A stretch of DNA of 64,000 nt from Candidatus Latescibacterota bacterium (GTDB taxonomy: Bacteria > Latescibacterota > UBA2968 > UBA8231): NCBI GenBank assembly GCA_963422735.1, contig OY730476.1, positions 4,000,880 through 4,064,879 on the forward strand. The letters run 5' to 3'. The notes under the pieces are model-generated. The model was given only the letters and a program-made list of their open reading frames with translations, searched no databases and was not told where the DNA came from. Numbering within the stretch: the first letter of the stretch is position 1; the number at the start of each line of letters is the position of its first letter. This document shows, in pieces, positions 1-64,000 of this stretch. A program made the translations under genes and the position numbers.

Positions 1-934
1 ACACCGAGATCGGAGAGCAAGTGCCGAATGCGCGGGGATAGCTCAATAGCACTCTTGTCGGGCGAAGTGGGCACGTGGATGAACCGCTCCGGGTCATCGG
101 GGAATACGATCTGATCGAAGGAGTGCTCATGGGTGGCAAAATCGGTGAAGGTGGCATCGGTTGATGTGGATACCGTTACCTCTCCCTGCCGGCCGCCGCG
201 TTCCAGTAGGATAATGATGCTCTCCTGTAGCACATTGTCGTCCTTGAAAGCCTCGCTGCGCGACTCGAATAGGTGCAGGTGGCGGAGTGCAGATCGTTGC
301 CGCACAAAGTCGCGGAAAGGCCGGTAATACGGCCCATTGCAGAAGCTACGCGGGATAATTGCTACAAGTTGCCCGTGGTTATCGAGCAATGATAGCGACA
401 AGGCTACAAAGGCGGTGTACAGATTGACCGTTTCAATGCCAGCTCGTCTCAATACTGCCCGATGCTTTGAGTCGGTGCGAATCTTCTTGTAAGGGGGATT
501 GAGGATGGCGTGGGTATATTTTGGCAGTTCTTCAGCGAAGATGCTTCCAGAAAGCCATTCAGCAGCAGCCTGTATAAAATCAGTGCTTCGAATCGTCGCG
601 GTAAGACCTGGGTACTTCCCGTATTGTTCCAAGGTCTGAGTCAGAGATGGGCGCAGTAGTGCATCAATCTCGAAAGCATCAATTTCAACACTCATAAAGT
701 GAAAATCACCGGAGACCCATCTATCTATCTATCTAGAAAGGCCGCAGAGAGAGAACCGCGCCCGGCGCCCGCATCGAGCAGACGGCATCTGGCACTCATC
801 CTTTGAGCAAATAGCTTTGCCATAAATCTAGCAATCTCGGCAGGCGTGAAAAACTGTCCTAACCGCGACTTTCTCTTTGGGTCAGCGGCGGTCTCTGGTA
901 CACTCAGTTTTGAGTGTTTAACTTTTGCAAGCAC
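1..934 (-). pseudogene. N6-adenine DNA methyltransferase (gamma-class, Eco57I/TaqI-like); C-terminus lies beyond window start; frame broken inside a tetranucleotide repeat
   Basis: ORF 725-934 = ...GQFFTPAEIARFMAKLF...RLLDAGAGRGSLSAAFLDR (FxTP plus SAM-binding motif I). My translation of the minus strand of 1-712 in a different frame continues WVSGDFHFMSVEIDAFEID...KYTHAILNPPYKKIRTDSKHRAVLRRAGIETVNLYTAF...GQLVAIIPRSFCNGPYY (NPPY motif IV). That frame has no stop down to position 1. A TAG inside the repeat at 719-735 ends the first frame. Confidence 0.8.
719..735. repeat. (ATCT)4 tetranucleotide repeat, (AGAT/TAGA)4 on the coding strand, inside the methyltransferase gene
   Basis: Plus strand reads atct atct atct atct a. 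Confidence 0.95.
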
Positions 935-960
935 CAGTGCATCTCCTAAGATGCGCCAAC

Positions 961-1815
961 TTATGAGGCCGGCGCTGCGAACAAGGCCAACCAGTCGTCC
1001 AAGTTTTGGGCGACTGATTCGGGCCGGGCTTGGCTGCGGGCGATAAAGCCGGGGACGCCATCGCGGCCACTGGGCTGAGCCGGGTCGCTGTAGCGCAGGT
1101 CGAGGCTCCAGCGGATGTGATCGGAGTGGTTGGGGATGGAGCGGTGAATGGTCTTGTGCTGGATGAGCAGCACGCCGCCGACTTTGACCGGGCAGCTAAC
1201 TTGCTCGCCAAGGGGCAGGTACTGATCGGTGATGCCTTTGAAATTGGCACTAGGGCCTAAGCCGTGCTCGTGGCCGATGAGCGGGGCGCGGTGGCTGCCG
1301 GCAATGACTTCCATGCAGCCGTTTTCAGGGGTGGCATCGACCAAGGGGATCCAAAAATTGACCATAAAGGTCTCTTCGGCGTCGGGCTGCAAATAGCCCA
1401 GGTCTTGGTGCCAAGGAACCACGGTGGCGTCTTGGTTGGGCAATTTGGCGCGCAGGTTGAATTGCGGGTGGGCCAATATTTCGGGGCCGAGCGCGGATTC
1501 GACAATATCGAGCAGCGCCGATTGGGTCAAAATGGCGAACATGCCCTCGGTTTTGAACTTGCCGTTGACTTGGCGCAACAGCGGGGTGGGGTCAGCCAAC
1601 TGGGCATGGATGTGGACTAGGCGCTTGGCAAAGGGCAGGTCCGCGTGCAGCTCGGACAGTTCGCCAGCAGCGTGGGCCTGCTGGGCAGCGGTATCGACAA
1701 TGGCGTTGATTTCGGCGATGAGGCCGGAGAAGACAGCGGGGTTGAGGACGTCCTCGACGAGGAGGTAGCCTTGGGTGCGGTAGAAGTCGAGTTGGTCGGG
1801 AGTAAGGCCGCTCAT
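961..1815 (-). CDS. phytanoyl-CoA dioxygenase (PhyH) family Fe(II)/2OG oxygenase
   Basis: ORF 961-1992 trimmed to ATG at 1815 (MSGLTPDQLDFYRTQGYLLVEDVL...). It shows a PhyH-like pattern (VVPWHQDLGY ... KTIHRSIPN). The 59 upstream codons are Arg/Pro-rich and overlap the neighbouring ORF. Confidence 0.8.
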   Translation of the reverse strand: MSGLTPDQLDFYRTQGYLLVEDVLNPAVFSGLIAEINAIVDTAAQQAHAAGELSELHADLPFAKRLVHIHAQLADPTPLLRQVNGKFKTEGMFAILTQSALLDIVESALGPEILAHPQFNLRAKLPNQDATVVPWHQDLGYLQPDAEETFMVNFWIPLVDATPENGCMEVIAGSHRAPLIGHEHGLGPSANFKGITDQYLPLGEQVSCPVKVGGVLLIQHKTIHRSIPNHSDHIRWSLDLRYSDPAQPSGRDGVPGFIARSQARPESVAQNLDDWLALFAAPAS

Positions 1816-1901
1816 AGGGGTCGTCCTTTTGTTGGGGGCTAGTTGGGGTTTGGCTATTGCCTTCGCTCTGGCCATCGCCCTGGGCCGGAGGATCACCGTC
1901 G

Positions 1902-2203
1902 CTATTCCACCGCGATGTCCGCAACGCTTTTCTGACCGGGCTTGACATGCACGGGGCACGTGGCACCTCCCGGCTTGCCTCTGTTCCGGCATTTGCCAGC
2001 CGCTCTTCCAACAAAAGGGGCGGCAGCAGCACGAGGCAGGCGATGGGCTTCCCCCTCGAAGTTACGAAGACCGTCTCTCCCCGCTGGACTTGCCGAAAGT
2101 AGCGCGACAACCTGCTCTTCAGGTCGCGTGCGGATGCGTTTATTGCGATCTCCTTGTAACTACATTTTGAGCTAAGGGTAGCCGCATTGGATTCTCGCGG
2201 CAA
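1902..2203 (-). CDS. possible orphan Phd/YefM-like antitoxin (start and C-terminus unclear, may be a remnant)
   Basis: ORF 1592-2203 N-terminal part: ...EIAINASARDLKSRLSRYFRQVQRGETVFVTSRGKPIACLV, which fits the Phd/YefM pattern. Only a TTG start is available. The rest of that ORF overlaps the PhyH gene and looks non-coding. An alternative frame ends at 1902. No toxin gene follows. Confidence 0.3.
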
Positions 2204-2326
2204 GCCCGGCGATCACTCGCCCGTAGCCAAGCCCACACTACCCAAGCCCATTCTTGACATTGTTCAATCGGCCGGGGAACTTGAATTCCAAGTTGATCCC
2301 TTTGACATTCTCGACTAGGAAAGACG

Positions 2327-4852
2327 ATGCATAGATATGCCGCGGTGCTGGCTGCCGCTCTCCTCATCTCCAAGGCAGCCGCAGCCGGAGCCGATGAACA
2401 ACCCTCCCGTACCGACACCAGCGAGGCCCAGATGCAGTTTTGGATGGCGCACCCCCAGCGCACCGCCCGCGCCGTGCGGGCTGAGGTGCCGCCGCGTCTC
2501 GACGGCGTCATCGACGACGAAATCTGGCTGCGCGCCCCTCTGCACGAGGGGTTCACGCAGAACGACCCGGACAACGGCGAGCCTTCGACGCAACGCACCA
2601 CCTTTCAGGTGGCCTACGACGACGATGCGCTCTACATCGCCGGCATCTGCTACGACACCCGCCCCGACAGCATCACCGCGCGTCTGGCGCGGCGCGACGA
2701 ATGGCGTGAGCGCGACCTGCTCGAGATCAACCTCGACCCCCACCACGACCATCAGACGGGCGTGTACTTCACCGTGGGTCCCTCCGGCTGGATCGAGGAC
2801 GGGATCATCTACAACGACGACGACTTCGACGATAGCTGGGACAGCGTGGCCGAGGTAAAGACGGCTCGACGCGCTGACGGCTGGAGCCTAGAGCTGAAGA
2901 TCCCTTACCACGTCCTGCGCTTCGGCGAAAAGGAGAGCTACACTTGGGGGATCAACGTCTCTCGCAAGATCTCCCGCCGCGCCGAGTGGTCGCAGTGGAG
3001 CTTTACCCCCCGAGGAGTTAGTGGCTACGTCTCTCGCTTCGGTCATCTCGAGGGGATCGAAGGCATCCGGCCGCAGCGCAGCCTCGAGATATTTCCCTTC
3101 GCCTTGGGCCGCAGCACCCTATCGACAGGGGACGGCGGCAGCGAGCACGACCTGTTCTCCTCGACCGGCCTCGACTTGCGCTACGGCCTGTCGTCGAATA
3201 TCTCCCTCAACGCCACCATCAACCCGGACTTCGGCCAGATCGAGGCCGATCCGGCCGTGCTCAATCTGGGTGTTTTCGAGACCTTTTTCCGCGAGCGCCG
3301 ACCCTTCTTTCTGGAGGGTATCCAGATATTCGAGTCGCCAGAGCCGAACATCGTCGGGATCCGCCGGCCCTCGCGCCTGTTCCACTCGCGGCGCATTGGC
3401 CGCCCGCCTTCGCGCTTTGACCTGCCCGAAGACAGCGAGGAGGTGGACCGTCCCCACAACACCACGATCCTCGGTGCCGTTAAGGTCTCGGGAAAGACCG
3501 CGAAACGCACGGCCTTTGGCCTGCTCAACGCCGTCACCGGCCGGGAGGAAGCACTCATTGACCAGCGCATTGTTAGCACCGAGACAGGCCGCGTTGATAC
3601 GGTGCGCCGCGATGTCGAGATTGAGCCGATCACCAACTACTTTATCGGTCGCGTACAACAGGATCTGCTCACCAACTCCACCGCCGGAGCCCAGCTCACC
3701 GCGGTCAACGGCCGCGGCTTGGACCCAGCCTACGTCGGCGCTGGAGACCTGCACGTGAAGTGGTGGGAGAACGCCTACCGCCTCTATAGCCGGCTCGCCG
3801 TCAGCCGCGCTGGGCAGGAGGAGGAGCGCGGCACTGGCTGGGAGGGTGCGCTCTACTTTCAGAAGACGGGCGGTGCCTTCGGCGGCCAAGCGTACGTGGA
3901 CGCGCAATCGCCCGAATTCCAAGCCAACGACCTAGGCTTCATGCGGCGCAACGACCGCATCCAAGCCGGTGCCCACATCTATCACGAGAAGCTCGACCCC
4001 TATTGGTTCGCCCGCCGCTCCGGGTTTAACCTCAATGTCTGGAACCACTGGAACTTCGCCGGTGAGAGGCTGTCCGAGGGCGTCAACTTCAACACCTGGC
4101 ACAACCTGCACAATTACTGGGGATTCTGGATGGGCCTCAGCCACAACTTCGCTGCCTTCGACGACCTAGCCACTCGCGGCGGACCGCTGATGCGCTCGCC
4201 CGCCCACACTTGGTTTGGCATGGACGTGTGGACCGACGACCGCAAGCCCATCAGTGCCTGGCTCGGCTGGAACGTCAGCGGGAGCCGGGGGGGCGACAAC
4301 CTCGGATCTTGGGTCGGCTTTGAGATCGAGCTGCGGCCCGTCTCCCAGCTCGAGTTGGAAATTGAGCCGGGCTACAACTTCAACCGCAACTTCGCCCAGT
4401 GGGTGGATAACGAGGACGAGGATGGCGACGGCGAGGACGACCGCTTCATCTTCGGCGAGCTTGAAAGCCGCGTCTTCGAGCTCGGCGTGCGCGGCACCTG
4501 GGCTTTCACCCCTAGCCTGAGCCTGCAGCTATTCGCGCAGCCCTTCGTGACAACCGGCGACTACGGTGCTATCAAGGAATTGGCGCGCCCGCGGTCCTAC
4601 GAGTTTTCTCCCTACGCCGGCCTTGAGGAAAACCCCGACTTCCGCCGCCGCGCACTGCGCTCCAACGTAGTGCTGCGCTGGGAGTACCGGCCCGGCAGTA
4701 CGCTCTTCGTCGTCTGGCAGCAGAGCCGGGACCGCGCCTTCGACGACGTTCGCGACCCCAAGTTCCGCCCGGCCGGCGACTTGGGCCGCGCCTTCGCCGA
4801 TGATGGCGACAATATCTTTTTAATCAAGCTCAACCGCTGGTTCGGGCTGTAG
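2327..4852 (+). CDS. secreted DUF5916 / carbohydrate-binding family 9-like protein
   Basis: 841-aa ORF with a signal-like N-terminus (MHRYAAVLAAALLISKAAAAGA). CBM9-like block: PPRLDGVIDDEIW...GFTQNDPDNGEPSTQRTTFQVAYDDDALYI. Long beta-rich C-terminal part. Clear paralogue of 38530-41013. Confidence 0.75.
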   Translation: MHRYAAVLAAALLISKAAAAGADEQPSRTDTSEAQMQFWMAHPQRTARAVRAEVPPRLDGVIDDEIWLRAPLHEGFTQNDPDNGEPSTQRTTFQVAYDDDALYIAGICYDTRPDSITARLARRDEWRERDLLEINLDPHHDHQTGVYFTVGPSGWIEDGIIYNDDDFDDSWDSVAEVKTARRADGWSLELKIPYHVLRFGEKESYTWGINVSRKISRRAEWSQWSFTPRGVSGYVSRFGHLEGIEGIRPQRSLEIFPFALGRSTLSTGDGGSEHDLFSSTGLDLRYGLSSNISLNATINPDFGQIEADPAVLNLGVFETFFRERRPFFLEGIQIFESPEPNIVGIRRPSRLFHSRRIGRPPSRFDLPEDSEEVDRPHNTTILGAVKVSGKTAKRTAFGLLNAVTGREEALIDQRIVSTETGRVDTVRRDVEIEPITNYFIGRVQQDLLTNSTAGAQLTAVNGRGLDPAYVGAGDLHVKWWENAYRLYSRLAVSRAGQEEERGTGWEGALYFQKTGGAFGGQAYVDAQSPEFQANDLGFMRRNDRIQAGAHIYHEKLDPYWFARRSGFNLNVWNHWNFAGERLSEGVNFNTWHNLHNYWGFWMGLSHNFAAFDDLATRGGPLMRSPAHTWFGMDVWTDDRKPISAWLGWNVSGSRGGDNLGSWVGFEIELRPVSQLELEIEPGYNFNRNFAQWVDNEDEDGDGEDDRFIFGELESRVFELGVRGTWAFTPSLSLQLFAQPFVTTGDYGAIKELARPRSYEFSPYAGLEENPDFRRRALRSNVVLRWEYRPGSTLFVVWQQSRDRAFDDVRDPKFRPAGDLGRAFADDGDNIFLIKLNRWFGL

Positions 4853-4984
4853 GAGCGGAAGGTGGTCAGATTATGGCAGGGGAACGAAGCGAGGTTGGGC
4901 GATGTACACCTTTCCTCATACGCACGAATAATAATCTGCTGGCCCCATAGCGCGTGTTCTGACGACTGACTCCAACTAAATTTT

Positions 4985-5027
4985 AAAACCCGTCGCGAAC
5001 GCGCATCGCGGCAGGTTTTCTGTTTTT
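4985..5027 (+). terminator. hairpin plus T-run downstream of the DUF5916 gene (possible intrinsic terminator)
   Basis: aaaacccgtcgcg-aacgcgcat-cgcggcaggtttt, about 12 bp with one mismatch and one G-U, followed by ctgttttt. Confidence 0.45.
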
Positions 5028-5040
5028 AGGAGCTATTGCA

Positions 5041-5133
5041 ATGACATTCCGACACAAGCACACGGCACGCACCTTTTCGCATAACGACAATGACAATAAT
5101 CCCGCCATGCAGACTCGATGGCGTTGGCCGTGA
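5041..5133 (+). CDS. candidate aspS leader peptide (30 aa) with an Asn/Asp codon run
   Basis: AGGAG at 5028-5032 lies 8 nt before the ATG at 5041. Peptide: MTFRHKHTARTFSHNDNDNNPAMQTRWRWP. Codons 15-20 are AAC GAC AAT GAC AAT AAT. Too short to appear in the ORF track; read by hand. Confidence 0.55.
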   Translation: MTFRHKHTARTFSHNDNDNNPAMQTRWRWP

Positions 5134-5154
5134 TCGGATTCTACCTTCACCCCA

Positions 5155-5192
5155 ACCCGCTGTCGCGCCTCGCGCCGATGGCGGGTTTTTTT
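5155..5192 (+). terminator. strong intrinsic terminator 30 nt upstream of the aspS start (candidate attenuator)
   Basis: 5155-5168 pairs with 5172-5186 (acccgctgtcgcgc / gcgccgatggcgggt; about 14 bp including two G-U pairs and one bulged C; 3-nt loop). It is followed by seven T (5186-5192). Confidence 0.7.
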
Positions 5193-5221
5193 ATGTCCAT
5201 CTGACAACCTAGAGGCTACCC

Positions 5222-6982
5222 ATGCACCGCTATCGCACCCATACCTGTGGCGAACTCCGCAAGCACCACGCCGGCCAAACCATTCGCCTGAGCGGCTGGA
5301 TCCACGGCCGCAGGGACCACGGAGGCATATTGTTCCTCGACCTGCGCGATCACTACGGCATTACCCAGCTCGTGATCTCGCCGGAGAATGACGCTGTGGC
5401 AACCGCAGCAAAGGTCCTCCGCGAGTCCGTAGTCCGCGTCGTAGGCAACGTGTGCGCCCGGTCGCCTGCGACCATCAATAGCGCGATGGAGACTGGAGAG
5501 GTGGAAATCGCCGTCCGCGAGCTAGAAGTGCTCTCGCCAGCCGCGCCGCTCCCTTTTTCCGTGGCGGAAGACTCCGAAGTAGGGGAAAGCACCCGGTTGT
5601 CCTATCGCTTCCTGGACCTGCGCCGGGCCGGGCTGCACCGCCGCATTCAGCTCCGCTCGGAAGTGATCGCCAGCATCAGACGGCGCATGACAAAGATGGG
5701 CTTTGCCGAGTTCCAGACGCCTATTCTCACCAGCAGCTCGCCCGAGGGTGCGCGAGATTACCTCGTGCCGAGTCGGTTATATCCCGGCCGGTTCTACGCG
5801 CTGCCACAGGCACCGCAGCAGTTCAAGCAGTTGCTGATGGTGTCCGGCTTCGATCGCTACTTCCAGATCGCGCCCTGCTTTCGCGACGAAGACGCCCGCG
5901 CCGACCGCTCCCCCGGCGAATTCTATCAACTCGATCTCGAAATGGCCTTCGTCGAGCAGGAGGATGTATTGGCTGTGGTCGAGGAGCTCTTTTTCGGTCT
6001 CTTTCGAGAATTCACCGATTGGGAAGTGCCCACGCCGCCGTTCCCGCGTCTTTCCCACGCCGCCGCCATGCTGCGGTTCGGTACAGACAAACCAGACCTA
6101 CGCTTCGGGCTCGAAATCCAGGACCTCTCCGAGATCTTTGCAGGCTCCTCGTTTAGGCTGTTCAGAGACATCGTCGCAGCAGGAGAGGTCGTCCGCGCCC
6201 TGTGCGTTCCCGGACTGGAGGGGCAGCCGCGCTCGTTTTTCGACAGCCTCGAAGCGTTCGTCAAAGAAGCAGGCGGCAAGGGGCTGGCGCACCTCATCAA
6301 CGGAGCGCAGGCCACAGGCTCAATCGCCGCAGCTCTAGAACAGAGCGTGCGTAGCCGCATTATCGAGGAATGTGCAGCCGCTCCGGGATCAGCCATTTTC
6401 TTCATCGCCGGACCACCAGCCGAGGCAGCGGCCCTAGCGGGACGGTTGCGCCTGCATCTGGCAGACCGGCTCGATTTGCGTCGCGAGGGTTGCTATGAAT
6501 TCTGCTGGGTCGTCGATTTTCCCATGTACGAATGGGACGCGGAACGCGCTTGTGCCGCCTTTTCGCACAACCCGTTCTCCATGCCGCAGGGGGGCATGAC
6601 TGCTCTGGAAGGCCAGCCGCCGCTGGATATCAAGGCGTATCAGTACGACATCGTCTGCAATGGCCTCGAACTGTCGAGCGGTGCCATCCGCAATCACAGA
6701 CCGGACATCATGTACAAGGCGTTTGAGATTGCCGGGCACTCGCGCCGGGAAGTGGATCGCAGGTTCGGGGGCATGATCCGCGCCTTTCGCTACGGCACTC
6801 CGCCCCATGGCGGCATCGCGCCTGGCATCGACCGCATCGTCATGCTGCTAGCGGACGAACCGAACATACGAGAAGTCATCGCCTTCCCGATGAACCAAAA
6901 TGCGCAAGATCCGCTCATGGGCGCGCCGGGCGAGGTGTCGCCTGAGCAGTTGCGGGAGCTACACATCGCAATCCGGGAGTGA
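5222..6982 (+). CDS. aspS: aspartate--tRNA ligase (bacterial type)
   Basis: 586 aa: MHRYRTHTCGELR...GWIHGRRDHGGILFLDLRDHYGITQLV; class II motifs FQIAPCFRDEDARADRSPGEFYQLDLEMAF and GIDRIVMLL. Confidence 0.97.
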   Translation: MHRYRTHTCGELRKHHAGQTIRLSGWIHGRRDHGGILFLDLRDHYGITQLVISPENDAVATAAKVLRESVVRVVGNVCARSPATINSAMETGEVEIAVRELEVLSPAAPLPFSVAEDSEVGESTRLSYRFLDLRRAGLHRRIQLRSEVIASIRRRMTKMGFAEFQTPILTSSSPEGARDYLVPSRLYPGRFYALPQAPQQFKQLLMVSGFDRYFQIAPCFRDEDARADRSPGEFYQLDLEMAFVEQEDVLAVVEELFFGLFREFTDWEVPTPPFPRLSHAAAMLRFGTDKPDLRFGLEIQDLSEIFAGSSFRLFRDIVAAGEVVRALCVPGLEGQPRSFFDSLEAFVKEAGGKGLAHLINGAQATGSIAAALEQSVRSRIIEECAAAPGSAIFFIAGPPAEAAALAGRLRLHLADRLDLRREGCYEFCWVVDFPMYEWDAERACAAFSHNPFSMPQGGMTALEGQPPLDIKAYQYDIVCNGLELSSGAIRNHRPDIMYKAFEIAGHSRREVDRRFGGMIRAFRYGTPPHGGIAPGIDRIVMLLADEPNIREVIAFPMNQNAQDPLMGAPGEVSPEQLRELHIAIRE

Positions 6983-7069
6983 AAGACGCTTTCGGGTGCT
7001 TTGGTGCGACCACTTTACTTCCTCGCGGTGATCCGCGGCGCTTTCTGGCCATTTTTATCAAGAGGGTTC

Positions 7070-7098
7070 TTGACGCTTTGGGTTCACAATTCTATAGA
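7070..7098 (+). promoter_or_regulatory. sigma70-like promoter for the RHH-doc module
   Basis: TTGACG (7070-7075), 17-nt spacer, TATAGA (7093-7098), about 27 nt before the antitoxin ATG. Confidence 0.4.
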
Positions 7099-7124
7099 TG
7101 GAATGCTACGAAAGGGGAGTATAT

Positions 7125-7343
7125 ATGATGGCTGTGCTACGAGAGAAATTCTCCACGGAGTTGCTGGCCGCAGTGCGCGAAATTGCCCGCAAGGAAGGTC
7201 GTCATTTCCAAGCAGTGCTGGAAGAGGCTATGCGAGAATACATTGAAAACCGCGCTCAGGGAAAGCCCCGGGCTTTGGTTATGGCTCATTTCCAAACCAG
7301 TGTCGAGAAAAATCGTCGCCTAGGCAAAATGCTGGCCAAATGA
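7125..7343 (+). CDS. ribbon-helix-helix (CopG-like) antitoxin, partner of Doc
   Basis: AGGGGAG SD then ATGATG. Sequence: MMAVLREKFSTELLAAVREIARKEGRHFQAVLEEAMREYIENRAQ... The stop overlaps the doc ATG (ATGA). Confidence 0.65.
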   Translation: MMAVLREKFSTELLAAVREIARKEGRHFQAVLEEAMREYIENRAQGKPRALVMAHFQTSVEKNRRLGKMLAK

Positions 7344-7824
7344 CCCATGACTGCCCAACCATCGAGGAAGTCGTCGCCATGCACCACGCCCTGATTAGTG
7401 CTTTGGCGGCTCACTAGGCATCCGCGATGAAGGTGCCCTCGCCTCCGCACTCAGGCACCCCCAGCTTGGATACTACGACGGGCTCATTCAAGAAGCGGCT
7501 GCCCTTATGGAGAGCCTAGCCAACAATCATGCATTCGTGGACGGGAATAAGCGGGTCGCCTTTTTCGTCACCGACACCTTTCTGCGCATGGACGGCCGCT
7601 TCATCAACTGCGACAACGATGAGGCATACGCCTTCTTCATGCGTTCGTTCCGATTCACCGAATTGAAAAGGTCGAACCCCTCTCGGGGTCTTGACAGCCT
7701 ACGGACAGGAGCGCGGATAAGCCATTTTCCCACACCCATAAAAAAGTCGCTGAACTATTGCGACTGTTCTACTTCCCAAACGCGGCATTGGCGTCGTAAG
7801 GGCCCGTCAGAAGCTCCCTACTGA
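7340..7824 (+). pseudogene. doc: death-on-curing (Doc/Fic) family toxin, frameshifted
   Basis: Frame 1 from ATG 7340: MTHDCPTIEEVVAMHHALISALAAH*. Another frame continues FGGSLGIRDEGALASALRHPQLGYYDGLIQEAAALMESLANNHAFVDGNKRVAFFVTDTFLRMDGRFI (Fic/Doc motif HxFxDGNKR). The frames switch near 7397-7404. The C-terminal tail is atypically long. Confidence 0.7.
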
Positions 7825-8486
7825 GCACCCGACAATCCGCTGTCCTGAAATATGAGTTTTATGTCGTCGTATGAGAGAATCGTCTTCGCGCCGAGTTGCA
7901 CCCTCGTCAGCGGGTTGCCCTTTAATTGCACGATCTCCTCGATAGACATGCCCAGCATGAGCTCTATCGTCTTTTCCGCGAGCTTTCAGCAAAGGCAAAG
8001 GCAAACATCTCCACCACGGTGGCCGGGTTGTACGCATCGGGATGCTTGTTGAATTTGAAGCGAACTTTTGTCTTGGAGCCGCCGGTTTCCTTGAGGTGAA
8101 TCTCCATTTCGTCTTCTTCCACCTTGGATTTTTCAATCGTTACCTTGGTCCCTCGTTTGTAGTGGCGAATGGATACGTCTTCCATATTGGCAGCTTCCAA
8201 CCGCGCTTCTTCGGCAAAATCTTCCGCATCAGAAGACTGTATCTGTCTCGTACCGCCTAATGTCCCTCGATAAGAGACTTCTAGACCCGGGAGTATATTG
8301 GTAGCATCGGTACCACCAATCAGATGCTTGATGCTAACCACGCCAATCTTGAGGTAGAAATCCTTGCCCTTGACGGATTTGCAGAATGCTACGATGGCGG
8401 GCCTATCCGTTTGGGCTTCTGTCGCCACCGGGGCGGCCCCCCACGACGAGCAAGGCGATCACCAGCATGGGCATTAGTAATCTCAT
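7818..8486 (-). pseudogene. secreted protein of unknown function, split over three frames
   Basis: AAGGAG SD then ATG at 8486 gives the signal peptide MRLLMPMLVIALLVVGG, which stops after 27 codons. ORF 7964-8428 is in a second frame. A third frame gives KLAEKTIELMLGMSIEEIVQLKGNPLTRVQLGAKTILSYDDIKLIFQDSGLSGAQ* (stop 7818-7820). Breaks lie at the C6 run 8437-8442 and near 7981-7990. Confidence 0.6.
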
Positions 8487-8567
8487 GTTCCATCTCCTTC
8501 ATAAGTGTTGCCGCTTTCTTGCGGCGGTTAGTAAACGACAGGGGCTTCACGCCCCCATTCCAATCAT

Positions 8568-9479
8568 TCAACGCGCATACCCATCGGGATTGTCCCGGCG
8601 CCAATTGGGCTGGTAGCCTTCCTTGGCGTCAAATCCATACGACGGCCCGATCTGGTTTTCGGACTGCCAAGGCCAAGCCTGGCCGCCGATGATGCGGAAC
8701 TGCTCGCCCTTACCGCAGAGCCAATAGAATATATGGGCATAGTAGCGCGCCGTGCCGTGCCCGCCGTAATACGCTCGCTGGAAATCGAAATCCTCCTCGA
8801 CGATCCAATCGCGCCGCGGGGGTGCCGTGCGCCAGTAATTGTACTTGAGCATCCGGCGGAGACCTTTGGCGGTGGACTTGCCGCGGCGATGGAGGATACT
8901 TTGGTGATGGATGCCGATGGTGCCGGCCGGGCCGTCGCAAAACAGGCCCCCTTCTTCGCTGTTGCGGGATGCCGGTTGGATGTGCGAGCCAGGTACTAGC
9001 TCGGTCGGCCCTAACTCCACGGGCGTGTCTTGGGGAAAGTAGAAGACCTCCAAAAAGCGCAGCTCCGGGCCGAAGACGTGATCGGCGTCTTGGTGCCAGC
9101 CTTGGGCTTCCATTGGGCATTCGGCCCGGTGGTGGCTGGCTATGATCGGCAGGCCGACGTTGGGGCCTAAAAGCGAGCGCATGGCACCGGCTAACTGGGG
9201 ATTGAGCAGGACGTGCTCGATGAACCAGTTCTCCAAGAAGATGGAACTCGGCTCGTGGGTAAAGCGGATGCGGTCGAGGTCGGCCTCGGTCAGGCCGTCG
9301 GGGATGTAGCTCGGGTTGGCCGGAATATCGCCGTCGAGCCAAGCGCAGGTGCGCTGGTTGATCCCGTCGGGCACGACGCCTTTGAGCAAAAGGTGGCCCT
9401 CGCGGCAGAATTTGAGGACTTGGGAGTCGGTGAGCGTCGGCTCGCAGTCAAAGGTGCGCTGGCATGGGTCGTAGTGCAT
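8568..9479 (-). CDS. PhyH family dioxygenase
   Basis: ORF 8568-9536 trimmed to ATG 9479, preceded by AGGAGA. Sequence: MHYDPCQRTFDCEPTLTDSQVLKFCREGHLLLKGVV...GWHQDADH...SILHRRG. Confidence 0.75.
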   Translation of the reverse strand: MHYDPCQRTFDCEPTLTDSQVLKFCREGHLLLKGVVPDGINQRTCAWLDGDIPANPSYIPDGLTEADLDRIRFTHEPSSIFLENWFIEHVLLNPQLAGAMRSLLGPNVGLPIIASHHRAECPMEAQGWHQDADHVFGPELRFLEVFYFPQDTPVELGPTELVPGSHIQPASRNSEEGGLFCDGPAGTIGIHHQSILHRRGKSTAKGLRRMLKYNYWRTAPPRRDWIVEEDFDFQRAYYGGHGTARYYAHIFYWLCGKGEQFRIIGGQAWPWQSENQIGPSYGFDAKEGYQPNWRRDNPDGYAR

Positions 9480-9641
9480 GGTCTTCTCCTGCGATAGTGG
9501 TGTCGTTTGTTTGACTAGCGGCCTGTTAACATGCATGAGCTAGCGCCTACAAGCTATCCAAATCCCGTCCATCCCGTCCACTAGGTTGCCTGCGCCATAA
9601 ATAGTTATACTCTCGCTCAGCAAAATTAAACGGAGCAAATC

Positions 9642-11825
9642 ATGGCGGAATCAAAAAAAATAGCCAGCAGCGGATTGCACATCAATCAGCGGCTCTATGC
9701 CCTCATCGCCGAGCAGATCGCGCCCGGGACAGGAGTGGACATAGATCACTTTTGGGCGGCACTGGGGAAGATCGTACAGGACTTGGGGCCAAAGAATCAA
9801 CAGCTACTTCAGCGCCGGGACGCCTTGCAGGCCCAGATCGACGCCTATCACCAAGAGCGGCGCGGCGAGCCGTTGGATCCCATAGGTTACCGGGCCTTTC
9901 TCAAGGCGATCGGGTACTTGATGCCCACGGGCGACGCACATCAGATCCGCACGGAAAACACCGACCCGGAAATCGCCTCGCTAGCCGGCCCCCAGCTAGT
10001 CGTGCCGGTTGACAATGCGCGCTACGCCCTCAACGCGGCGAATGCGCGCTGGGGTAGCTTGTACGACGCGCTCTACGGCACGGATGTGATTCTCAGCGAA
10101 GCGAGCGTAGAGTACAACGCCGAGCGCGGTGCCCAAGTCATCGCGCATAGCGAGGCATTCCTCGACGCGGTCGCGGGTCTCCAACAGGGTGCGTACCGGG
10201 AGGTGGTGGAGTTTTTTTTGCGCGAGGACGCTGGCGGGCAAACCTTGTGCGCCCGCCTCGCAAGCGGCGACGCGGTCGGCCTCAAAGACGCTGGACAGTT
10301 CGTCGGCTATGGGTGCGAGGCAGATCGGCTGAGCAGCGTCTTGCTCCGCCACAATGGGTTGCACATCGAAATCCAGATTGATCGCACCCATCCCATTGGG
10401 CGAACCCACCGCGCCGGCGTCAAAGACGTGCTCTTAGAAGCGGCTATTACCACCATCCAAGACTGCGAGGATTCCGTGGCCGCGGTCGATGCTGAGGACA
10501 AGGTCCTCGTCTATGGCAACTGGAACGGCCTAATGCAGGGCACACTAGAGGCAACCTTTGTCAAGGACGGGCAGACCCTGACGCGCCGCCTGTGCGCCGA
10601 CCGCCCATTTACCGCACCCAACGGCCACACCTTGACGCTATCCGGGCGCAGCTTGTTGCTAGTGCGCCACGTCGGCATCCACATGTACACAGATGCGGTG
10701 ACCACAGCCGACGGCGCGGAAATCCCCGAGGGCTTTCTCGACGCCATGGTCATCAGCTTAGCGGCGATCCACGACCTCAAGGGCCGCGGCTGCTACCGCA
10801 ACAGCAAGACCGGCAGCGTCTATGCGGTGAAGCCCAAACAGCACGGGCCGGACGAAGTGGCAGCAACGGTCGAGCTATTCGCACGAGTGGAGGAGGCATT
10901 AGGGCTAAGTAAAAACACCGTGAAGATCGGCATTATGGACGAGGAACGCCGCACCACGGTCAATCTCAGCGAGTGCATCCGCTGCGCCGCCGAGCGCGTC
11001 GTCTTTATCAACACCGGCTTTCTCGACCGGACTGGGGACGAGATCCACACCAGCATGGAGTTGGGTCCCATGTTGCCCAAGATGGAAATCAAAAACCAGC
11101 CTTGGCTCAGTGCTTATGAGGACTGGAATGTGGATGTCGGCATAGCAACCGGCTTGGTGGGAAGGGCGCAGATTGGCAAGGGCATGTGGACGATGCCCGA
11201 ACGGATGCGCGAGATGGTAGAGACCAAGATAGGCCACCCCCAAGCTGGGGCGACGACCGCTTGGGTGCCCTCGCCCACGGCGGCTACCCTGCACGCGCTG
11301 CACTACCACCAAGTCGATGTCTTTGAGCGCCTCGGCCATCTAGCCGGGCGGGAGCAGGCCTCGCTCGGCGCGATTCTCAGCCCTCCGGTGCTCAATCGCC
11401 AGCTCAGCCCCGAGGAGATCCAGCAGGAGCTAGACAACAACGCCCAAGGGATTTTGGGCTACGTAGTGCGCTGGGTCGGGCAAGGCATAGGCTGCTCCAA
11501 GGTGCCGGACATCACTCACATCGGCCTGATGGAAGATCGCGCCACCTTGCGAATTTCCAGCCAGCACATCGCCAACTGGCTGCATCACAAAATCGCCAGC
11601 GAGGAACAAGTGCGGGCGACCTTTGCGCGCATGGCGGCTGTGGTCGATGCACAAAACAGCGGCGACTCGGCGTACTGCCCCATGACACCCGACCTCGACG
11701 CCAGCGTCGAATTCCAAGCGGCGCTGGACTTGGTACTCAACGGCCGCACCGAACCAAACGGATATACGGAAAACGTGTTGCACAGGCGGCGCAGAGAAGT
11801 GAAGGCCGCCCGACGAATCGCCTAG
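9642..11825 (+). CDS. glcB: malate synthase G
   Basis: 727 aa, the typical MSG length, with an MSG-like N-terminus (...[31 protein letters not shown]...). Confidence 0.9.
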
Positions 11826-11843
11826 AATTCAAGGAGACGACAG

Positions 11844-12629
11844 ATGGACAAGCTTTACTCGCTGCCTTCAGGCAGTGCATCACGCGCAAAAGTCGCCCTC
11901 GTCACGGGTGCCGGCAGCGGCATTGGTCGCCACAGTGCCTTGGCGTTGGCCGAGGCCGGCTATGCGGTTGCCCTAGCAGGACGGCGTCAAGATGCCTTAG
12001 AGGAAACGGCTGCTCTGGCGGGAACGGACGCCCGTATGTTGCCGGTATCCACCGACGTCGGCGATCCCGAGGCAGTCACCGCGCTGTTTGCCCAAGTCGC
12101 CGAGCACTTTGGCCGGCTCGACGTGCTTTTCAACAACGCCGGGGCTGGAGCACCGGCCGTGCTATTGGAAGACCTCGAATACGAACAGTGGCAGAAGGTC
12201 GTCGCCGTCAATTTGACGGGAGCCTTCCTCTGCACCCAAGCGGCCTTCCGCATTATGAAGAAGCAAGACCCGCGCGGGGGCCGAATCATCAACAACGGCT
12301 CGGTCTCAGCTGCGGCCCCGCGTCCCAACTCCGCCCCCTATACTGCGACCAAACACGCCATTACCGGACTCACCAAATCGACCTCGCTCGATGGGCGCAA
12401 ATACGACATCGCCTGCGGTCAGATCGACATTGGCAACGCGGCGACCGATATGACGCAACGGATGAGCGACGGCGTGCCGCAGGCCGATGGCTCCAAGCTC
12501 GTCGAGCCGCGCTTTGACGTCGAACACGTGGCCCGCGCCGTAGTGCAGATGGCCGAGCTGCCGCTGGATACCAATGTGCTGTTTATGACGATTATGGCGA
12601 CGAAAATGCCGTTTGTCGGGCGAGGTTAG
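11844..12629 (+). CDS. SDR family oxidoreductase
   Basis: [22 protein letters not shown] (TGxxxGxG), [18 protein letters not shown] (YxxxK). Confidence 0.9.
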
Positions 12630-12640
12630 AAGCGACCGCC

Positions 12641-13375
12641 ATGAACATTGACGACGCTAAGGCCCATATCGGTGAATACGGGTACGCCGTGCTCAAACGC
12701 GCCCTAACTCCCGATCAGGCCAACGCCCTGCGAGATCGCTCGGCTGAGCTGATTGCAACGGAGCGGGCCGATAGCGGGGAGCACATCTACCTCGACGGCC
12801 GTGCGCAGCGAGTGTGGAACCTAGTCAACAAGGGCCGCATTTACGAGGAGATGATCCAGCTCCCGCAAGTACTCGCGCTCCAGGAGCACCTGTTGGGCGA
12901 CAACTGTATCTTGAGCAGCTTCACCGTCAATCTCATCGGCCCGGGTGCGCCAGCCGGCCGCCTGCACATCGACTTTCCGCTGGGCAGCTTTCCCCAGCCG
13001 CCGCCAGCCATTGCCCTCTGCGCCAATACCATCTACGTGCTCGACGACTTCGCGCCTGAAAACGGAGCCACGCAGATCGTGCCGGGTAGCTATAGGCGCG
13101 GGTGTCCGCCCGACCCAGAAAAAGAGTACGACGACGTCATCCAGCTAGACGTCCAAAAAGGCGATATTGTCGTCTTCCACGGCGCGACGTGGCACGGCAG
13201 CGGTGCCAATCACACCCAGCAAGAGCGGATGATTCTGTTGGGATTTTTCTGCCGCTCGTTTATAAAGCCGCAGCAGGATCAGTTCAAGCTGGTGCGCCCC
13301 GAGGTCGTCGCACGGGCGACGCCGACCTTGAAGCGATTGCTCGGATTCGAAGCGCAGTCGGGAATGCGAACGTAG
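12641..13375 (+). CDS. PhyH family dioxygenase
   Basis: 244 aa: MNIDDAKAHIGEYGYAVLKRALTPDQANALR...GRLHIDFP...ATWHGSGAN. Confidence 0.8.
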   Translation: MNIDDAKAHIGEYGYAVLKRALTPDQANALRDRSAELIATERADSGEHIYLDGRAQRVWNLVNKGRIYEEMIQLPQVLALQEHLLGDNCILSSFTVNLIGPGAPAGRLHIDFPLGSFPQPPPAIALCANTIYVLDDFAPENGATQIVPGSYRRGCPPDPEKEYDDVIQLDVQKGDIVVFHGATWHGSGANHTQQERMILLGFFCRSFIKPQQDQFKLVRPEVVARATPTLKRLLGFEAQSGMRT

Positions 13376-13379
13376 GCCA

Positions 13380-14771
13380 ATGAATTGCCCGGCACTCGAC
13401 CATCGCAAGCGCCTCTTCGTCGATATGGACGATGTCGAGCGCCAAGAAAACGTGGAACGGATATTCCACCAAGCGGAGAAGTACAGTACGCATCCCGTGC
13501 TCAAACAGGAAGCACCGTGGGAAAAGCACGGCGGCATGACCGCGGCGGTGATTTTCGACGCAGAGGAACAAATTTTCAAGGCGTGGTACATGGCCGGCCA
13601 CTATGCGCCAGGGTGCGAACACGTGCAATGCCTCGCGCTTTCGCCAAACGGGATCCACTGGGAGCGCCCCTCCCTCGGAATCCACGAGGCTCTCGGCTCA
13701 AAGGACAACAACATCGTCATCCCCGCGACCCACCACGAGGGGCAGGACCACTGGGAGACCATGCTCAAGGACCCCCTCGACCCGGATCCCGCTCGCCGCT
13801 ACAAGGCCATCGGCTGGTCGAGCTACGACTGGGACGGCCCGCGCTCGGGCATGTACAGTGCCACTTCGCCGGACGGGATCCATTGGTCGCATTCGCCGGA
13901 TCCGATTTTTCGCTTTCATCCGCGGCCCGGCACCTGCGACTTGGGCCCGGTCGGGGACGCGCAGTCGATGATGGTGGATACCGAGCGTCGGTGCTACGTG
14001 GCCTTTTTACGCGGTGTGCCCGAGCGGCTGATGAGCACGAGCGAGGACTTCTTCTACTGGTCGCCGCCGCGGCCCTTCTTGGCACCGCTCAACGAAGAAG
14101 AGGCCCTGTACAACAACACCGGCTTCAACTACGGTGCGCACTACTTAGGCATCTTGACCCATTTCGACAAACGCCCGCGGCAACAGACCCAAGTCCTGCG
14201 GCTTTTGTGCAGCCGCGACGGGGAGCACTGGCATCGGGTACCGGGGAAGCCATTGGTGGGTTTGGGTGCAGTGGGCGAATGGGACCGGTTCCAGCTACTA
14301 CTCAGCGGTGCGCCGCCGATTGCCGTGGGCGACAAGCTCTATATCTACTATCGGGGCACGGCTCGGCGGCACGCCAAGGTCCCGCGCGAATTCGATCCAC
14401 CGATTGCAGCCGATCAGCACGTGGGGACGATGGGCATTGGCTTGGCCATGCTGCGCCTCGACGGCTTCGCGTCGCTCAATGCCAGTTTTGACGGCGGGCA
14501 GATAACGACTCGGCTTTTTGCGTTGGCCGGGGACGAATTGCAAGTCAACGTCAAAGCAGATTACGGGCAGCTAACCGTCGAAGTGCTCGACGAGAAAGGA
14601 CAGCCCATTCCCGGTCATACCGCCCAAGACTGCGTCGCCATCGCCGAGGACGAGGTCGCCGTGCCGGTGCGCTGGCGCAATGGCCGGGATTTGAACGAAT
14701 TGCGAGGACAGCCGGTACGCCTGCGTTTCTCACTGCACAACGCTCGCCTGTACTCCTACTGGTGTTCGTAG
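13380..14771 (+). CDS. uncharacterised beta-propeller, glycoside-hydrolase-like protein
   Basis: 463 aa with repeated blades (SPNGIHWERP, SPDGIHWSHS, SRDGEHWHRV) and a C-terminal beta-sandwich-like tail. Family assignment is tentative. Confidence 0.45.
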   Translation: MNCPALDHRKRLFVDMDDVERQENVERIFHQAEKYSTHPVLKQEAPWEKHGGMTAAVIFDAEEQIFKAWYMAGHYAPGCEHVQCLALSPNGIHWERPSLGIHEALGSKDNNIVIPATHHEGQDHWETMLKDPLDPDPARRYKAIGWSSYDWDGPRSGMYSATSPDGIHWSHSPDPIFRFHPRPGTCDLGPVGDAQSMMVDTERRCYVAFLRGVPERLMSTSEDFFYWSPPRPFLAPLNEEEALYNNTGFNYGAHYLGILTHFDKRPRQQTQVLRLLCSRDGEHWHRVPGKPLVGLGAVGEWDRFQLLLSGAPPIAVGDKLYIYYRGTARRHAKVPREFDPPIAADQHVGTMGIGLAMLRLDGFASLNASFDGGQITTRLFALAGDELQVNVKADYGQLTVEVLDEKGQPIPGHTAQDCVAIAEDEVAVPVRWRNGRDLNELRGQPVRLRFSLHNARLYSYWCS

Positions 14772-14833
14772 CTTTTGGCCCGTCGCGACTTCGACCATTC
14801 AAAAGACGCTGCAACTTCAACGACAGGAAAACT

Positions 14834-15188
14834 ATGTGCATTGACCAGATGAACTACTACCAGCGCAAGCTCGCTTATGAAATGGATTCGTGGGAGATCT
14901 ACGTAGCGGTGGGCGAGAACGAACCCATCACCGCTGTCGATGGCCGTATGTCCAAGAGCATATTCCGGGTGCATTCAATCTGCCCCACAGGGAAATCTGC
15001 TTCAATTCCACTGAGTCGCTCGACAAATCGAAGGTCTATGTCTGCTACTGCAACGCCTCAACCAAGACAGCGCTGAAGCTGCTGACGCTGGGATTTCAGG
15101 TGCGCGAACTGATCGGCGGAAGCGCGACGGCTACGCCACCGCCGGCGACAAGGCGCAGTCCGGGACTGAGATCAAATGCGGATGCTGA
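14834..15188 (+). pseudogene. rhodanese-like domain protein, at least two frame disruptions
   Basis: Frame 1: MCIDQMNYYQRKLAYEMDSWEIYVAVGENEPITAVDGR. Frame 2: YVQEHIPGAFNLPHREICFNSTESLDKSKVYVCYCNASTKTALKLLTLGFQVRELIGG. Frame 3: KRDGYATAGDKAQSGTEIKCGC*. Switches lie near 14943-14950 and 15115-15125. Confidence 0.6.
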
Positions 15189-15217
15189 GCTATAAACTCA
15201 AGGCTTGACGGCAGACA

Positions 15218-15619
15218 CTAGCCGCAAAACGCTGCCATAGAAATCGCTGTCGCGGGGAACGTTTTAAGTATGCGCTTATCTTCGGTGACGCAGTATGTGT
15301 TCAAGCTGTGCGCCAATGCAATGTATTGGGCGTCGTAGGCCGAGACGCCGCTTTCAATAGCTAGCTTGAGCGACGTGGCTCCATCTATATCTCTTTCAGC
15401 CTGAAGCAATAAACCCCGTCCCGTGTGCCACAGCCTTTCGGCCTGTCGTGCCTTGATGATCTCGGCCCGTGCGGCAGTGGCCAGCACATTGAGGAATTCA
15501 TATCGCCAGAGTGAGGGGACTCTCCAGTCTGGATCCTTCTGGGCTACTTGCTACGCCAGAGCTGTCTTGTCGCCTTCTATGAGCGCATAGGCGATGACAT
15601 TAGTATCGACGACGATCAA
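15218..15619 (-). pseudogene. vapC: PIN-domain VapC toxin with in-frame TAG
   Basis: From TTG at 15619: LIVVDTNVIAYALIEGDKTALA * QVAQKDPDWRVPSLWRYEFLNVLATAARAEII...CVTEDKRILKTFP. The TAG is at 15551-15553, in the same frame as ORF 15218-15487. Confidence 0.75.
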
Positions 15620-15834
15620 GGACGACCTTCTTTAATGCCTTTAGAAAGAATAGTTTGTGTGAGAGGTTTGGCTGTCTTAATCGGGGCGGGCAGGTCGAGC
15701 TTCGCAGACTTTTCGAGGCTGTTTTCTATAAGTGCCAACGCATGGCGAGCCATGGAGCAGTGATGCTTGGCGGCATCCTCTTTGAGGCGGCGATGCAGGT
15801 CGGCGGGGACTTTCTTGATGAGTATATCGGGCAT
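15616..15834 (-). CDS. vapB: VapB-type (Arc/RHH) antitoxin
   Basis: MPDILIKKVPADLHRRLKEDAAKHHCSMARHALALIENSL... Its stop overlaps the vapC TTG (TTGA). Confidence 0.7.
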   Translation of the reverse strand: MPDILIKKVPADLHRRLKEDAAKHHCSMARHALALIENSLEKSAKLDLPAPIKTAKPLTQTILSKGIKEGRP

Positions 15835-15970
15835 TTGTGCAGCTCCATTTTGGTAGCATTTTGCTATAAAAATACTATCTCGTCAAAATGGATCAAGCGC
15901 AAGGCTCGACGGCTAGCGGATTGGCAACAAGAAAACCCCAGGTCAATGAAGCCAACCTGGGGTTTAATAA

Positions 15971-16046
15971 TGGTAGCCCGTACGGGATTCGAACCCGTGT
16001 TACCGGCGTGAGAGGCCGGCGTCCTAGGCCTCTAGACGAACGGGCC
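15971..16046 (-). tRNA. tRNA-Glu (anticodon CUC), CCA encoded
   Basis: Reverse complement: GGCCCGTTCGTCTAGAGGCCTAGGACGCCGGCCTCTCACGCCGGTAACACGGGTTCGAATCCCGTACGGGCTACCA. It folds as a cloverleaf with anticodon loop CU-CUC-AC and closely resembles the bacterial tRNA-Glu scaffold. Confidence 0.95.
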
Positions 16047-16176
16047 AAAGTTCGTTTTTAGCCTAACAGTTTCAAAAAATAGAATTCTCAAACCGTATTG
16101 TCAAGGTGCTGCGGCCGAGCCGTTTGACAGTCGCGGATCGGCGTGGTACTGTTGCTCTGCACGAGGAGACGGCCCG

Positions 16177-17013
16177 ATGATCGTCGAGTGGAATGCCCAC
16201 ATTTTCAGCCCCGATACCCAGCGCTATCCCTTGCATCCCAAGGCGGCCTACCGGCCGGATGTTTCCGTGCATTCCCCAGACCCGTTGGGAGCCTATTTGC
16301 AGCACATGGCCGATGCAGAGATCAACCGGGCCGTCGTCGTCCATCCCGAGCCGTATGGGGACGACCACCGGCTGATACTCGAATGCCTAAAGCGCGAGCC
16401 GGAGCGGCTGCGGGGCACGTCGCTATTTTATCCCAACGATCCAGACGCGCCCCAGAAGTTGGCCGAGTTGGTCGCTCGCGAGCCCAAAATCATCGCCACG
16501 CGCTTCCACGCACACCGAGGCAAGGAGCTGTATCTCGACAGCTTCAACGACAAAGGAGTGCGCGCCCTGTGGGAAAAGGCGGTGGAGTTGGGCTTGATCG
16601 TCGAATTGCACATCGGACCTAATTACGGTGTCCAAGTCGCCCAAGTCTTGCGCGACATCCCCCAGACGGTGGTGCTGATCGACCACTTGGCCGAGCCGCA
16701 TCTGGGCAGCGCGGTCGAATACGCCGACATACTGGAGCTGGGCCGTGCTGACGCCGAGGTCTATATGAAGCTCTCCGGCCTTGGCCACTTTGCGCAAGAC
16801 GCGCCTCTATACGAAAGTGCCAAGCCCTTTACGCAGCGCGTGATCGAAGCCTTCGGGCCGGAGCGCATGGTCTGGGGCAGCGGCGCACCGGCGATTGTCG
16901 ATGCACATCTAGCGGGCTACTCAGCGGCCGAGCGTGCGCTGGTAAAGGGGGGCAACTTGGCTGGGTGGTTCAACAAACGAGGAGAAACACGTGAACGAAA
17001 TCGAAACCTTTGA
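16177..17013 (+). CDS. amidohydrolase_2 family (TIM-barrel metal-dependent hydrolase)
   Basis: MIVEWNAHIFSPD...AVVVHPEPYG...VLIDHLAEP...MVWGSGAP. Confidence 0.75.
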   Translation: MIVEWNAHIFSPDTQRYPLHPKAAYRPDVSVHSPDPLGAYLQHMADAEINRAVVVHPEPYGDDHRLILECLKREPERLRGTSLFYPNDPDAPQKLAELVAREPKIIATRFHAHRGKELYLDSFNDKGVRALWEKAVELGLIVELHIGPNYGVQVAQVLRDIPQTVVLIDHLAEPHLGSAVEYADILELGRADAEVYMKLSGLGHFAQDAPLYESAKPFTQRVIEAFGPERMVWGSGAPAIVDAHLAGYSAAERALVKGGNLAGWFNKRGETRERNRNL

Positions 17014-17815
17014 ATTCGATCGCCAGGGTTATATCGTCATTGAGAGCCTGCTGAACGAGGCCCAAGTGGCCGCGTTGGCCGAGGCCGTTGATGAGTTGGA
17101 AGAACACGCGCTCGCGCATGTCGCCCAGCCGCCGCGCAAGCAAAGCGGCTGGGGAGCCGATTACCACGCCAATCCCGAGCGCGGCTATCACGCCAACGGC
17201 GAGCGGGCCGAGGGCAAGACCCTCATCATCGAAGATTACTGGAACGCCAACCCGGCCTTTGACATTTTGCTCGACCACCAGCCGACGATGAACTATATCC
17301 GCGGCATCGTCAAACAGCGGCCGACGATCAACAACTCCGAAATCCGCATCCGCTACCAAGGCAACGCCACCGGCTGCCACGGCGGCACCATCTCGGCCAG
17401 CCAAAAGTACCGCTATAGCTACACCGAGCACGGCATCGACTGCATGATGGTGCGGATGGTCTATTTCATCCACGATTGCACCAACGAGCAGGGGGCCTTT
17501 TGCGTGGTACCGGGGACGCACAAGACCAATCTGCCCTCGCCCCACAGCAACGACCCGGACGAAGACCCGGACATGATCGGGCTAGAGGTCAAGGCCGGAG
17601 ACGCGATCCTGTTCACCGAGAATTTGCGCCACGGCGGTTTCACCAACCGCTCTGAGCAGACGCGCAAGACCCTGCACGTGGGCTACGGGCCGCATTGGAT
17701 GATGTCGCAAAACATCGCCACCATGGACGAAAAGCAGCATATCAATCCAGAAACGTTCGCCCGCCTCACAGCAGCGCAGCGAGATTTGTTCCGGGCCTAT
17801 CCCCGCGAAAGCTGA
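16991..17815 (+). CDS. PhyH family dioxygenase
   Basis: GTG start after GAGGAGA. Sequence: MNEIETFEFDRQGYIVIESLLNEAQVAAL...FCVVPGTHKTN...FTENLRHGG. Overlaps the amidohydrolase gene by 23 nt. Confidence 0.8.
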   Translation: MNEIETFEFDRQGYIVIESLLNEAQVAALAEAVDELEEHALAHVAQPPRKQSGWGADYHANPERGYHANGERAEGKTLIIEDYWNANPAFDILLDHQPTMNYIRGIVKQRPTINNSEIRIRYQGNATGCHGGTISASQKYRYSYTEHGIDCMMVRMVYFIHDCTNEQGAFCVVPGTHKTNLPSPHSNDPDEDPDMIGLEVKAGDAILFTENLRHGGFTNRSEQTRKTLHVGYGPHWMMSQNIATMDEKQHINPETFARLTAAQRDLFRAYPRES

Positions 17816-17924
17816 TTCCTAACTGATGTTGCGCCCTAGCGTGGCCGGGAGCGTACCGAGCAAAGAGCGCGGCGTGGCTGCTGGACCGGGTGATGCGGCA
17901 GGGACTTACTCCTCACTCTGATCG

Positions 17925-17952
17925 CGAACCACGAACCGCGAATCACGCTTCA
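17925..17952. repeat. degenerate heptamer tandem repeat (CGAACCA CGAACCG CGAATCA CGCTTCA)
   Basis: Period-7 tract between convergent genes. The first unit differs by one base from the CTAACCA register of the array at 50922-50991. Confidence 0.5.
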
Positions 17953-17975
17953 TACCAAGTGCGTAACGTCAGTTC

Positions 17976-20531
17976 TTAAGTGGGAAATTCCTCGTAGTAG
18001 CGGTCAAAGGCCGCAGGTGTACCGCAGATGTAGAGCGCGTCGTCGGGCGCGAGCATCAACGAGGCCGGGATGTCCATGATCACGTCGCCGGCCCGCTCGA
18101 CAGCCACCACCGAGCAGCCCGTGCGCTCGCGGATGCGCGCTGCGAGTGGGTGGCGTCCGGCGAGGGAGCCGGGCCTGAGTTTGACCATCTTGATCCGGGG
18201 CTTGTGCGAAACCGTCTCCCCGAGGACGTGATGGACCAGCAACTGGCCGGCGACTTGGCTGACCGAGAGCGCAAAATCAGCACCGGCGCGCTGCACCCGG
18301 TCTGCGTTTTCAACGTGGGACACGCAGGCCAATAGGGGAATTTCCGGGACGTGATCGCGGACCACTGCCGCGGCGAACAGAGCGGCCCCGTCGCTGTCGA
18401 GGGCGAGGATGACGACCCGTGCCTGTGCAATGGCAGCGCGGTCGAGGACGCGCACGTCGAGCACATCGCCAGCCACATCGACTCCAGTGCTTTCAACCGC
18501 ATCAACCACCCGCACCTCTTCGCCCGCAGCGCGGAGGATCTCGACCAGCTTCTGCCCGACATCGGCAAAGCCAATCACCACAATCGGCCCTTGCTGAGTA
18601 ATCGGCCGGGCCATGTCGTTTAACTTGTGAATGCTCTCGGGCGTACCGACTGCCACCAGAATGGCTCCGGGCCGCAGCTTTTCCGCGGCGGCTGGTGGCA
18701 AGCCGAGTGCGTCTTCCGCCCACTGCCCGACGATGTGGGCACCGGTCCGGGTGTAGAGCTCGGTCTCGGCTAAGGTGCGGTTGGCGAGCGGGCTTTGATC
18801 GTGAACGCGCAGCTCGGCCACTTCGAGGAGCGAGTCGAGTGGCTCTACGCCCGCCACCCGAGGCCCGATCTTCGCACTGGCGCGGACGGCGATCGCCGCA
18901 GCGAGGACGTGATTGGGAGTAAAGGCTGCGGTCGCGCCCGCCAGCAGCATGGGGCCGCGGCGCTGGGGGTGCTCGGTCATCGCCACAATGGGACCGGCGA
19001 AACCCTGCTCGCGGGCACTGAGCGCGAACAGGGCGTTGTCGTCGTCTGGGCCGTTGGCCACCAGTGCCTTCGCCTTGGTCAACGGCCGCAGGTCCAGCGT
19101 CTCCGCCGCTAGATTTGCCTGCACGACCTGCACATCGGCCCTTGTCTGGAGCTGCCGCGCTGTCGCCTCGTCCTCTTCGATTACCACCAGCGGCAGGTAC
19201 CGGCTGGAAAGCTCTTCTATTAAAGTTTCGACTTCTGGCCCGTATCTATAGATGACCACGGCGTTCTCTACTGTGGGTAGGGCGCGTTCGGCTAGGTTCT
19301 CGTCGACGAGTGGAGTACTGAACTTGTCGATCTGGAACACCCCGAGGTGAGTGTCCCCTCCATGCGCCACTCGGCCTTCTAAGAGGACTGAGCAGCCCTT
19401 GAGTGCCAGCGGCGTGAAGAGATTCAACAAGAATGCGGTGAAGATCAAAATGGTAAAGGTCGCCTGATCGATCGCTCCTTGAGCCAAGGCCAGCGATGCC
19501 AAAATAAACGCCATCTCGGCGCGACCGCACATGCCCACGCCCACCGTCAGCGCTTCCCGCCAGGGCATGCCAATGTTCAGTGCCATGCTGCCGGCACTAA
19601 GCACCTGCCCGGCGATGACCGTCACTGCCAAAAGCGCGATGAACGCCACGCCCGACGCGCTAATGTCAAACGAAATGGAAAATCCCAGCGAGATGAAGAA
19701 GATCGGCCCAAGGAACGAATAGGCGATGCCATAGGCGCGGTCGTTTACCACCTTGACTAGGTTGGGGTGGGCGACGCGCTCTTCGAAGAAAAGACCCGCC
19801 AAGTAGGCACCCAAGATCATGTGCAGCCCAATGGCCTCGGCAAAAAGGCCGGCGGCAATGGCGGTGAGCAGCACAAAGGTGAAGCCCTTGCCGCCCTCGG
19901 CGCGGAAGGGCAGAGTGAGGCGGGGATAGACAAGGGTGCCCAAAAGTAGCGCAACCGCGAAGAAACCCACCACCTTGCCCAAGTTGATTGCTAGGTCCAA
20001 GGGGGCAAAGGTGCCGCCGGAGAGTACGCCGGTCACCAGACTAAAAAAGATCAAGGTCAAAAGGTCGTTGATGACGCAGCTAGCGACGATGATCCGCGCA
20101 ATGCGGGTATCGGTCAACCCCAAGTCCTTGAGACTTTTGAGGGTAATTACGACTGCGGTAGCGGTTCCAATGATCAGCCCCACGAAGATAGAGGCGGCAA
20201 TATCCAACCCGAAGAATTGGGCGACAGCAAAGCTGACGGCAAAGGGCACTGCGGCCCCTGCAATCGCCACGCCCAGCGAGCGTTTGAGCGCGTCGAAAAA
20301 CTCGTTGGGTTGGGTCTCTACGCCGGCGTGGAACATCAGAAAGAAAATGCCGATCTCGGCCAACAACTGGATGGCTTCGTCCGGCTCAATCCAACCGAAA
20401 ACCGCTGGTCCCACGAGCACCCCGACGATCAGTTCGCCCATCACCGTCGGCAGGCCCAGCGGGCGCAAGGTCACCGCTACTAGCCAGATCCCGGCGAGCA
20501 GGATGAGTAAATCGAATGCTATATCGTACAT
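17976..20531 (-). CDS. cation:proton antiporter (CPA family) fused to TrkA/RCK regulatory domains
   Basis: 851 aa. N-terminal half is polytopic membrane. C-terminal half has two RCK-like modules (VVIGFADVGQKLVEIL..., TrkA-C-like ends). Confidence 0.85.
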   Translation of the reverse strand: MYDIAFDLLILLAGIWLVAVTLRPLGLPTVMGELIVGVLVGPAVFGWIEPDEAIQLLAEIGIFFLMFHAGVETQPNEFFDALKRSLGVAIAGAAVPFAVSFAVAQFFGLDIAASIFVGLIIGTATAVVITLKSLKDLGLTDTRIARIIVASCVINDLLTLIFFSLVTGVLSGGTFAPLDLAINLGKVVGFFAVALLLGTLVYPRLTLPFRAEGGKGFTFVLLTAIAAGLFAEAIGLHMILGAYLAGLFFEERVAHPNLVKVVNDRAYGIAYSFLGPIFFISLGFSISFDISASGVAFIALLAVTVIAGQVLSAGSMALNIGMPWREALTVGVGMCGRAEMAFILASLALAQGAIDQATFTILIFTAFLLNLFTPLALKGCSVLLEGRVAHGGDTHLGVFQIDKFSTPLVDENLAERALPTVENAVVIYRYGPEVETLIEELSSRYLPLVVIEEDEATARQLQTRADVQVVQANLAAETLDLRPLTKAKALVANGPDDDNALFALSAREQGFAGPIVAMTEHPQRRGPMLLAGATAAFTPNHVLAAAIAVRASAKIGPRVAGVEPLDSLLEVAELRVHDQSPLANRTLAETELYTRTGAHIVGQWAEDALGLPPAAAEKLRPGAILVAVGTPESIHKLNDMARPITQQGPIVVIGFADVGQKLVEILRAAGEEVRVVDAVESTGVDVAGDVLDVRVLDRAAIAQARVVILALDSDGAALFAAAVVRDHVPEIPLLACVSHVENADRVQRAGADFALSVSQVAGQLLVHHVLGETVSHKPRIKMVKLRPGSLAGRHPLAARIRERTGCSVVAVERAGDVIMDIPASLMLAPDDALYICGTPAAFDRYYEEFPT

Positions 20532-20584
20532 GAGCGGAGCCTCTCGTGTTGGTTGCCTTATCTAAGTGATGGTACGCAGCCTTT

Positions 20585-20802
20585 GTCATGCCCCTGCTTA
20601 AAGATACAGGGGCAGGCTCTGCGAAAGCAGGCATCCAGAGTACCCCTCGGCGGCTCAACGACTCGACGGAGCCCGCTGAAGCCCGCCCCCGTGCAGACGG
20701 GGGTCCGCAGCGTATGCAAGGCTGGATTCCTGCTTTGGCGGGAATGACAATGAGGAGCGGCAGGAAGCCGGAGAGCCTGCCCCCGCGTAGGCGGGGGATA
20801 AC
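20585..20802. repeat. MITE-like or REP-like composite palindromic element
   Basis: Left end: GTCATGCCCCtg..caGGGGCAGGCTCT. Reverse complement of right end: GTTATCCCCCgc..gcGGGGCAGGCTCT. Each end contains a hairpin. Internal hairpins: ctgc-gaaa-gcag, ccccgt-gcag-acgggg, ggaatcc/ggattcc. Spurious ORFs across it read IPAKAGIQ / WMPAFAE. Confidence 0.55.
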
Positions 20803-20912
20803 GAATGCGTAACATCGCGTATCTAACTTAAAAAAAGGATACTGCGGCGGGCAAAATTGCGCTTGGTAATTGTACATGTTCGTGTGTTAATTGAAGTGGC
20901 GGTTTCTTAAAC

Positions 20913-22712
20913 GTGAATCAAAACGCTCCCAACATCCACTCCCGCGAAGTGCGCCAAGCCCTTATGTGGTTCGCCGGCGTCCTGTGGCGCGGCGCGCCTT
21001 GGGCCATGGCCGCCAGCGTCTGCGGGCAATTTCTGCCGGCCTTTTTGCCAGCAGCGAGAATCCTAGTCATCAAAGAGCTAGTCGATAGTGTCCACGCGGT
21101 GTACGGCCAAGGGCCGGCCGGGTTTGCGCTAGTCGCGCCGCTGCTGGTCTGGTTGGCTGGACTGCGGTTGTTGGAGGCGATGCTTTCGGCGGTACGGGGA
21201 CACGCGGCGGCCGTGGTGCGGGAGAAGACGAGTTGGAAGTTGCAGGAGCGGGTGCTTGAGCAGGCGGCGCGGGTGGGGCTGGACGAGTTTGAGTATCGGG
21301 AATTTTTCGACCGCATGCAGCGGGCACTACAGGCGGCGTACTTCCGGGCCTACGGCATCTTCCGGGATGCGATGTCCACGCTCGAAAGCGCGATTGTGCT
21401 CTGCACCTTGATCGCGCTCTTTGCGACCGGGCACTGGTCGATCCCGGTGGTGCTGTTCTTGGGCACGGTCCCGGTCTTCTATACCCAAATGCGGCGAGGC
21501 CGCGAAATCTACGCGCTCTTCCACGAGCAGACGCCCGAGCAGCGCCGCGCCGAGTACTTGGTGGGTCTGATGACCGACCGCGACGCCGCCAAAGAGATCC
21601 GGCTCTACGGGTTGGGCGACTTCCTTGGCCGCACTTGGGAGGCCCTGGCACACACGCTCAGGCGGCAGCGCTTCCGGCTGACGCTGCAACAGCAGCGCTA
21701 TCTGTTCGGCGGGCGGCTAAGCGGCATCGGCTCGGCACTGTTGGCGCTGGTCATCCTGCTCTATCAAGCCGCCTATGGTGCCTTGACCTTGGGGGGATTT
21801 TTCGCTTTAGCCGAGACCATCGTGCGCTTTCAGGGGACCCTCTTCCAGATGCTCAGGCAGATGGGCGACGTCTTTGAGCAGGCACTCTATATCCGGGACT
21901 TGCGCTCGTTTGTGGAGTCGCCGACCGAGCAGGGAGCAGGATGGGAAGAGTTCCCCGAGCAGCCGCTGGACATCGCTGTCGAGGGGTTGGAGTTTGCCTA
22001 CGGCGACGGGCCGCCGGTACTCAACGGGGTCGAACTGCGGCTCAGGCCCGGGGAGAAGCTGGCGCTGGTGGGTGCCAACGGAGCTGGCAAAACGACCTTG
22101 GTCAGGCTGCTTCTGGGACTGTATCCGCCGGGTGAGGGGCGGGTGCTCTACAATGGAGTAGATGGACGCCGGATTGACCCGGAGGTATTGCGGCGGCGCT
22201 GTGCGGCCGTTTTTCAAGACTTTGTGCAGTATCAGCGCACAGCACGGGAGAATATTGGCTATGGGCAGGCCGAGGAACTGGGCGACCAAGCCCGGGTGGA
22301 GCGAGCGGCGCAGGCGGGCGGGAGTGCGCCGATAGTAGAGTCACTGGCCACGCGCTACGACGCGACCTTGGGGCGTTACTTCGAGGGGGGACAAGACCTA
22401 TCGCGCGGACAGTGGCAGAAGCTGGCGCTGTCGCGTGCCTATTTCCGCGACGCACAGCTTCTGGTCTTCGACGAGCCGACGGCGGCGCTGGATCCGCGGG
22501 CCGAGTTGGAGGTCTTTCGCCAGTTTCGCGCTTTGAGCGAGGGCAAGTCGGCCGTTTTCGTCTCGCACCGCATGGCCTCGGCCCGGGTGGCCGACCGCAT
22601 CCTAGTCTTGGATAGGGGCCGGGTATTGGAAGAGGGGACTCACGATGAGCTGATGGCACGCGGGGGCGAATACGCGCGGATGTTTGCGCTGCAAGCGCAG
22701 GGGTACCAATGA
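20913..22712 (+). CDS. ABC transporter permease/ATP-binding fusion (exporter half-transporter)
   Basis: 599 aa. Walker A GANGAGKTTL, signature LSRGQWQK, Walker B LLVFDEPTAALD. The GTG start is uncertain. Confidence 0.9.
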   Translation: MNQNAPNIHSREVRQALMWFAGVLWRGAPWAMAASVCGQFLPAFLPAARILVIKELVDSVHAVYGQGPAGFALVAPLLVWLAGLRLLEAMLSAVRGHAAAVVREKTSWKLQERVLEQAARVGLDEFEYREFFDRMQRALQAAYFRAYGIFRDAMSTLESAIVLCTLIALFATGHWSIPVVLFLGTVPVFYTQMRRGREIYALFHEQTPEQRRAEYLVGLMTDRDAAKEIRLYGLGDFLGRTWEALAHTLRRQRFRLTLQQQRYLFGGRLSGIGSALLALVILLYQAAYGALTLGGFFALAETIVRFQGTLFQMLRQMGDVFEQALYIRDLRSFVESPTEQGAGWEEFPEQPLDIAVEGLEFAYGDGPPVLNGVELRLRPGEKLALVGANGAGKTTLVRLLLGLYPPGEGRVLYNGVDGRRIDPEVLRRRCAAVFQDFVQYQRTARENIGYGQAEELGDQARVERAAQAGGSAPIVESLATRYDATLGRYFEGGQDLSRGQWQKLALSRAYFRDAQLLVFDEPTAALDPRAELEVFRQFRALSEGKSAVFVSHRMASARVADRILVLDRGRVLEEGTHDELMARGGEYARMFALQAQGYQ

Positions 22713-24472
22713 GTCTCTTGCCTAGGATGCTTAAAGAGGTGCTACAAGTCCATCCCTTGGGGGTGGGTGGGTTGGCGGCGCTGGCGCTGGTTGGCTCCCT
22801 GCTGCCAGCGGTAGAATTGTGGCTGACCGGGCGGATCGTCGATGAGCTGGCTGCGGTATTGGGCGAGGGACGAGCGGCTTTTTTGCAGGTCCTGCCCTAT
22901 GTCGGCGGCTTTTTCGGTACGCTCTTTGCCTATATGCTGCTAGATATGGCGCGGGCGATCTTACAAGTCGATGTGCAAGAAAAAATCGGCGTGCGGATGC
23001 AGCGCCGAGTCATCGACAAGGTGCAAAAAGTCGAGCTGGCCAGCTTTGAGCATCCCGCGTTCTACGATGCGCTCAAGCGGGCCAACGAGGATCTGAGTGG
23101 TCGGCTCCTGAGCCTGATCAATGTGGTGCTGGACGTCATCGGCTCACTCGGGGGACTGGGCGCGATTGTGGGGGTGATGCTAACTGGGCACTGGGCGCTG
23201 GGACCAATGGTGGTGATCGGTTCGGTGCCGGGGGTGTGGGTGATGATGCGGATGAGCAAAAAGACGCACTACGTCTATCGCGAACGCACGCCGCAGTACC
23301 GCGAAACAGCCTATTTCCGCGAGCTGATGACCGAGCGCGAACAGGCGATGGAGGTGCGGCTGTTCACCCTGCGCGACCATCTGCTCGACACGTGGCGCGA
23401 GAAAGTGGTTGCCCTCGCAAAAGAGCGACGCGGGCTAGAGACCAAACAGGCATGGCTCGGCGGGCTGACCTCCAGCATTGACGGCTGGGCCTACGTGGGT
23501 TGCCTGACGATCTTGGCCTCGATGGTGGCCGGGGCGCAATTGACGATTGGCCAGTACGGGATGCTGACACGGGCGGTACAGCAGTTTACTTGGCGGCTCG
23601 AAGGGATCATGCGCTCGCTGAGCACGCTGCACGAGGAGTCCCTTTACTTGGGGGATCTCTATGAGTTTTTCAGCTTGGTGGCCCCGGAGGAATCCGCAGG
23701 GCCGACAGACGCGAGCGGGACGCTAGCAAGGGAACATTTGCCGCTGCGCTTTGAGAAGGTGTCCTTCCACTATCCGGGCGGTGAAGAGGTACTCGAAGAT
23801 ATCGACTTGGAAATTCGCCCGGGCGAGCGGGTCGCGCTAGTGGGCGAAAACGGGGCTGGCAAGACGACCTTGGTCAAGCTGATGATGGGGCTTTACCAGC
23901 CGACAAGCGGACAAATTCTGCTCGGCGACAAGCCGCTACAGGATTGGCCGCTGGAGCGGGTCCGGCGGCTTTTTGCGGCCGTCTTCCAAGACTTCGTGCG
24001 CTTCCAGTTTTCGGTGCGCGACAATATCGCCTTCGGTGCGTTGGGCGAGCAGGCGGCCGTCGAGCAGGCGGCCGAGTGGGCGGGGGCGGCCGAGTTTATA
24101 GCCGAACTACCCGACCAGTACCGGACCCTGTTGGGCAAGGAGCTGGGGGGCGCGGATCTATCGATCGGGCAGTGGCAGAAGCTGGCGACAGCTAGGGCAC
24201 TGGTGAGGACGGCCGAGTTCGTGGTGCTGGACGAGCCGACAGCGGCGCTGGACCCCAAAGCCGAAGCAGAAGTCTATCGACACTTTGGGGAGATGACCAG
24301 AGGCAAAGCCTCGGTGTTGATTTCGCACCGGCTAGGTGCAGCGAGGATCGCCGACCGAATCTTGGTACTCAAAGGAGGGCAACTCATCGAGCAAGGGACG
24401 CACGAGGCATTGATGCGGAAAGGCGGAGAGTACAGCCGCTTGTTCAGCCTACAAGCTCAATGGTACGAATAA
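22709..24472 (+). CDS. ABC transporter permease/ATP-binding fusion (partner half-transporter)
   Basis: 587 aa. GENGAGKTTL, LSIGQWQK, FVVLDEPTAALD. 4-nt overlap with the upstream gene. Confidence 0.9.
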   Translation: MSLLPRMLKEVLQVHPLGVGGLAALALVGSLLPAVELWLTGRIVDELAAVLGEGRAAFLQVLPYVGGFFGTLFAYMLLDMARAILQVDVQEKIGVRMQRRVIDKVQKVELASFEHPAFYDALKRANEDLSGRLLSLINVVLDVIGSLGGLGAIVGVMLTGHWALGPMVVIGSVPGVWVMMRMSKKTHYVYRERTPQYRETAYFRELMTEREQAMEVRLFTLRDHLLDTWREKVVALAKERRGLETKQAWLGGLTSSIDGWAYVGCLTILASMVAGAQLTIGQYGMLTRAVQQFTWRLEGIMRSLSTLHEESLYLGDLYEFFSLVAPEESAGPTDASGTLAREHLPLRFEKVSFHYPGGEEVLEDIDLEIRPGERVALVGENGAGKTTLVKLMMGLYQPTSGQILLGDKPLQDWPLERVRRLFAAVFQDFVRFQFSVRDNIAFGALGEQAAVEQAAEWAGAAEFIAELPDQYRTLLGKELGGADLSIGQWQKLATARALVRTAEFVVLDEPTAALDPKAEAEVYRHFGEMTRGKASVLISHRLGAARIADRILVLKGGQLIEQGTHEALMRKGGEYSRLFSLQAQWYE

Positions 24473-24474
24473 AA

Positions 24475-24744
24475 CTAGCGCCGTCGGCCTCTCCGGGGCT
24501 TGCCGCGCGGGCGCGCGGAGGGGCGTGCGGCCATTTCCGCGACTACCATGTCAAAGCCCTTGAGATGTTGCCCGTTGAGCATGTCGATAGCCTCGCGGGC
24601 CGCGGCCTTGCTGGGCATGTCGATTTGGCCCCAGCGGCGGCGCGGGTCGATAGTTACAGCGGCGACAGCCCCGAACAACTCGAACAGTGTGCGGAGGTCG
24701 TCCTCGGTGGTGCCAGCAGATAGATTATCAACGCGAATCTTCAT
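24475..24744 (-). CDS. RRM-type RNA-binding protein
   Basis: MKIRVDNLSAGTTEDDLRTLFELFG... with a Gly/Arg-rich basic tail. Confidence 0.7.
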   Translation of the reverse strand: MKIRVDNLSAGTTEDDLRTLFELFGAVAAVTIDPRRRWGQIDMPSKAAAREAIDMLNGQHLKGFDMVVAEMAARPSARPRGKPRRGRRR

Positions 24745-24751
24745 TCAAACT

Positions 24752-24790
24752 CCAAAAATAAAAGGGAGTGATGCAGTGTACATCACCCCC
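24752..24790 (-). terminator. intrinsic terminator after csp
   Basis: Minus sense: gggggtgatg-tacactg-catcactccc followed by ttttattttt. It lies between csp and the RRM gene. Confidence 0.65.
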
Positions 24791-24813
24791 TTTTGCGCTA
24801 TATAAGGCCGGGC

Positions 24814-25023
24814 CTAAAGTGGTACGACGCTCTCAGCCGCCGGGCCTTTCTTGCCCTGAACGACTTCAAACTCCACCGGCTGCCCGTCGGACAAGGTGCG
24901 AAAACCCTCGGCCCGGATCGCGCTGTGATGGACGAAAACATCTTCGCCGCTCTCACGCTCGATAAATCCGAAGCCCTTCGCGTCGTTGAACCACTTTACG
25001 GTTCCCTTCTCGCGATCTGCCAT
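24814..25023 (-). CDS. csp: cold-shock protein (CspA family)
   Basis: [36 protein letters not shown] (RNP1/RNP2 motifs). ORF trimmed to ATG 25023. Confidence 0.95.
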
Positions 25024-25076
25024 GGGTAAAATCCTTTGCAATGTGCGGTTAGAGCAGGACGTGCGAATAACTTTGA

Positions 25077-25142
25077 GTAGGAATCTACTGCTTCAGGCTT
25101 TTCGGTAGGAAAACTACATCAGGCCCGGGGGTAGGAATCTAC
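25077..25142 (-). promoter_or_regulatory. three copies of a GTAG-N4/5-CTAC mini-palindrome in the presumed csp 5' UTR
   Basis: gtaggaatctac at 25077-25088, gtaggaaaactac at 25105-25117, gtaggaatctac at 25131-25142. Confidence 0.4.
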
Positions 25143-25424
25143 GCGGATCCGAACGACTGCCAACATGGTCCATGAACGCCCCTACAACTATTGCAGAGAC
25201 AAGCGATGGGCTAAATATAGTCAATCTCAGCCGCAGCACAAGAAGCTAATTCGCCTGCCGCCGGGCCGTCCAACCTGCCCAGACCCAGACCTTCCCCTCC
25301 ACTCCCTAGTTTGGAGTTGGCACTGCGGCCTCTATATTAAAGGAATTTACAACCGGATAGACGGCCTCAATCCCGTTTATCCGGTCCATCCACGTCGCAC
25401 AAATGGAAAGGAAACAGACGGCTA

Positions 25425-26117
25425 ATGAGCGCAACCGGACCGGGGTTTGCCGCCGAAGACCTAAGCCTCTTCGCGCGGATACAGCGCGTGTTTTACGCGC
25501 CGCGGACGGCTTTTGCCGCAGTGCGCTTCCAAGAGAGCGCACGCGACTGGTTGGTACCGGCGCTCTTGGTTTGTGCGGTGGGGCTTGGTGCCCATCACCT
25601 GACCGTACAGCAGCAGCTAGAGAGCTTGAACGAGGTCGAGCGGCAGCGCGTAGAGGCGTTCCAAGCGCATAGCTGGATGGCGATCCCGGTGGGGCTTTTT
25701 GCTTCTTTAGTCGTGGTCGGGGGCGTACTTTTAGCACTGGCGCGTTCCGTTTCCCAAGCCGAAGTCAGCTACCGGCAAATGCTGATAGTCAAAGCGTATG
25801 CGGCGTTGGTGGTGGCCGTCGAGTGGGCAGTGCGGGCGGTGCTGGTGCTGGCGACGGGCGACATCGGGGCGCATCTGGGGTTGGGTCTCTTGCTGTCCGA
25901 TGCGGCCGCAGCCACGTTTGGCGGCCGCATCCTTACGGCCCTCAATCCCTTTGACCTGTGGCAGATTGGGATCATGGGCGTTGGCTTGAACGCGCTGGCC
26001 GACGCGCCCGTGCGCAAGGCGACCCTCTCGCTTGGGCTTCTGTGGCTGTTCTGGTTAATCGGCGGGGTCGTCCTCGAGACCATCGGCCAAAGCGCGCTCC
26101 CACCACCTCCCAAATAA
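25425..26117 (+). CDS. Yip1-like polytopic membrane protein
   Basis: 230 aa with N-terminal FARIQRVFYAPRTAFAAV followed by about 5 hydrophobic segments. Family call is tentative. Confidence 0.5.
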   Translation: MSATGPGFAAEDLSLFARIQRVFYAPRTAFAAVRFQESARDWLVPALLVCAVGLGAHHLTVQQQLESLNEVERQRVEAFQAHSWMAIPVGLFASLVVVGGVLLALARSVSQAEVSYRQMLIVKAYAALVVAVEWAVRAVLVLATGDIGAHLGLGLLLSDAAAATFGGRILTALNPFDLWQIGIMGVGLNALADAPVRKATLSLGLLWLFWLIGGVVLETIGQSALPPPPK

Positions 26118-27020
26118 AATCACAGCGCCGTCGTCGCTTTTACGACCTTCATCTATCCTGCTGCTGTCCGCGGAGATGGAGAAACCTTGCTCAAAGCCTT
26201 GTTGCGCCCCAATCCCATCTGCGCTCCCGTGCTCTCGGCCGCCAAGCACGAAGTGCAGGTCCTCTATACGCAAATCGACCGCGACGCCGGTTTGTGGGGC
26301 AGCAGCGGATGAACGAAGGACTGTGGGAGAAGGGGTGGCCCAGATGTGCGCCTGACGCACCGACTCGCCATCGTGCGCTCGCCCGAGGGCGAATCCGTTG
26401 GCCTTCTACCGAGGAACCAAATCCTCTACCAGCAGCCCATGCTGGTCAATCCGCATACGTGGCGCATGCCCGAGCCGATTCTCAAGGGCGAGGGACACAT
26501 CCAACGCGCCCAAGGATTTCGCTGGGTCGAACCACATGTCAGTGGAAGTATTACAAGACCTACTCATAGCGGTATTTTTCCCCGAGGAGTTGCCCGCCAA
26601 ACGGTACTTCGACCTACGACCCGACGCCTACCGCTTCCTCTATCGCGCCATGTCTATGTTGCCGTGCGAGTGCCCCCACCCCCAATACGACCCAAAAAAA
26701 TACTGCGACAGCTATGTAAAATTCTTCCTGTTCGGCGACAGCAAGGCACCCATGCCCGACTCGGTGCGGATCTTCATGGTCTATGGGTATGTAACGGAAA
26801 CGCCCATATCGTGGACTTTGAGCCCAGAGTCGAGTTTTTGCTAACAGCCGTGGTACTAGTAAACGAAAACGGCATTTTGAACGGCGGGGACTACAAGTAC
26901 GACGCGGTGGGACTGCTGTTTTTGGCCGAACTAGGCCGGGTCATATACAAATACGAGTTGGAGCGAAAACGAGCGCACCGGCCGGATTTGAGCAAGTGGA
27001 AGGTCAACTACGGGCCATGA
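26118..27020 (+). pseudogene. class-A-beta-lactamase-related serine hydrolase remnant (no start, frameshifts, catalytic region missing)
   Basis: Frame a: ...LLKALLRPNPICAPVLSAAKHEVQVLYTQIDRDAGL..* (stop 26310). Frame b: ...FFPEELPAKRYFDLRPDAYRFLYRAMSMLPCECPHPQYDPKKYCDSYVKFFLFGDSKAPMPDSVRIFMVYGY. Frame a again: NGNAHIVDFEPRVEFLLTAVVLVNENGILNGGDYKYDAVGLLFLAELGRVIYKYELERK. No SxxK block is seen. Confidence 0.55.
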
Positions 27021-27070
27021 TCGAGATTAGTTAGAAACTGTTGACAAAATGCACACATTATATAGCGTAC

Positions 27071-27355
27071 ATGATCAGCTTTGAATGGAACACGGAGAAG
27101 AACCAACAACTCGCCGAGCAGCGAGGGATCTCATTCGAACGCGTCGTCTCTGCGATTTAGCATGGCGGTCTGGTGGATGTGCTGGAGCATCCGAACCAAG
27201 AGCACTATCCAGGGCAGCTAATCTACGCCGTAGCCATCGAGGAGTACATTTACATCGTCCCTTTCGTAACAGAGGCGGACGGTACGCGATTCCTGAAGAC
27301 GATCATCCCCAGCCGCAAGGCGACACGAGATTATCAGAGGAGGCGATCATCGTGA
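27071..27355 (+). pseudogene. brnT: BrnT-like (DUF497) toxin with in-frame TAG
   Basis: MISFEWNTEKNQQLAEQRGISFERVVSAI * HGGLVDVLEHPNQEHYPGQLIYAVAIEEYIYIVPFVTEADGTRFLKTIIPSRKATRDY. The TAG is at 27158-27160, in frame with ORF 27173-27355. Confidence 0.7.
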
Positions 27356-27627
27356 AGGACAACATGAGCGTAGAAGAGCGGGAAATTATCGATGGGTTTG
27401 AGCGGGGCGAACTACGCTACGCTTCTGGAGCTGAACGCGAACTCCAAGCGGCGCGTCAGGCGGCCCGCAATACGTTCAACAAAACCCGGCGAGTGAATCT
27501 GCGAATGACAGAACGCGACTTCAATCTCGCCCACTCTCGGGCGCGGGAAGAGGGGATCCCTTATCAGACCCTACTATCCAGTGTCATCCACAAGTACCTG
27601 TCCGGCCGACTAACCGAGAAGAGCTAG
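27352..27627 (+). CDS. CopG/BrnA-type antitoxin
   Basis: GTG overlaps the toxin stop (GTGA) after AGAGGAGG. Sequence: ...RVNLRMTERDFNLAHSRAREEGIPYQTLLSSVIHKYLSGRL. Confidence 0.65.
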   Translation: MKDNMSVEEREIIDGFERGELRYASGAERELQAARQAARNTFNKTRRVNLRMTERDFNLAHSRAREEGIPYQTLLSSVIHKYLSGRLTEKS

Positions 27628-28028
27628 CTCGGCGATGGACTGCTCCGGTGGGAACCTTCCAACGCTTCGACTCGTCGGCTGAAGCGGTTGAGTACCTCCT
27701 CACTGGAGACCAAGGACAACTTCCGCTGACTATAGGGAACGCGCATCCCGCGCTGGCGCTCTAAGGCGTTGAGTTCCCGGTCGAGCCTGAATGCCCAGTT
27801 GATACTTTCGGGAAAAAAACGGGTGCCGCTAGGCGACGAGGGCAGACGCCGGGTGTGCGTTCCCGCTTGGACGTGTATGGCTCTTATGCGCTCGACCAAG
27901 GCTCGAATTCGCTTGTGCTCCCGCCGCCATTGCCAGTGAAAATGGAGTCCTGTCGCCAAGAGAATGAATGAGGAGATCAAAAGTGGAATGGAGAACAGGA
28001 ATTCCGCGATAACGTCCATAGTATCCAT
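27624..28028 (-). CDS. hypothetical N-terminally membrane-anchored protein
   Basis: 134-aa ORF with TM segment IAEFLFSIPLLISSFILLATGL. No recognised domain. Confidence 0.4.
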   Translation of the reverse strand: MDTMDVIAEFLFSIPLLISSFILLATGLHFHWQWRREHKRIRALVERIRAIHVQAGTHTRRLPSSPSGTRFFPESINWAFRLDRELNALERQRGMRVPYSQRKLSLVSSEEVLNRFSRRVEALEGSHRSSPSPS

Positions 28029-28276
28029 GATAGAAGAATATACCTCCGTTTGCGGTTATTTATTTCATAAGACCTAAGTACACGACAGTAGTCTAAGTTG
28101 TGGTGCAGCCGTGCTTTAGGCTTATTTGTAATCGCCCAAAATTGCATCTAAATGCTAGGCACTATGGGGCCGCTTCTAATACACACATGCCCCGAGGGAC
28201 CACCCTCTATGAAGGGCTGACCCGAATCTGGTGTGCCACAAAAAAAGACCGCCCAACCAACGCTTCTTTCTCAATT

Positions 28277-29290
28277 CTAATTCCCCACTTCCACCCCCTG
28301 CACCCCAAACACTTCCCGCAAAAAATTCTCACCCATCCGCACGTAGCCAGTGGCGTCCGGGTGGAGATTGTCGGGCAGATATTCGGCGAGGCTTTCGTCG
28401 AAGAGCTTGAGACCGTCTATATAATAGATGTGGTCGTCGCCGCGCCTTTTGAACGCTTCTACGGCTTCCGCAACCTCGCCGCGTATCTGCTCCAAGGTTA
28501 GTCCAACCGCATTGGGCGTGGTCTCGCGGTCGCGACCCCAAATCGGCGAGCAGACCGCAAACGGGGTGTGGGGATGGCCGTCGCGGATGGTGGCAATGGT
28601 GCCGAGGACAGCCGGGCGGAAGGCGCGCGGGCCGAGGCTGGCCGCGCCGTAGATGTTGATGCCGAGCTTGACCGAGATAAAGTCCGCGGGCCGGTCTCGG
28701 ATCAGCCGAGCGATGAAGGGGTCGGCGTGGCACTGGCCGCCGTAGCCCAGCGACGTGAGGTTGAAGTCTCGGGCGCGCGCTACCACCCCGGGCCAAGTAG
28801 TGGCGGGCGATCCGGCAGTGCGGCAATGGGTGATGGAGCTGCCATACGTAACCCACTTCAGCCGAGTGTCTTCGCTTTTTTCGCAATGTGCTCTCTCGGG
28901 CAATCCAATGTGGCGCAGGGCGACGGGCATGGCCGGCGATAGCCAGATCTCCAAGGATTTCTCGCCCGCCGGCAAGTTCTCGAAGCGGACCTCGGTCGCG
29001 CCGGCCGCATATGAAGCGGTGGCCGCGATCTGCCCGCCGATGCACAGGTCAAAGCGGCCGTCTTCGGCCAGCGGCTCGCAGCCGACGACTAGTTCCCCGG
29101 TGTCAGTAGCGAAGCTCACCCGCACACCCGAAGGCATCTCGGCCCGCTCGGCAAGGCCGCTTTCCCCAGGCGAGTATAGGTCCAAATCCCCATGGGGAAT
29201 GCGCCAAGGCTTGATCCAGCCCGGTCCCTCTTCGAGAGAGATCGCACCGCACCAGGTTAGGCGGGGATCGTTGGCAGCAATGGTCAGCAT
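28277..29290 (-). CDS. SGNH/GDSL-type hydrolase (carbohydrate esterase-like)
   Basis: VTYGSSITH (block I), GYGGQCH, LHPD (block V). ORF trimmed to ATG 29290. Confidence 0.75.
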   Translation of the reverse strand: MLTIAANDPRLTWCGAISLEEGPGWIKPWRIPHGDLDLYSPGESGLAERAEMPSGVRVSFATDTGELVVGCEPLAEDGRFDLCIGGQIAATASYAAGATEVRFENLPAGEKSLEIWLSPAMPVALRHIGLPERAHCEKSEDTRLKWVTYGSSITHCRTAGSPATTWPGVVARARDFNLTSLGYGGQCHADPFIARLIRDRPADFISVKLGINIYGAASLGPRAFRPAVLGTIATIRDGHPHTPFAVCSPIWGRDRETTPNAVGLTLEQIRGEVAEAVEAFKRRGDDHIYYIDGLKLFDESLAEYLPDNLHPDATGYVRMGENFLREVFGVQGVEVGN

Positions 29291-29471
29291 AGGAGTCCTT
29301 TGGGTTGGAGCCACTGATATAGCTTAGCTCATAGGAGGTCCTGTAGCGCGGTGGCTAAAGCAATATAATATAGCATATAGCGGCATGAGCAAGGGGGAGC
29401 AACCTGCGAACCGATGACCTCCACTTGGTGCGCTGTGCCGCGTCCTTCTACCAATCTATCCGGGAGCATCC

Positions 29472-31322
29472 ATGCTTAAATTCATCGCTTTTGCCGTCCT
29501 GCTAGCCGTGCATGCCGCCCAAGCACAACTCCCCGCTGGCGGCATCCCTTTGACCCAAGGCGACTTTCTCCACTCGGCCCGCGTACCCAGTGCCACCAAC
29601 CGTTCCCGAAGTCAGGTCGTAGAGGCCGAGCACGCATCATTTGACCAAGCCCTGCGCATCGAAGTTCTGCACGAGGAGGGCAATCCTTGGAGCGTCGAAA
29701 CTGGCAACCCCATCGCCCTTGCAGTACAAAAGGGCGATATCGCCCTGATTCACTTTTGGGCACGGGGAATCAAGTCGAGCGACGAGACCGGCGAAGTCTT
29801 TGCCACAGTCTATGCCCAGAAAGCCGCGCCCAATTGGGACAAATCGCTCCACAAAGGGTTCAGTGTGGGGCTTGCTTGGAGCGAGTTCTTTTATCCGTTT
29901 GAATTTATCGACGAGTACGACGCCGGCGAGGCCGAGATCAACTTCGGCGTCGGCAGGCGTCGCCAGACCATTGAAATCGCCGGTTTTGAAGTCCTGTACT
30001 ACGGCAGCAGTCTATCCGTGGGCGACCTGCCCCAGACCCGCTTGACCTATGCTGGCCGCGCTCCTGACGCCGCTTGGCGACAGAGGGCTGAGGAGCGCAT
30101 CAGGCAGCACCGCCAAGGCGATTTCGCGCTACAAATCATCGGCGCGACTGGCCAGCCAGTGGCCGATGCCCCAGTCGAAGTCACTATGCAGCGCCACGCC
30201 TTCCTCTTTGGCTCGGCCCTGCAGATGTGGCGGCTGACCAGCGAGACGGCCGAAAATCAGACCTATCGCGCCATGGTCAAAGATCTCTTCAACGCCGCCT
30301 CCAACGAGAACGCCCTCAAATGGCCGCCTTGGGATGGCGACTGGGGCCAGATCCATTTCAGTCGCGAAAAGACGCTGGCCGGATTTGCTTGGCTCAAGGC
30401 CCATGATTTTCATCGGCGCGGCCACGTCTTAGTCTGGCCTGGCTGGCGCAATCTGCCCCAAAGCATCAATGATATGGCCGACCAAGCCGACGCGGCCACG
30501 GCTATTCCCTTGCTCGTCATTGACCATATAGACGAAATCATCCAAGCCACCAAGGGACTGGTTGAGGAGTGGGACGTCATCAACGAGCCGTACACCAACC
30601 ACGACCTCATAGATCTCAGCGGCGACCACGTCATGGTCGAGTGGTTCCAAGCCGCCCGCCGCAATCTCCCCGCGGCACCCCTGTACCTCAACGACTTCAA
30701 CATCCTCAGCAACAATGGCCAAGATGTAGCCCACCAGAATCACTACGAGCAAACCATTCAGTATTTGCTCGATCGGGGTGCCCCCATTACCGGCTTGGGT
30801 ATGCAAGGGCATTTTGGCGACCAAGTGACGGCTCCCGAAAAACTACTGGCACTGCTCGATCGCTTCGGCCGCTTCGGCCTCGACATCAAAATCACCGAAT
30901 TCGATATCAACACAACCGACCAAACTCTGCTCAATGATTATACCCGCGACTTTATGACCCTCGTCTTCAGCCACCCGGCGGTCGCCGGTTTGCAGTGGTG
31001 GGGTTTTTGGGAAAAGGCCCACTGGCGGCCCAATGCCGCCCTGTACAACGCCGATTGGAGTCCTAGACCCCATGCACAGATCTACAAGGATTTGGTTTTT
31101 GATCAGTGGTGGACCCGCCAGCAGGGTCGCACCAGCGCCGAAGGGCAGTTCAGCGGCCGGGGTTTTTACGGCTCCTACCAAGTAGAAGTTCGCCTCGACG
31201 ACCAAATGTTCACCGCGCCCTTTACCCTCGAAGCCGATATGGAAACCGTCACCATCCGCCTAGACGCCGCGACCACTATCCGCGATACGGAGGAACAACC
31301 CGCTCGGTTCAACCTCGAATAG
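29472..31322 (+). CDS. GH10 endo-beta-1,4-xylanase with N-terminal carbohydrate-binding module, secreted
   Basis: Signal peptide MLKFIAFAVLLAVHAAQA. GH10 blocks NENALKW, GHVLVW, WDVINEP, ITEFDIN. Confidence 0.88.
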   Translation: MLKFIAFAVLLAVHAAQAQLPAGGIPLTQGDFLHSARVPSATNRSRSQVVEAEHASFDQALRIEVLHEEGNPWSVETGNPIALAVQKGDIALIHFWARGIKSSDETGEVFATVYAQKAAPNWDKSLHKGFSVGLAWSEFFYPFEFIDEYDAGEAEINFGVGRRRQTIEIAGFEVLYYGSSLSVGDLPQTRLTYAGRAPDAAWRQRAEERIRQHRQGDFALQIIGATGQPVADAPVEVTMQRHAFLFGSALQMWRLTSETAENQTYRAMVKDLFNAASNENALKWPPWDGDWGQIHFSREKTLAGFAWLKAHDFHRRGHVLVWPGWRNLPQSINDMADQADAATAIPLLVIDHIDEIIQATKGLVEEWDVINEPYTNHDLIDLSGDHVMVEWFQAARRNLPAAPLYLNDFNILSNNGQDVAHQNHYEQTIQYLLDRGAPITGLGMQGHFGDQVTAPEKLLALLDRFGRFGLDIKITEFDINTTDQTLLNDYTRDFMTLVFSHPAVAGLQWWGFWEKAHWRPNAALYNADWSPRPHAQIYKDLVFDQWWTRQQGRTSAEGQFSGRGFYGSYQVEVRLDDQMFTAPFTLEADMETVTIRLDAATTIRDTEEQPARFNLE

Positions 31323-31359
31323 AGAACACCGATTTCCACCTTGAGATGGATTATAGAGA

Positions 31360-32199
31360 TCAGCCCGTCCGCGGCCGAACCACGGTTTCGCCGTCGGCTT
31401 CTATCAGCGGCCGATGGTAGATATAGGGTGGTTCGAGCACGGCCTGTTGCGCCTCGGTCAGTTCGCCGACCCATTCTGGCTGGCTGGTCTGGTAGGTGCC
31501 ACCGGCAAAGTGCAGATATTTGGGCGAGTAGCGGTAGAGTAGGGAGCGCCGCTCGTGCTCGGCCACCCACGGGAGCGTGCCGTGTAAGGTCGCCTCGTTG
31601 AAGATTACCATATCGCCGGTCTGGCAGGGGACGTTGTACACGATCTCGCGGTGTTCCTGCCAGTGACAAATTTTTTGCGGCAGCGGGAAGTTGGCCTTGT
31701 GGCTGCCTGGGATCACGCACAGTCCGCCGTCGCCCTCATTGACGTCAGCGAGCTGGAACTGGCAGACGATCATGCCGCAGCGCATCTGGTCGTTGGCATA
31801 AGCGTAGTACTGTGCGCCGTTGAAGTGGCGGCTGGTCGAGCCGTGGAGGATCAGGCCCTCAGCGCCCTTGCCGCCGCAGAGCATAAAGGGCGAGTGGTCC
31901 ATCTTCCAGCCGCGGCCAAAGAGCGCGTCGAGATAGGGGATGAGCTTTTTGTGCGCCAAGAGGGTGCGGAAGGGCAGGCAGTGAGGTTTTTCCCATTCGA
32001 GCATCCCCGTGAAGATGCCGCGCCGCCGGCCCTCGAGCACGTCGCTGCCGCCGGTATTGTGATTGCCGTCTTCGCCGCGCTTGTCCTCATTGGCGTCAAA
32101 GGCCGCGTTGAGCGCATCGACTTCGGCAGGGGTGAGGAAGCTGGGGACCTTCAGGAAGCCCTGTAGGTCGAAGAGGAATTTTTCTGTGTCATTCATCAA
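31360..32199 (-). CDS. PhyH family dioxygenase
   Basis: MMNDTEKFLFDLQGFLKVPSFLTPAEVDAL...LCVIPGSHKAN...FNEATLHGT. Confidence 0.8.
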   Translation of the reverse strand: MMNDTEKFLFDLQGFLKVPSFLTPAEVDALNAAFDANEDKRGEDGNHNTGGSDVLEGRRRGIFTGMLEWEKPHCLPFRTLLAHKKLIPYLDALFGRGWKMDHSPFMLCGGKGAEGLILHGSTSRHFNGAQYYAYANDQMRCGMIVCQFQLADVNEGDGGLCVIPGSHKANFPLPQKICHWQEHREIVYNVPCQTGDMVIFNEATLHGTLPWVAEHERRSLLYRYSPKYLHFAGGTYQTSQPEWVGELTEAQQAVLEPPYIYHRPLIEADGETVVRPRTG

Positions 32200-32993
32200 T
32201 AATACGTCTCCGCGTCGTGTACCGGGTCGTAGCCGACTTCGCGCCGGGGCGTTTCAATATCAAAGATATTGTAGGTGTTGTCCGAGATCGCAAAGTAATG
32301 TGCGCCACTGGGCAGGTCGCCGGCGCAATGCCGCTGGAAGCAGGCGTGGACTAGGCGGGCGGCATCCTCTTGATGGCACCAGAGGGCAAAGTAGCCCCGT
32401 TCCGATGCGCGGGCGTCGTTTTCTGCGTTGACGCCGCCCCAGCGCATGGCAACCGCGCTGTGTCCCTGGTCGGCGACCTTTTGCACCCACTCCTCCACGT
32501 GGGCTTTTTCGCGTCCATAGTCGTTGATCGGGTGCGCGGGCACGGCCGCGGAAATCCGCTCGGGCCAATTGGTTATCTCGTCGAACTGCCGCTCGGCCAA
32601 GGTCCAATAGAAGCCCGGCTGGTGAAAGTCGTACAGCCCATCGACCGCGTGAACCGAGCTGGAGCCGACGATCATCGGCGGCTCGTCTTCGGCCAACACC
32701 GCTTCAAAAACCAAGTCTGTCATCCGCTTCATGGCCGCCAAGTCGCCGCCGCGAGCCAAATAGACGACCAAGTCGCACCCGGGGATCAGGGCGCGAAAGG
32801 CCTCCGGCGACTTCGCAATATCGAGGTCGATAAAATTCCCTCCGGCATCCGGCTCGGTCGCCTTGTCCGGTGCGCCGGGCAAATCCACGGAAACCATGCG
32901 GTAGCGCGGATCGAGCCGCGGCATATAGGTCCGCAGGCCCGAGCCAATCGTGCCTCGCCCGCCGATGAGCAAAACTTTGTATGCTGACACCAT
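32196..32993 (-). CDS. NAD-dependent epimerase/dehydratase family protein
   Basis: MVSAYKVLLIGGRGTIGSGL Rossmann start. 4-nt overlap with the downstream PhyH gene. Confidence 0.7.
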   Translation of the reverse strand: MVSAYKVLLIGGRGTIGSGLRTYMPRLDPRYRMVSVDLPGAPDKATEPDAGGNFIDLDIAKSPEAFRALIPGCDLVVYLARGGDLAAMKRMTDLVFEAVLAEDEPPMIVGSSSVHAVDGLYDFHQPGFYWTLAERQFDEITNWPERISAAVPAHPINDYGREKAHVEEWVQKVADQGHSAVAMRWGGVNAENDARASERGYFALWCHQEDAARLVHACFQRHCAGDLPSGAHYFAISDNTYNIFDIETPRREVGYDPVHDAETYY

Positions 32994-33063
32994 GCAGTTT
33001 CTCCTTTCGCGGAGGCAAACCTAAGCGACGGCCCGGCGATTGACCAGCCTTTTCCGCTCAGCT

Positions 33064-33798
33064 TCAGTGCGCCCACTCCTCGTGTGCGAGCGGCCGCTGA
33101 TTCAGTTCATCCCGATGAACGCGCCACTGAGGCATGAACCGGTCCATCAGCTTGCGAAACCGCTCGTTGTGCCGGTGCTCGATCAAGTGGACCATTTCGT
33201 GGACGAGGACGTACTCCAAGCACAAAGTCGGCTTCTTGGCCAGTTCGAGGTTTAGCCAGATGCGCTTGGCTTCGATATTACAGGATCCCCAGAGGGTCTT
33301 CATTTTTTTGATCCGCACTTCATCAACCGTCACCCCGACCTTCCGCGCCCATTTGATGCACAGCTCTGGCAATTGTTCGCGGAGCTGACGGCGATACCAT
33401 TGCTCCAATACCGCCTCCTTTGTGTCCCGGTCGGTGCCAGGACGGACGCGCAACGCCATCTTCGCGTTGTTGAACAGACAAACCGCCGGTGTACCGTCGT
33501 GCTCGATCACGTCGAGTCGATAGCGCCGGCCCCTGAAGTAATGGCTCTCGCCGGTCGCGAACTCGCGCTGGGATTGGCGGTTTTGTTGGGCAAATTCGGC
33601 TCGCTTCCGGCGAATCCATCCCGACCGCGAAATGACGGCCAAGCGCACGGCGTCATCGTCGAACCACAGGGGTGCGGCCACTCGCACCCGACCGCTCGGC
33701 GGATAGACGCCTATGTGGAGATTCTTGATGTTCTTGCGGACGATCTCTATTGGAATCCCGCGAATGTCGATGTGGTGACTTCTAACCTTAGTAGTCAC
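33064..33798 (-). CDS. M48/YgjP-like (DUF45) zinc metallopeptidase, the type that usually trails type I R-M operons
   Basis: WGSCNIEAKRIWLNLELAKKP...YVLVHEMVHLIEHRHNERF (HExxH). Confidence 0.85.
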   Translation of the reverse strand: MTTKVRSHHIDIRGIPIEIVRKNIKNLHIGVYPPSGRVRVAAPLWFDDDAVRLAVISRSGWIRRKRAEFAQQNRQSQREFATGESHYFRGRRYRLDVIEHDGTPAVCLFNNAKMALRVRPGTDRDTKEAVLEQWYRRQLREQLPELCIKWARKVGVTVDEVRIKKMKTLWGSCNIEAKRIWLNLELAKKPTLCLEYVLVHEMVHLIEHRHNERFRKLMDRFMPQWRVHRDELNQRPLAHEEWAH

Positions 33799-34118
33799 TT
33801 TGTGCCTTCACGATCTCAAATATCGCGTTTACGAGGCTCTCGTTGCCGCCGAGTTTCGAGTGGATGGCGTTGAGAACCTCGCGTTCCTTGAGCGTGTTTC
33901 CTCGCCAGTCGGCCTTTTTCACCCGACGGATGGCGGAATCTAGGGCGAGCACCTTCGCCTCCCGGACATCCACGGCCGGCTCGGTGCCGAGTGGCTTTTG
34001 GACTGTCGGAACCAGCATCACCAAGTTGTCGAACAGCACTCTCAATGCCGCGCTGTTGATGCTGGCAGGATAGGACGCTTGGGTCTCTGGCCGATTGATC
34101 TTTCTGGTCAGTAGGTAC
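33788..34118 (-). pseudogene. hsdR: type I restriction enzyme HsdR C-terminal fragment
   Basis: The tail ...DVREAKVLALDSAIRRVKKADWRGNTLKEREVLNAIHSKLGGNESLVNAIFEIVKAQSDY* resembles HsdR C-termini as I recall them. No helicase or nuclease part is present. It overlaps the M48 start. Confidence 0.5.
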
Positions 34119-34414
34119 TCCTTCGCCGAGTTTGCTCTCGTCGTTGAAATCGGCTTGGTCGATGACGCCCTTGAGGTCGTTAGCCTCGGCAAGCTGGCCG
34201 ATGATCTTGTTGATCTTGTCGCCCTTCAGCGTCACCATATCGGCAAAACTGTCGCCGGGCGGCACTTCAATGAGCGCGTACGCGTCGCCGGCGTGTACTT
34301 CATAAACAGCAGCGTCAGGACGTAGTCCTTGTACTGGGAGGCGTCTATGCCGCCGCGCAACTCGTCGCAGCTTTCCCACAGCGAGGAGTAGAGTTGGGAC
34401 TTCTTCAAAGCCAT
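34119..34414 (-). pseudogene. hsdM: type I R-M methylase HsdM N-terminal fragment, frameshifted
   Basis: MALKKSQLYSSLWESCDELRGGIDASQYKDYVLTLLFMKY, then in another frame AGDAYALIEVPPGDSFADMVTLKGDKINKIIGQLAEANDLKGVIDQADFNDESKLGEG. The catalytic N6_Mtase domain is absent. Confidence 0.75.
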
Positions 34415-34417
34415 GCG

Positions 34418-35296
34418 CTAGCACCCCTTAAACCACAGCTTCAGCGCCGTTCCGCCCATAATCATCTCTTTTTCTGCTGCGGAGATATTCGGCAGGTGGC
34501 AGTCGAGTAAATCCACCAGTTTCTGGTATCCCGGCTCCACCACAATCCACGGCGAATCCGTACACCACATCATGCGAGCCGCGCCGTAGGCCCGATACAC
34601 ATCCTCAACCATGGGCTGCATATCCCCATAGGGCCAAGGCTGCTTGGAAAACGCATACTCCCCTGAAATTTTGATATAGACATTGGGAAATCGAGACAGC
34701 GCCATCACTTGCGGATAGTTGGCCGGCGGCAGCGGCTCGGCGTCAAAGCGGGGGCGACCCCACCGGTCCGGTCCGCCGGGCGTGGTCGGCATTACGCCGA
34801 GATGGTCGAGGGAAATGTTTACGCCGGGAAAAGCCGCGGCCAGCCGTTCGATGCAGGAAAACTGGGCTCCACTGGTGTAGATATTGATGTTGAGCCCCAG
34901 TTCGTCCGCACACTCGAAGAGCGCGTAGCTCGACAGGTCCTCGGCCCGCTGTGCGCCCGGGTCGCCCAACGCCCCCAGTCGGATCCCTTCAATACCGGTG
35001 GCCGAGACGAGTTCGCGCAGTCGCGCGGGTGGGTCCGGGTCATCCATGTCGATCAAGCCGGTAGCCGTAAAACGGTCGGGCCACGTCCGCACACAATGCG
35101 CGACATAGGCGTGCTGTTCGACTTTGGTGCCGTTCATTTCAATCAGCACGGAGCGGTCGATGCCCGAAGCATCCATGTCCGCTATGAGCGCCTCTATCGG
35201 ACAGGCGCGGTCGGCCGGTGCGAGGCTGCTCAACTCGCGGGGGAATCGCTCGCTCGGCAGGTCGAAGACGTGAACGTGAACATCGACTTTATCCAT
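34418..35296 (-). CDS. amidohydrolase_2 family hydrolase
   Basis: MDKVDVHVHVFD...SVLIEMNG...ISLDHLG...MMWCTDSPW. Confidence 0.8.
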   Translation of the reverse strand: MDKVDVHVHVFDLPSERFPRELSSLAPADRACPIEALIADMDASGIDRSVLIEMNGTKVEQHAYVAHCVRTWPDRFTATGLIDMDDPDPPARLRELVSATGIEGIRLGALGDPGAQRAEDLSSYALFECADELGLNINIYTSGAQFSCIERLAAAFPGVNISLDHLGVMPTTPGGPDRWGRPRFDAEPLPPANYPQVMALSRFPNVYIKISGEYAFSKQPWPYGDMQPMVEDVYRAYGAARMMWCTDSPWIVVEPGYQKLVDLLDCHLPNISAAEKEMIMGGTALKLWFKGC

Positions 35297-35317
35297 CTGC
35301 TGAGTCCTTTCTCTACG

Positions 35318-36274
35318 CTAGGGATCTAGGTTTAAGTGCCAGCTCAACTCGTCGAGGTGGGCAGCGTGTTGGTAAATCGGGTGCATCAGCTCGCTGCGGT
35401 AGCGTGCAAAGAGCACCGGATCAACAAAGCGCTGCGCCTGTGACCAGTCCCAGTTTATATAGGTAAATGCCTTGATGTTGGGATGGTGGCGCAAGAAGCG
35501 GAGGAAGGGGACGAACCAATGGGGCCACGCTCGCTCGGCCCGGCCTAGGTCGATGGTAGCTGGCGTGACCACGCCGACCAGCACTGGGTAGCCGCGCTCC
35601 TGCGCCGCCTCGACAAAGGTGCGGCTGCGGCGCAGGTCTTGCGGCGCGGCCACATCAATCGACCACCAATCGACGTACTCATCCCCCGGATAGTACGCCA
35701 AGTAATCGGGACCGCCGTCGGCCTTATGCGTCCAGATCAGCGCGACGTTGTCCAAGCCCCAGCGATCCCGCAGCGTTTGCGCTAGCCGTCGCCAAGCCTC
35801 GACGTAGTTTGTCGCCTCATAGGCGCGCCAAGAGCTATTGAACGCATACCCCAATCTCAGTAGGGCCGGGCGATCTAGCTCCTGCAACCCCCAGCAGAGC
35901 CGCTCAATCGCCTCGTCGAGCTGGCCCTCGGCAATAGCCGCCTCGTAAGGCTGGCCGGCAGCACTGAACCCAAGGTCAATTTGCGGAAGACCGTAGCCTG
36001 CGTACTGGTCCAGATGGGTGCGCAAAGTTAGATGCCAATCGTAGGGCAGGTCGTGGAGTTCGTAGTACGCGGCATAGACGAGCGGGCGCGTGCGTTCTTC
36101 GGGGTTGAGCGGTCCGAAGCTGAGCGCGGCCCCGTGCAAGATGCGCTCGCCGAGTGGCTCTAGGCGGTGGAGGTGGTCGGTGCGCGCGGCAAAGTGGCCT
36201 AAGGGATCGGGCGCGAGCGAGGCCGCGTAGCAGCCGGCAAGAACGAGGGCAAAAAACAATAGCAGAGAGCGCAT
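35318..36274 (-). CDS. lipoprotein, TIM-barrel glycoside-hydrolase-like (GH26-like?)
   Basis: ORF trimmed to MRSLLLFFALVLAGCYA (lipobox LAGC). Family assignment is tentative. Confidence 0.4.
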   Translation of the reverse strand: MRSLLLFFALVLAGCYAASLAPDPLGHFAARTDHLHRLEPLGERILHGAALSFGPLNPEERTRPLVYAAYYELHDLPYDWHLTLRTHLDQYAGYGLPQIDLGFSAAGQPYEAAIAEGQLDEAIERLCWGLQELDRPALLRLGYAFNSSWRAYEATNYVEAWRRLAQTLRDRWGLDNVALIWTHKADGGPDYLAYYPGDEYVDWWSIDVAAPQDLRRSRTFVEAAQERGYPVLVGVVTPATIDLGRAERAWPHWFVPFLRFLRHHPNIKAFTYINWDWSQAQRFVDPVLFARYRSELMHPIYQHAAHLDELSWHLNLDP

Positions 36275-36333
36275 GATAGTACCCCTGTGAAGCGGCGGAT
36301 ATTGTACCAATATGCAGCATTTTGAGGCGGCTC

Positions 36334-37248
36334 TCAAAACCGCTCACCCGCGGCGCAGAGTACGCCGAGCGCGTCGCAGGTAACGTGGAGGTTGGGGCGA
36401 CTGCGGTTGGGCCGGCCCCAATTGACGAGTGAGTCATCGCCCTTGCCGATGCGCCCGACTCGGTAGTGTTTGCGCTCGGCTGGGAACGTGCCGTCGGCGA
36501 GTTGTTTCGACTTGAGCAGGTCCAGCGCAGCGTGGCAACGCACGTCGGCGAGATGGCCGGCTTCGACCATGACCTTGAGGGCAAAGAGGAAGTCGCAGTG
36601 CTCGTAGCAGGGATAGTGCAACAAGGCGCAGTCCGCGCTCAAGGGACGGCCATCGGGCTTTTGGTAGAGGTGGTGGGCGAGCAAGTGCTCGGCGAGGCGG
36701 GCGGCTGCATCGCCGGAGGTGTGGTCGGCGCGGAGGCGGGCGTGTAGGGCGAGGCCGCGCAGGGCGGTGAGTGCTTGGCCGAAGGCAGCGGGACTGCGGC
36801 CCAATGCCTTCGGCAAGCTGATTGCGAGGCGGTAGGCCAAGGCGTCGGCGCGGCCATCGTCTATCTCGAGGAAGAGCAAATAGTACAGCGCATTGCCCTC
36901 GATTGCGCCGCTGATAGGCTCGGGGCGGGCGGGATCTAAAAGCCACTCGCAGGCTTGGTCGCGCAAGGCCCAAAGGCTTTTGTCGCGGGGCGCGGAGCCT
37001 AGGTCGGCCAGCATGTAGAGCACCCAATGGGCACCGCGCCAGCGGTGGTCCGGCGGGAGTCGGATGCGACCTGCAGCATCCAACTCGGCCAACAGGGTGC
37101 GAGCTAAGACCGACTCGCGGATCTCGTCGCGGAGAATGCGAATCTCGCGCTCGCGGGGCGGGCGGGCCGAGACGTTGAGGCGGATCTTGTAGCGCACGAA
37201 GGGCTCGTCCATTGCGGAGAGGGCGCGGGCGATGTGGGCAGTGGACAT
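36334..37248 (-). CDS. hypothetical protein (alpha-helical repeat-like)
   Basis: 304-aa ORF with coding-like composition and a 4-nt overlap with the downstream gene. No motif recognised. Confidence 0.45.
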   Translation of the reverse strand: MSTAHIARALSAMDEPFVRYKIRLNVSARPPREREIRILRDEIRESVLARTLLAELDAAGRIRLPPDHRWRGAHWVLYMLADLGSAPRDKSLWALRDQACEWLLDPARPEPISGAIEGNALYYLLFLEIDDGRADALAYRLAISLPKALGRSPAAFGQALTALRGLALHARLRADHTSGDAAARLAEHLLAHHLYQKPDGRPLSADCALLHYPCYEHCDFLFALKVMVEAGHLADVRCHAALDLLKSKQLADGTFPAERKHYRVGRIGKGDDSLVNWGRPNRSRPNLHVTCDALGVLCAAGERF

Positions 37249-37378
37249 AGGGATTGAGGCTCAGTACGATGCGTTGGCAGAAAAAAAAGGGCTTGTATAT
37301 TGTTGTGCAATAGCAATCACAGAAGCAATAGTTTGCTTTGCCTAGCAGCTATCCTAAGTATGACGGATCGGAGAACAA

Positions 37379-38428
37379 ATGCCCAAAACCAATAGAGGCT
37401 GGACCATGGGCAGCGAGTGCAAACCGGCTGCTGAATACGACATGCGCGTCGCCCGCGGCTTGTTGCAACGAGAAAGCGCCCGTTGGCCGGCGTATGCGAT
37501 TGTGACCACGCCCAGCGCGTACGCAGCCGCCCAAGCCCACCTCGTGCGCGAGCCAGAGGGCGTAGTCTTTGCCGAGTGGCTGGACTCGGCGCATCAGCAG
37601 GAACTCAGCGACCAGCTACCAGCCGGGATCGAGCTGGTCATCGGCTTGGGCGGAGGCAAGGCCCTCGATGCTTCCAAGTTCGTGGCACTAGACAAGGACG
37701 CCGAGCTGATCTTGGTGCCGACGATTCTCTCTTCCGGAGCAATCATCCACGGGCACGTGGCGCGGTGGGACGGCTATCAGACCGTGGGCGGTTTAGACGA
37801 CTGGCCGTGGGTGGATTGCCAATACGTGCTCGTGGATGTCGATGTGATCCTCAAGGCGCCGGATTACTTGCACACTGCCGGGCTGGGCGACATCCTTTGC
37901 GGCTATGCAGGGCTGGAGGAGTGGCGGCGGCGGGCGGCGTTGGGGCAAGGGGCGGAGTTCGACCCGGTGCTAGCAGCACAGCAGGTGGCGCAGCACGAGT
38001 CGATCACAAGTTCTTTTGCCGCAACGCTGGATTCCAACGGGTGGATGACCGCGGCGAGTGCGGCCAACATCGCGCAGCGGATTAAGGAGCGCGATAGCCA
38101 GTACTTGCAGGCCCCCACAGAAAGCGGCGACCATCCGTTCTGGATCGCGCTGGAGACGGCTAACCAACGGACTTGGGTCCACGGCGAGCTAGTGGCCTTG
38201 GGGGCGATGATCATCACTTGGTGCTGCGAGGGGGATACCGCGGGGTTGGCGAAGCGACTGGACCGCTGTCGGGTGCGCTGGCGGCCTAGACAAATGGGAC
38301 TAGAGCGGACGGCACTGCAAAAGGGGCTGGCGTTTGTGCCGCGCTACATGGCGGAAAAAGGCGTCAACTCGGTGCTGCAAGAGCCGATTGAAGGGATGCA
38401 CTTCGACGCGCTGTGGCGCTTCCTATGA
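37379..38428 (+). CDS. iron-containing alcohol dehydrogenase / glycerol dehydrogenase-like superfamily protein
   Basis: VIGLGGGKALDASKFVA...LILVPTILSSGAII. Confidence 0.65.
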   Translation: MPKTNRGWTMGSECKPAAEYDMRVARGLLQRESARWPAYAIVTTPSAYAAAQAHLVREPEGVVFAEWLDSAHQQELSDQLPAGIELVIGLGGGKALDASKFVALDKDAELILVPTILSSGAIIHGHVARWDGYQTVGGLDDWPWVDCQYVLVDVDVILKAPDYLHTAGLGDILCGYAGLEEWRRRAALGQGAEFDPVLAAQQVAQHESITSSFAATLDSNGWMTAASAANIAQRIKERDSQYLQAPTESGDHPFWIALETANQRTWVHGELVALGAMIITWCCEGDTAGLAKRLDRCRVRWRPRQMGLERTALQKGLAFVPRYMAEKGVNSVLQEPIEGMHFDALWRFL

Positions 38429-38435
38429 AGAATAG

Positions 38436-38520
38436 GGTATGGGCGTCCACAAGGGCGGCGGACACTTCTTCTATGTTCTTCGGCCTACGGGCATTAGGTA
38501 GGGGCGTCCACAAGGGCGGC
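38436..38520. repeat. two 24-nt direct repeats (GGTAnGGGCGTCCACAAGGGCGGC) 61 nt apart
   Basis: 38436-38459 and 38497-38520, one mismatch, between convergent genes. Confidence 0.8.
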
Positions 38521-38529
38521 CTTTCGCTC

Positions 38530-41013
38530 TTATATGTGCAGCCAATAGTTAAACTTCACCAAGAAGATATTGGTCCCCTCGTCCACAAAACTGCGCCGTA
38601 GGTTGTATCCGGGGCGAAACGCGCCTAGGTCGGAGTCGTCTTGGCGGAACTGCGACCAGACGACGAAAAGGGTGCTGCCCGGCTTGTACTCCCAGCGGAG
38701 GACCGCGTTGCTTTGCAGCGAGCGGTTGCGGAAATCAGGGCTTTCCTCCGGGCCGGGATGCGCGATAAAAGAGTAGGAGCGCGGCCGCGCCAACTCCTTG
38801 AAGTTGGCGTATTGGCCTGCACTAATAAAAGGTTGTACATAGAGCTCAAAACTCAAGTCGCGGCTGAAGATGATGCTGGCCCGCGTCGTCAGATCGAGGG
38901 TTTGGCTATCTAGCTCCCCGTACACGAATTGATCGTCTTCGCCGTCGGCGTTCGCATCGAGGTTTTCGACCCATTGGGCATCGCTGAAATTCCAGCTATA
39001 GCGCGGCCGCAGGCTGACCTCGAACCGCGAGATCGGCCGGATGCGGATACTGCCGGAGACCTCGCGGTGGGTGCTGCCAGCCGAGTTGTTCTCCCACTCG
39101 AACTCGACCCAGCCGCTGACCATGAAGCGGTCGTCGCTTTCCAGCTCAATCTCAAAGCCGTCGCTGGCTGGCCTCGCGATTAGGGGGCCACCGCGAGTGT
39201 CGAGGTCGTCGAAGGCCCGCCATGTATGGTAGTAGTCGAAGTGGATCCACCAGTAGTTTTTGAGCTGGTGGTGGGTATTGAAGTCAAAGCCGTTTTGCAA
39301 GTTGGTGCGGTCGAAGTTCCACCTGCCCCAGCGGTTGAAGTTGTAGAAATTGCGGCGGAAGATGGCCCAGTCCTCTTCCTTGCGCAGCTGGATCCACAGC
39401 CAGGGGTTGTAGAAGTCGCTGCGCCATTGGAAGCCAAGGTCGTCGATCTCGAAATGCCGCGAATAGGCCTCCCACCAAAGCTCCCCGCGCAACCAGCCGC
39501 TTTCTTTGCTCAAGACCGCCATATTACCCAAACCGCCGCGGTGCTGATCATCTACCGTGGCGCGGCTGCCGGCGAACTGGCCCCAAAAGGTGTAGCCGTT
39601 GTCGCGCCATTTGAGGGTCCAATCTACGCCGCCAGTATAGGCGTCTCGCGCGCGGTCGCGCTGCACGGCCGTGCCCAAGAGGCCGACGTGCGAGTTACCG
39701 GCAAAGAGATCCTGCTTGACGCGACCGACGAGGAAGCGGGTGCGCGGCTCGACGAGAAAGTCGCGGCGGTCTTGGTACTCCGCGCCGGATACCTCGCGCA
39801 CCAGGGTCGTTGCACCGCCTGAAGGCGGCGAGGGAATCGTTGCAATGCGTGCGTATTCTTTGGCGGTAAGTGCCGTCAACAGGCCAAAAGTGGTCTTGGA
39901 TGCGGTCTTGCCCGTCAGCTTGGCCGCGCCCAGAATGGTGGTGGACTCGCTCTCATTGAGGGCATCGTGGCCGTCGGGCAGTGAGTGATAGCCGGGCTGG
40001 CGGCCGATGCGCCGCGAGTAGAACAGGTCAATTGGGGTGTCGAAAGCCTCGCCGTCCTTCACGAAGAAGGGGCGACGCTCTTCTTGGAACGTCTCAAAGA
40101 CCGAGAGGTTGAGTTCGGCCGGGTCGGCCTCCACTTGGCCAAAATCCGGGTTGATCGTGGCGTTGAGCGAGATGCTCGACGACAGCCCGTAGCGCAAGTC
40201 CGCGCCGGCATTGCCGAATAATTCCCGCGCGTCCGCAAAGGTGGAGCGGCCCACCGAGTATGGCAAAAGCTCCAGCGTGCGCGTGGATCTGATGTCTGCT
40301 AAGCCCTCTAAGTGGGCAAAGCGAGAGACCGAGCCGCTTTCCTTGCGCGGGATCATGACCCAGAAAGCCTGCTCCTTCTTGCGGCTGATATAGCGGGCGA
40401 TATTGATGCCCCAGTCTCCGCCGCTGCTAAAGCGGAGGTTGTGGAACGGGATCGCAAACTCCACGCTCCATCCCTCGTCGCCGATGGTATGCGCGGATTC
40501 CCACACGCCGTTCCAAGTGTCGTTGTCCCAACCGTAATCCTTGATTACAGCGTCGTAGATCGACCCGCCGGCATACACTGCAAAGGCGTAGCCGGTCTGA
40601 TGGTCGTGATGCGTGTCTAAGCTGACTTGGATCCAATCGGCTTCGGTCCACTGGTCGCGGCGCACCAAGCGCGAGACGATCTGCTTGGGTGCCGGATCGC
40701 AGGCCATGACCCCTACGTAGAGCGCCTCGTCGTCGTACGCCAACTGTACGGTGGTCTTTTCGCTTGCGGGCTGTCCCTCATCGGGCTCGCGCTGGACGAA
40801 ACCCGTAAAGATCGGAGCCTGCTGCCACACCGGGTCGTCGAGTATGCCGTCAATCTGCGGGGGGGCACCTTCTAGGCGCACAGCATTGAGTGCGCGGTCG
40901 GGCGCTTGATGGGCGTACAAAACGCGGGGGCCGAGGACCGCACAGGCCACCGATCCCAAGCAGTACAGATAGTTGATCAGCCGAGAGCATACGTCTGTCT
41001 TGCGGTTTTGCAT
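38530..41013 (-). CDS. secreted DUF5916 / CBM9-like protein (paralogue of 2327-4852)
   Basis: 827 aa: PPQIDGILDDPVWQQAPIFTGFVQREPDEGQPASEKTTVQLAYDDEALYV... Same C-terminal architecture, ending FLVKFNYWLHI. Confidence 0.75.
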   Translation of the reverse strand: MQNRKTDVCSRLINYLYCLGSVACAVLGPRVLYAHQAPDRALNAVRLEGAPPQIDGILDDPVWQQAPIFTGFVQREPDEGQPASEKTTVQLAYDDEALYVGVMACDPAPKQIVSRLVRRDQWTEADWIQVSLDTHHDHQTGYAFAVYAGGSIYDAVIKDYGWDNDTWNGVWESAHTIGDEGWSVEFAIPFHNLRFSSGGDWGINIARYISRKKEQAFWVMIPRKESGSVSRFAHLEGLADIRSTRTLELLPYSVGRSTFADARELFGNAGADLRYGLSSSISLNATINPDFGQVEADPAELNLSVFETFQEERRPFFVKDGEAFDTPIDLFYSRRIGRQPGYHSLPDGHDALNESESTTILGAAKLTGKTASKTTFGLLTALTAKEYARIATIPSPPSGGATTLVREVSGAEYQDRRDFLVEPRTRFLVGRVKQDLFAGNSHVGLLGTAVQRDRARDAYTGGVDWTLKWRDNGYTFWGQFAGSRATVDDQHRGGLGNMAVLSKESGWLRGELWWEAYSRHFEIDDLGFQWRSDFYNPWLWIQLRKEEDWAIFRRNFYNFNRWGRWNFDRTNLQNGFDFNTHHQLKNYWWIHFDYYHTWRAFDDLDTRGGPLIARPASDGFEIELESDDRFMVSGWVEFEWENNSAGSTHREVSGSIRIRPISRFEVSLRPRYSWNFSDAQWVENLDANADGEDDQFVYGELDSQTLDLTTRASIIFSRDLSFELYVQPFISAGQYANFKELARPRSYSFIAHPGPEESPDFRNRSLQSNAVLRWEYKPGSTLFVVWSQFRQDDSDLGAFRPGYNLRRSFVDEGTNIFLVKFNYWLHI

Positions 41014-41118
41014 GTTCTTGTCTGTGCCATAAGGTCGAGAGGATTGATGTTCCTCGGGCAGCGGTCGCTGCCGCTGCCCGAGGCCGGTTTCGCAATGCCG
41101 CTGCGCGTCAAAGAGCCA

Positions 41119-41451
41119 TTAGCTGAGGAAGCGCAGGAGCGGTATCATCGCGAATACAAAAAGGCTGATGATCGCGTACATCAGTCCTTGGTTGATGATC
41201 TCGCGTCGCATAGTGTGGTTGCTCCTTGCGATGAGGTCCTTGGTTGGCTTGGTGAATGTCGCGCAGACCCGCTGCCGTCCGCCCGGGGTGGGCGGCAGCG
41301 CCCCGCTGTCTAGGCCGCGCCGCAAAGCGGCGAAGCGCTGTCGCGCGTCGATGACCCGGCCGGCCCTGGTCGCAACGCGCATCTTGGCACCGCCGTGGGC
41401 AAAGGCCCAAGGGGCGGTGTTGCAGTGTCGTGTTTTCTTGTTCGTCCTCAT
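41119..41451 (-). CDS. hypothetical tail-anchored small protein (110 codons, or only the nested 30-codon ORF 41119-41211)
   Basis: C-terminal TM segment LMYAIISLFVFAMIPLLRFL. An internal ATG at 41211 is preceded by AAGGAG at 10 nt. The N-terminal 80 codons are Arg-rich and weakly coding-like. Confidence 0.3.
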   Translation of the reverse strand: MRTNKKTRHCNTAPWAFAHGGAKMRVATRAGRVIDARQRFAALRRGLDSGALPPTPGGRQRVCATFTKPTKDLIARSNHTMRREIINQGLMYAIISLFVFAMIPLLRFLS

Positions 41452-41479
41452 TTTTATGGTTTCGTTTTAGTGTTTTTAT

Positions 41480-41495
41480 CTGAACAAATGTTCAG
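41480..41495. promoter_or_regulatory. perfect 7-2-7 palindrome CTGAACA-AA-TGTTCAG (GAAC-N4-GTTC, Cheo/LexA-box-like)
   Basis: Read directly; lies 29-44 nt upstream of the ATG at 41451 (minus strand). Confidence 0.4.
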
Positions 41496-41526
41496 TAACA
41501 CATAATACAATGTCAAGCGTTTTCAC

Positions 41527-41572
41527 AAAAAAAGAGGCCATAGCGCGTTGTCTTTTTCGCGCCACGGCCTCT
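41527..41572 (-). terminator. intrinsic terminator (minus strand)
   Basis: Minus sense: agaggccgtggcgcg-aaaaagacaa-cgcgctatggcctct followed by tttttt. Confidence 0.7.
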
Positions 41573-41602
41573 TGCTACGTTTAGCTCTCGCAATGACGAG
41601 CC

Positions 41603-41752
41603 TCAGTCGGGAATAAATCCCCGTCCTCTCGGCGCGAATTGGGTCTTTTCGAGTTGCACATCGGCAGCTAGATAGGCGCACCTACCATATAGATTTGCCC
41701 CGGCTGCTATGCGCGGCGTCCCGCGCATGTCGAAGCGATGTACACCTATCAT
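41603..41752 (-). CDS. orphan 49-codon ORF with strong SD and terminator
   Basis: AGGAGA 6 nt before the ATG at 41752. Peptide: MIGVHRFDMRGTPRIAAGANLYGRCAYLAADVQLEKTQFAPRGRGFIPD. TTGACA at 41842-41847 (minus) lies upstream. Confidence 0.3.
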   Translation of the reverse strand: MIGVHRFDMRGTPRIAAGANLYGRCAYLAADVQLEKTQFAPRGRGFIPD

Positions 41753-42473
41753 TTTCGTTCTCCTGTGGGCGCTTCTAAAAGCGTCGTGGAGTCTATCATT
41801 TGCCCTGCCTGTGAATCTAGTTACGAGGCGGCGTAAAACAGTGTCAAGGGGATGCGAAATTTTTTTGCAAAATACGACTAGTGCCGAAAGTGCGGCGTGG
41901 TGTCGCCCAGTGGCTGCGGATCGGAAGAGACGGCGCGCGGCGTGATCGAGCGGATCTGTGCGAGTCGGTTGGGGGCGGCGCAATGAGAAGCGTAAAGTGT
42001 GTCGGCATCGCCTGCATCGCTAGCCCTTGTGTTGGTCGCCACCCTGATCCGATGAGCGGCTGTAGCTATTCCAAGTTAGCCCCCTTAGCACGGTTCTTGC
42101 CAAGGGGGCTTTCGCCATTTAAGTCTGAGCAGAATTACCCTCCTTCCTCGACTTTTATTGAATAGGATGCCCACCTGATTGCCGGCCCCTAAAACTCAAT
42201 GTCACTTCCGTCCGCGTCCAAGATGCGATCGATGACAAACTCAATCTTCTCGTCTCCCTCATCTTGGTCGTCAGCAAGCATCCTTTATAGGGATTTTCAC
42301 CCAACCCCGTGTTGTATAAGCAGGAAGGGCTAATGGCTTGAGCTCGACTGTATAATCGGCCCCTTCTTATGCATCGAGGATGGGGCCATTCCCAAACCCC
42401 ACCCTAATCGCGAAATGTATCATCACATTCTTCTCAAATGAGGAGATTTGCCTGTGGCAGTCAAGACGGACGT

Positions 42474-43379
42474 TCAGGGTAAGTTCGGTCTCTCAGGGGA
42501 GGTTACACTCTCATGGTCGTTAGTGAACGAGAAACGAGTCAGGTAGCCCGACCGCTCGTGGTAACAATCCGGGAGTGCGCTGTGTCCTGGCGGGTGGTGC
42601 GCCAAGGCGGGCTTGACCAGCAGAGAAAGCACCGGATCGAGTCCCGCAAAGAAGGTGGGGCGTACCTTGGGGAAAGGCGGTGCCATCGCCGTAGTTGGCC
42701 GGTTTCCCTCTTTGTCGAAAAACTCATCGTCGTAGTGGATACAAAAGAAGGGATCGGCTCTTTGGAAGCCGTCCATGCTGAAAGTCTCCTGGATCGGCTT
42801 CCCCTCCGGGTCGAACCCCTCCCAATACTCGGTGTCTTTCTCGTCGAGGACGGGGGTGTGAAAGACGGGAATAGGGGTCGTGCCTTGATAGGTGCCCGCT
42901 GGATCTATCAGGGAAACCTCCAAGCCAAACAGTGCCTCGGAAGCCTACGGAAGGCTTTCCCATCGTCGTAGATGGAAACCGCATTTTTTAGCTTCCCGGC
43001 CAGATCGGCGTTGCCCATGTCTCTGGCGAATCCATCGGCCATCAGCGCCAAGATTTTGGTCTGGCCATTTAGGACCTTGACCAAATTGACTTCGTTGGCT
43101 TTACCAAAAGCGGTCCGCACACCCGGATCATTCAGCGCAATCGCCAAGCGACGAGCGTACATCTGCAGGTAGGCGCGGTAGGTTTCCGCATCTCCTACGC
43201 CAGCGACATAGCCTGCTTCGCCCTTGCCTGCGAAGGGGTTACTTACGATACGATACGATTTTGGGGGAGACCGGGTTGGCCCCAAGGAAGGAGCCGTCGT
43301 GGGAACAACTGCACTCGACGAGCAGTGCTGAGCCGAACAGCCCAGCAGCAATGAGGAACAGCGTCAAACATTTCATCAT
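42474..43379 (-). pseudogene. secreted protein of unknown function, split over three frames
   Basis: Signal peptide MMKCLTLFLIAAGLFGSALLVEC (ATG 43379) stops after 47 codons. ORFs 42908-43351 and 42474-42923 continue in two other frames. Confidence 0.55.
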
Positions 43380-43610
43380 GCTACTCTCCTTTGGGGTTAT
43401 GTCGGACTGGAGGCCCGACGTGAATAATACCTTACAGGAGAAACAGCGGTGATTTTTACGCCTTGACTCGTGCTGCCACCTTTTTGATACAGACCAAAAT
43501 ACGGTTTGTCAACTGAACTTTTATTTTATATCAAGATTGCTCAGAGGAGGCACTCGGCTCTCCTTCTTGGCCGCGAAATGTGATTAAATCAGGTATTAGA
43601 AGGTCGCAGG

Positions 43611-44513
43611 CTAAGGGCCGATCCAATAGAGCAGAATCGACAGCCCGAGCGGGCTCCACAAGGTCGAGCCAATGAGAATGCCGCCGAGCAGATCGGGGCG
43701 CGCGTCAAAGCGCACGGTGAGGATGAGGGCGTTGATGGCCGTAGGCAGGCAGGAGCACAGCAGCAGCACGTCGCGCACTGCGCCCTGTGCGCCGATGAGC
43801 ATCGTCAGGCCGATGCCAATCACCGGCCCCAACAGGACCTTGGCACCAATGCCGCCGTACAGGGCAGCCGAGTTGCGGCCGCGGATGGGGATGCGCGAGA
43901 CTTGGACCCCGAGGAGGATGATGGCGAGGATCGGGCCAGCTCTGCCGATTAGATCGGCCGCGTCGAGGACAGAGGCCGGGATCGGTACGGCGAAGGCATT
44001 GACGGCCACAGCCAAGGCCGCGGTGTAAATCAGCGGCAGTCTGAAAATGCTCTTGAACGCTTGCAGCGGGCTTTGCCGCCCTCCAGCGGCGATGTAGATG
44101 CCGAGCGACGCAGCTAGCACATTGCCGTACACAAAAAGCAGCATGACGATCGCTAGCGCCTCGTCGCCAAAGGCGAACAGCACTACCGGGACGCCATAAG
44201 AGGCGATGTTGATTGTGGGGAGGGAGAGAGTGACCGCGCTGCGGGTGGGTTTGTCCCAGCCGACGAGACGTGCGACGATCGCGATGACGGGCATGCTGAC
44301 CAAGTACATCCCGACCTGCCAAGCGAAGGCTTGGGCGGCCGCCGCGCCATTGACTGGGTGGCGCACCAACGCCGAGAACAGCAAGAAGGGAAGGCAGATG
44401 TATAGGGCCACATCGACCAAGGGGGCGGGGTCAATGGAGCGTCGCTGCCCCAACAGATAGCCGCAGCCGATGAGGACGAAGAGCGGGGCAATGACGTCGA
44501 GCAGAAAAGCCAT
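43611..44513 (-). CDS. AEC (auxin efflux carrier) family transporter
   Basis: MAFLLDVIAPLFVLIGCGYLLG..., about 10 TM segments. Start chosen at the internal ATG. Confidence 0.8.
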   Translation of the reverse strand: MAFLLDVIAPLFVLIGCGYLLGQRRSIDPAPLVDVALYICLPFLLFSALVRHPVNGAAAAQAFAWQVGMYLVSMPVIAIVARLVGWDKPTRSAVTLSLPTINIASYGVPVVLFAFGDEALAIVMLLFVYGNVLAASLGIYIAAGGRQSPLQAFKSIFRLPLIYTAALAVAVNAFAVPIPASVLDAADLIGRAGPILAIILLGVQVSRIPIRGRNSAALYGGIGAKVLLGPVIGIGLTMLIGAQGAVRDVLLLCSCLPTAINALILTVRFDARPDLLGGILIGSTLWSPLGLSILLYWIGP

Positions 44514-44549
44514 TACCGCAAGAGGCGGAAGGCGCACCCGGGGCCGATG

Positions 44550-45623
44550 TTACACCTGCTCTTCCCGGCCCGAAGTAGCCGAGCGGTACGCTGCGTCGAG
44601 CATTTCCACCCCGCGCATGGCCGTTTCGCCCGGGGTCCAGTTGACGTCGGTTTTGCCCAAGATTAGGTCGGCGAAGTTGTTGGGCGGGCCGTCGCACTCG
44701 TAGGCCCCCGCCTCCTCGGCGACCTCCTCGACGATGTGTTGGCCGTCGTGGCGACGCAGGTGCATGCGGGCGCGCTCGCAATCGACGAGCAGCATGCCCT
44801 CCGAGCCGAAGAGGCGCAGATCGACCTGAAAGGTCTGGTCTGTGGGCACGGTGCCGGCACCGCTGACTGTGCCGACGGCCCCCGAAGTAAAGCGCACGGT
44901 GAGCGCGTCGTACAGGTCAACCTCAGCCCCGGGTGCGCTCATGGCGGCAAAGACGCGCTCGGCGCGCAGCCCGGACAGCCAAAACAGCAGCCCCGAGGAG
45001 TGCGATATTTGCGCGTGGGCATAGCCGCCATCGGCAATGGCGGGGTCGGCCCACGTAGAGGGCGTGGGGCCGAAGAGGCTGGCACTGTCCTGCCCGGAAA
45101 TGTCGGAGACATCCACCTTATCCCCCGAAAGCAGGGCGCGAATCGGCGAGGCCATGTGGCAGAGCGCGAATTCGATCTCGCCGATAGCTTGGTCGTTCAT
45201 CAGCGCCTTAGCCCGCTGGATAAAAGGCTTGTGGTGCCAGCCGTAGGGCACGAGCAGATGGCGGTCTCGTTCGGCGGCGAGGCGCACTAATTCGCGCGCG
45301 TGGGCAGCGCGGGTGGTCAGAGGTTTTTCACACATCACGTGCAGGCCCGCCTCCAAGGCGGCGCGGGCGTGTTCGTAGTGCAGGGTGTGCGGCGAGGCTA
45401 CTACTACTCCGTCGAGTTCGCAGTGGGCCAATAACTCTCGGTAGTCTTGGGTGGCAAACGCGAATCCGAAGTGGTCCCGCACCTGCGCTAGCTCGGCTTG
45501 GCCCAAGCGGCAGACAGCCGTCAGTTCGATGTCGTCGCGGGCGGCAAAAACGGGCATGTGGTTGCTGGTGGCCCACCAGCCAGCGCCGATAAATCCAAGG
45601 CGCACTCTGTCTTGGGTGTTCAT
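44550..45623 (-). CDS. Gfo/Idh/MocA family oxidoreductase
   Basis: AAGGAG SD then MNTQDRVRLGFIGAGWWATSNHMP... Confidence 0.85.
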   Translation of the reverse strand: MNTQDRVRLGFIGAGWWATSNHMPVFAARDDIELTAVCRLGQAELAQVRDHFGFAFATQDYRELLAHCELDGVVVASPHTLHYEHARAALEAGLHVMCEKPLTTRAAHARELVRLAAERDRHLLVPYGWHHKPFIQRAKALMNDQAIGEIEFALCHMASPIRALLSGDKVDVSDISGQDSASLFGPTPSTWADPAIADGGYAHAQISHSSGLLFWLSGLRAERVFAAMSAPGAEVDLYDALTVRFTSGAVGTVSGAGTVPTDQTFQVDLRLFGSEGMLLVDCERARMHLRRHDGQHIVEEVAEEAGAYECDGPPNNFADLILGKTDVNWTPGETAMRGVEMLDAAYRSATSGREEQV

Positions 45624-45854
45624 TGGCGATTGCTCCTTGATTGGAGCGGCTAATGTAGGAGCACGCGAGCGGCGCAGCAAGTGCGGTGTCATTATAAATT
45701 AATTTGCCCACCGGCTTATTTTTTTTATTTAATTAGCTGATTTACGCACGAGTCCCTTATCGACTATTGACGCCTGACAATTCGCAAGCCTGCCTTAGCT
45801 ATCGCTTTAAGTTTCATATCCCTATTATATCTCTCATCGACAAGGAAGGAAGAA

Positions 45855-46610
45855 ATGGCTGCCCCCATAGCACTTCAACTCTACACGGTCCGCGACGCCC
45901 TCGCGCACAACTTCAAGTCCGTGGTCACCCGGATTGCCGAGATAGGGTACGTGGGAGTCGAGACGGCCGGATTTCCCGGCATCGCAGTAGATGAAGCCAG
46001 CGATCTGTTCGCCGATCTAGGATTAAATGTATGCAGCGTGCATACTCAATTGCCTTTGGGCAAACAAAAAAACCAAGTCATCGAACTGGCCCTCGAGCTA
46101 GAAGCTACCCGCGTGGTGTCCTCCACGCCGCGCGATGCCTTCGCAAGCGCAGACGCGCTCGATGCGCTTTGCGCTCGCTGGAACCAAGCCGCCGAGATCG
46201 CCGCCGAGAATGGGTTGGAGCTGGGCCTGCATAACCACTGGTGGGAGTTCCAAGAAGTAGAAGGGCGTCCGGGTTTTGAGCACCTAGTCGACGCGCTCGA
46301 CGAGTCCATCTTCTTTCAGGTCGATACCTATTGGGTCAACACCGGCGGCGGCGACTCGGTGCAGGTCGTCGAAGAGTTGGGCGAGCGTGCGCCGCTTTTG
46401 CACATCAAGGACGGCCCGTGCGACCCCGCGCAGGACATGCTCGCCGTCGGCGAGGGGGCCATGGATTTCCCGCCCATTATCGAGGCCAGCCACGGCACTT
46501 GCGACTGGCTGATCGTCGAGTTGGACCGCTGCGCGACCGATATGGTGGAAGCCGTAGAAAAAAGCTATCAATACCTCGTTGGCAACGAGCTGGCGCGCGG
46601 TGCCAGATAA
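45855..46610 (+). CDS. sugar phosphate isomerase/epimerase (xylose isomerase-like TIM barrel)
   Basis: IALQLYTVRDAL...IGYVGVETAGF...LHIKDG. Confidence 0.8.
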   Translation: MAAPIALQLYTVRDALAHNFKSVVTRIAEIGYVGVETAGFPGIAVDEASDLFADLGLNVCSVHTQLPLGKQKNQVIELALELEATRVVSSTPRDAFASADALDALCARWNQAAEIAAENGLELGLHNHWWEFQEVEGRPGFEHLVDALDESIFFQVDTYWVNTGGGDSVQVVEELGERAPLLHIKDGPCDPAQDMLAVGEGAMDFPPIIEASHGTCDWLIVELDRCATDMVEAVEKSYQYLVGNELARGAR

Positions 46611-46625
46611 CGCAAAAGGAGCGTC

Positions 46626-47276
46626 ATGGCAAAGAAAGCAATCATGGTTTGGGGCGGCTGGGACGGGCATGAGCCCAAGCAGTGCGTCGATATTTTCGCG
46701 CCCATCCTAGAGGAAGAAGGGTTCGCAGTAACCATTTCGGACACCCTCGACACGTACAAAGACCGCGACCTAATGGCCGAGCAGGATCTCGTGGTGCCGG
46801 CGTGGACGATGGGCCAGATCGAAGGAGAACAGGAACAAGGGCTGCTCGCAGCCGTTGATCGCGGTGCTGGTGTGGCGGGCTGGCACGGCTGCATGGCCGA
46901 TTCGTTCCGCAACAATACTACCTATCAGTTCATGGTCGGCGGCCAGTTTGTGGCCCACCCAGACGGCATCATCGACTACGCGGTCAACATCGCGGCCCCA
47001 GACGATCCAATCGTCGCCGGGCTAGACGACTTTCAAATGCACTCCGAGCAATACTACATGCACACCGACCCAGGCAATCAAGTGCTGGCCACGACGACCC
47101 TAGAGGGCCGTCAAAGTGCGCCTTGGGTCAACGGGACGGTCATGCCAGTGGTGTGGAAGCGCGCGTGGGGAGCGGGTCGGGTGTTCTACTCGTCGCTGGG
47201 CCACGTAGCGCGAGATTTCGACGTGCCCGAAGCGCGCGAAATCCAGCGGCGCGGCATGCTCTGGGCCAGCCGCTGA
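46626..47276 (+). CDS. ThuA domain protein
   Basis: [15 protein letters not shown]...[13 protein letters not shown]...FVAHP...[11 protein letters not shown]. Confidence 0.8.
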
Positions 47277-47288
47277 GGAGATCGCGCT

Positions 47289-47429
47289 ATGAAGCTCCGC
47301 AAAAATGGCCTTTGCCTTCCCTCGCTGCCGTGCGGGCCGGCGTGCCTCTTTTGGAGCCTTGGGGTAGCGGTGGGTCTCCTCTTAGCCGTCCTGACGTGGT
47401 GGCTTATAAACCGGCTGTCTGAGGAGTAA
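47289..47429 (+). CDS. small (46 aa) membrane protein, translationally coupled to the next gene
   Basis: GAGGAG 8 nt before the ATG. Peptide: MKLRKNGLCLPSLPCGPACLFWSLGVAVGLLLAVLTWWLINRLSEE. The TAA overlaps the ATG of 47429 (TAATG). Read by hand. Confidence 0.45.
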   Translation: MKLRKNGLCLPSLPCGPACLFWSLGVAVGLLLAVLTWWLINRLSEE

Positions 47430-48151
47430 TGGGCCGCAAGAAAGTGCTGATTACGGGGGCGGCGGGCCGCATCGGCGAGGTCTTGCGCCACGGGCTAAGG
47501 GAGTGCTACGACCTGCGGGTGCTGTACCACCGCACGGTGCGGCCCGCCGCCGCGGGCGAGGAGGTCGCCTTGGGCAGCGTCGCCGATCTGGCCACTATGG
47601 CCACAGCTATCGCCGGTGTCGATGCTGTAGTCCACCTCGCCGGTGATCCAGAGGTTGGGGCCACTTGGGAGTCGGTACTCGAAAAGAACATCCAAGGCGT
47701 GTACTGCGCGTACGAGGCCTGCAAAAACGCGAGCGTCAAGCGGGTCGTCTTCGCCAGCACCAATCACGTGACCGGCTTTTACGAGCAAGACGGGATGTAC
47801 ACCACGCCAGAGATGCCCGTGCGGCCCGACAGCCTGTACGGAGCGAGTAAGGCATTTGGAGAAAGTCTGGGACGCTATTATGTGGATCGCTACGGATTGG
47901 AAGTCGTATGCCTGCGCATCGGCTCGTTCCAGCCGGATTCGGCAGTCGTCGAGCGCCAAAGTGACCGGATTCTTTCCACCTGGCTGAGCCACCGCGACTG
48001 CGTACATCTCGTGCAGCGCTCTATTGAGGCCGACGTGCGCTATGGAATCTACTACGGAATCTCGGGCAATACCCGCGCTTACTGGGACATTCAAAACGCC
48101 CGCCAAGAACTAGGCTACACCCCCCAAGACAACGCCGAGCACTTGGTTTGA
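47429..48151 (+). CDS. NAD-dependent epimerase/dehydratase family (uronate-dehydrogenase-like)
   Basis: KKVLITGAAGRIGEVLRHGL...YGASKAFGE. Confidence 0.75.
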   Translation: MGRKKVLITGAAGRIGEVLRHGLRECYDLRVLYHRTVRPAAAGEEVALGSVADLATMATAIAGVDAVVHLAGDPEVGATWESVLEKNIQGVYCAYEACKNASVKRVVFASTNHVTGFYEQDGMYTTPEMPVRPDSLYGASKAFGESLGRYYVDRYGLEVVCLRIGSFQPDSAVVERQSDRILSTWLSHRDCVHLVQRSIEADVRYGIYYGISGNTRAYWDIQNARQELGYTPQDNAEHLV

Positions 48152-48176
48152 GTGGATAGTGATGAGTGAATGGCAT

Positions 48177-48204
48177 CTAACCACTATCCACTCGTCACTC
48201 ATCA
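48177..48204. repeat. degenerate heptamer tract CTAACCA CTATCCA CTCGTCA CTCATCA
   Basis: Period-7. The first unit is identical to the unit of the 50922-50991 array. It is preceded by a partially complementary stretch, gagtggatagtgatgagtga. Confidence 0.5.
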
Positions 48205-48362
48205 CTCTTCTTCCTCAACCCCCGCCCAAAAGTCCCCATCAGCCGCAAACATATACGGACTACGTCCCGCAGGATATACAGCCCCAAGCAGACGCCAAAA
48301 AAGGCGGCGACTCGGGGGTCGTAGGCCAGTTCGATGATGCGGTCGAGTAGGGCGGAAATCAC
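48195..48362 (-). CDS. possible 55-aa membrane protein coupled to the Zn-ribbon gene
   Basis: GTG overlaps the upstream stop (ATGTGA). Peptide: VISALLDRIIELAYDPRVAAFFGVCLGLYILRDVV... Read by hand. Confidence 0.3.
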   Translation of the reverse strand: MISALLDRIIELAYDPRVAAFFGVCLGLYILRDVVRICLRLMGTFGRGLRKKSDE

Positions 48363-48541
48363 ATTGTATCCGCCTGCTCATAGCAGGGACAGGCGTGCAC
48401 CGGTAGGCGGGGATACTTGTCCAAGCGCGGATCGGTGGCAGCGCGGCGACACAGGTAGAAGACCGAGCCGCTCCCGGACTCTACGGGACGCACGTGGCGG
48501 CACTGGGCGCACAGGCCGATCTCAAGCGGCGATTTTACCAA
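48359..48541 (-). CDS. small Cys-rich (zinc-ribbon-like) protein
   Basis: CAQCRH...FYLCRR...PVHACPCY. Confidence 0.5.
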   Translation of the reverse strand: MVKSPLEIGLCAQCRHVRPVESGSGSVFYLCRRAATDPRLDKYPRLPVHACPCYEQADTM

Positions 48542-49572
48542 GCGAGTGCCCCCTGCAATGCGACCTCTCGTTCGCCAGAAGCGATTTCTCCGAACCGATA
48601 GGCCGGGCAGGCTTGGGCCGCTAAGTGGGCCAGCACCTGTTCTACGGCCTCGGGCGCAACCACCAGCACCATGCCCACTCCCATGTTAAACGTGCGCAGC
48701 ATGTCCGCGTCCTCTAGGTCGCCTGCTGCGCGCAAGGTGCGGAAGATCGGCGGGATCTTTAGGGCCGCCAAGTCGAGTTGGGCGTTAAGGCCCGACGGCA
48801 AGATGCGACTGAGGTTGTCGCGGAGGCCGCCGCCGGTGATGTGGGCCATGCCGTGGAGGCCGGGGTCGGTGAAAAGGCCGCGCACGGCCTGCAAGTAGCA
48901 AGTATGGGGCTTGAGCACTGCTTCGAGGAAGGGTTCGCCGGCTATGTCTGCGGCGAGCAGCTCGGGTTGCCGAGCTAAAAGGGCGCGGACCAGCGTGTAG
49001 CCATTGGTGTGCAAGCCGTTGGAAGCGAGCGCCAAAACCTGATCGCCGGCCTCGATCGCTTGGCCATCGATGATATTGTCCTTATCAACGACGCCGATGA
49101 CGCTGGCGGTCAGCACGTAGAGGCCGTCGGGAACCACGCCGGGCTGCACCGAAGTCTCTCCGCCGGTCAGGGTGCAGCCCTGTTGGCGGCAGGCGTCGGC
49201 CAAGGCTTCTACAAGGTCGTTGACGATTATTCCCTCCATCGTACCGCATACGATGACGTCCTGGATCGAAATTGGCTCGGCGCCCATGGCGATAATATCG
49301 TCGATGAGGTGGTTGACCATGTCGTAGCAGACCCCGCGATGGCGGCCGTGGGCAAAAGCCAACTTCTGCTTGGATCCTGGCTCCTCGCTCTTGTGGACCA
49401 GCACTGGGTGTGCGTATCCGGGGAAGCGGGCGTCGAGCAAGGTGGCGAATGCGCCAATACGGTTGAGTACGCGCGGGTCTGCGGTTTCCATGCTCGCGGC
49501 CATGGCGCGCTTGGCGGCATCGGTCTGGTCTATATCGACGCCGGTGCTGGCATAGGAGAGGCGTTGGCTCAT
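48535..49572 (-). CDS. purM: phosphoribosylformylglycinamidine cyclo-ligase (AIR synthetase)
   Basis: ORF trimmed to MSQRLSYASTGVDIDQTDAAKRAM... (345 aa). Also GLHTNGYTL and MAHITGGGL. Confidence 0.93.
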   Translation of the reverse strand: MSQRLSYASTGVDIDQTDAAKRAMAASMETADPRVLNRIGAFATLLDARFPGYAHPVLVHKSEEPGSKQKLAFAHGRHRGVCYDMVNHLIDDIIAMGAEPISIQDVIVCGTMEGIIVNDLVEALADACRQQGCTLTGGETSVQPGVVPDGLYVLTASVIGVVDKDNIIDGQAIEAGDQVLALASNGLHTNGYTLVRALLARQPELLAADIAGEPFLEAVLKPHTCYLQAVRGLFTDPGLHGMAHITGGGLRDNLSRILPSGLNAQLDLAALKIPPIFRTLRAAGDLEDADMLRTFNMGVGMVLVVAPEAVEQVLAHLAAQACPAYRFGEIASGEREVALQGALAW

Positions 49573-50741
49573 AGGGTTCCTTGCTGTTCCATCAAGTCGG
49601 AGATCAACTCGACGCCCAATCCCGGCCCTAACGGAGCGTGCAGGCAGCCTTGCCGGTAGGTCAAGCGCGGTGTGACTACATCGCTTGCCAACAGGCCCGG
49701 GCCGACCAAATCCGAGGGCGCGCAAACAGCTTTCGAGGCCACGCCCAGATGCACGGCCGCGGCCGTGCCAATGCCCAGCTCGACTGTACTGCCGAGCAGG
49801 ACGGGTACGCTGGCGGCCGCGGCGAGTTGGATCAGACGCTGGGCGCGGTGCAGGCTGCCGGCTTGGACGGGCGCGACGTTGAAGGCATCCACAGCCCGGT
49901 GGCGCAAGAGGGCGAGGGCAAACGAGTCGGCAAAGTCGGCGACGTGTTCGATGAGGGCGGCGGGCACGGCCGTGCGCACCCTCGCCAAGGCCAAGGCTGC
50001 GGAGTCTGGGTCGGCATTGACCTGCTCGGGGTGGTCCTTGGCCACTTTGCGTGCGACGCATTGGATCGGCGTCTCAACCGCATCTACGCCCAGCGCAGAT
50101 AGCTCGCGGATCCGCTCGATGGCCTCTTCTTCTTCCCACGCGCCCGAAGCATCGGCTTTGAGGTATGCATCCGGGCCGACAATCCGGCGGCAGACGCGGA
50201 CGCGCTCGCAATCGAGCTCAAAGTCGGCCCCCACTTTGAGCTTGAAGGCCCTAAAGCCCGCGGCGACTTTTTCCTGAATCTCCTCTACCAGCGCATCCGC
50301 ACTGCGGATGTACGCGACCCAAGAGATGGGTAGCGCGTCCCGGTACTGGCCGCCTAAGAGCGCGTGGGCCGGGGCGTTGTAATACTTGCCCGCGAGGTCG
50401 ATCAGGGCCATTTCTACGGCTGCGCCGACGAGCTGGCGGAATTCCGGGTGATCGCTAGCCGGCAGTGCCTCGGCTACGCGCTCCCAAGCGAGGAGTCGTT
50501 TGCGCGGGTCAGCACCAGCGAGCAGGGGCGTCAGGGTCTCGCGCAGGGTCGCTGGCGATGGCGCTTGCCACGCATCTTCTATATCCGAGATCTCGCCGAG
50601 GCCGCGCAGGCCGGTATTGGTCTCGATTTCCAGCACGTAGTAGCGCGAGGCATTCTTGCTGTGGCCGCCCGTGGGGGCTACGTAGGTGTGATACACGCGG
50701 GGTACGGCGACCGAGTAAACGCGGATGTGGCAGATGTGCAT
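49569..50741 (-). CDS. enolase-superfamily enzyme (mandelate racemase / muconate lactonizing family)
   Basis: GLRGLGEISD...FRAFKLKVG...LKADASGAW...VETPIQ. Confidence 0.8.
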   Translation of the reverse strand: MHICHIRVYSVAVPRVYHTYVAPTGGHSKNASRYYVLEIETNTGLRGLGEISDIEDAWQAPSPATLRETLTPLLAGADPRKRLLAWERVAEALPASDHPEFRQLVGAAVEMALIDLAGKYYNAPAHALLGGQYRDALPISWVAYIRSADALVEEIQEKVAAGFRAFKLKVGADFELDCERVRVCRRIVGPDAYLKADASGAWEEEEAIERIRELSALGVDAVETPIQCVARKVAKDHPEQVNADPDSAALALARVRTAVPAALIEHVADFADSFALALLRHRAVDAFNVAPVQAGSLHRAQRLIQLAAAASVPVLLGSTVELGIGTAAAVHLGVASKAVCAPSDLVGPGLLASDVVTPRLTYRQGCLHAPLGPGLGVELISDLMEQQGTL

Positions 50742-50921
50742 AAGGCGACTCTGAGAAGATGACTGGCCGGATTGTACGGCTGGCCCTCGGCTGAGTCAAC
50801 CGTATATTATCCACTGACGTTACGTAGCCTGATGTAACGTCTGTAGCTTCCGGTTGCCCGTACGTCGACGCGGGAATCCAGACTCAGCGAGCCCGGCGGG
50901 TCTATCTTAGACGAGCGGCCG

Positions 50922-50991
50922 AACCACTAACCACTAACCACTAACCACTAACCACTAACCACTAACCACTAACCACTAACCACTAACCACT
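50922..50991. repeat. perfect heptanucleotide tandem array (AACCACT)10
   Basis: Counted by hand: 70 nt, 10 identical units, ending 3 nt before the putative TTG start of mqnB. Confidence 0.97.
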
Positions 50992-50994
50992 CTT

Positions 50995-51717
50995 TTGACG
51001 GCCACGGAAGAGATCCTCGTGCTGAGCGCGACGGCCTTTGAGCAACTTGCCCTAAGAGAGGCCGTGGCCGAGTGCGTGCAGCGCAAAGTCGCCGAGCGCG
51101 AATGGGTGAGTGGGAAAATTGGCACTCAGCCGGTGACCTTGGTGGCGACCGGGATCGGCGCGGTGAACACAGCGCACGCGCTCACCTGCTACTTGCAGGG
51201 GCAGCGGCCGCTGCGGGTTGTACAGATCGGCGTGGGCGGGGCGTATCCAGAGAGCGGCGCAAGCGTCGGGGACTTGGCCTTGGCCAGCGAGGAATACTAC
51301 GGGGATCTGGGGGTGCGGACGCCGGACGGCTGGCAGAGCGGAGAGCTGATTGGCATTCCGGTGCTGGAAAAAGGGCACTCGTACTACAATTGCTTTCCCA
51401 TCGACGAACAGTGGGTGCAGCGGGCAGCGGCGGCTTTGCCAGAAGCCCACATCGGCCCCTTCGTCACCGTGCAGGAATGCGCGGGCACCGACGACTTGGG
51501 GGTGGAAAGGGGGCGGTGCTTTGGGGCCTTGTGCGAAAACATGGAGGGTGCGGCCGCCGCGCATGTATGCGCCCTGTACGAGGTGCCTTTTGCCGAACTC
51601 CGCGCTATGAGCAACATCGTCGAGCAGCGCGCGCGGGAGCAATGGGATTTGCCACGAGCCGCCGCTAGAGCACAAAACGCGGCTCAGAAGCTCTTGGAGG
51701 AGGGGCTATGCGCGTGA
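50995..51717 (+). CDS. mqnB: futalosine hydrolase
   Basis: PNP/UDP-family pattern: ILVLSATAFE...LVATGIGAVNTAHAL...QIGVGGAY...ENMEGAAAAHVC. Followed by mqnD. The TTG start is uncertain. Confidence 0.75.
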   Translation: MTATEEILVLSATAFEQLALREAVAECVQRKVAEREWVSGKIGTQPVTLVATGIGAVNTAHALTCYLQGQRPLRVVQIGVGGAYPESGASVGDLALASEEYYGDLGVRTPDGWQSGELIGIPVLEKGHSYYNCFPIDEQWVQRAAAALPEAHIGPFVTVQECAGTDDLGVERGRCFGALCENMEGAAAAHVCALYEVPFAELRAMSNIVEQRAREQWDLPRAAARAQNAAQKLLEEGLCA

Positions 51718-52535
51718 CCTTGGGCTATTCGCCCTGTCCCAACGATACGTTTGTCTTTTGCGGCTTGGTCCACGGACAGATCGCCGGCGCACCCGAATGC
51801 ACACCGGTGCTGGCCGACATAGAAACGCTCAACGCTCAGGCGCTGCGAGGGCAACTCGACGCGACCAAAATATCTTTCCACGCGCTGGCGCACTTGCGGG
51901 AGCAGTACTGCCTCCTGCATTCGGGCGGTGCCTTGGGGAGGGGGTGCGGGCCGCTCTTGGTAGCGCGGGAGAGGTTGGCACGGGAAGATCTCAAGCACAA
52001 GCGGATCGCCATTCCCGGGCGACTAACCACCGCAGCCCTGTTGCTGAGGCTCTTTGATCCCAGCATTGAGCAGCTAGCAATCATGCCTTTCGACCAGATC
52101 GTGGGCGCGACCGCGCAAGGCTTAGTTGATGCGGGCGTCATCATCCACGAGAGCCGCTTCACCTATGCCCAACACGGGTTAGAAGCAATCATCGACCTAG
52201 GCCAGTGGTGGGAGGAAAGCACTGGGCATCCGATCCCCCTCGGCGGCATCCTCGCGCGGCGCAGCCTCGGAGCCGAGTTCATCGACCGGCTCGATCGCGC
52301 GCTCGTTCAGAGCGTGGAGTACGCCTATGCCCACCCGGACGTAGTGCGGGGCTACATCTGCCAGTACGCCCAAGAGATGGACGAAGGCGTCATACAGGCG
52401 CACATTGACCTGTACGTCAACCAACATACGCTCGACTACGGAGCAGACGGCGAGGCCGCCATATTCGACCTGATTGAGCGAGCCGAGCGGGCCGGCATCG
52501 CGCCCAAGTCCGATGCTCCGCTCTTTATCTTTTAA
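51708..52535 (+). CDS. mqnD: 1,4-dihydroxy-6-naphthoate synthase
   Basis: MRVTLGYSPCPNDTFVFCGLVHGQI...TKISFHAL...LHSGGALGRGCGPLLVA. Confidence 0.85.
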   Translation: MRVTLGYSPCPNDTFVFCGLVHGQIAGAPECTPVLADIETLNAQALRGQLDATKISFHALAHLREQYCLLHSGGALGRGCGPLLVARERLAREDLKHKRIAIPGRLTTAALLLRLFDPSIEQLAIMPFDQIVGATAQGLVDAGVIIHESRFTYAQHGLEAIIDLGQWWEESTGHPIPLGGILARRSLGAEFIDRLDRALVQSVEYAYAHPDVVRGYICQYAQEMDEGVIQAHIDLYVNQHTLDYGADGEAAIFDLIERAERAGIAPKSDAPLFIF

Positions 52536-52558
52536 ACGATCACTATGGAGCAATACGC

Positions 52559-53578
52559 GTGAAACTGGTGCAATTTATCGAGCCGGGCGACGGCATGCGC
52601 TTGGGCCTCGTCGCCGGCGACGAAGTCTTAGACCTGACGGGCGCAGAACAGGGGCCGCGCACCGTGCATCAGCTCTACTACGACGGCGGCGGCGACGAGA
52701 TTGGGCTGGTAGCGGCCGCTCGGAACCTACAAAAACGGGCTGCGCGTCGCTTGCCCTTAGACGCGCTATTGGCCAACCGCAGCACCCGCGATCCGTACCT
52801 TGTTAAGCCGGTCAGCGGTCCGCCCGGCCATCCCCACGCCCTGCGCGTGTGGCTGGCCGGAGTGACCCACCAAGTCAGCGCGAAACTGCGCGAAATCGAG
52901 GCCCAGCAGGCCACCGGCGAGGCGGTCAACGTGTACGATCAGAAATACCGAGAAGTGTCCGGTGGCGGGCGACCTGAGCTATTCGCCAAGGGCGAGCCGG
53001 ACGCCGTCGTCGGGCACGGCCAGCCCATCACCCGCCCCGGCGATACCCAGCGCTTGGTGCCAGAGACCGAGTTGGTGTCGGTCTATGGCTTGACGCGCCA
53101 AGGCCACTTAGAGAGGCTGGGCTACACCGGCGGAAACGACGCCACCGACAACGGCATTGAGGCCGCCAATCCCCTCAACTTGCCCCAAGCCAAAAATTGG
53201 GCCGGTGGGTGCGCTTCTCTAGGGCCGGTGTTGGTGGCGGCCGACGAGTACGACGACGAGGTCGAGGTCTCGTGTCGCATCTTGCGCAACGGACAATCCA
53301 TAGCTTACAAGCAGGGCGCGACCGGCCAGAACAACCTGAACATGCCCGGGCGGCTTTTGCACTTAGAGCACCACCTTTTCAGGCGGATGCCCCTAGCGCC
53401 GCGCACCCTGTTGGCGTTTTATTGGGGGACGCCCATCGTCTTTGCCGAGGCGGACTTGGCGGGGGGGCTTTTAGACGGGGACGTGATGCAGTTGACCTTT
53501 TCCGGTGGGATCGGGGTTTTGGAAAATCCAGTGGTGCCCCTCGAAGAGCCAAGGCAGCTACAGGGTTTAGGGGGATAG
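52559..53578 (+). CDS. fumarylacetoacetate hydrolase (FAH) family protein
   Basis: GTG start. VPETELVSVYG...GYTGGNDATD...QAKNWAGGCASLGPVL. Confidence 0.65.
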   Translation: MKLVQFIEPGDGMRLGLVAGDEVLDLTGAEQGPRTVHQLYYDGGGDEIGLVAAARNLQKRAARRLPLDALLANRSTRDPYLVKPVSGPPGHPHALRVWLAGVTHQVSAKLREIEAQQATGEAVNVYDQKYREVSGGGRPELFAKGEPDAVVGHGQPITRPGDTQRLVPETELVSVYGLTRQGHLERLGYTGGNDATDNGIEAANPLNLPQAKNWAGGCASLGPVLVAADEYDDEVEVSCRILRNGQSIAYKQGATGQNNLNMPGRLLHLEHHLFRRMPLAPRTLLAFYWGTPIVFAEADLAGGLLDGDVMQLTFSGGIGVLENPVVPLEEPRQLQGLGG

Positions 53579-54180
53579 CGGCGGCAAGTTCTCCGTTCTT
53601 TCGAATAGATCCAAGCGCTCGCATATTCCAACGAGTTTCCCATGTAGATGCCGTACGTCGACCACCGCCCCGAAGCGAATGAATATCTTTTCGAAGCACT
53701 CGTACTGTGGACCCCAATAGACCATCGCGCAGGACATTGGAGCACCCTTGCCACCGTCCCTCCCGTTTACGAGAAAGCGCAGCCGGGTGTCGTAGAGAAA
53801 CGCGATCGCAGTAGCAGCGCCGAACACGTATTGTTTCCAGTGGCGAGTATTCGCAGCGACAGGCACAAGGGCGAGCACTTCAACACCGTGTTGTACGTGA
53901 GCCTCGGTGCATTTTCGAAGCCAATCTCGAATCGTGGTGCCTCTCTCGCGGTCCCTGCCGTATGGAGGATTGACGAAGACGGTAGGGTAATCCACGATGC
54001 TGACAATCCGTCAATCTCAGGCAGAGCGTATTCTACAGTCGCCCCTACGATAGAATGGCGATTGGAGCATGGGTCCAGCGCGACTGATTCGGCGAAAAAC
54101 TCTCGTATCGCGTTAACGTACTTTGGTGGAGTACACCAATGTTGGCTTAGCACTTCGGCGTTGTTACGTCCTGCAGTCAT
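53567..54180 (-). pseudogene. phage-type DNA N6-adenine methyltransferase (Dam family), 1-nt frameshift
   Basis: ORF 53767-54180: MTAGRNNAEVLSQHWCTPPKYVNAIREFFAESVALDPCSN...IDGLSASW. ORF 53567-53995 in another frame: DYPTVFVNPPYGRDRERGTTIRDWLRKC...VLALVPVAANTRHW. The junction tcgtggattac (about 53991-53995) looks like tgg-gat with one G missing. Confidence 0.7.
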
Positions 54181-54599
54181 GTCTAGTCACCCGCGTACCA
54201 GTCTTTTGCGGGTTCTCAGTCGTACCGGCACGGGGAGAGTTTTCAAATCGAAAAATAGGAGAACGTGTCCATTGAATACAGTATAGCACCTCAACTAGCC
54301 GGTATCGCAGTGCTTGGCTAGTGAATCATCAGGTGCTATTTGTATGGTACCGTTTTTTATTTGTTGTATACAAGGCCACTCGACAGCATCGCAAAGCAGC
54401 CCGAGGGGGTTTTAAGAACGCTTCTAAAAAAGTTAGTGTCTCAAGAGCTTCTATTGTCTCGCGAACTACTTTGACAGTACTCAATTTCTCATCCTTTGTT
54501 CATCTAACTCAAAAAGTTATTATATCACTCTCTCGCTAGTATAGTCTGTTCTACATCGCCTTCCATTATACTTCAACAGGAGATGCTTTAACTGCTGTC

Positions 54600-56096
54600 C
54601 TAGCGGCGATACTGATCGAGCGCTCCTCGCCTCGGATCGAAGGTCGTAGCGTGGTTCCACGAGGCGTCGTGCTTGTGCATCACGTCCCGGATTAGGCGAC
54701 GGCGGTAGAGGCTGTCGAGGTTGTCGGCGGCCATCTTATCGGGGTCGAAGCGGTCGAGGATCAGCCCGCGCAGGTGAGTCTCGATTGCAGTGTGCTCGGC
54801 TGTCCCGGCTAGGTTATTCCACTCGCCGGGGTCGCTTTCCAAGTCAAAAAGCTGCGGCTGGTGGCCGTGGATATAATTGTATTTGAACCGGCCTTGGCGG
54901 ACCATGATGCAGGGCGCGCCCACGGCCTCGTGGGCTTGGGCGAAGATGTGGCGGTCGGCGCTGTGGCCCTCAATGACTGGCAAGAGGCTGGTGCCATCGA
55001 GGGACAAGCTCGCCTCGGCACCGGCCAACTCGCAAAACGTCGGCAGCAGGTCGAGAAGCGAGGTTGGCGTCTCGACGGTGGTGCCGGCCTGCCACTGATC
55101 GGGGAAGCGGACGATGAGGGGGACGCGGCAGGACCACTCGTAAAAACAGCGCTTCTGTACCATCTCCTTTTCGCACAGCATGTCGCCGTGGTCGGAGGTA
55201 AAAACCACAACCGTGTTGTCGAGCAGGCCCGTTTCCTCCAGAGTTGCCATCAGGCCGCCGACCTTGTCGTCGAGGTACGTCACCAAGCCGTAGTACGCGC
55301 GGCGCAGGCGGCGCAGGCTTTCTGGATAGCGCAAGTTGAAGCGGCGGGTGCCGTGGTAGGCGTTGAGCCAGCGATCCATCGCCGAGTAACTCTCATCGAG
55401 ATAGGACGGGAATTCGGGAATGGCAATTTCGGCGTCTGCGTAGCGGTCCCAGTACGACTGCGGCGGGTGGAACGGCTCGTGTGGGTGGTGGAAGGAGGCG
55501 CAGAGGAAGAAAGGGGCATCGCCGCGTTGGGCGCGCAGATATTCGACGGAGCGGAAGTGAGTTTCTTCGTCGTAGCTGAGGGCGTTGTGCCAGAAATTGA
55601 CCCGTACGGCTTGGCCGGTGTAGCCACCAGCGTTGTAGGTCGGGCGGGTGCTCATAACTTCTTCGTAGTGGTCTCCCTTGGTCTCCTTGATGCGGATCCA
55701 CTCTTCCTTGACCCATGAAAAGTCGGGCGGGTAGATATCGGTCGTCAGTCGGCGGTGGAAGCCGTGTAGCTGATCGGGACCGACGAAGTGCATCTTGCCC
55801 GAAAGCACGGTGTCGTAGCCCGCGTCGCTGAGGTAATGGGCGTATGATGGCACATCCGCGGCCAACAGCGCGCCATTGTCCCAAGCACCGATCTCGGAGG
55901 CATGGCGTCCGCTGGTGATGCAGGCGCGGCCCGGAGCGCACAAAGGAAACGGAGTATAGGCCGAGTCAAAGCGGACGCCTTCGGCGGCGAGGTGATTCAA
56001 GTGCGGCGTCTGGACGACTCGATGGCCGTACGCACCGGTCAGGGCGGCGATGAGCTGGTCGGACATTATGAAGAGGATATTGGGGCGGTCGGGCAT
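54600..56096 (-). CDS. betC: choline-sulfatase-like arylsulfatase family enzyme
   Basis: NILFIMSDQ...PLCAPGRACITSG (CxPxR), SGKMHFVGPDQLHGFHRRLTTDIYPPDF. Confidence 0.8.
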   Translation of the reverse strand: MPDRPNILFIMSDQLIAALTGAYGHRVVQTPHLNHLAAEGVRFDSAYTPFPLCAPGRACITSGRHASEIGAWDNGALLAADVPSYAHYLSDAGYDTVLSGKMHFVGPDQLHGFHRRLTTDIYPPDFSWVKEEWIRIKETKGDHYEEVMSTRPTYNAGGYTGQAVRVNFWHNALSYDEETHFRSVEYLRAQRGDAPFFLCASFHHPHEPFHPPQSYWDRYADAEIAIPEFPSYLDESYSAMDRWLNAYHGTRRFNLRYPESLRRLRRAYYGLVTYLDDKVGGLMATLEETGLLDNTVVVFTSDHGDMLCEKEMVQKRCFYEWSCRVPLIVRFPDQWQAGTTVETPTSLLDLLPTFCELAGAEASLSLDGTSLLPVIEGHSADRHIFAQAHEAVGAPCIMVRQGRFKYNYIHGHQPQLFDLESDPGEWNNLAGTAEHTAIETHLRGLILDRFDPDKMAADNLDSLYRRRLIRDVMHKHDASWNHATTFDPRRGALDQYRR

Positions 56097-56161
56097 GGTT
56101 TAGCTTTCTGGTGAAGGGATCTTGTCTGGTGCCGACGCAGGCAAACATTGAGTTGGTTTAA

Positions 56162-57085
56162 TCAAGAAAACTGCGTAATGCGAATCGTGTAGTGGAACAC
56201 CTCATTGGTGAATTCAGCCCAACTCTCCCCGTCGTGCGCCAGATCGTCGAGCAGGAACACCTTCTCGACGCCCATCTGATCGAGCCTAGAGCGCATCTCG
56301 GCCGTTATGACACCGGCGATCAACATATTGACGCAATTCGGAGGCGTAGCTATGGCCCCAAGTCTTTCGAGCGCACCTGCCGGGTCCTTCCCTCCTTTGA
56401 TCTCGATGGTTGCTACATCTCGTGTAGTCCCAGATAGCTCTTGCCTGAAGAGGATGTCAGGTTCCGATCCATAGCGCATCGAATACCCATTCGGCAATTG
56501 GAACTCCGTCTTTGCGTCGTTCTGTTTGACAGTCAGATGACGGCGGTCCAGCCAGTTTCTAATGCGGGTCTTGACCAGATCCTCGGCATCTTGACCGATG
56601 ATGTTGCGGAATGTCCCATCTAGTCCAACCCCCATGTTGGCGATGATGTTTCGATATCCGTTATCCAGTGTCCATTTAGACGTACCTTCGATGATAGAAC
56701 AGATCACCGCATTGTATAGTCGAGCCACGCATTTACTCTGAGATTCATTTATAGGAGTCTTGCGAGTGCCGTCTTCCCAAGAGGCTACACTGTTAGCAAT
56801 ATCCGCGACCCGTTTCTGGGGCAGTAGGGCGATTCCCCGATAGTATTGGGATAGCTGGGGATGTTTGCGAAGAAATACCGGATTGGCAAAAACGAACTTG
56901 GGGTCAATGTTCGATCTGCTGATGTAATTCCATGCCTGTTGGCTGATCATCAGGTCTTTCAAGGGATGGTATTCCGGTTCTTCTTCCAAGTTGGCAATAA
57001 GGGTACGCAATGTACAATCAGTACGCTCTTGTATTCGTGCGGACATCAGGGTCGATTGGAACTGTGCATCGTGTAAGCTAGTCAT
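56162..57085 (-). CDS. putative type II restriction endonuclease
   Basis: Its ATG at 57085 overlaps the methylase stop by 8 nt (ATGACTAG). PD-(D/E)xK-like SEPDILF...ATIEIKGGKD. AT-richer than the flanks. Family not identified. Confidence 0.55.
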   Translation of the reverse strand: MTSLHDAQFQSTLMSARIQERTDCTLRTLIANLEEEPEYHPLKDLMISQQAWNYISRSNIDPKFVFANPVFLRKHPQLSQYYRGIALLPQKRVADIANSVASWEDGTRKTPINESQSKCVARLYNAVICSIIEGTSKWTLDNGYRNIIANMGVGLDGTFRNIIGQDAEDLVKTRIRNWLDRRHLTVKQNDAKTEFQLPNGYSMRYGSEPDILFRQELSGTTRDVATIEIKGGKDPAGALERLGAIATPPNCVNMLIAGVITAEMRSRLDQMGVEKVFLLDDLAHDGESWAEFTNEVFHYTIRITQFS

Positions 57086-58475
57086 CTGTGCGTACCCACA
57101 TGTAAACACACTTTCTTATTTCACGTCTGCCAAAGCGACGCATCTGCTGGCTTGAATTCCCTTTGCCTCGGGGTAACATCCAAATCTCCTCGCAACGGAA
57201 TCCTGACTGCTCGGCAAAGTCGGACAAGATCAGGTCCGTAGGGACTTCCTCGCCGTGATACTGAACGTTGTCGTTCACCATGAGCACCGTGCCGTCGGGT
57301 CGCAATATCCGCCCTAGCTCCGCGATGATGATCGCCATTTCAAAAAAATAACCTTCGATTAGACGGATCACATGCCTGTTCCCCAATTCATCGATGTGTT
57401 GATTGAGGATGGCGAGAATCTCGTGAATAGCACCTTGGCCTTCATACATTTGAATTGCGTTCGCCAACAAGGATGAATCTTCTCTGTATATTTCTTGCAG
57501 CCACTCCCTTTTCGATCTGTTTTCTACCGTCGCTGTCAGCATACGCTGTCGTAAGTTGGAAAATGCGTCTTGGTCGTATCCGAGCCAAGCTAGTTCGAGT
57601 GCATAAGTTCGCGTATAGTCATACCGATTGGCGTACGGGGGTGAAGTGATGACCATATCGAATCCGCCGCTTGGCAGAAAACGCAACAGCTCGAGGCTGG
57701 AACCAATTTGAAACGCTGGGTATCCTCCCCCATATTCCTGCTGTAGAATGGCGATATCCTGAGTCATTTCGAACAGACGATCACCAACGGCTTGTTCCAA
57801 TGCCAGTATCGGACCTTTGTCAACCTTGCTTCTAAGATTCCTTGCAGCCCGATGGTCCCACCGCAAGTATTGACCATCCTTGCGGGTGTAACTCACATCT
57901 TCCAAAACGGTCATACAGGCTAGGTCGAGCAACTTCTTGATGCCAGAATCCTCAATCGTATCGATGAACCTTCTCGCCTTAGCGATTGCAATTTCCGTCT
58001 CGGCTGGGAAGGCCGCTTCCGTTATCCTGACATGGGTAAACGAATGCTCAGGCTCGGGGACATCGCCTGATCTAATGCTGTCGAGCAGCGCAGCTCCGGC
58101 CGATTCAAATCTTTCTCGAGACAGCCCGTTGGCAGCCTCGGCGATCCCGTGGCCGACCATGACACCTACAGGCATAATCTCGATTCCCGTGGCTCGTAAA
58201 CCGCGTGCGGTGGCTACAAGGGGAGTCGTACCAATGCCGCAAAAAGGATCGAGGACGTTTGTTGGGTGGAACTTTTGTATAAAGCTCTCGACTAGCGAAC
58301 GAGAGAATCCCTCCTTGTACTTCATCCATCTCAGACCGGGAACGCGACGATTGCCCTGATACGACACGGTCTTGCGTGTGAACGCGCTGTTGACTTCTAT
58401 ACGACTCCCGAAACGCTCTTCGAGAGATCGACGTTCTTGGACACGGCCTCCGTTAGGGGAAATCGCAGGCTGCAT
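57078..58475 (-). CDS. DNA methyltransferase (N4-C/N6-A type, SPPY)
   Basis: 465 aa: VLDPFCGIGTTPLVA (motif I) and DMVITSPPYANRYDY (motif IV). Confidence 0.85.
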   Translation of the reverse strand: MQPAISPNGGRVQERRSLEERFGSRIEVNSAFTRKTVSYQGNRRVPGLRWMKYKEGFSRSLVESFIQKFHPTNVLDPFCGIGTTPLVATARGLRATGIEIMPVGVMVGHGIAEAANGLSRERFESAGAALLDSIRSGDVPEPEHSFTHVRITEAAFPAETEIAIAKARRFIDTIEDSGIKKLLDLACMTVLEDVSYTRKDGQYLRWDHRAARNLRSKVDKGPILALEQAVGDRLFEMTQDIAILQQEYGGGYPAFQIGSSLELLRFLPSGGFDMVITSPPYANRYDYTRTYALELAWLGYDQDAFSNLRQRMLTATVENRSKREWLQEIYREDSSLLANAIQMYEGQGAIHEILAILNQHIDELGNRHVIRLIEGYFFEMAIIIAELGRILRPDGTVLMVNDNVQYHGEEVPTDLILSDFAEQSGFRCEEIWMLPRGKGNSSQQMRRFGRREIRKCVYMWVRTDD

Positions 58476-58773
58476 AGATTCATCTCCTGAGAATAAGTTA
58501 AGACTTTATTTTATATGTCGGCTGTGTGTATTAGCAAACGAAGCTTGGACCTAGACTAGCGATGGCGAAAATTGATTAACTTGTGTCAAATATATGGAGA
58601 ATATAGAATGAGCAAGCCAACCCGCTTCACGGTACAACGGGGTCTCACTAAAAAATAGAACATTACTTCTTAATGATCCATCTGCTCGTACTGTAGTATA
58701 TACTTAACTGCCACAGTTCCTACTTTGGTCCTAAAACAATAAATCGGGCTTATGAGTTTCGCGCTCGTTCCCG

Positions 58774-59745
58774 TTACAGGAACTTCTTTAGGTAAGCAAC
58801 CGACTGCTCAAACTGCTTCAGCTCATAAGCAACCCGCACATCGGCACTCTCTCCGCGCTCGTGCGGCGTCTGCCAATCGTCTGGATCGCCAGCGGCCTGA
58901 TGCAGGGTGCGGATGGCATGTATCGCTTCCGGGAGCGGTCTTTGGGGAAAGGTCGCCCACCAGTCCTCTTCCAAAAGGCGAATGTGGCGGGCGACACTCG
59001 CGCCGAGTTCAATGCAGCCTTGGACTTGCGGCACCTCGCGGTCGAAGAGCGCAATTATCTCCGGCCAATCGACGACCCCGTCGCCGATGGCGCAGCGCTT
59101 GAGGCGGTAGCCCAAGGGCGTGGGGTGGACCGCGTAGTCCTTGATGTGGACGTGTTTGAGGATCGGCAAGATGCGCTCGGCAAAGGCTAGGGGATGCTCG
59201 CCGACGGCAAAGGCGTTGCCTACGTCCATGGTGACGCCTAGCTGGGAACTGCCGACTTTTTCGCACAGCGACAGCAATTCCCAAGAACACAGATCTTGAT
59301 GGTTTTCGATGCCCACCGGAATGCCGTATTCCTCGGCGAGTGGCATGGCTTTTTTGAAGGACTGTACCAAGGCTTCAATGTAATCCCGCATCCCCTCGTC
59401 ACCGTACTCGGTGCGATCGCCTTCGACGAGGCGGCTGACGGTGGTGCGCACACCGCGGGCACCGGTTTGGTGCGCCGTCTCAATAGCTTGGCGCAGCGGC
59501 GCAATGTCTTCGGCGTAGTTGTCACCGCCTGTGTCTAAGAACAGATCTAGATCGGCGCGAGTCTCGGCAAAAACCGCCCGCTCCTCGGGCGAGCAGTCGC
59601 CCAGCCATTGGGCCGCGAATTCGACGCTGTGGAGGCCCTTATCCTTGGCCAAGTGCGTCAGGCCCTCGGGAGTGTGGGGGTCAATGGTGCGGCTAGCTTC
59701 GCGGTGAGCGCCGGTGAAGCTCCAAGCGCAGAGGCCAATTTTCAT
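58774..59745 (-). CDS. sugar phosphate isomerase/epimerase (xylose isomerase-like TIM barrel)
   Basis: ORF trimmed to MKIGLCAWSF... The ATG overlaps the hisS stop (ATGA). Also IENHQD and HVHIKD. Confidence 0.8.
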   Translation of the reverse strand: MKIGLCAWSFTGAHREASRTIDPHTPEGLTHLAKDKGLHSVEFAAQWLGDCSPEERAVFAETRADLDLFLDTGGDNYAEDIAPLRQAIETAHQTGARGVRTTVSRLVEGDRTEYGDEGMRDYIEALVQSFKKAMPLAEEYGIPVGIENHQDLCSWELLSLCEKVGSSQLGVTMDVGNAFAVGEHPLAFAERILPILKHVHIKDYAVHPTPLGYRLKRCAIGDGVVDWPEIIALFDREVPQVQGCIELGASVARHIRLLEEDWWATFPQRPLPEAIHAIRTLHQAAGDPDDWQTPHERGESADVRVAYELKQFEQSVAYLKKFL

Positions 59746-61019
59746 GCGCGTTGCGTTTCGGTCAACTGGTCGAGAGGGACGTTTACCTCGGCACCGGTGG
59801 CGAGGGTTTTGATTCGCACCTGACCGTCGGCCCATTCGTCGGGGGCTAGCAGTACCAGCCGAGCGGCACCGAGCTGGTCGGCGCGGCGAAAGGCCCAGCG
59901 AACTTTTTTGTCTTCGAGGATCAAGTCAACCGAGCGGCCGGCCCGACGCAGTCGGACTGCCACATCCATGGCGGCCGGGCGCAGGTCGGCGTTGAAGGCA
60001 AAGACTAGATCGTCCACGGCTTTGGGGACAGCGGGTAGTAGCCCTTTGTCCCTGAGCGATTCGACGATGACCGCGTCGCCGCAGCCAAAACCGCAGGCCG
60101 GTGCGTCTTTGCCGCCAAAGGTCGAAAGCAGATGGTCGTAGCGGCCCCCACCGCAGATGGCGCGCAGCGAGCCGCCGCGGTCAAAAGCCTCAAAGACGAT
60201 ACCTGTATAATAGGCCAGCCCCCGCACTAGACTCGCCTCAAAAGAGAGCCAATCGGCATAGCCGTAGTCGGCGGCCAAGTCGAAGAGATGGCGCAGTTCG
60301 GCAATACCGGGATGGTCGGTCCCGATTGCGGCGGCTATCTGGCCGAGTTCGTCCAAGGAGAGGGCCTCGACAATGCGGTCAATCATGCCGCGCTCTAGGC
60401 CCAAGGCCGCCATGTCGCCCTCAATGGCCGCGCGCGGCACTTTTTCCAACTTGTCGATCAGGACGCACACCGGGGCGAACCGGTCGTCGGGTACGCCTAG
60501 GCTGTCGAGCAGCCCTTGGAGAATTTTGCGATTGGATACTTTAATGCCGACGTCCGTGGGACCGAGGCCGAGGCCCCGGAAAAAGGTGGTGAGGGCGGCG
60601 AGCAACTCGGCTTCCGCGGTCACTGCAGAAACGCCGACAATATCCATATTCCATTGATAGTGTTCGCGCCTGCGACCGCGGGTCATGCGCTCATAGCGCC
60701 AACACTGGGGAATGCTGAACCACTTGAGGGGCAGGGGCAAGGATCCCCCCTTTTGTAGCACCAGCCGGGCCAGCGACGGGGTCATTTCTGGGCGCAGGGC
60801 TAGGCGCCGGCCCCCTTTGTCGGCAAAGTTGTAGAGCTGGTCGGAGATCTCCTCGCCGGCCTTGCGCGTGTAGAGCACCTCGGATTCCACGACCGGAGCG
60901 TCGTATTCTTCAAAGGCGAAGAGAGCGGCCACAGCGCGAAAATGGCCCAGCAACCAGTTCTGCTGGCGCATATCCTCGGGGAAAAAATCGCGGGTGCCGC
61001 GGGGGGGAGATAGGTCCAT
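59742..61019 (-). CDS. hisS: histidine--tRNA ligase
   Basis: PRGTRDFFPEDM...RRLALRPEMTPSLARL...YERMTRGRRREHYQ. Confidence 0.95.
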   Translation of the reverse strand: MDLSPPRGTRDFFPEDMRQQNWLLGHFRAVAALFAFEEYDAPVVESEVLYTRKAGEEISDQLYNFADKGGRRLALRPEMTPSLARLVLQKGGSLPLPLKWFSIPQCWRYERMTRGRRREHYQWNMDIVGVSAVTAEAELLAALTTFFRGLGLGPTDVGIKVSNRKILQGLLDSLGVPDDRFAPVCVLIDKLEKVPRAAIEGDMAALGLERGMIDRIVEALSLDELGQIAAAIGTDHPGIAELRHLFDLAADYGYADWLSFEASLVRGLAYYTGIVFEAFDRGGSLRAICGGGRYDHLLSTFGGKDAPACGFGCGDAVIVESLRDKGLLPAVPKAVDDLVFAFNADLRPAAMDVAVRLRRAGRSVDLILEDKKVRWAFRRADQLGAARLVLLAPDEWADGQVRIKTLATGAEVNVPLDQLTETQRA

Positions 61020-61069
61020 AGCAGGGGTTTCCTAAGGAAATTTTGTCGGGGTACTGGCCGCCAGCGCTG

Positions 61070-62203
61070 CTACCAGTTGGTGAACGAGCCGTCTTCGCGG
61101 CGCAGGATCGGGCCGCCGAGCCACTTGAATTCACAGTGCTCGGCGGCTTCTTCGTTGAATTCTATTCCCAAACCGGGGCGTTCTGGCGGCAAGAGGCAAC
61201 CCGCCTCGTAGGGCAGTTGCACCGGAAAGAGATCTTCCATCGCGGAATGGCCCACGAGGCCGCCCTCCTGCACGGCGAAATTGTCGCAGGCGATGTCGAG
61301 GTGGGCGCAGGCTGCGGCTGAGACCGGACCGAGGGGATTGTGTGGGACGATCTTGATGTAGTGGGTTTCGCACCAATTGGCCACTTTGCGCGCCTCGGTC
61401 AGCCCGCCGACGATACACAAATCAATCCGCGCATAGTCCATCAGTTCCTCTTCGATCATCTGCCGGAACTCCCACTTGGTCGCGTAGTGCTCGCCGACGG
61501 CCAGCGGACAGCTAACGTGGCGACGCACCTGGCGATAGGTCTGGGGGTTTTCGCAGCGCAGCGGATCCTCGATGAAGAAGGGGTCGTATTCCTCAAGCTG
61601 GCGGCCGAGGCGGATGGTGTCGGGCGGGTCGAGGCGAGTGTGGACATCAATGCAGATTTCGATTTCCGGCCCGACGGCCTCGCGTGCGGCGGCAAAGTGG
61701 GCGATTGAGTCGCGGACGGCGGTGCGCGGTTCGAGGATCCCGTCGCGGTCAAAGACCGACATCCGCAGGTACTTCCAGCCCTCGGCGACCCGTTCCTGCG
61801 CCGCGCGGGCGGTGTCTGCGGGCGTCTGGCCGCCGATGCCGGTATAGCAGAAGACGCGCTCGCGCATCTTGCCGCCCAAGAGCATGTACACGGGTTGCCC
61901 GAGGGCCTTGCCCTTGATGTCCCACAGCGCGATGTCGATGGCCGACATGGCGGCCGCGTTGATCCGACCACCGGGGAAGAAATCGACGCGGAACAGCAGT
62001 TGCCAGATGTATTCGGTATTGAGCGGATCTAGGCCGATGATGTGGCGCTTCATGTGTTCGATGGCACCAATGCCGGCCTGCTCCTTCCAGGTAATGCCGA
62101 ATTCGCCGACGCCGTACAGACCAGCGTCGGTCTCGACTTTGACGAAGAGGTAGTTGCGCGACCCGTAACAGATGGGAAAGGTTTTGACATCGGTGATTTT
62201 CAT
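61070..62203 (-). CDS. enolase-superfamily sugar-acid dehydratase (galactonate/mannonate dehydratase-like)
   Basis: AAGGAG SD then MKITDVKTFPICYGSRNYLFVKVETDAGLYGVGE...AIDIALWDIKGKALGQPVYMLLGG. Confidence 0.8.
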   Translation of the reverse strand: MKITDVKTFPICYGSRNYLFVKVETDAGLYGVGEFGITWKEQAGIGAIEHMKRHIIGLDPLNTEYIWQLLFRVDFFPGGRINAAAMSAIDIALWDIKGKALGQPVYMLLGGKMRERVFCYTGIGGQTPADTARAAQERVAEGWKYLRMSVFDRDGILEPRTAVRDSIAHFAAAREAVGPEIEICIDVHTRLDPPDTIRLGRQLEEYDPFFIEDPLRCENPQTYRQVRRHVSCPLAVGEHYATKWEFRQMIEEELMDYARIDLCIVGGLTEARKVANWCETHYIKIVPHNPLGPVSAAACAHLDIACDNFAVQEGGLVGHSAMEDLFPVQLPYEAGCLLPPERPGLGIEFNEEAAEHCEFKWLGGPILRREDGSFTNW

Positions 62204-62242
62204 GTTCGGCTCCTTTGGTGGCTCCATAATATCAGGCCGCGA

Positions 62243-63187
62243 CTAGCCCAAAGCAAAGACGGCCTCTCCGACGACAATGGCCCCAAGCCCCAAGAACATG
62301 CCGACTTTGAGCAAGCGGCCGAGGCGGTCGTCCGTCAGCACAGCGCGTTGGCGATACAATTGCCAGAGAACGCAGCCGATCAAGGCGTAGACCGGCATCA
62401 GAGCGAGCGCGTAGAGCACGCCGTAGAGGCCCATGAAAAACGGCATCCAAGTAAACCCTACCAACAGCAAGTACACGAGAGCCACCAACGCCGCAGCTTG
62501 GGCACGTCCCCAAGAGAGGGGCAAAGTGCGCTCACCGCGGATCTGATCCCCGGCGATGTCCTCGATGTCCTTGACGATTTCTCGCCCCAAGTGAAAGAGG
62601 AAAGCAAAGAGCGCCGGAATCCACGAGCGTCCTATATCGCCGGCGGCCAAAGCACCATAGGGAAAGGCGATGGCCCCGACAAAGGCGACGAGTACATTGC
62701 CCCACAGCCGGCTATTTTTTAAGGAGACGCTATAAATGGCGAGTAAGACGGCAACGACTAGGGCGATCAGCCCATGCCAAGCGCTGAGCCAGAACGCGAG
62801 CGTACAGCCGGCCAGGGCGAGGAGCAAACTTTGCCTTTGGGCCGCGTTCGGGCTGAGGCGGCCCGAAGGCAGGGGGCGCAGCGGGCGGTTGATGCGGTCA
62901 ATATCTATGTCCATCAAGTCGTTGAAGGCATTACCAGCACCGTTGATTGACGCGGCAGAAAGGGCGGCGATCAGAATGGCGGGCCAAGCGGGAGCTTGAT
63001 CTACGGTCAAAGCGCCAATGCCGACCGAGAGGGCGGTAATCAGGCCGTTGAGTGGCCGAGGCAGGAGAAAAAACGCGCTGAGCTGTGACACGGGGTTTCT
63101 GTTTGTAGGCGAGCAAAAGTCCCTATATAAAAGCAAATCAAGAGAGCCGCCGCCAAGAGATTTTTGGCGGCTAAAGTGCGCGGGCAA
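62243..63187 (-). CDS. UbiA-family prenyltransferase
   Basis: NDLMDIDIDRINRPLRPLPSGRLS, about 8 TM segments. The true start is probably downstream of 63187. Confidence 0.8.
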   Translation of the reverse strand: MPAHFSRQKSLGGGSLDLLLYRDFCSPTNRNPVSQLSAFFLLPRPLNGLITALSVGIGALTVDQAPAWPAILIAALSAASINGAGNAFNDLMDIDIDRINRPLRPLPSGRLSPNAAQRQSLLLALAGCTLAFWLSAWHGLIALVVAVLLAIYSVSLKNSRLWGNVLVAFVGAIAFPYGALAAGDIGRSWIPALFAFLFHLGREIVKDIEDIAGDQIRGERTLPLSWGRAQAAALVALVYLLLVGFTWMPFFMGLYGVLYALALMPVYALIGCVLWQLYRQRAVLTDDRLGRLLKVGMFLGLGAIVVGEAVFALG

Positions 63188-63259
63188 ATTTGTTCTTGAC
63201 AGGGCCTGACGCGCAAAGTAGGTTCGCTAACATTTTGTTTCTCAACAAGTAAGCTAGCC

Positions 63260-64000
63260 ATGAACTTAGTTAAAGGGGCGTTGTGCGCCTCTCTTTTTTT
63301 TATCAGTTCCGCCTTGGCTAATCAGCCCTTGGTCGGTCTGTCTTGGAAAACGCCAGCCGAGCTAACCGCGATCGCCGCGCTGAGCGAGCAGGTGCGCTAC
63401 GTGGCGCGAAGCGTGGCTTTTGTCGAGGCTAGCGAAGGCGCGATTGAGGAGTTCGCAAAGCGAGGGTTTGCCATCCTCTGTCTCGATAGGCCGCGAGCGG
63501 GCGATCGCTACTTTGTTGCCGATCACCTCCATCTTCCCCTGCCCCAAGGCGTTGGGTTGGTCTTTGCTGGGGGAGGCGAATGGGTGCTCTTGCGCGTGGA
63601 GCAGAACGCCCGCTTGCACGAAGCTCCCCATTTCCTTTGGCCGCTGCCCAATAACTACAGCCTAGACGGGTGGTTAGGTGTGCCGAAGCGAGTGCCCAAG
63701 GCCATGCAAACAGCCTCGCCGGCTGTGGCCGCCCTTATCGAGGGAGTCGCAGCCGCGCGCTTGCAAGCCCACGTCGAAGCCCTCGCTCTGAAAGACCCGG
63801 CGCTGGGCAGCGTCCCGGGCAACATACGCAGCCGCTTTTCCGTGCATCCAGAAATGCTTGAGTCAACCGAATACATCCGCTCGCAATTGGCCGCGTCCCT
63901 CGGCGACGAGGCGGTCGAGCTGCATTCTTTTCCCATTGACTCGCGGCGCGTCATCTCCCACACCTCGCGTCGAGGCAACCCAGTGCAAGCACCAAGCGAC
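63260..64000 (+). CDS. secreted protein, possibly M28-peptidase-like (partial, runs off the window)
   Basis: Open frame from ATG 63260 to the window end (247 codons, my translation). Signal peptide MNLVKGALCASLFFISSALA. Family guess is weak. Confidence 0.4.
   Translation, partial: MNLVKGALCASLFFISSALANQPLVGLSWKTPAELTAIAALSEQVRYVARSVAFVEASEGAIEEFAKRGFAILCLDRPRAGDRYFVADHLHLPLPQGVGLVFAGGGEWVLLRVEQNARLHEAPHFLWPLPNNYSLDGWLGVPKRVPKAMQTASPAVAALIEGVAAARLQAHVEALALKDPALGSVPGNIRSRFSVHPEMLESTEYIRSQLAASLGDEAVELHSFPIDSRRVISHTSRRGNPVQAPSD

Follow-up and report, generated by a model that had tools for sequence, protein, structure and literature searches.

The window analysed here is a stretch of 64,000 nt on contig OY730476.1 of Candidatus Latescibacterota bacterium, an uncultivated bacterium from soil. 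An ORF on its plus strand (5222-6982) matches the aspartate--tRNA ligase family NF001750 with 791 bits and contains the Pfam domains tRNA-synt_2 and GAD as well as the anticodon OB fold; this is aspS. Directly upstream lie two successive units, each consisting of a short Asn-rich ORF and an intrinsic terminator behind it. The one closer to aspS (unit 2, 5028-5192) is the element of the original prediction, the coordinates of which are all correct, base for base. The features of unit 2 and of the gene are the following.

5028-5032, plus strand: AGGAG, Shine-Dalgarno sequence of leader 2, separated by 8 nt from the ATG at 5041
5041-5133, plus strand: leader-2 ORF of 30 codons, MTFRHKHTARTFSHNDNDNNPAMQTRWRWP, with the stop codon TGA at 5131-5133
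5083-5100, plus strand: N/D run, proposed ribosome stall site, codons 15-20 (AAC GAC AAT GAC AAT AAT; N D N D N N)
5101-5108, plus strand: segment 1, CCCGCCAT, of which CGCCAT (5103-5108) pairs with ATGGCG (5118-5123) as anti-antiterminator
5116-5127, plus strand: segment 2, CGATGGCGTTGG, alternative partner of segment 1 or segment 3
5152-5165, plus strand: segment 3, CCAA-CC-CGCTGTCG, 3' strand of the antiterminator 2:3 and 5' arm of terminator 2
5176-5192, plus strand: segment 4, CGATGGCGGGTT, forming the 3' arm of terminator 2 and including T7 (5186-5192)
5222-6982, plus strand: aspS, bacterial-type aspartyl-tRNA synthetase of 586 aa with its ATG at 5222, the proposed regulated gene

Leader ORF and pairing segments of unit 2

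Orthologous leader-2 ORFs of 29-30 codons are present in the related loci L002, L004, L102 and L103, where Shine-Dalgarno sequence, ATG and reading frame are kept; the sample for unit 2 thus comprises five sequences with 89% identity. The GGAG and its spacing are invariant in 5/5 copies. The sole indel inside the ORF measures 3 nt, and a 1-nt indel falls in the terminator loop. The N/D run is variable in sequence and always ends with (D/N)-N-N-Pro, and in all five leaders its last Asn codon precedes the stop by exactly 10 codons. This last Asn codon abuts segment 1, and the stop codon is located 4 nt 3' of segment 2. To judge how unusual such an ORF is we counted the short ORFs (10-60 codons, both strands) of the 64-kb window: only four of 934 contain at least three Asn within six codons, and two of these four adjoin each other in the 370-nt region upstream of aspS. 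Six N/D codons out of six occur in the leader-2 ORF only.

The stretch formed by segment 1, segment 2 and the stop is 91% invariant, compared to 49% for codons 2-14. Segment 2 is unchanged in 5/5 copies, third codon positions included. In the C-terminal part the conservation includes synonymous positions and is found where the pairing segments lie, which points to a constraint on the RNA. Other reading frames of this region were considered as genes and dismissed. The minus-strand ORF 4983-5207 (74 aa) is without a Pfam match; as it runs across unit 2, it cannot be conserved in L001 and L003, where this unit is missing. On the plus strand, the start codon ATG 5090 of the ORF 5090-5212 is absent in the relatives, and the frames of this ORF and of 5118-5204 are broken by the 1-nt indel in the loop of terminator 2 (5166-5175, where L103 differs).

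Two alternative foldings can be formed from the four segments. The 1:2 hairpin reaches −8.4 kcal/mol, and in RNAalifold six of its pairs are invariant while a seventh is present in 4/5 copies. The antiterminator 2:3, which had been described as a pairing of 7 bp, actually extends over 12 bp (5116-5127 with 5152-5165, leaving a CC bulge). At −19.2 kcal/mol it is the MFE structure of the nascent transcript as far as 5168. Each of the 12 pairs can form in all five sequences (100% pairable), and the changes are confined to GC/GU exchanges, which are wobble-compatible. Terminator 2 is a GC-rich hairpin (5154-5187) followed by T7 and ends 30 nt before aspS; its 3:4 fold has −23.6 kcal/mol, and 12/12 pairs are 100% paired in the five sequences with CG/UG/UA variation at one pair. 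RNAalifold recovered both the 1:2 hairpin and the terminator from the five copies. The perfect 8-bp pairing between CCCGCCAT (5101-5108) and ATGGCGGG (5178-5185), which was part of the original prediction, is confined to the window, the relatives having ACGGCGGG or ACAGCGGG instead. As the 1:2 hairpin is far weaker than the 2:3 duplex, an untranslated transcript might read through instead of being terminated.

Folding statistics of the single sequence are unremarkable. The whole region has z = −0.97, with 31 out of 200 shuffles folding as well, and the 2:3 duplex taken alone (−13.9 kcal/mol) is matched by 72 out of 1000 dinucleotide shuffles. Covariation in unit 2 is minimal, the terminator values observed being reached by shuffles in 309 out of 500 runs. 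It is therefore the comparison with relatives that carries the argument.

The upstream unit and the distribution among relatives

The hairpin and T-run that had been noted at 4985-5027 are real and could be identified as terminator 1, belonging to another Asn-leader unit (unit 1, 4873-5027). Its features in the window are listed here.

4873-4950, plus strand: altered leader-1 ORF, MAGERSEVGRCTPFLIRTNNNLLAP, closed by a stop, with the Asn codons AAT AAT AAT at 4927-4935
4950-4966, plus strand: unit-1 segment 2, GCGCGTGTTCTGACGAC, 5' strand of antiterminator 1, containing the ancestral leader-1 stop TGA (4960-4962)
4989-5027, plus strand: terminator 1, stem CCCGTCGCG (4989-4997) with CGCGGCAGG (5007-5015), then TTTTCTGTTTTT (5016-5027)

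Leader 1 of the relatives reads M(M/I/L)TRQNDRT..NNNP(L/P)APLRVF and is closed by a stop. The window copy is homologous to it only from ...RTNNN onward: a deletion of approximately 36 nt has taken out the ancestral ATG and the first codons, and a change of TTG to TAG at 4948-4950 has created a premature stop. Terminator 1 of the window is weakened by a C x A mismatch (−16.6 kcal/mol compared to −19.9 to −24.2 kcal/mol in relatives), and the antiterminator remains the MFE structure of unit 1 even at full length.

In contrast to unit 2, where covariation is minimal, the pairing of unit 1 is documented by compensatory changes. Segment 2 of unit 1 has its partner in the loop and 5' arm of terminator 1; its 17-mer is identical in 9 out of 14 distinct loci, most others differ at 1-3 positions, and L106 is more diverged. 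For antiterminator 1, 93.3% of the cells are paired and compensatory changes occur at four pairs (6 cells), a score reached by 0 out of 500 shuffles; slid controls give 13-51% pairing. The duplex has an energy of −20.0 compared to −8.9 ± 2.2 in shuffles, none of which was as good (0/1000). Uncompensated mismatches occur in L100 and L101, and L105 has a poor U-tract. The distance from the last Asn codon to the stop in unit-1 leaders is exactly 8 codons in 11 out of 13. Unit 1 seems, from its sequence, to lack a segment 1 and would be built of three segments, its stop codon lying within the antiterminator strand. A local alignment of both units, aimed at a possible origin of unit 2 as a duplicate of unit 1, revealed similarity in the terminator region only (z 1.6-4.4).

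The lack of a convincing promoter before the leader-2 Shine-Dalgarno sequence had been regarded as a weak point. In the window this observation stands, as there is only a weak consensus match (TGTACA-18-AATAAT at 4903-4932). It can be explained by the relatives, where unit 1 carries the promoter, a conserved element that is not intact in the window: unit 2 sits downstream of this older unit.

The upstream regions of related aspS genes, whose inspection for a short N/D-rich ORF and a terminator had been suggested, support a translated leader with alternative hairpins in front of this gene. One or two units of Asn-rich leader and terminator precede aspS in 14/14 distinct loci with an AspRS at least 68% identical; they lie directly upstream and on the same strand, though the upstream neighbour genes differ. 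Such a leader is absent in two relatives with 65-67% AspRS identity and was found before aspS in 0 out of 76 loci from other phyla. Across 14 lineages leaders 1 and 2 vary between 21 and 37 codons through in-frame indels that leave the ORFs intact, and their N-terminal halves diverge freely. Unit 2 is missing in the close relatives L001, L003, L100 and L101 due to at least two different deletions (L001 versus L100/L101/L003). This repeated loss indicates that an intact unit 1 can do without it, and every genome examined contains at least one intact unit. A pattern scan of metagenome contigs with GCGCGTGYYCTGACGRCN{15,45}CCGYCGCG was not informative, as all 15 matches were chance occurrences in GC-rich coding DNA of unrelated organisms.

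The original prediction saw a mixed sensor of Asn and Asp in the leader. The Asn part is borne out: Asn reaches 22% of the leader codons in unit 1 and 14% in unit 2, compared to 2.8% in the genes of the window, which is a 5- to 8-fold enrichment. Asp, with 4-5% compared to 5.9% in genes, is not enriched. The rarer Asn codon AAT accounts for 52-56% of the Asn codons in leaders and for 28% in genes. Judged by its codon content the leader is an Asn sensor, usually with one embedded Asp codon.

Proposed mechanism and competing explanations

We consider it likely that 5028-5192 acts as a ribosome-mediated (leader-peptide) transcription attenuator of aspS, sensing charged tRNA-Asn and, to a lesser extent, tRNA-Asp. 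From the sequence features, their conservation and geometry and the covariation in unit 1 we infer stalling, termination and read-through in vivo, as well as an indirect Asn-tRNA pathway. The 30-codon leader would be translated from its own Shine-Dalgarno sequence. With plentiful Asn-tRNA(Asn) the ribosome would reach the stop at 5131-5133 and cover segment 2 (5116-5127), leaving segment 3 to pair with segment 4, and the resulting terminator would halt transcription 30 nt before aspS. If Asn-tRNA(Asn) is scarce, the ribosome would stall on the last N/D codons (5092-5100) and mask segment 1 (5101-5108). The 12-bp antiterminator 2:3 could then form, which would block the terminator and allow aspS to be transcribed. 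The positions of the stall codons, the segments and the stop are suitable for such a 1/2/3/4 geometry if an established ribosome footprint is assumed, and the constant spacing of 10 codons agrees with it. Unit 2 would be the second of two tandem Asn-leader attenuators, with unit 1 as the first and older one. As unit 1 of the window is without its leader start and has an early stop and a weak terminator, unit 2 is probably the working switch in this genome.

Sensing Asn codons for the control of AspRS would be sensible if the enzyme were non-discriminating and provided GatCAB with Asp-tRNA(Asn). The RRDHGG motif of the window AspRS has the His found in Pseudomonas aeruginosa, where E. coli and Thermus AspRS1 have Leu. 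At the positions of P. aeruginosa His31 and Gly82, which we take to be the residues responsible for non-discrimination, the alignment to PDB sequences places His and Ala, respectively. The anticodon-binding N-terminal domain finds its best PDB matches in 4rmf and 4wj3, whose chains bear the name Asp/Asn ligase. The sequence of the window AspRS hints at a non-discriminating enzyme. The window ORFs covered by the scan include no asnS, gatCAB or asnB, and no tRNA-Asn, for an inspection of the U1-A72 identity, was found in the window or the 14 related loci. Should these genomes encode AsnRS, an Asn sensor on aspS would lose its obvious rationale.

The loss of unit 2 from close relatives by at least two different deletions could also mean that it has become a relic of evolution, a redundant second copy in the course of being lost, whose terminator may lower aspS expression somewhat without responding to Asn, with any regulation located elsewhere. 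The weak covariation of unit 2 and a 2:3 duplex that is not significant on its own would fit such a relic. However, it is unit 1 that is degraded in the window, with its deleted start, the premature TAG and the weaker terminator, whereas unit 2 keeps Shine-Dalgarno sequence, ATG, frame, the N-N-Pro ending, the exact 10-codon spacing and invariant segments 1 and 2. Together with the retention of at least one intact unit in every genome examined, this makes the relic an unlikely explanation.

A pair of terminator and antiterminator is compatible with any attenuation mechanism in which a ligand is bound, and many aminoacyl-tRNA synthetase genes are controlled in this way. The leader RNA might accordingly bind a protein or a tRNA, through autoregulation by AspRS recognising a tRNA-like fold, as for E. 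coli thrS, or as a divergent T-box; the short ORF, whose translation is predicted from sequence, would then be incidental. What makes this quite improbable is that an incidental ORF is not expected to stay open through in-frame indels in 14 lineages, to be enriched 5- to 8-fold in Asn and to hold a fixed distance from Asn to stop. Moreover, the Rfam scan of 4700-5400 at E <= 10 yielded no T-box and no family above its gathering threshold. Below threshold, Trp_leader (14.6 bits, threshold 41) and isrK matched, in both cases over the terminators only. The conserved C-terminal motifs ..PAIRARWRWP and ..PLAPLRVF could finally be taken as a hint at functional small peptides as products of the short ORFs, or at a trans-acting sRNA in the form of the terminated transcript, with the proximity to aspS being incidental or secondary. 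Functions in trans have been described for attenuator RNAs and leader peptides, among them rnTrpL and peTrpL of Sinorhizobium. We regard such a role as very improbable here, since the C-terminal conservation includes synonymous positions at the pairing segments, the N-terminal halves are free to diverge, and the units always adjoin aspS on its strand, whatever the upstream gene. A trans function would also add to attenuation and not replace it.

Relation to known attenuators

To our knowledge leader-peptide attenuation, a textbook mechanism, has been described for Trp, His, Phe, Leu, Thr and Ile/Val, mostly in Proteobacteria and Actinobacteria. The aspS element is probably a variant of this classical mechanism, and its Asn specificity is apparently new. 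In accordance with the original prediction, which knew of no such case, a literature search for an Asn/Asp leader on aspS found no description; the nearest hit was a motif with a terminator in the 5' UTR of Shewanella aspS, predicted and uncharacterised.

In unit 2 the four-segment arrangement 1:2/2:3/3:4 resembles that of the enterobacterial trp and his attenuators (Trp_leader, His_leader), with the regulatory codons just 5' of segment 1 and a stop codon that lets the terminating ribosome cover segment 2. Those attenuators control biosynthetic operons, however, and the Trp_leader score obtained here originates from the terminator only. With regard to the target gene the closer parallels are the pheST leader (pheM) of E. 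coli and the leaders of trpS and leuS in Streptomyces, upstream of which classical attenuators have been reported (PMC1262725). There too an aminoacyl-tRNA synthetase gene follows a short leader rich in codons linked to its product, and antiterminator and intrinsic terminator are mutually exclusive. The element described here differs in that Asn codons precede aspS, so that sensor and enzyme would match only via the indirect Asp-tRNA(Asn) route. It also differs in the phylum (Latescibacterota), in its two tandem units and in the absence of any sequence or Rfam relationship.

Tandem arrangements are known for other attenuators and riboswitches, T-boxes and riboswitch aptamers among them. As in these cases, two switches of the same specificity follow each other in a single leader, which can be expected to give a sharper response. 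Unlike them, both units here would be leader-peptide attenuators, and lineages lose one or the other: unit 2 is deleted in L001, L003, L100 and L101, and unit 1 is decayed in the window.

With regard to the signal, there is a parallel in Clostridium acetobutylicum, whose ND-AspRS/GatCAB transamidation operon is governed by a T-box that responds to tRNA-Asn (Saad et al. 2012, 2013, cited in PMC4206432 and PMC4052509). As far as the citing papers describe it, charging of tRNA-Asn sets the level of indirect-pathway enzymes there as well, via a terminator/antiterminator switch, but that sensor binds the tRNA directly, whereas here it would be a translating ribosome, and no T-box motif is present.

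On balance, and with some reserve, we lean towards a more specific picture in which the ribosome gauges charged tRNA-Asn and thereby adjusts the level of a non-discriminating AspRS, the enzyme with which tRNA-dependent Asn synthesis begins. The element would then be the first amide-specific leader-peptide attenuator and the first one on aspS, with two tandem units lost alternately, and unit 1 may combine a leaderless mRNA with a three-segment design that has the stop in the antiterminator.

If the proposed attenuation is real, it would add a new amino-acid specificity, Asn, to leader-peptide attenuation and extend the mechanism to the uncultivated phylum Latescibacterota (FCB group). An Asn sensor on AspRS would predict that Asn-tRNA(Asn), and perhaps all asparagine, is made via the ND-AspRS/GatCAB route in these bacteria, so that sequence alone would provide a readout of physiology. 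The tandem units represent a small natural experiment on the redundancy of RNA switches, with unit 2 deleted at least twice and unit 1 decayed here. The leader would also be a ribosome-based counterpart of the clostridial tRNA-Asn T-box and thus a case of convergent regulatory logic.

Leader 2 and its alternative structures

Two units precede aspS in the window, an older Asn-leader unit (unit 1, 4873–5027) and the leader with its terminator under study (unit 2, 5028–5192). All features that the original prediction had claimed for the aspS leader are present at their coordinates, and the downstream reading frame encodes, by its matches, a bacterial-type AspRS.

Features of leader 2 and aspS
5028–5032, +, Shine-Dalgarno sequence AGGAG of leader 2, 8 nt 5' of the ATG at 5041
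5041 to the TGA at 5131–5133, +, leader-2 reading frame of 30 codons, MTFRHKHTARTFSHNDNDNNPAMQTRWRWP
5083–5100, +, six consecutive Asn/Asp codons (N/D run), read from the sequence
5103–5108, +, CGCCAT, complementary to ATGGCG at 5118–5123
5154–5187, +, GC-rich hairpin, then T7 at 5186–5192, read from the sequence
5222–6982, +, aspS with its ATG at 5222; NF001750 match (791 bits), Pfam tRNA-synt_2, GAD and anticodon OB fold

Asn accounts for only 2.8% of the codons in the window's genes, and at least three Asn within six codons occur in 4 out of 934 short open reading frames on both strands of the window, two of which are neighbours just upstream of aspS. The N/D run is therefore no chance feature of the window DNA. 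Another of the four (57 codons, 15888–16061, +) overlaps the sole tRNA gene of the window, tRNA-Glu(CUC) (15971–16046, −), and is almost certainly spurious as a gene.

Segments 1 (5101–5108), 2 (5116–5127), 3 (5152–5165) and 4 (5176–5192) of unit 2 can pair as anti-antiterminator (1:2), antiterminator (2:3) and terminator (3:4). The 2:3 pairing had been described as 7 bp with a 2-nt bulge; the bulge holds, and the length is corrected to 12 bp by ViennaRNA, which finds the helix unaided: CGAUGGCG-UUGG (5116–5127) with CCAA-[CC]-CGCUGUCG (5152–5165). It has −19.2 kcal/mol and is the minimum free energy (MFE) structure of the nascent transcript as far as 5168; the 1:2 hairpin has −8.4 kcal/mol and terminator 2 has −23.6 kcal/mol. 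For the single window sequence the regional fold of the leader is unremarkable (z = −0.97), and the 2:3 duplex, at −13.9 kcal/mol, is equalled in 72 out of 1000 dinucleotide shuffles.

Invariant columns in alignment A2 (five unit-2 copies, 89% overall identity)
Codons 2–14 of leader 2: 49%
N/D run of leader 2: 50%
Segment 1, segment 2 and stop codon: 91%, third codon positions included
Terminator 2: 78%

Within the leader-2 frame this alignment has a sole indel, of 3 nt, and the loop of the terminator has one of 1 nt. Copies differ freely in the N/D run (HNDNDNNP, ANNNDNNP, SNSDSNNNP, ADNIDNNP) with a constant ending (D/N)-N-N-Pro, and the distance from the last Asn codon to the stop is exactly 10 codons in 5 out of 5 copies. 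Across the five copies terminator 2 and antiterminator 2 are both 100% pairable, one terminator pair occurring as C-G, U-G and U-A, and where segment 3 changes both partners can still pair via G-U pairs. Shuffles match the terminator-2 values in 309 out of 500 runs; the pairing across five such close sequences is consistency, not statistical covariation. The RNAalifold consensus ground state is the 1:2 hairpin plus the terminator.

The last Asn codon of leader 2 abuts segment 1, and the stop codon follows segment 2 at a distance of 4 nt. As the ribosome footprint extends about 10–12 nt 3' of the A site, a ribosome waiting for Asn-tRNA at the last Asn codon would cover CCCGCCAT, and a terminating ribosome would, owing to the position of the stop codon, cover segment 2. 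The predicted geometry fits the classical attenuation model. Unit 2 would have its mechanism in common with the trp/his/pheST class, all of whose defining features are found at the sequence level; membership in any Rfam leader family or T-box family was not found.

Distribution and architecture of unit 1

By its AspRS the window belongs to Candidatus Latescibacterota. Related loci whose aspS upstream DNA was read carry L-numbers. The AspRS of L001–L004 is 83–93% identical to that of the window, and the next genome matches, at 61% or less, belong to other phyla; further relatives (65–88% identity) were obtained by a protein search and look-up of their encoding contigs. The conserved N/D-rich short frame with terminator that the original prediction had proposed to seek in relatives is present as an Asn-rich short frame and intrinsic terminator directly upstream of aspS, on the same strand, in every one of the 14 distinct loci that share at least 68% AspRS identity, the genes upstream of the leader varying (DUF5916, HEPN, helicase, GHL10, and FliM on the opposite strand). 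Unit 1 is found in all 14 loci, its frame being intact in 13. Unit 2 follows it in the window, L002, L004, L102 and L103, and unit 1 stands without unit 2 in L001, L003/L082, L100 and L101, as well as in L081, L083–L084 and L104–L106, which are more distant. No comparable frame was found within 400 nt upstream of aspS in 76 control loci from other phyla, and no comparable leader before aspS in two relatives at 65–67% AspRS identity. Masked or unresolved N runs occur upstream of aspS in L083 (2595–2694) and L108 (1263–1362), and the absence of the leader from L108 is not fully certain because of this run. L083 has three direct repeats of AAACTCGCAAACGACTGATCGAGCGAAGCGAGAGCAGTCGTC, one 5' of its N run, one immediately before it and one immediately after it, reaching into the promoter; L105 has similar repeats.

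Unit 1 consists of a promoter-like element (TTGACN, 16–18 nt, TAnnTT), a leader, for example M(M/I/L)TRQNDRT..NNNP(L/P)APLRVF-stop, a conserved GCGCGTGTTCTGACGAC and a terminator CCCGTCGCG..CGCGGCGGG followed by Ts. The original prediction had seen no promoter between an upstream hairpin with T-run and the leader-2 Shine-Dalgarno sequence; this hairpin and T-run (4989–5027) form the terminator of unit 1, and the promoter of the relatives lies upstream of leader 1, so that unit 2 would be transcribed as the second of two serial attenuators.

The 14 unit-1 sequences of alignment A3 (63% column identity) are diverse enough for the structure to be tested by comparison. In antiterminator 1 the leader end GCGUGUUC..CGAC pairs with GUCG.GAACACGC, the 5' arm and loop of the terminator. 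It is 93.3% paired, with both sides changed at four pairs in six cells (U-A to C-G, C-G to U-A, A-U to G-C); its covariation score and paired fraction are reached by 0 out of 500 shuffles, and slid controls pair at 13–51%. The duplex of L002 has −20.0 kcal/mol versus −8.9 ± 2.2 for shuffles, 0 out of 1000 being as good. The helix is part of the nascent-RNA MFE in 11 out of 14 loci (not in L083, L105 and L106). Exceptions are uncompensated mismatches at the helix ends in L100 and L101 and a poor U-tract in L105. The leader-1 stop codon lies within the antiterminator strand, exactly 8 codons after the last Asn codon in 11 out of 13 leaders, at total lengths of 21–37 codons.

The promoter-like element was located in L001 (2810–2850), L004 (2615–2652), L081 (2800–2830) and L104 (362–397); its window counterpart (4895–4935) is disrupted. 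The −10 form TAnnTT(TG) (TATCTTTG, TACCTTTG, TAACTTTG) resembles the Bacteroidota −7 motif, here with a TTGACN −35. The end of this element is only 7–11 nt from the leader-1 ATG, which lacks a Shine-Dalgarno sequence, so translation of leader 1 may start on an mRNA that is leaderless or almost so; clear GGAG(G) sites are, by contrast, present at leader 2 and aspS.

Decay, loss and surroundings of the units

Compared with L001 and L002, unit 1 of the window has lost about 36 nt, so that the −10 region now joins the leader at about codon 10 and the ATG is gone; in addition a TTG codon four codons ahead of the ancestral stop has turned into TAG, a loop has changed, and the stem of the terminator contains a C x A mismatch (−16.6 kcal/mol versus −19.9 to −24.2 in relatives). 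Because of these changes even the RNA at full length has antiterminator 1 as its MFE structure. A new in-frame frame (4873–4950) still reads through three AAT codons. Judged from these changes, unit 1 has probably decayed here and is fixed in the read-through state, and unit 2 would be the switch still at work. The sole promoter consensus match, a weak one, is TGTACA-18-AATAAT (4903–4932), and the leader may also be transcribed by read-through from the DUF5916 gene.

Close relatives have lost unit 2 through no fewer than two kinds of deletion. The spacer that elsewhere comes after terminator 2 stands behind terminator 1 in L100, L101 and L003, implying that the similar 3' arms GGCGGGTTTT have recombined. 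L001 has the leader-2 Shine-Dalgarno sequence joined straight to the ATG of aspS. No genome examined lacks an intact unit. Similarity between the two units is detectable in the terminators only.

aspS lies in a variable neighbourhood with defence and toxin-like genes (window; flanks of L003/L082, L100 and L101), and the attenuator stays attached to aspS whatever the flanks. Downstream of aspS lie a Fic-domain fragment in the window (7507–7824) and HsdM in L101; L100 has a Fic gene and a small frame in its flank, and L082 a nucleotidyltransferase/HEPN pair upstream; in L003, where genes were not called, the sequence read covers just the 3' end of an HEPN-like frame that matches. The window has two large DUF5916 paralogues (2327–4852, +; 38530–41013, −), CBM9 being detected only in the former, and DUF5916 genes are near aspS in L081 and L082 too. 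Two PhyH-family dioxygenase genes flank the aspS region (961–1992, −; 8568–9536, −), and a malate synthase G gene (9642–11825, +) lies 2.7 kb downstream of aspS. At 56162–58475 (−) an XcyI-like restriction endonuclease frame (PF09571) partly overlaps an N6/N4 DNA methylase frame, likely a type II restriction-modification pair.

Asparagine as the sensed amino acid

Codon shares of Asn and Asp
Unit-1 leaders: Asn 22%, Asp 4%
Unit-2 leaders: Asn 14%, Asp 5%
Window genes: Asn 2.8%, Asp 5.9%

A mixed Asn/Asp sensor had been proposed, of which the Asn part is borne out by a 5- to 8-fold enrichment in the leaders; the Asp part is not, as Asp shows none. Most leaders have a single Asp codon, often beside the Asn run, and the two in the window's N/D run are a local variant. 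AAT, the rarer Asn codon, is over-used (52–56% of leader Asn codons versus 28% in genes). Owing to this enrichment and codon usage the element would best be called a sensor of Asn, to which Asp may make a minor contribution.

In bacteria without AsnRS a non-discriminating AspRS (ND-AspRS) puts Asp on tRNA-Asn, followed by amidation by GatCAB, and in some species this indirect route is the sole asparagine source (review PMC2330236). The supply of Asn-tRNA(Asn) then hangs on AspRS activity, so making more AspRS would be a sensible answer to its shortage; this would give a rationale for an Asn sensor on aspS. In Clostridium acetobutylicum the transamidation operon is under a T-box binding tRNA-Asn (Saad et al. 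2012 and 2013, cited in PMC4206432 and PMC4052509), the same logic as proposed for the aspS leaders with a different sensor. None of asnS, gatCAB and asnB is among the window ORFs scanned.

Direct support for a non-discriminating AspRS in the window is limited. The best matches of the AspRS anticodon-binding domain are 4rmf and 4wj3 (chains named Asp/Asn ligase, about 91 bits), with Thermus AspRS1 and E. coli AspRS below them (80–83 bits). In the RRDHGG motif the window AspRS has His, like His31 of the Pseudomonas aeruginosa ND-AspRS, where E. coli and Thermus AspRS1 have Leu; at the position of P. aeruginosa Gly82 it has Ala, and E. coli presumably Lys. We take the His31 and Gly82 positions to be determinants of non-discrimination.

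Classical attenuators have been reported for the aminoacyl-tRNA synthetase genes pheST, trpS and leuS (PMC1262725), and what comes nearest is a 5' UTR motif with terminator predicted ahead of Shewanella aspS, which is uncharacterised (PMC2659441). As had been supposed, the open full-text literature searched was found to describe neither a leader of Asn or Asp codons nor control of aspS by a leader peptide. What appears to be new from the sequences is the Asn specificity, the phylum (Latescibacterota) and the tandem organisation with alternate loss; the new target aspS would be tied to its sensor via the indirect aminoacylation pathway. On comparative sequence grounds the proposed ribosome-mediated attenuator of aspS is supported with corrections, namely Asn as the signal, a 12-bp antiterminator, a tandem upstream unit giving the relatives' promoter, and the degradation of unit 1 here. 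We consider it quite probable that unit 2 functions, or did so until very recently, as a ribosome-mediated attenuator responsive to Asn. The aspS leader is a tidy, testable extension of the classical mechanism with no new principle, and is useful as a marker of physiology in a lineage that has not been cultivated.
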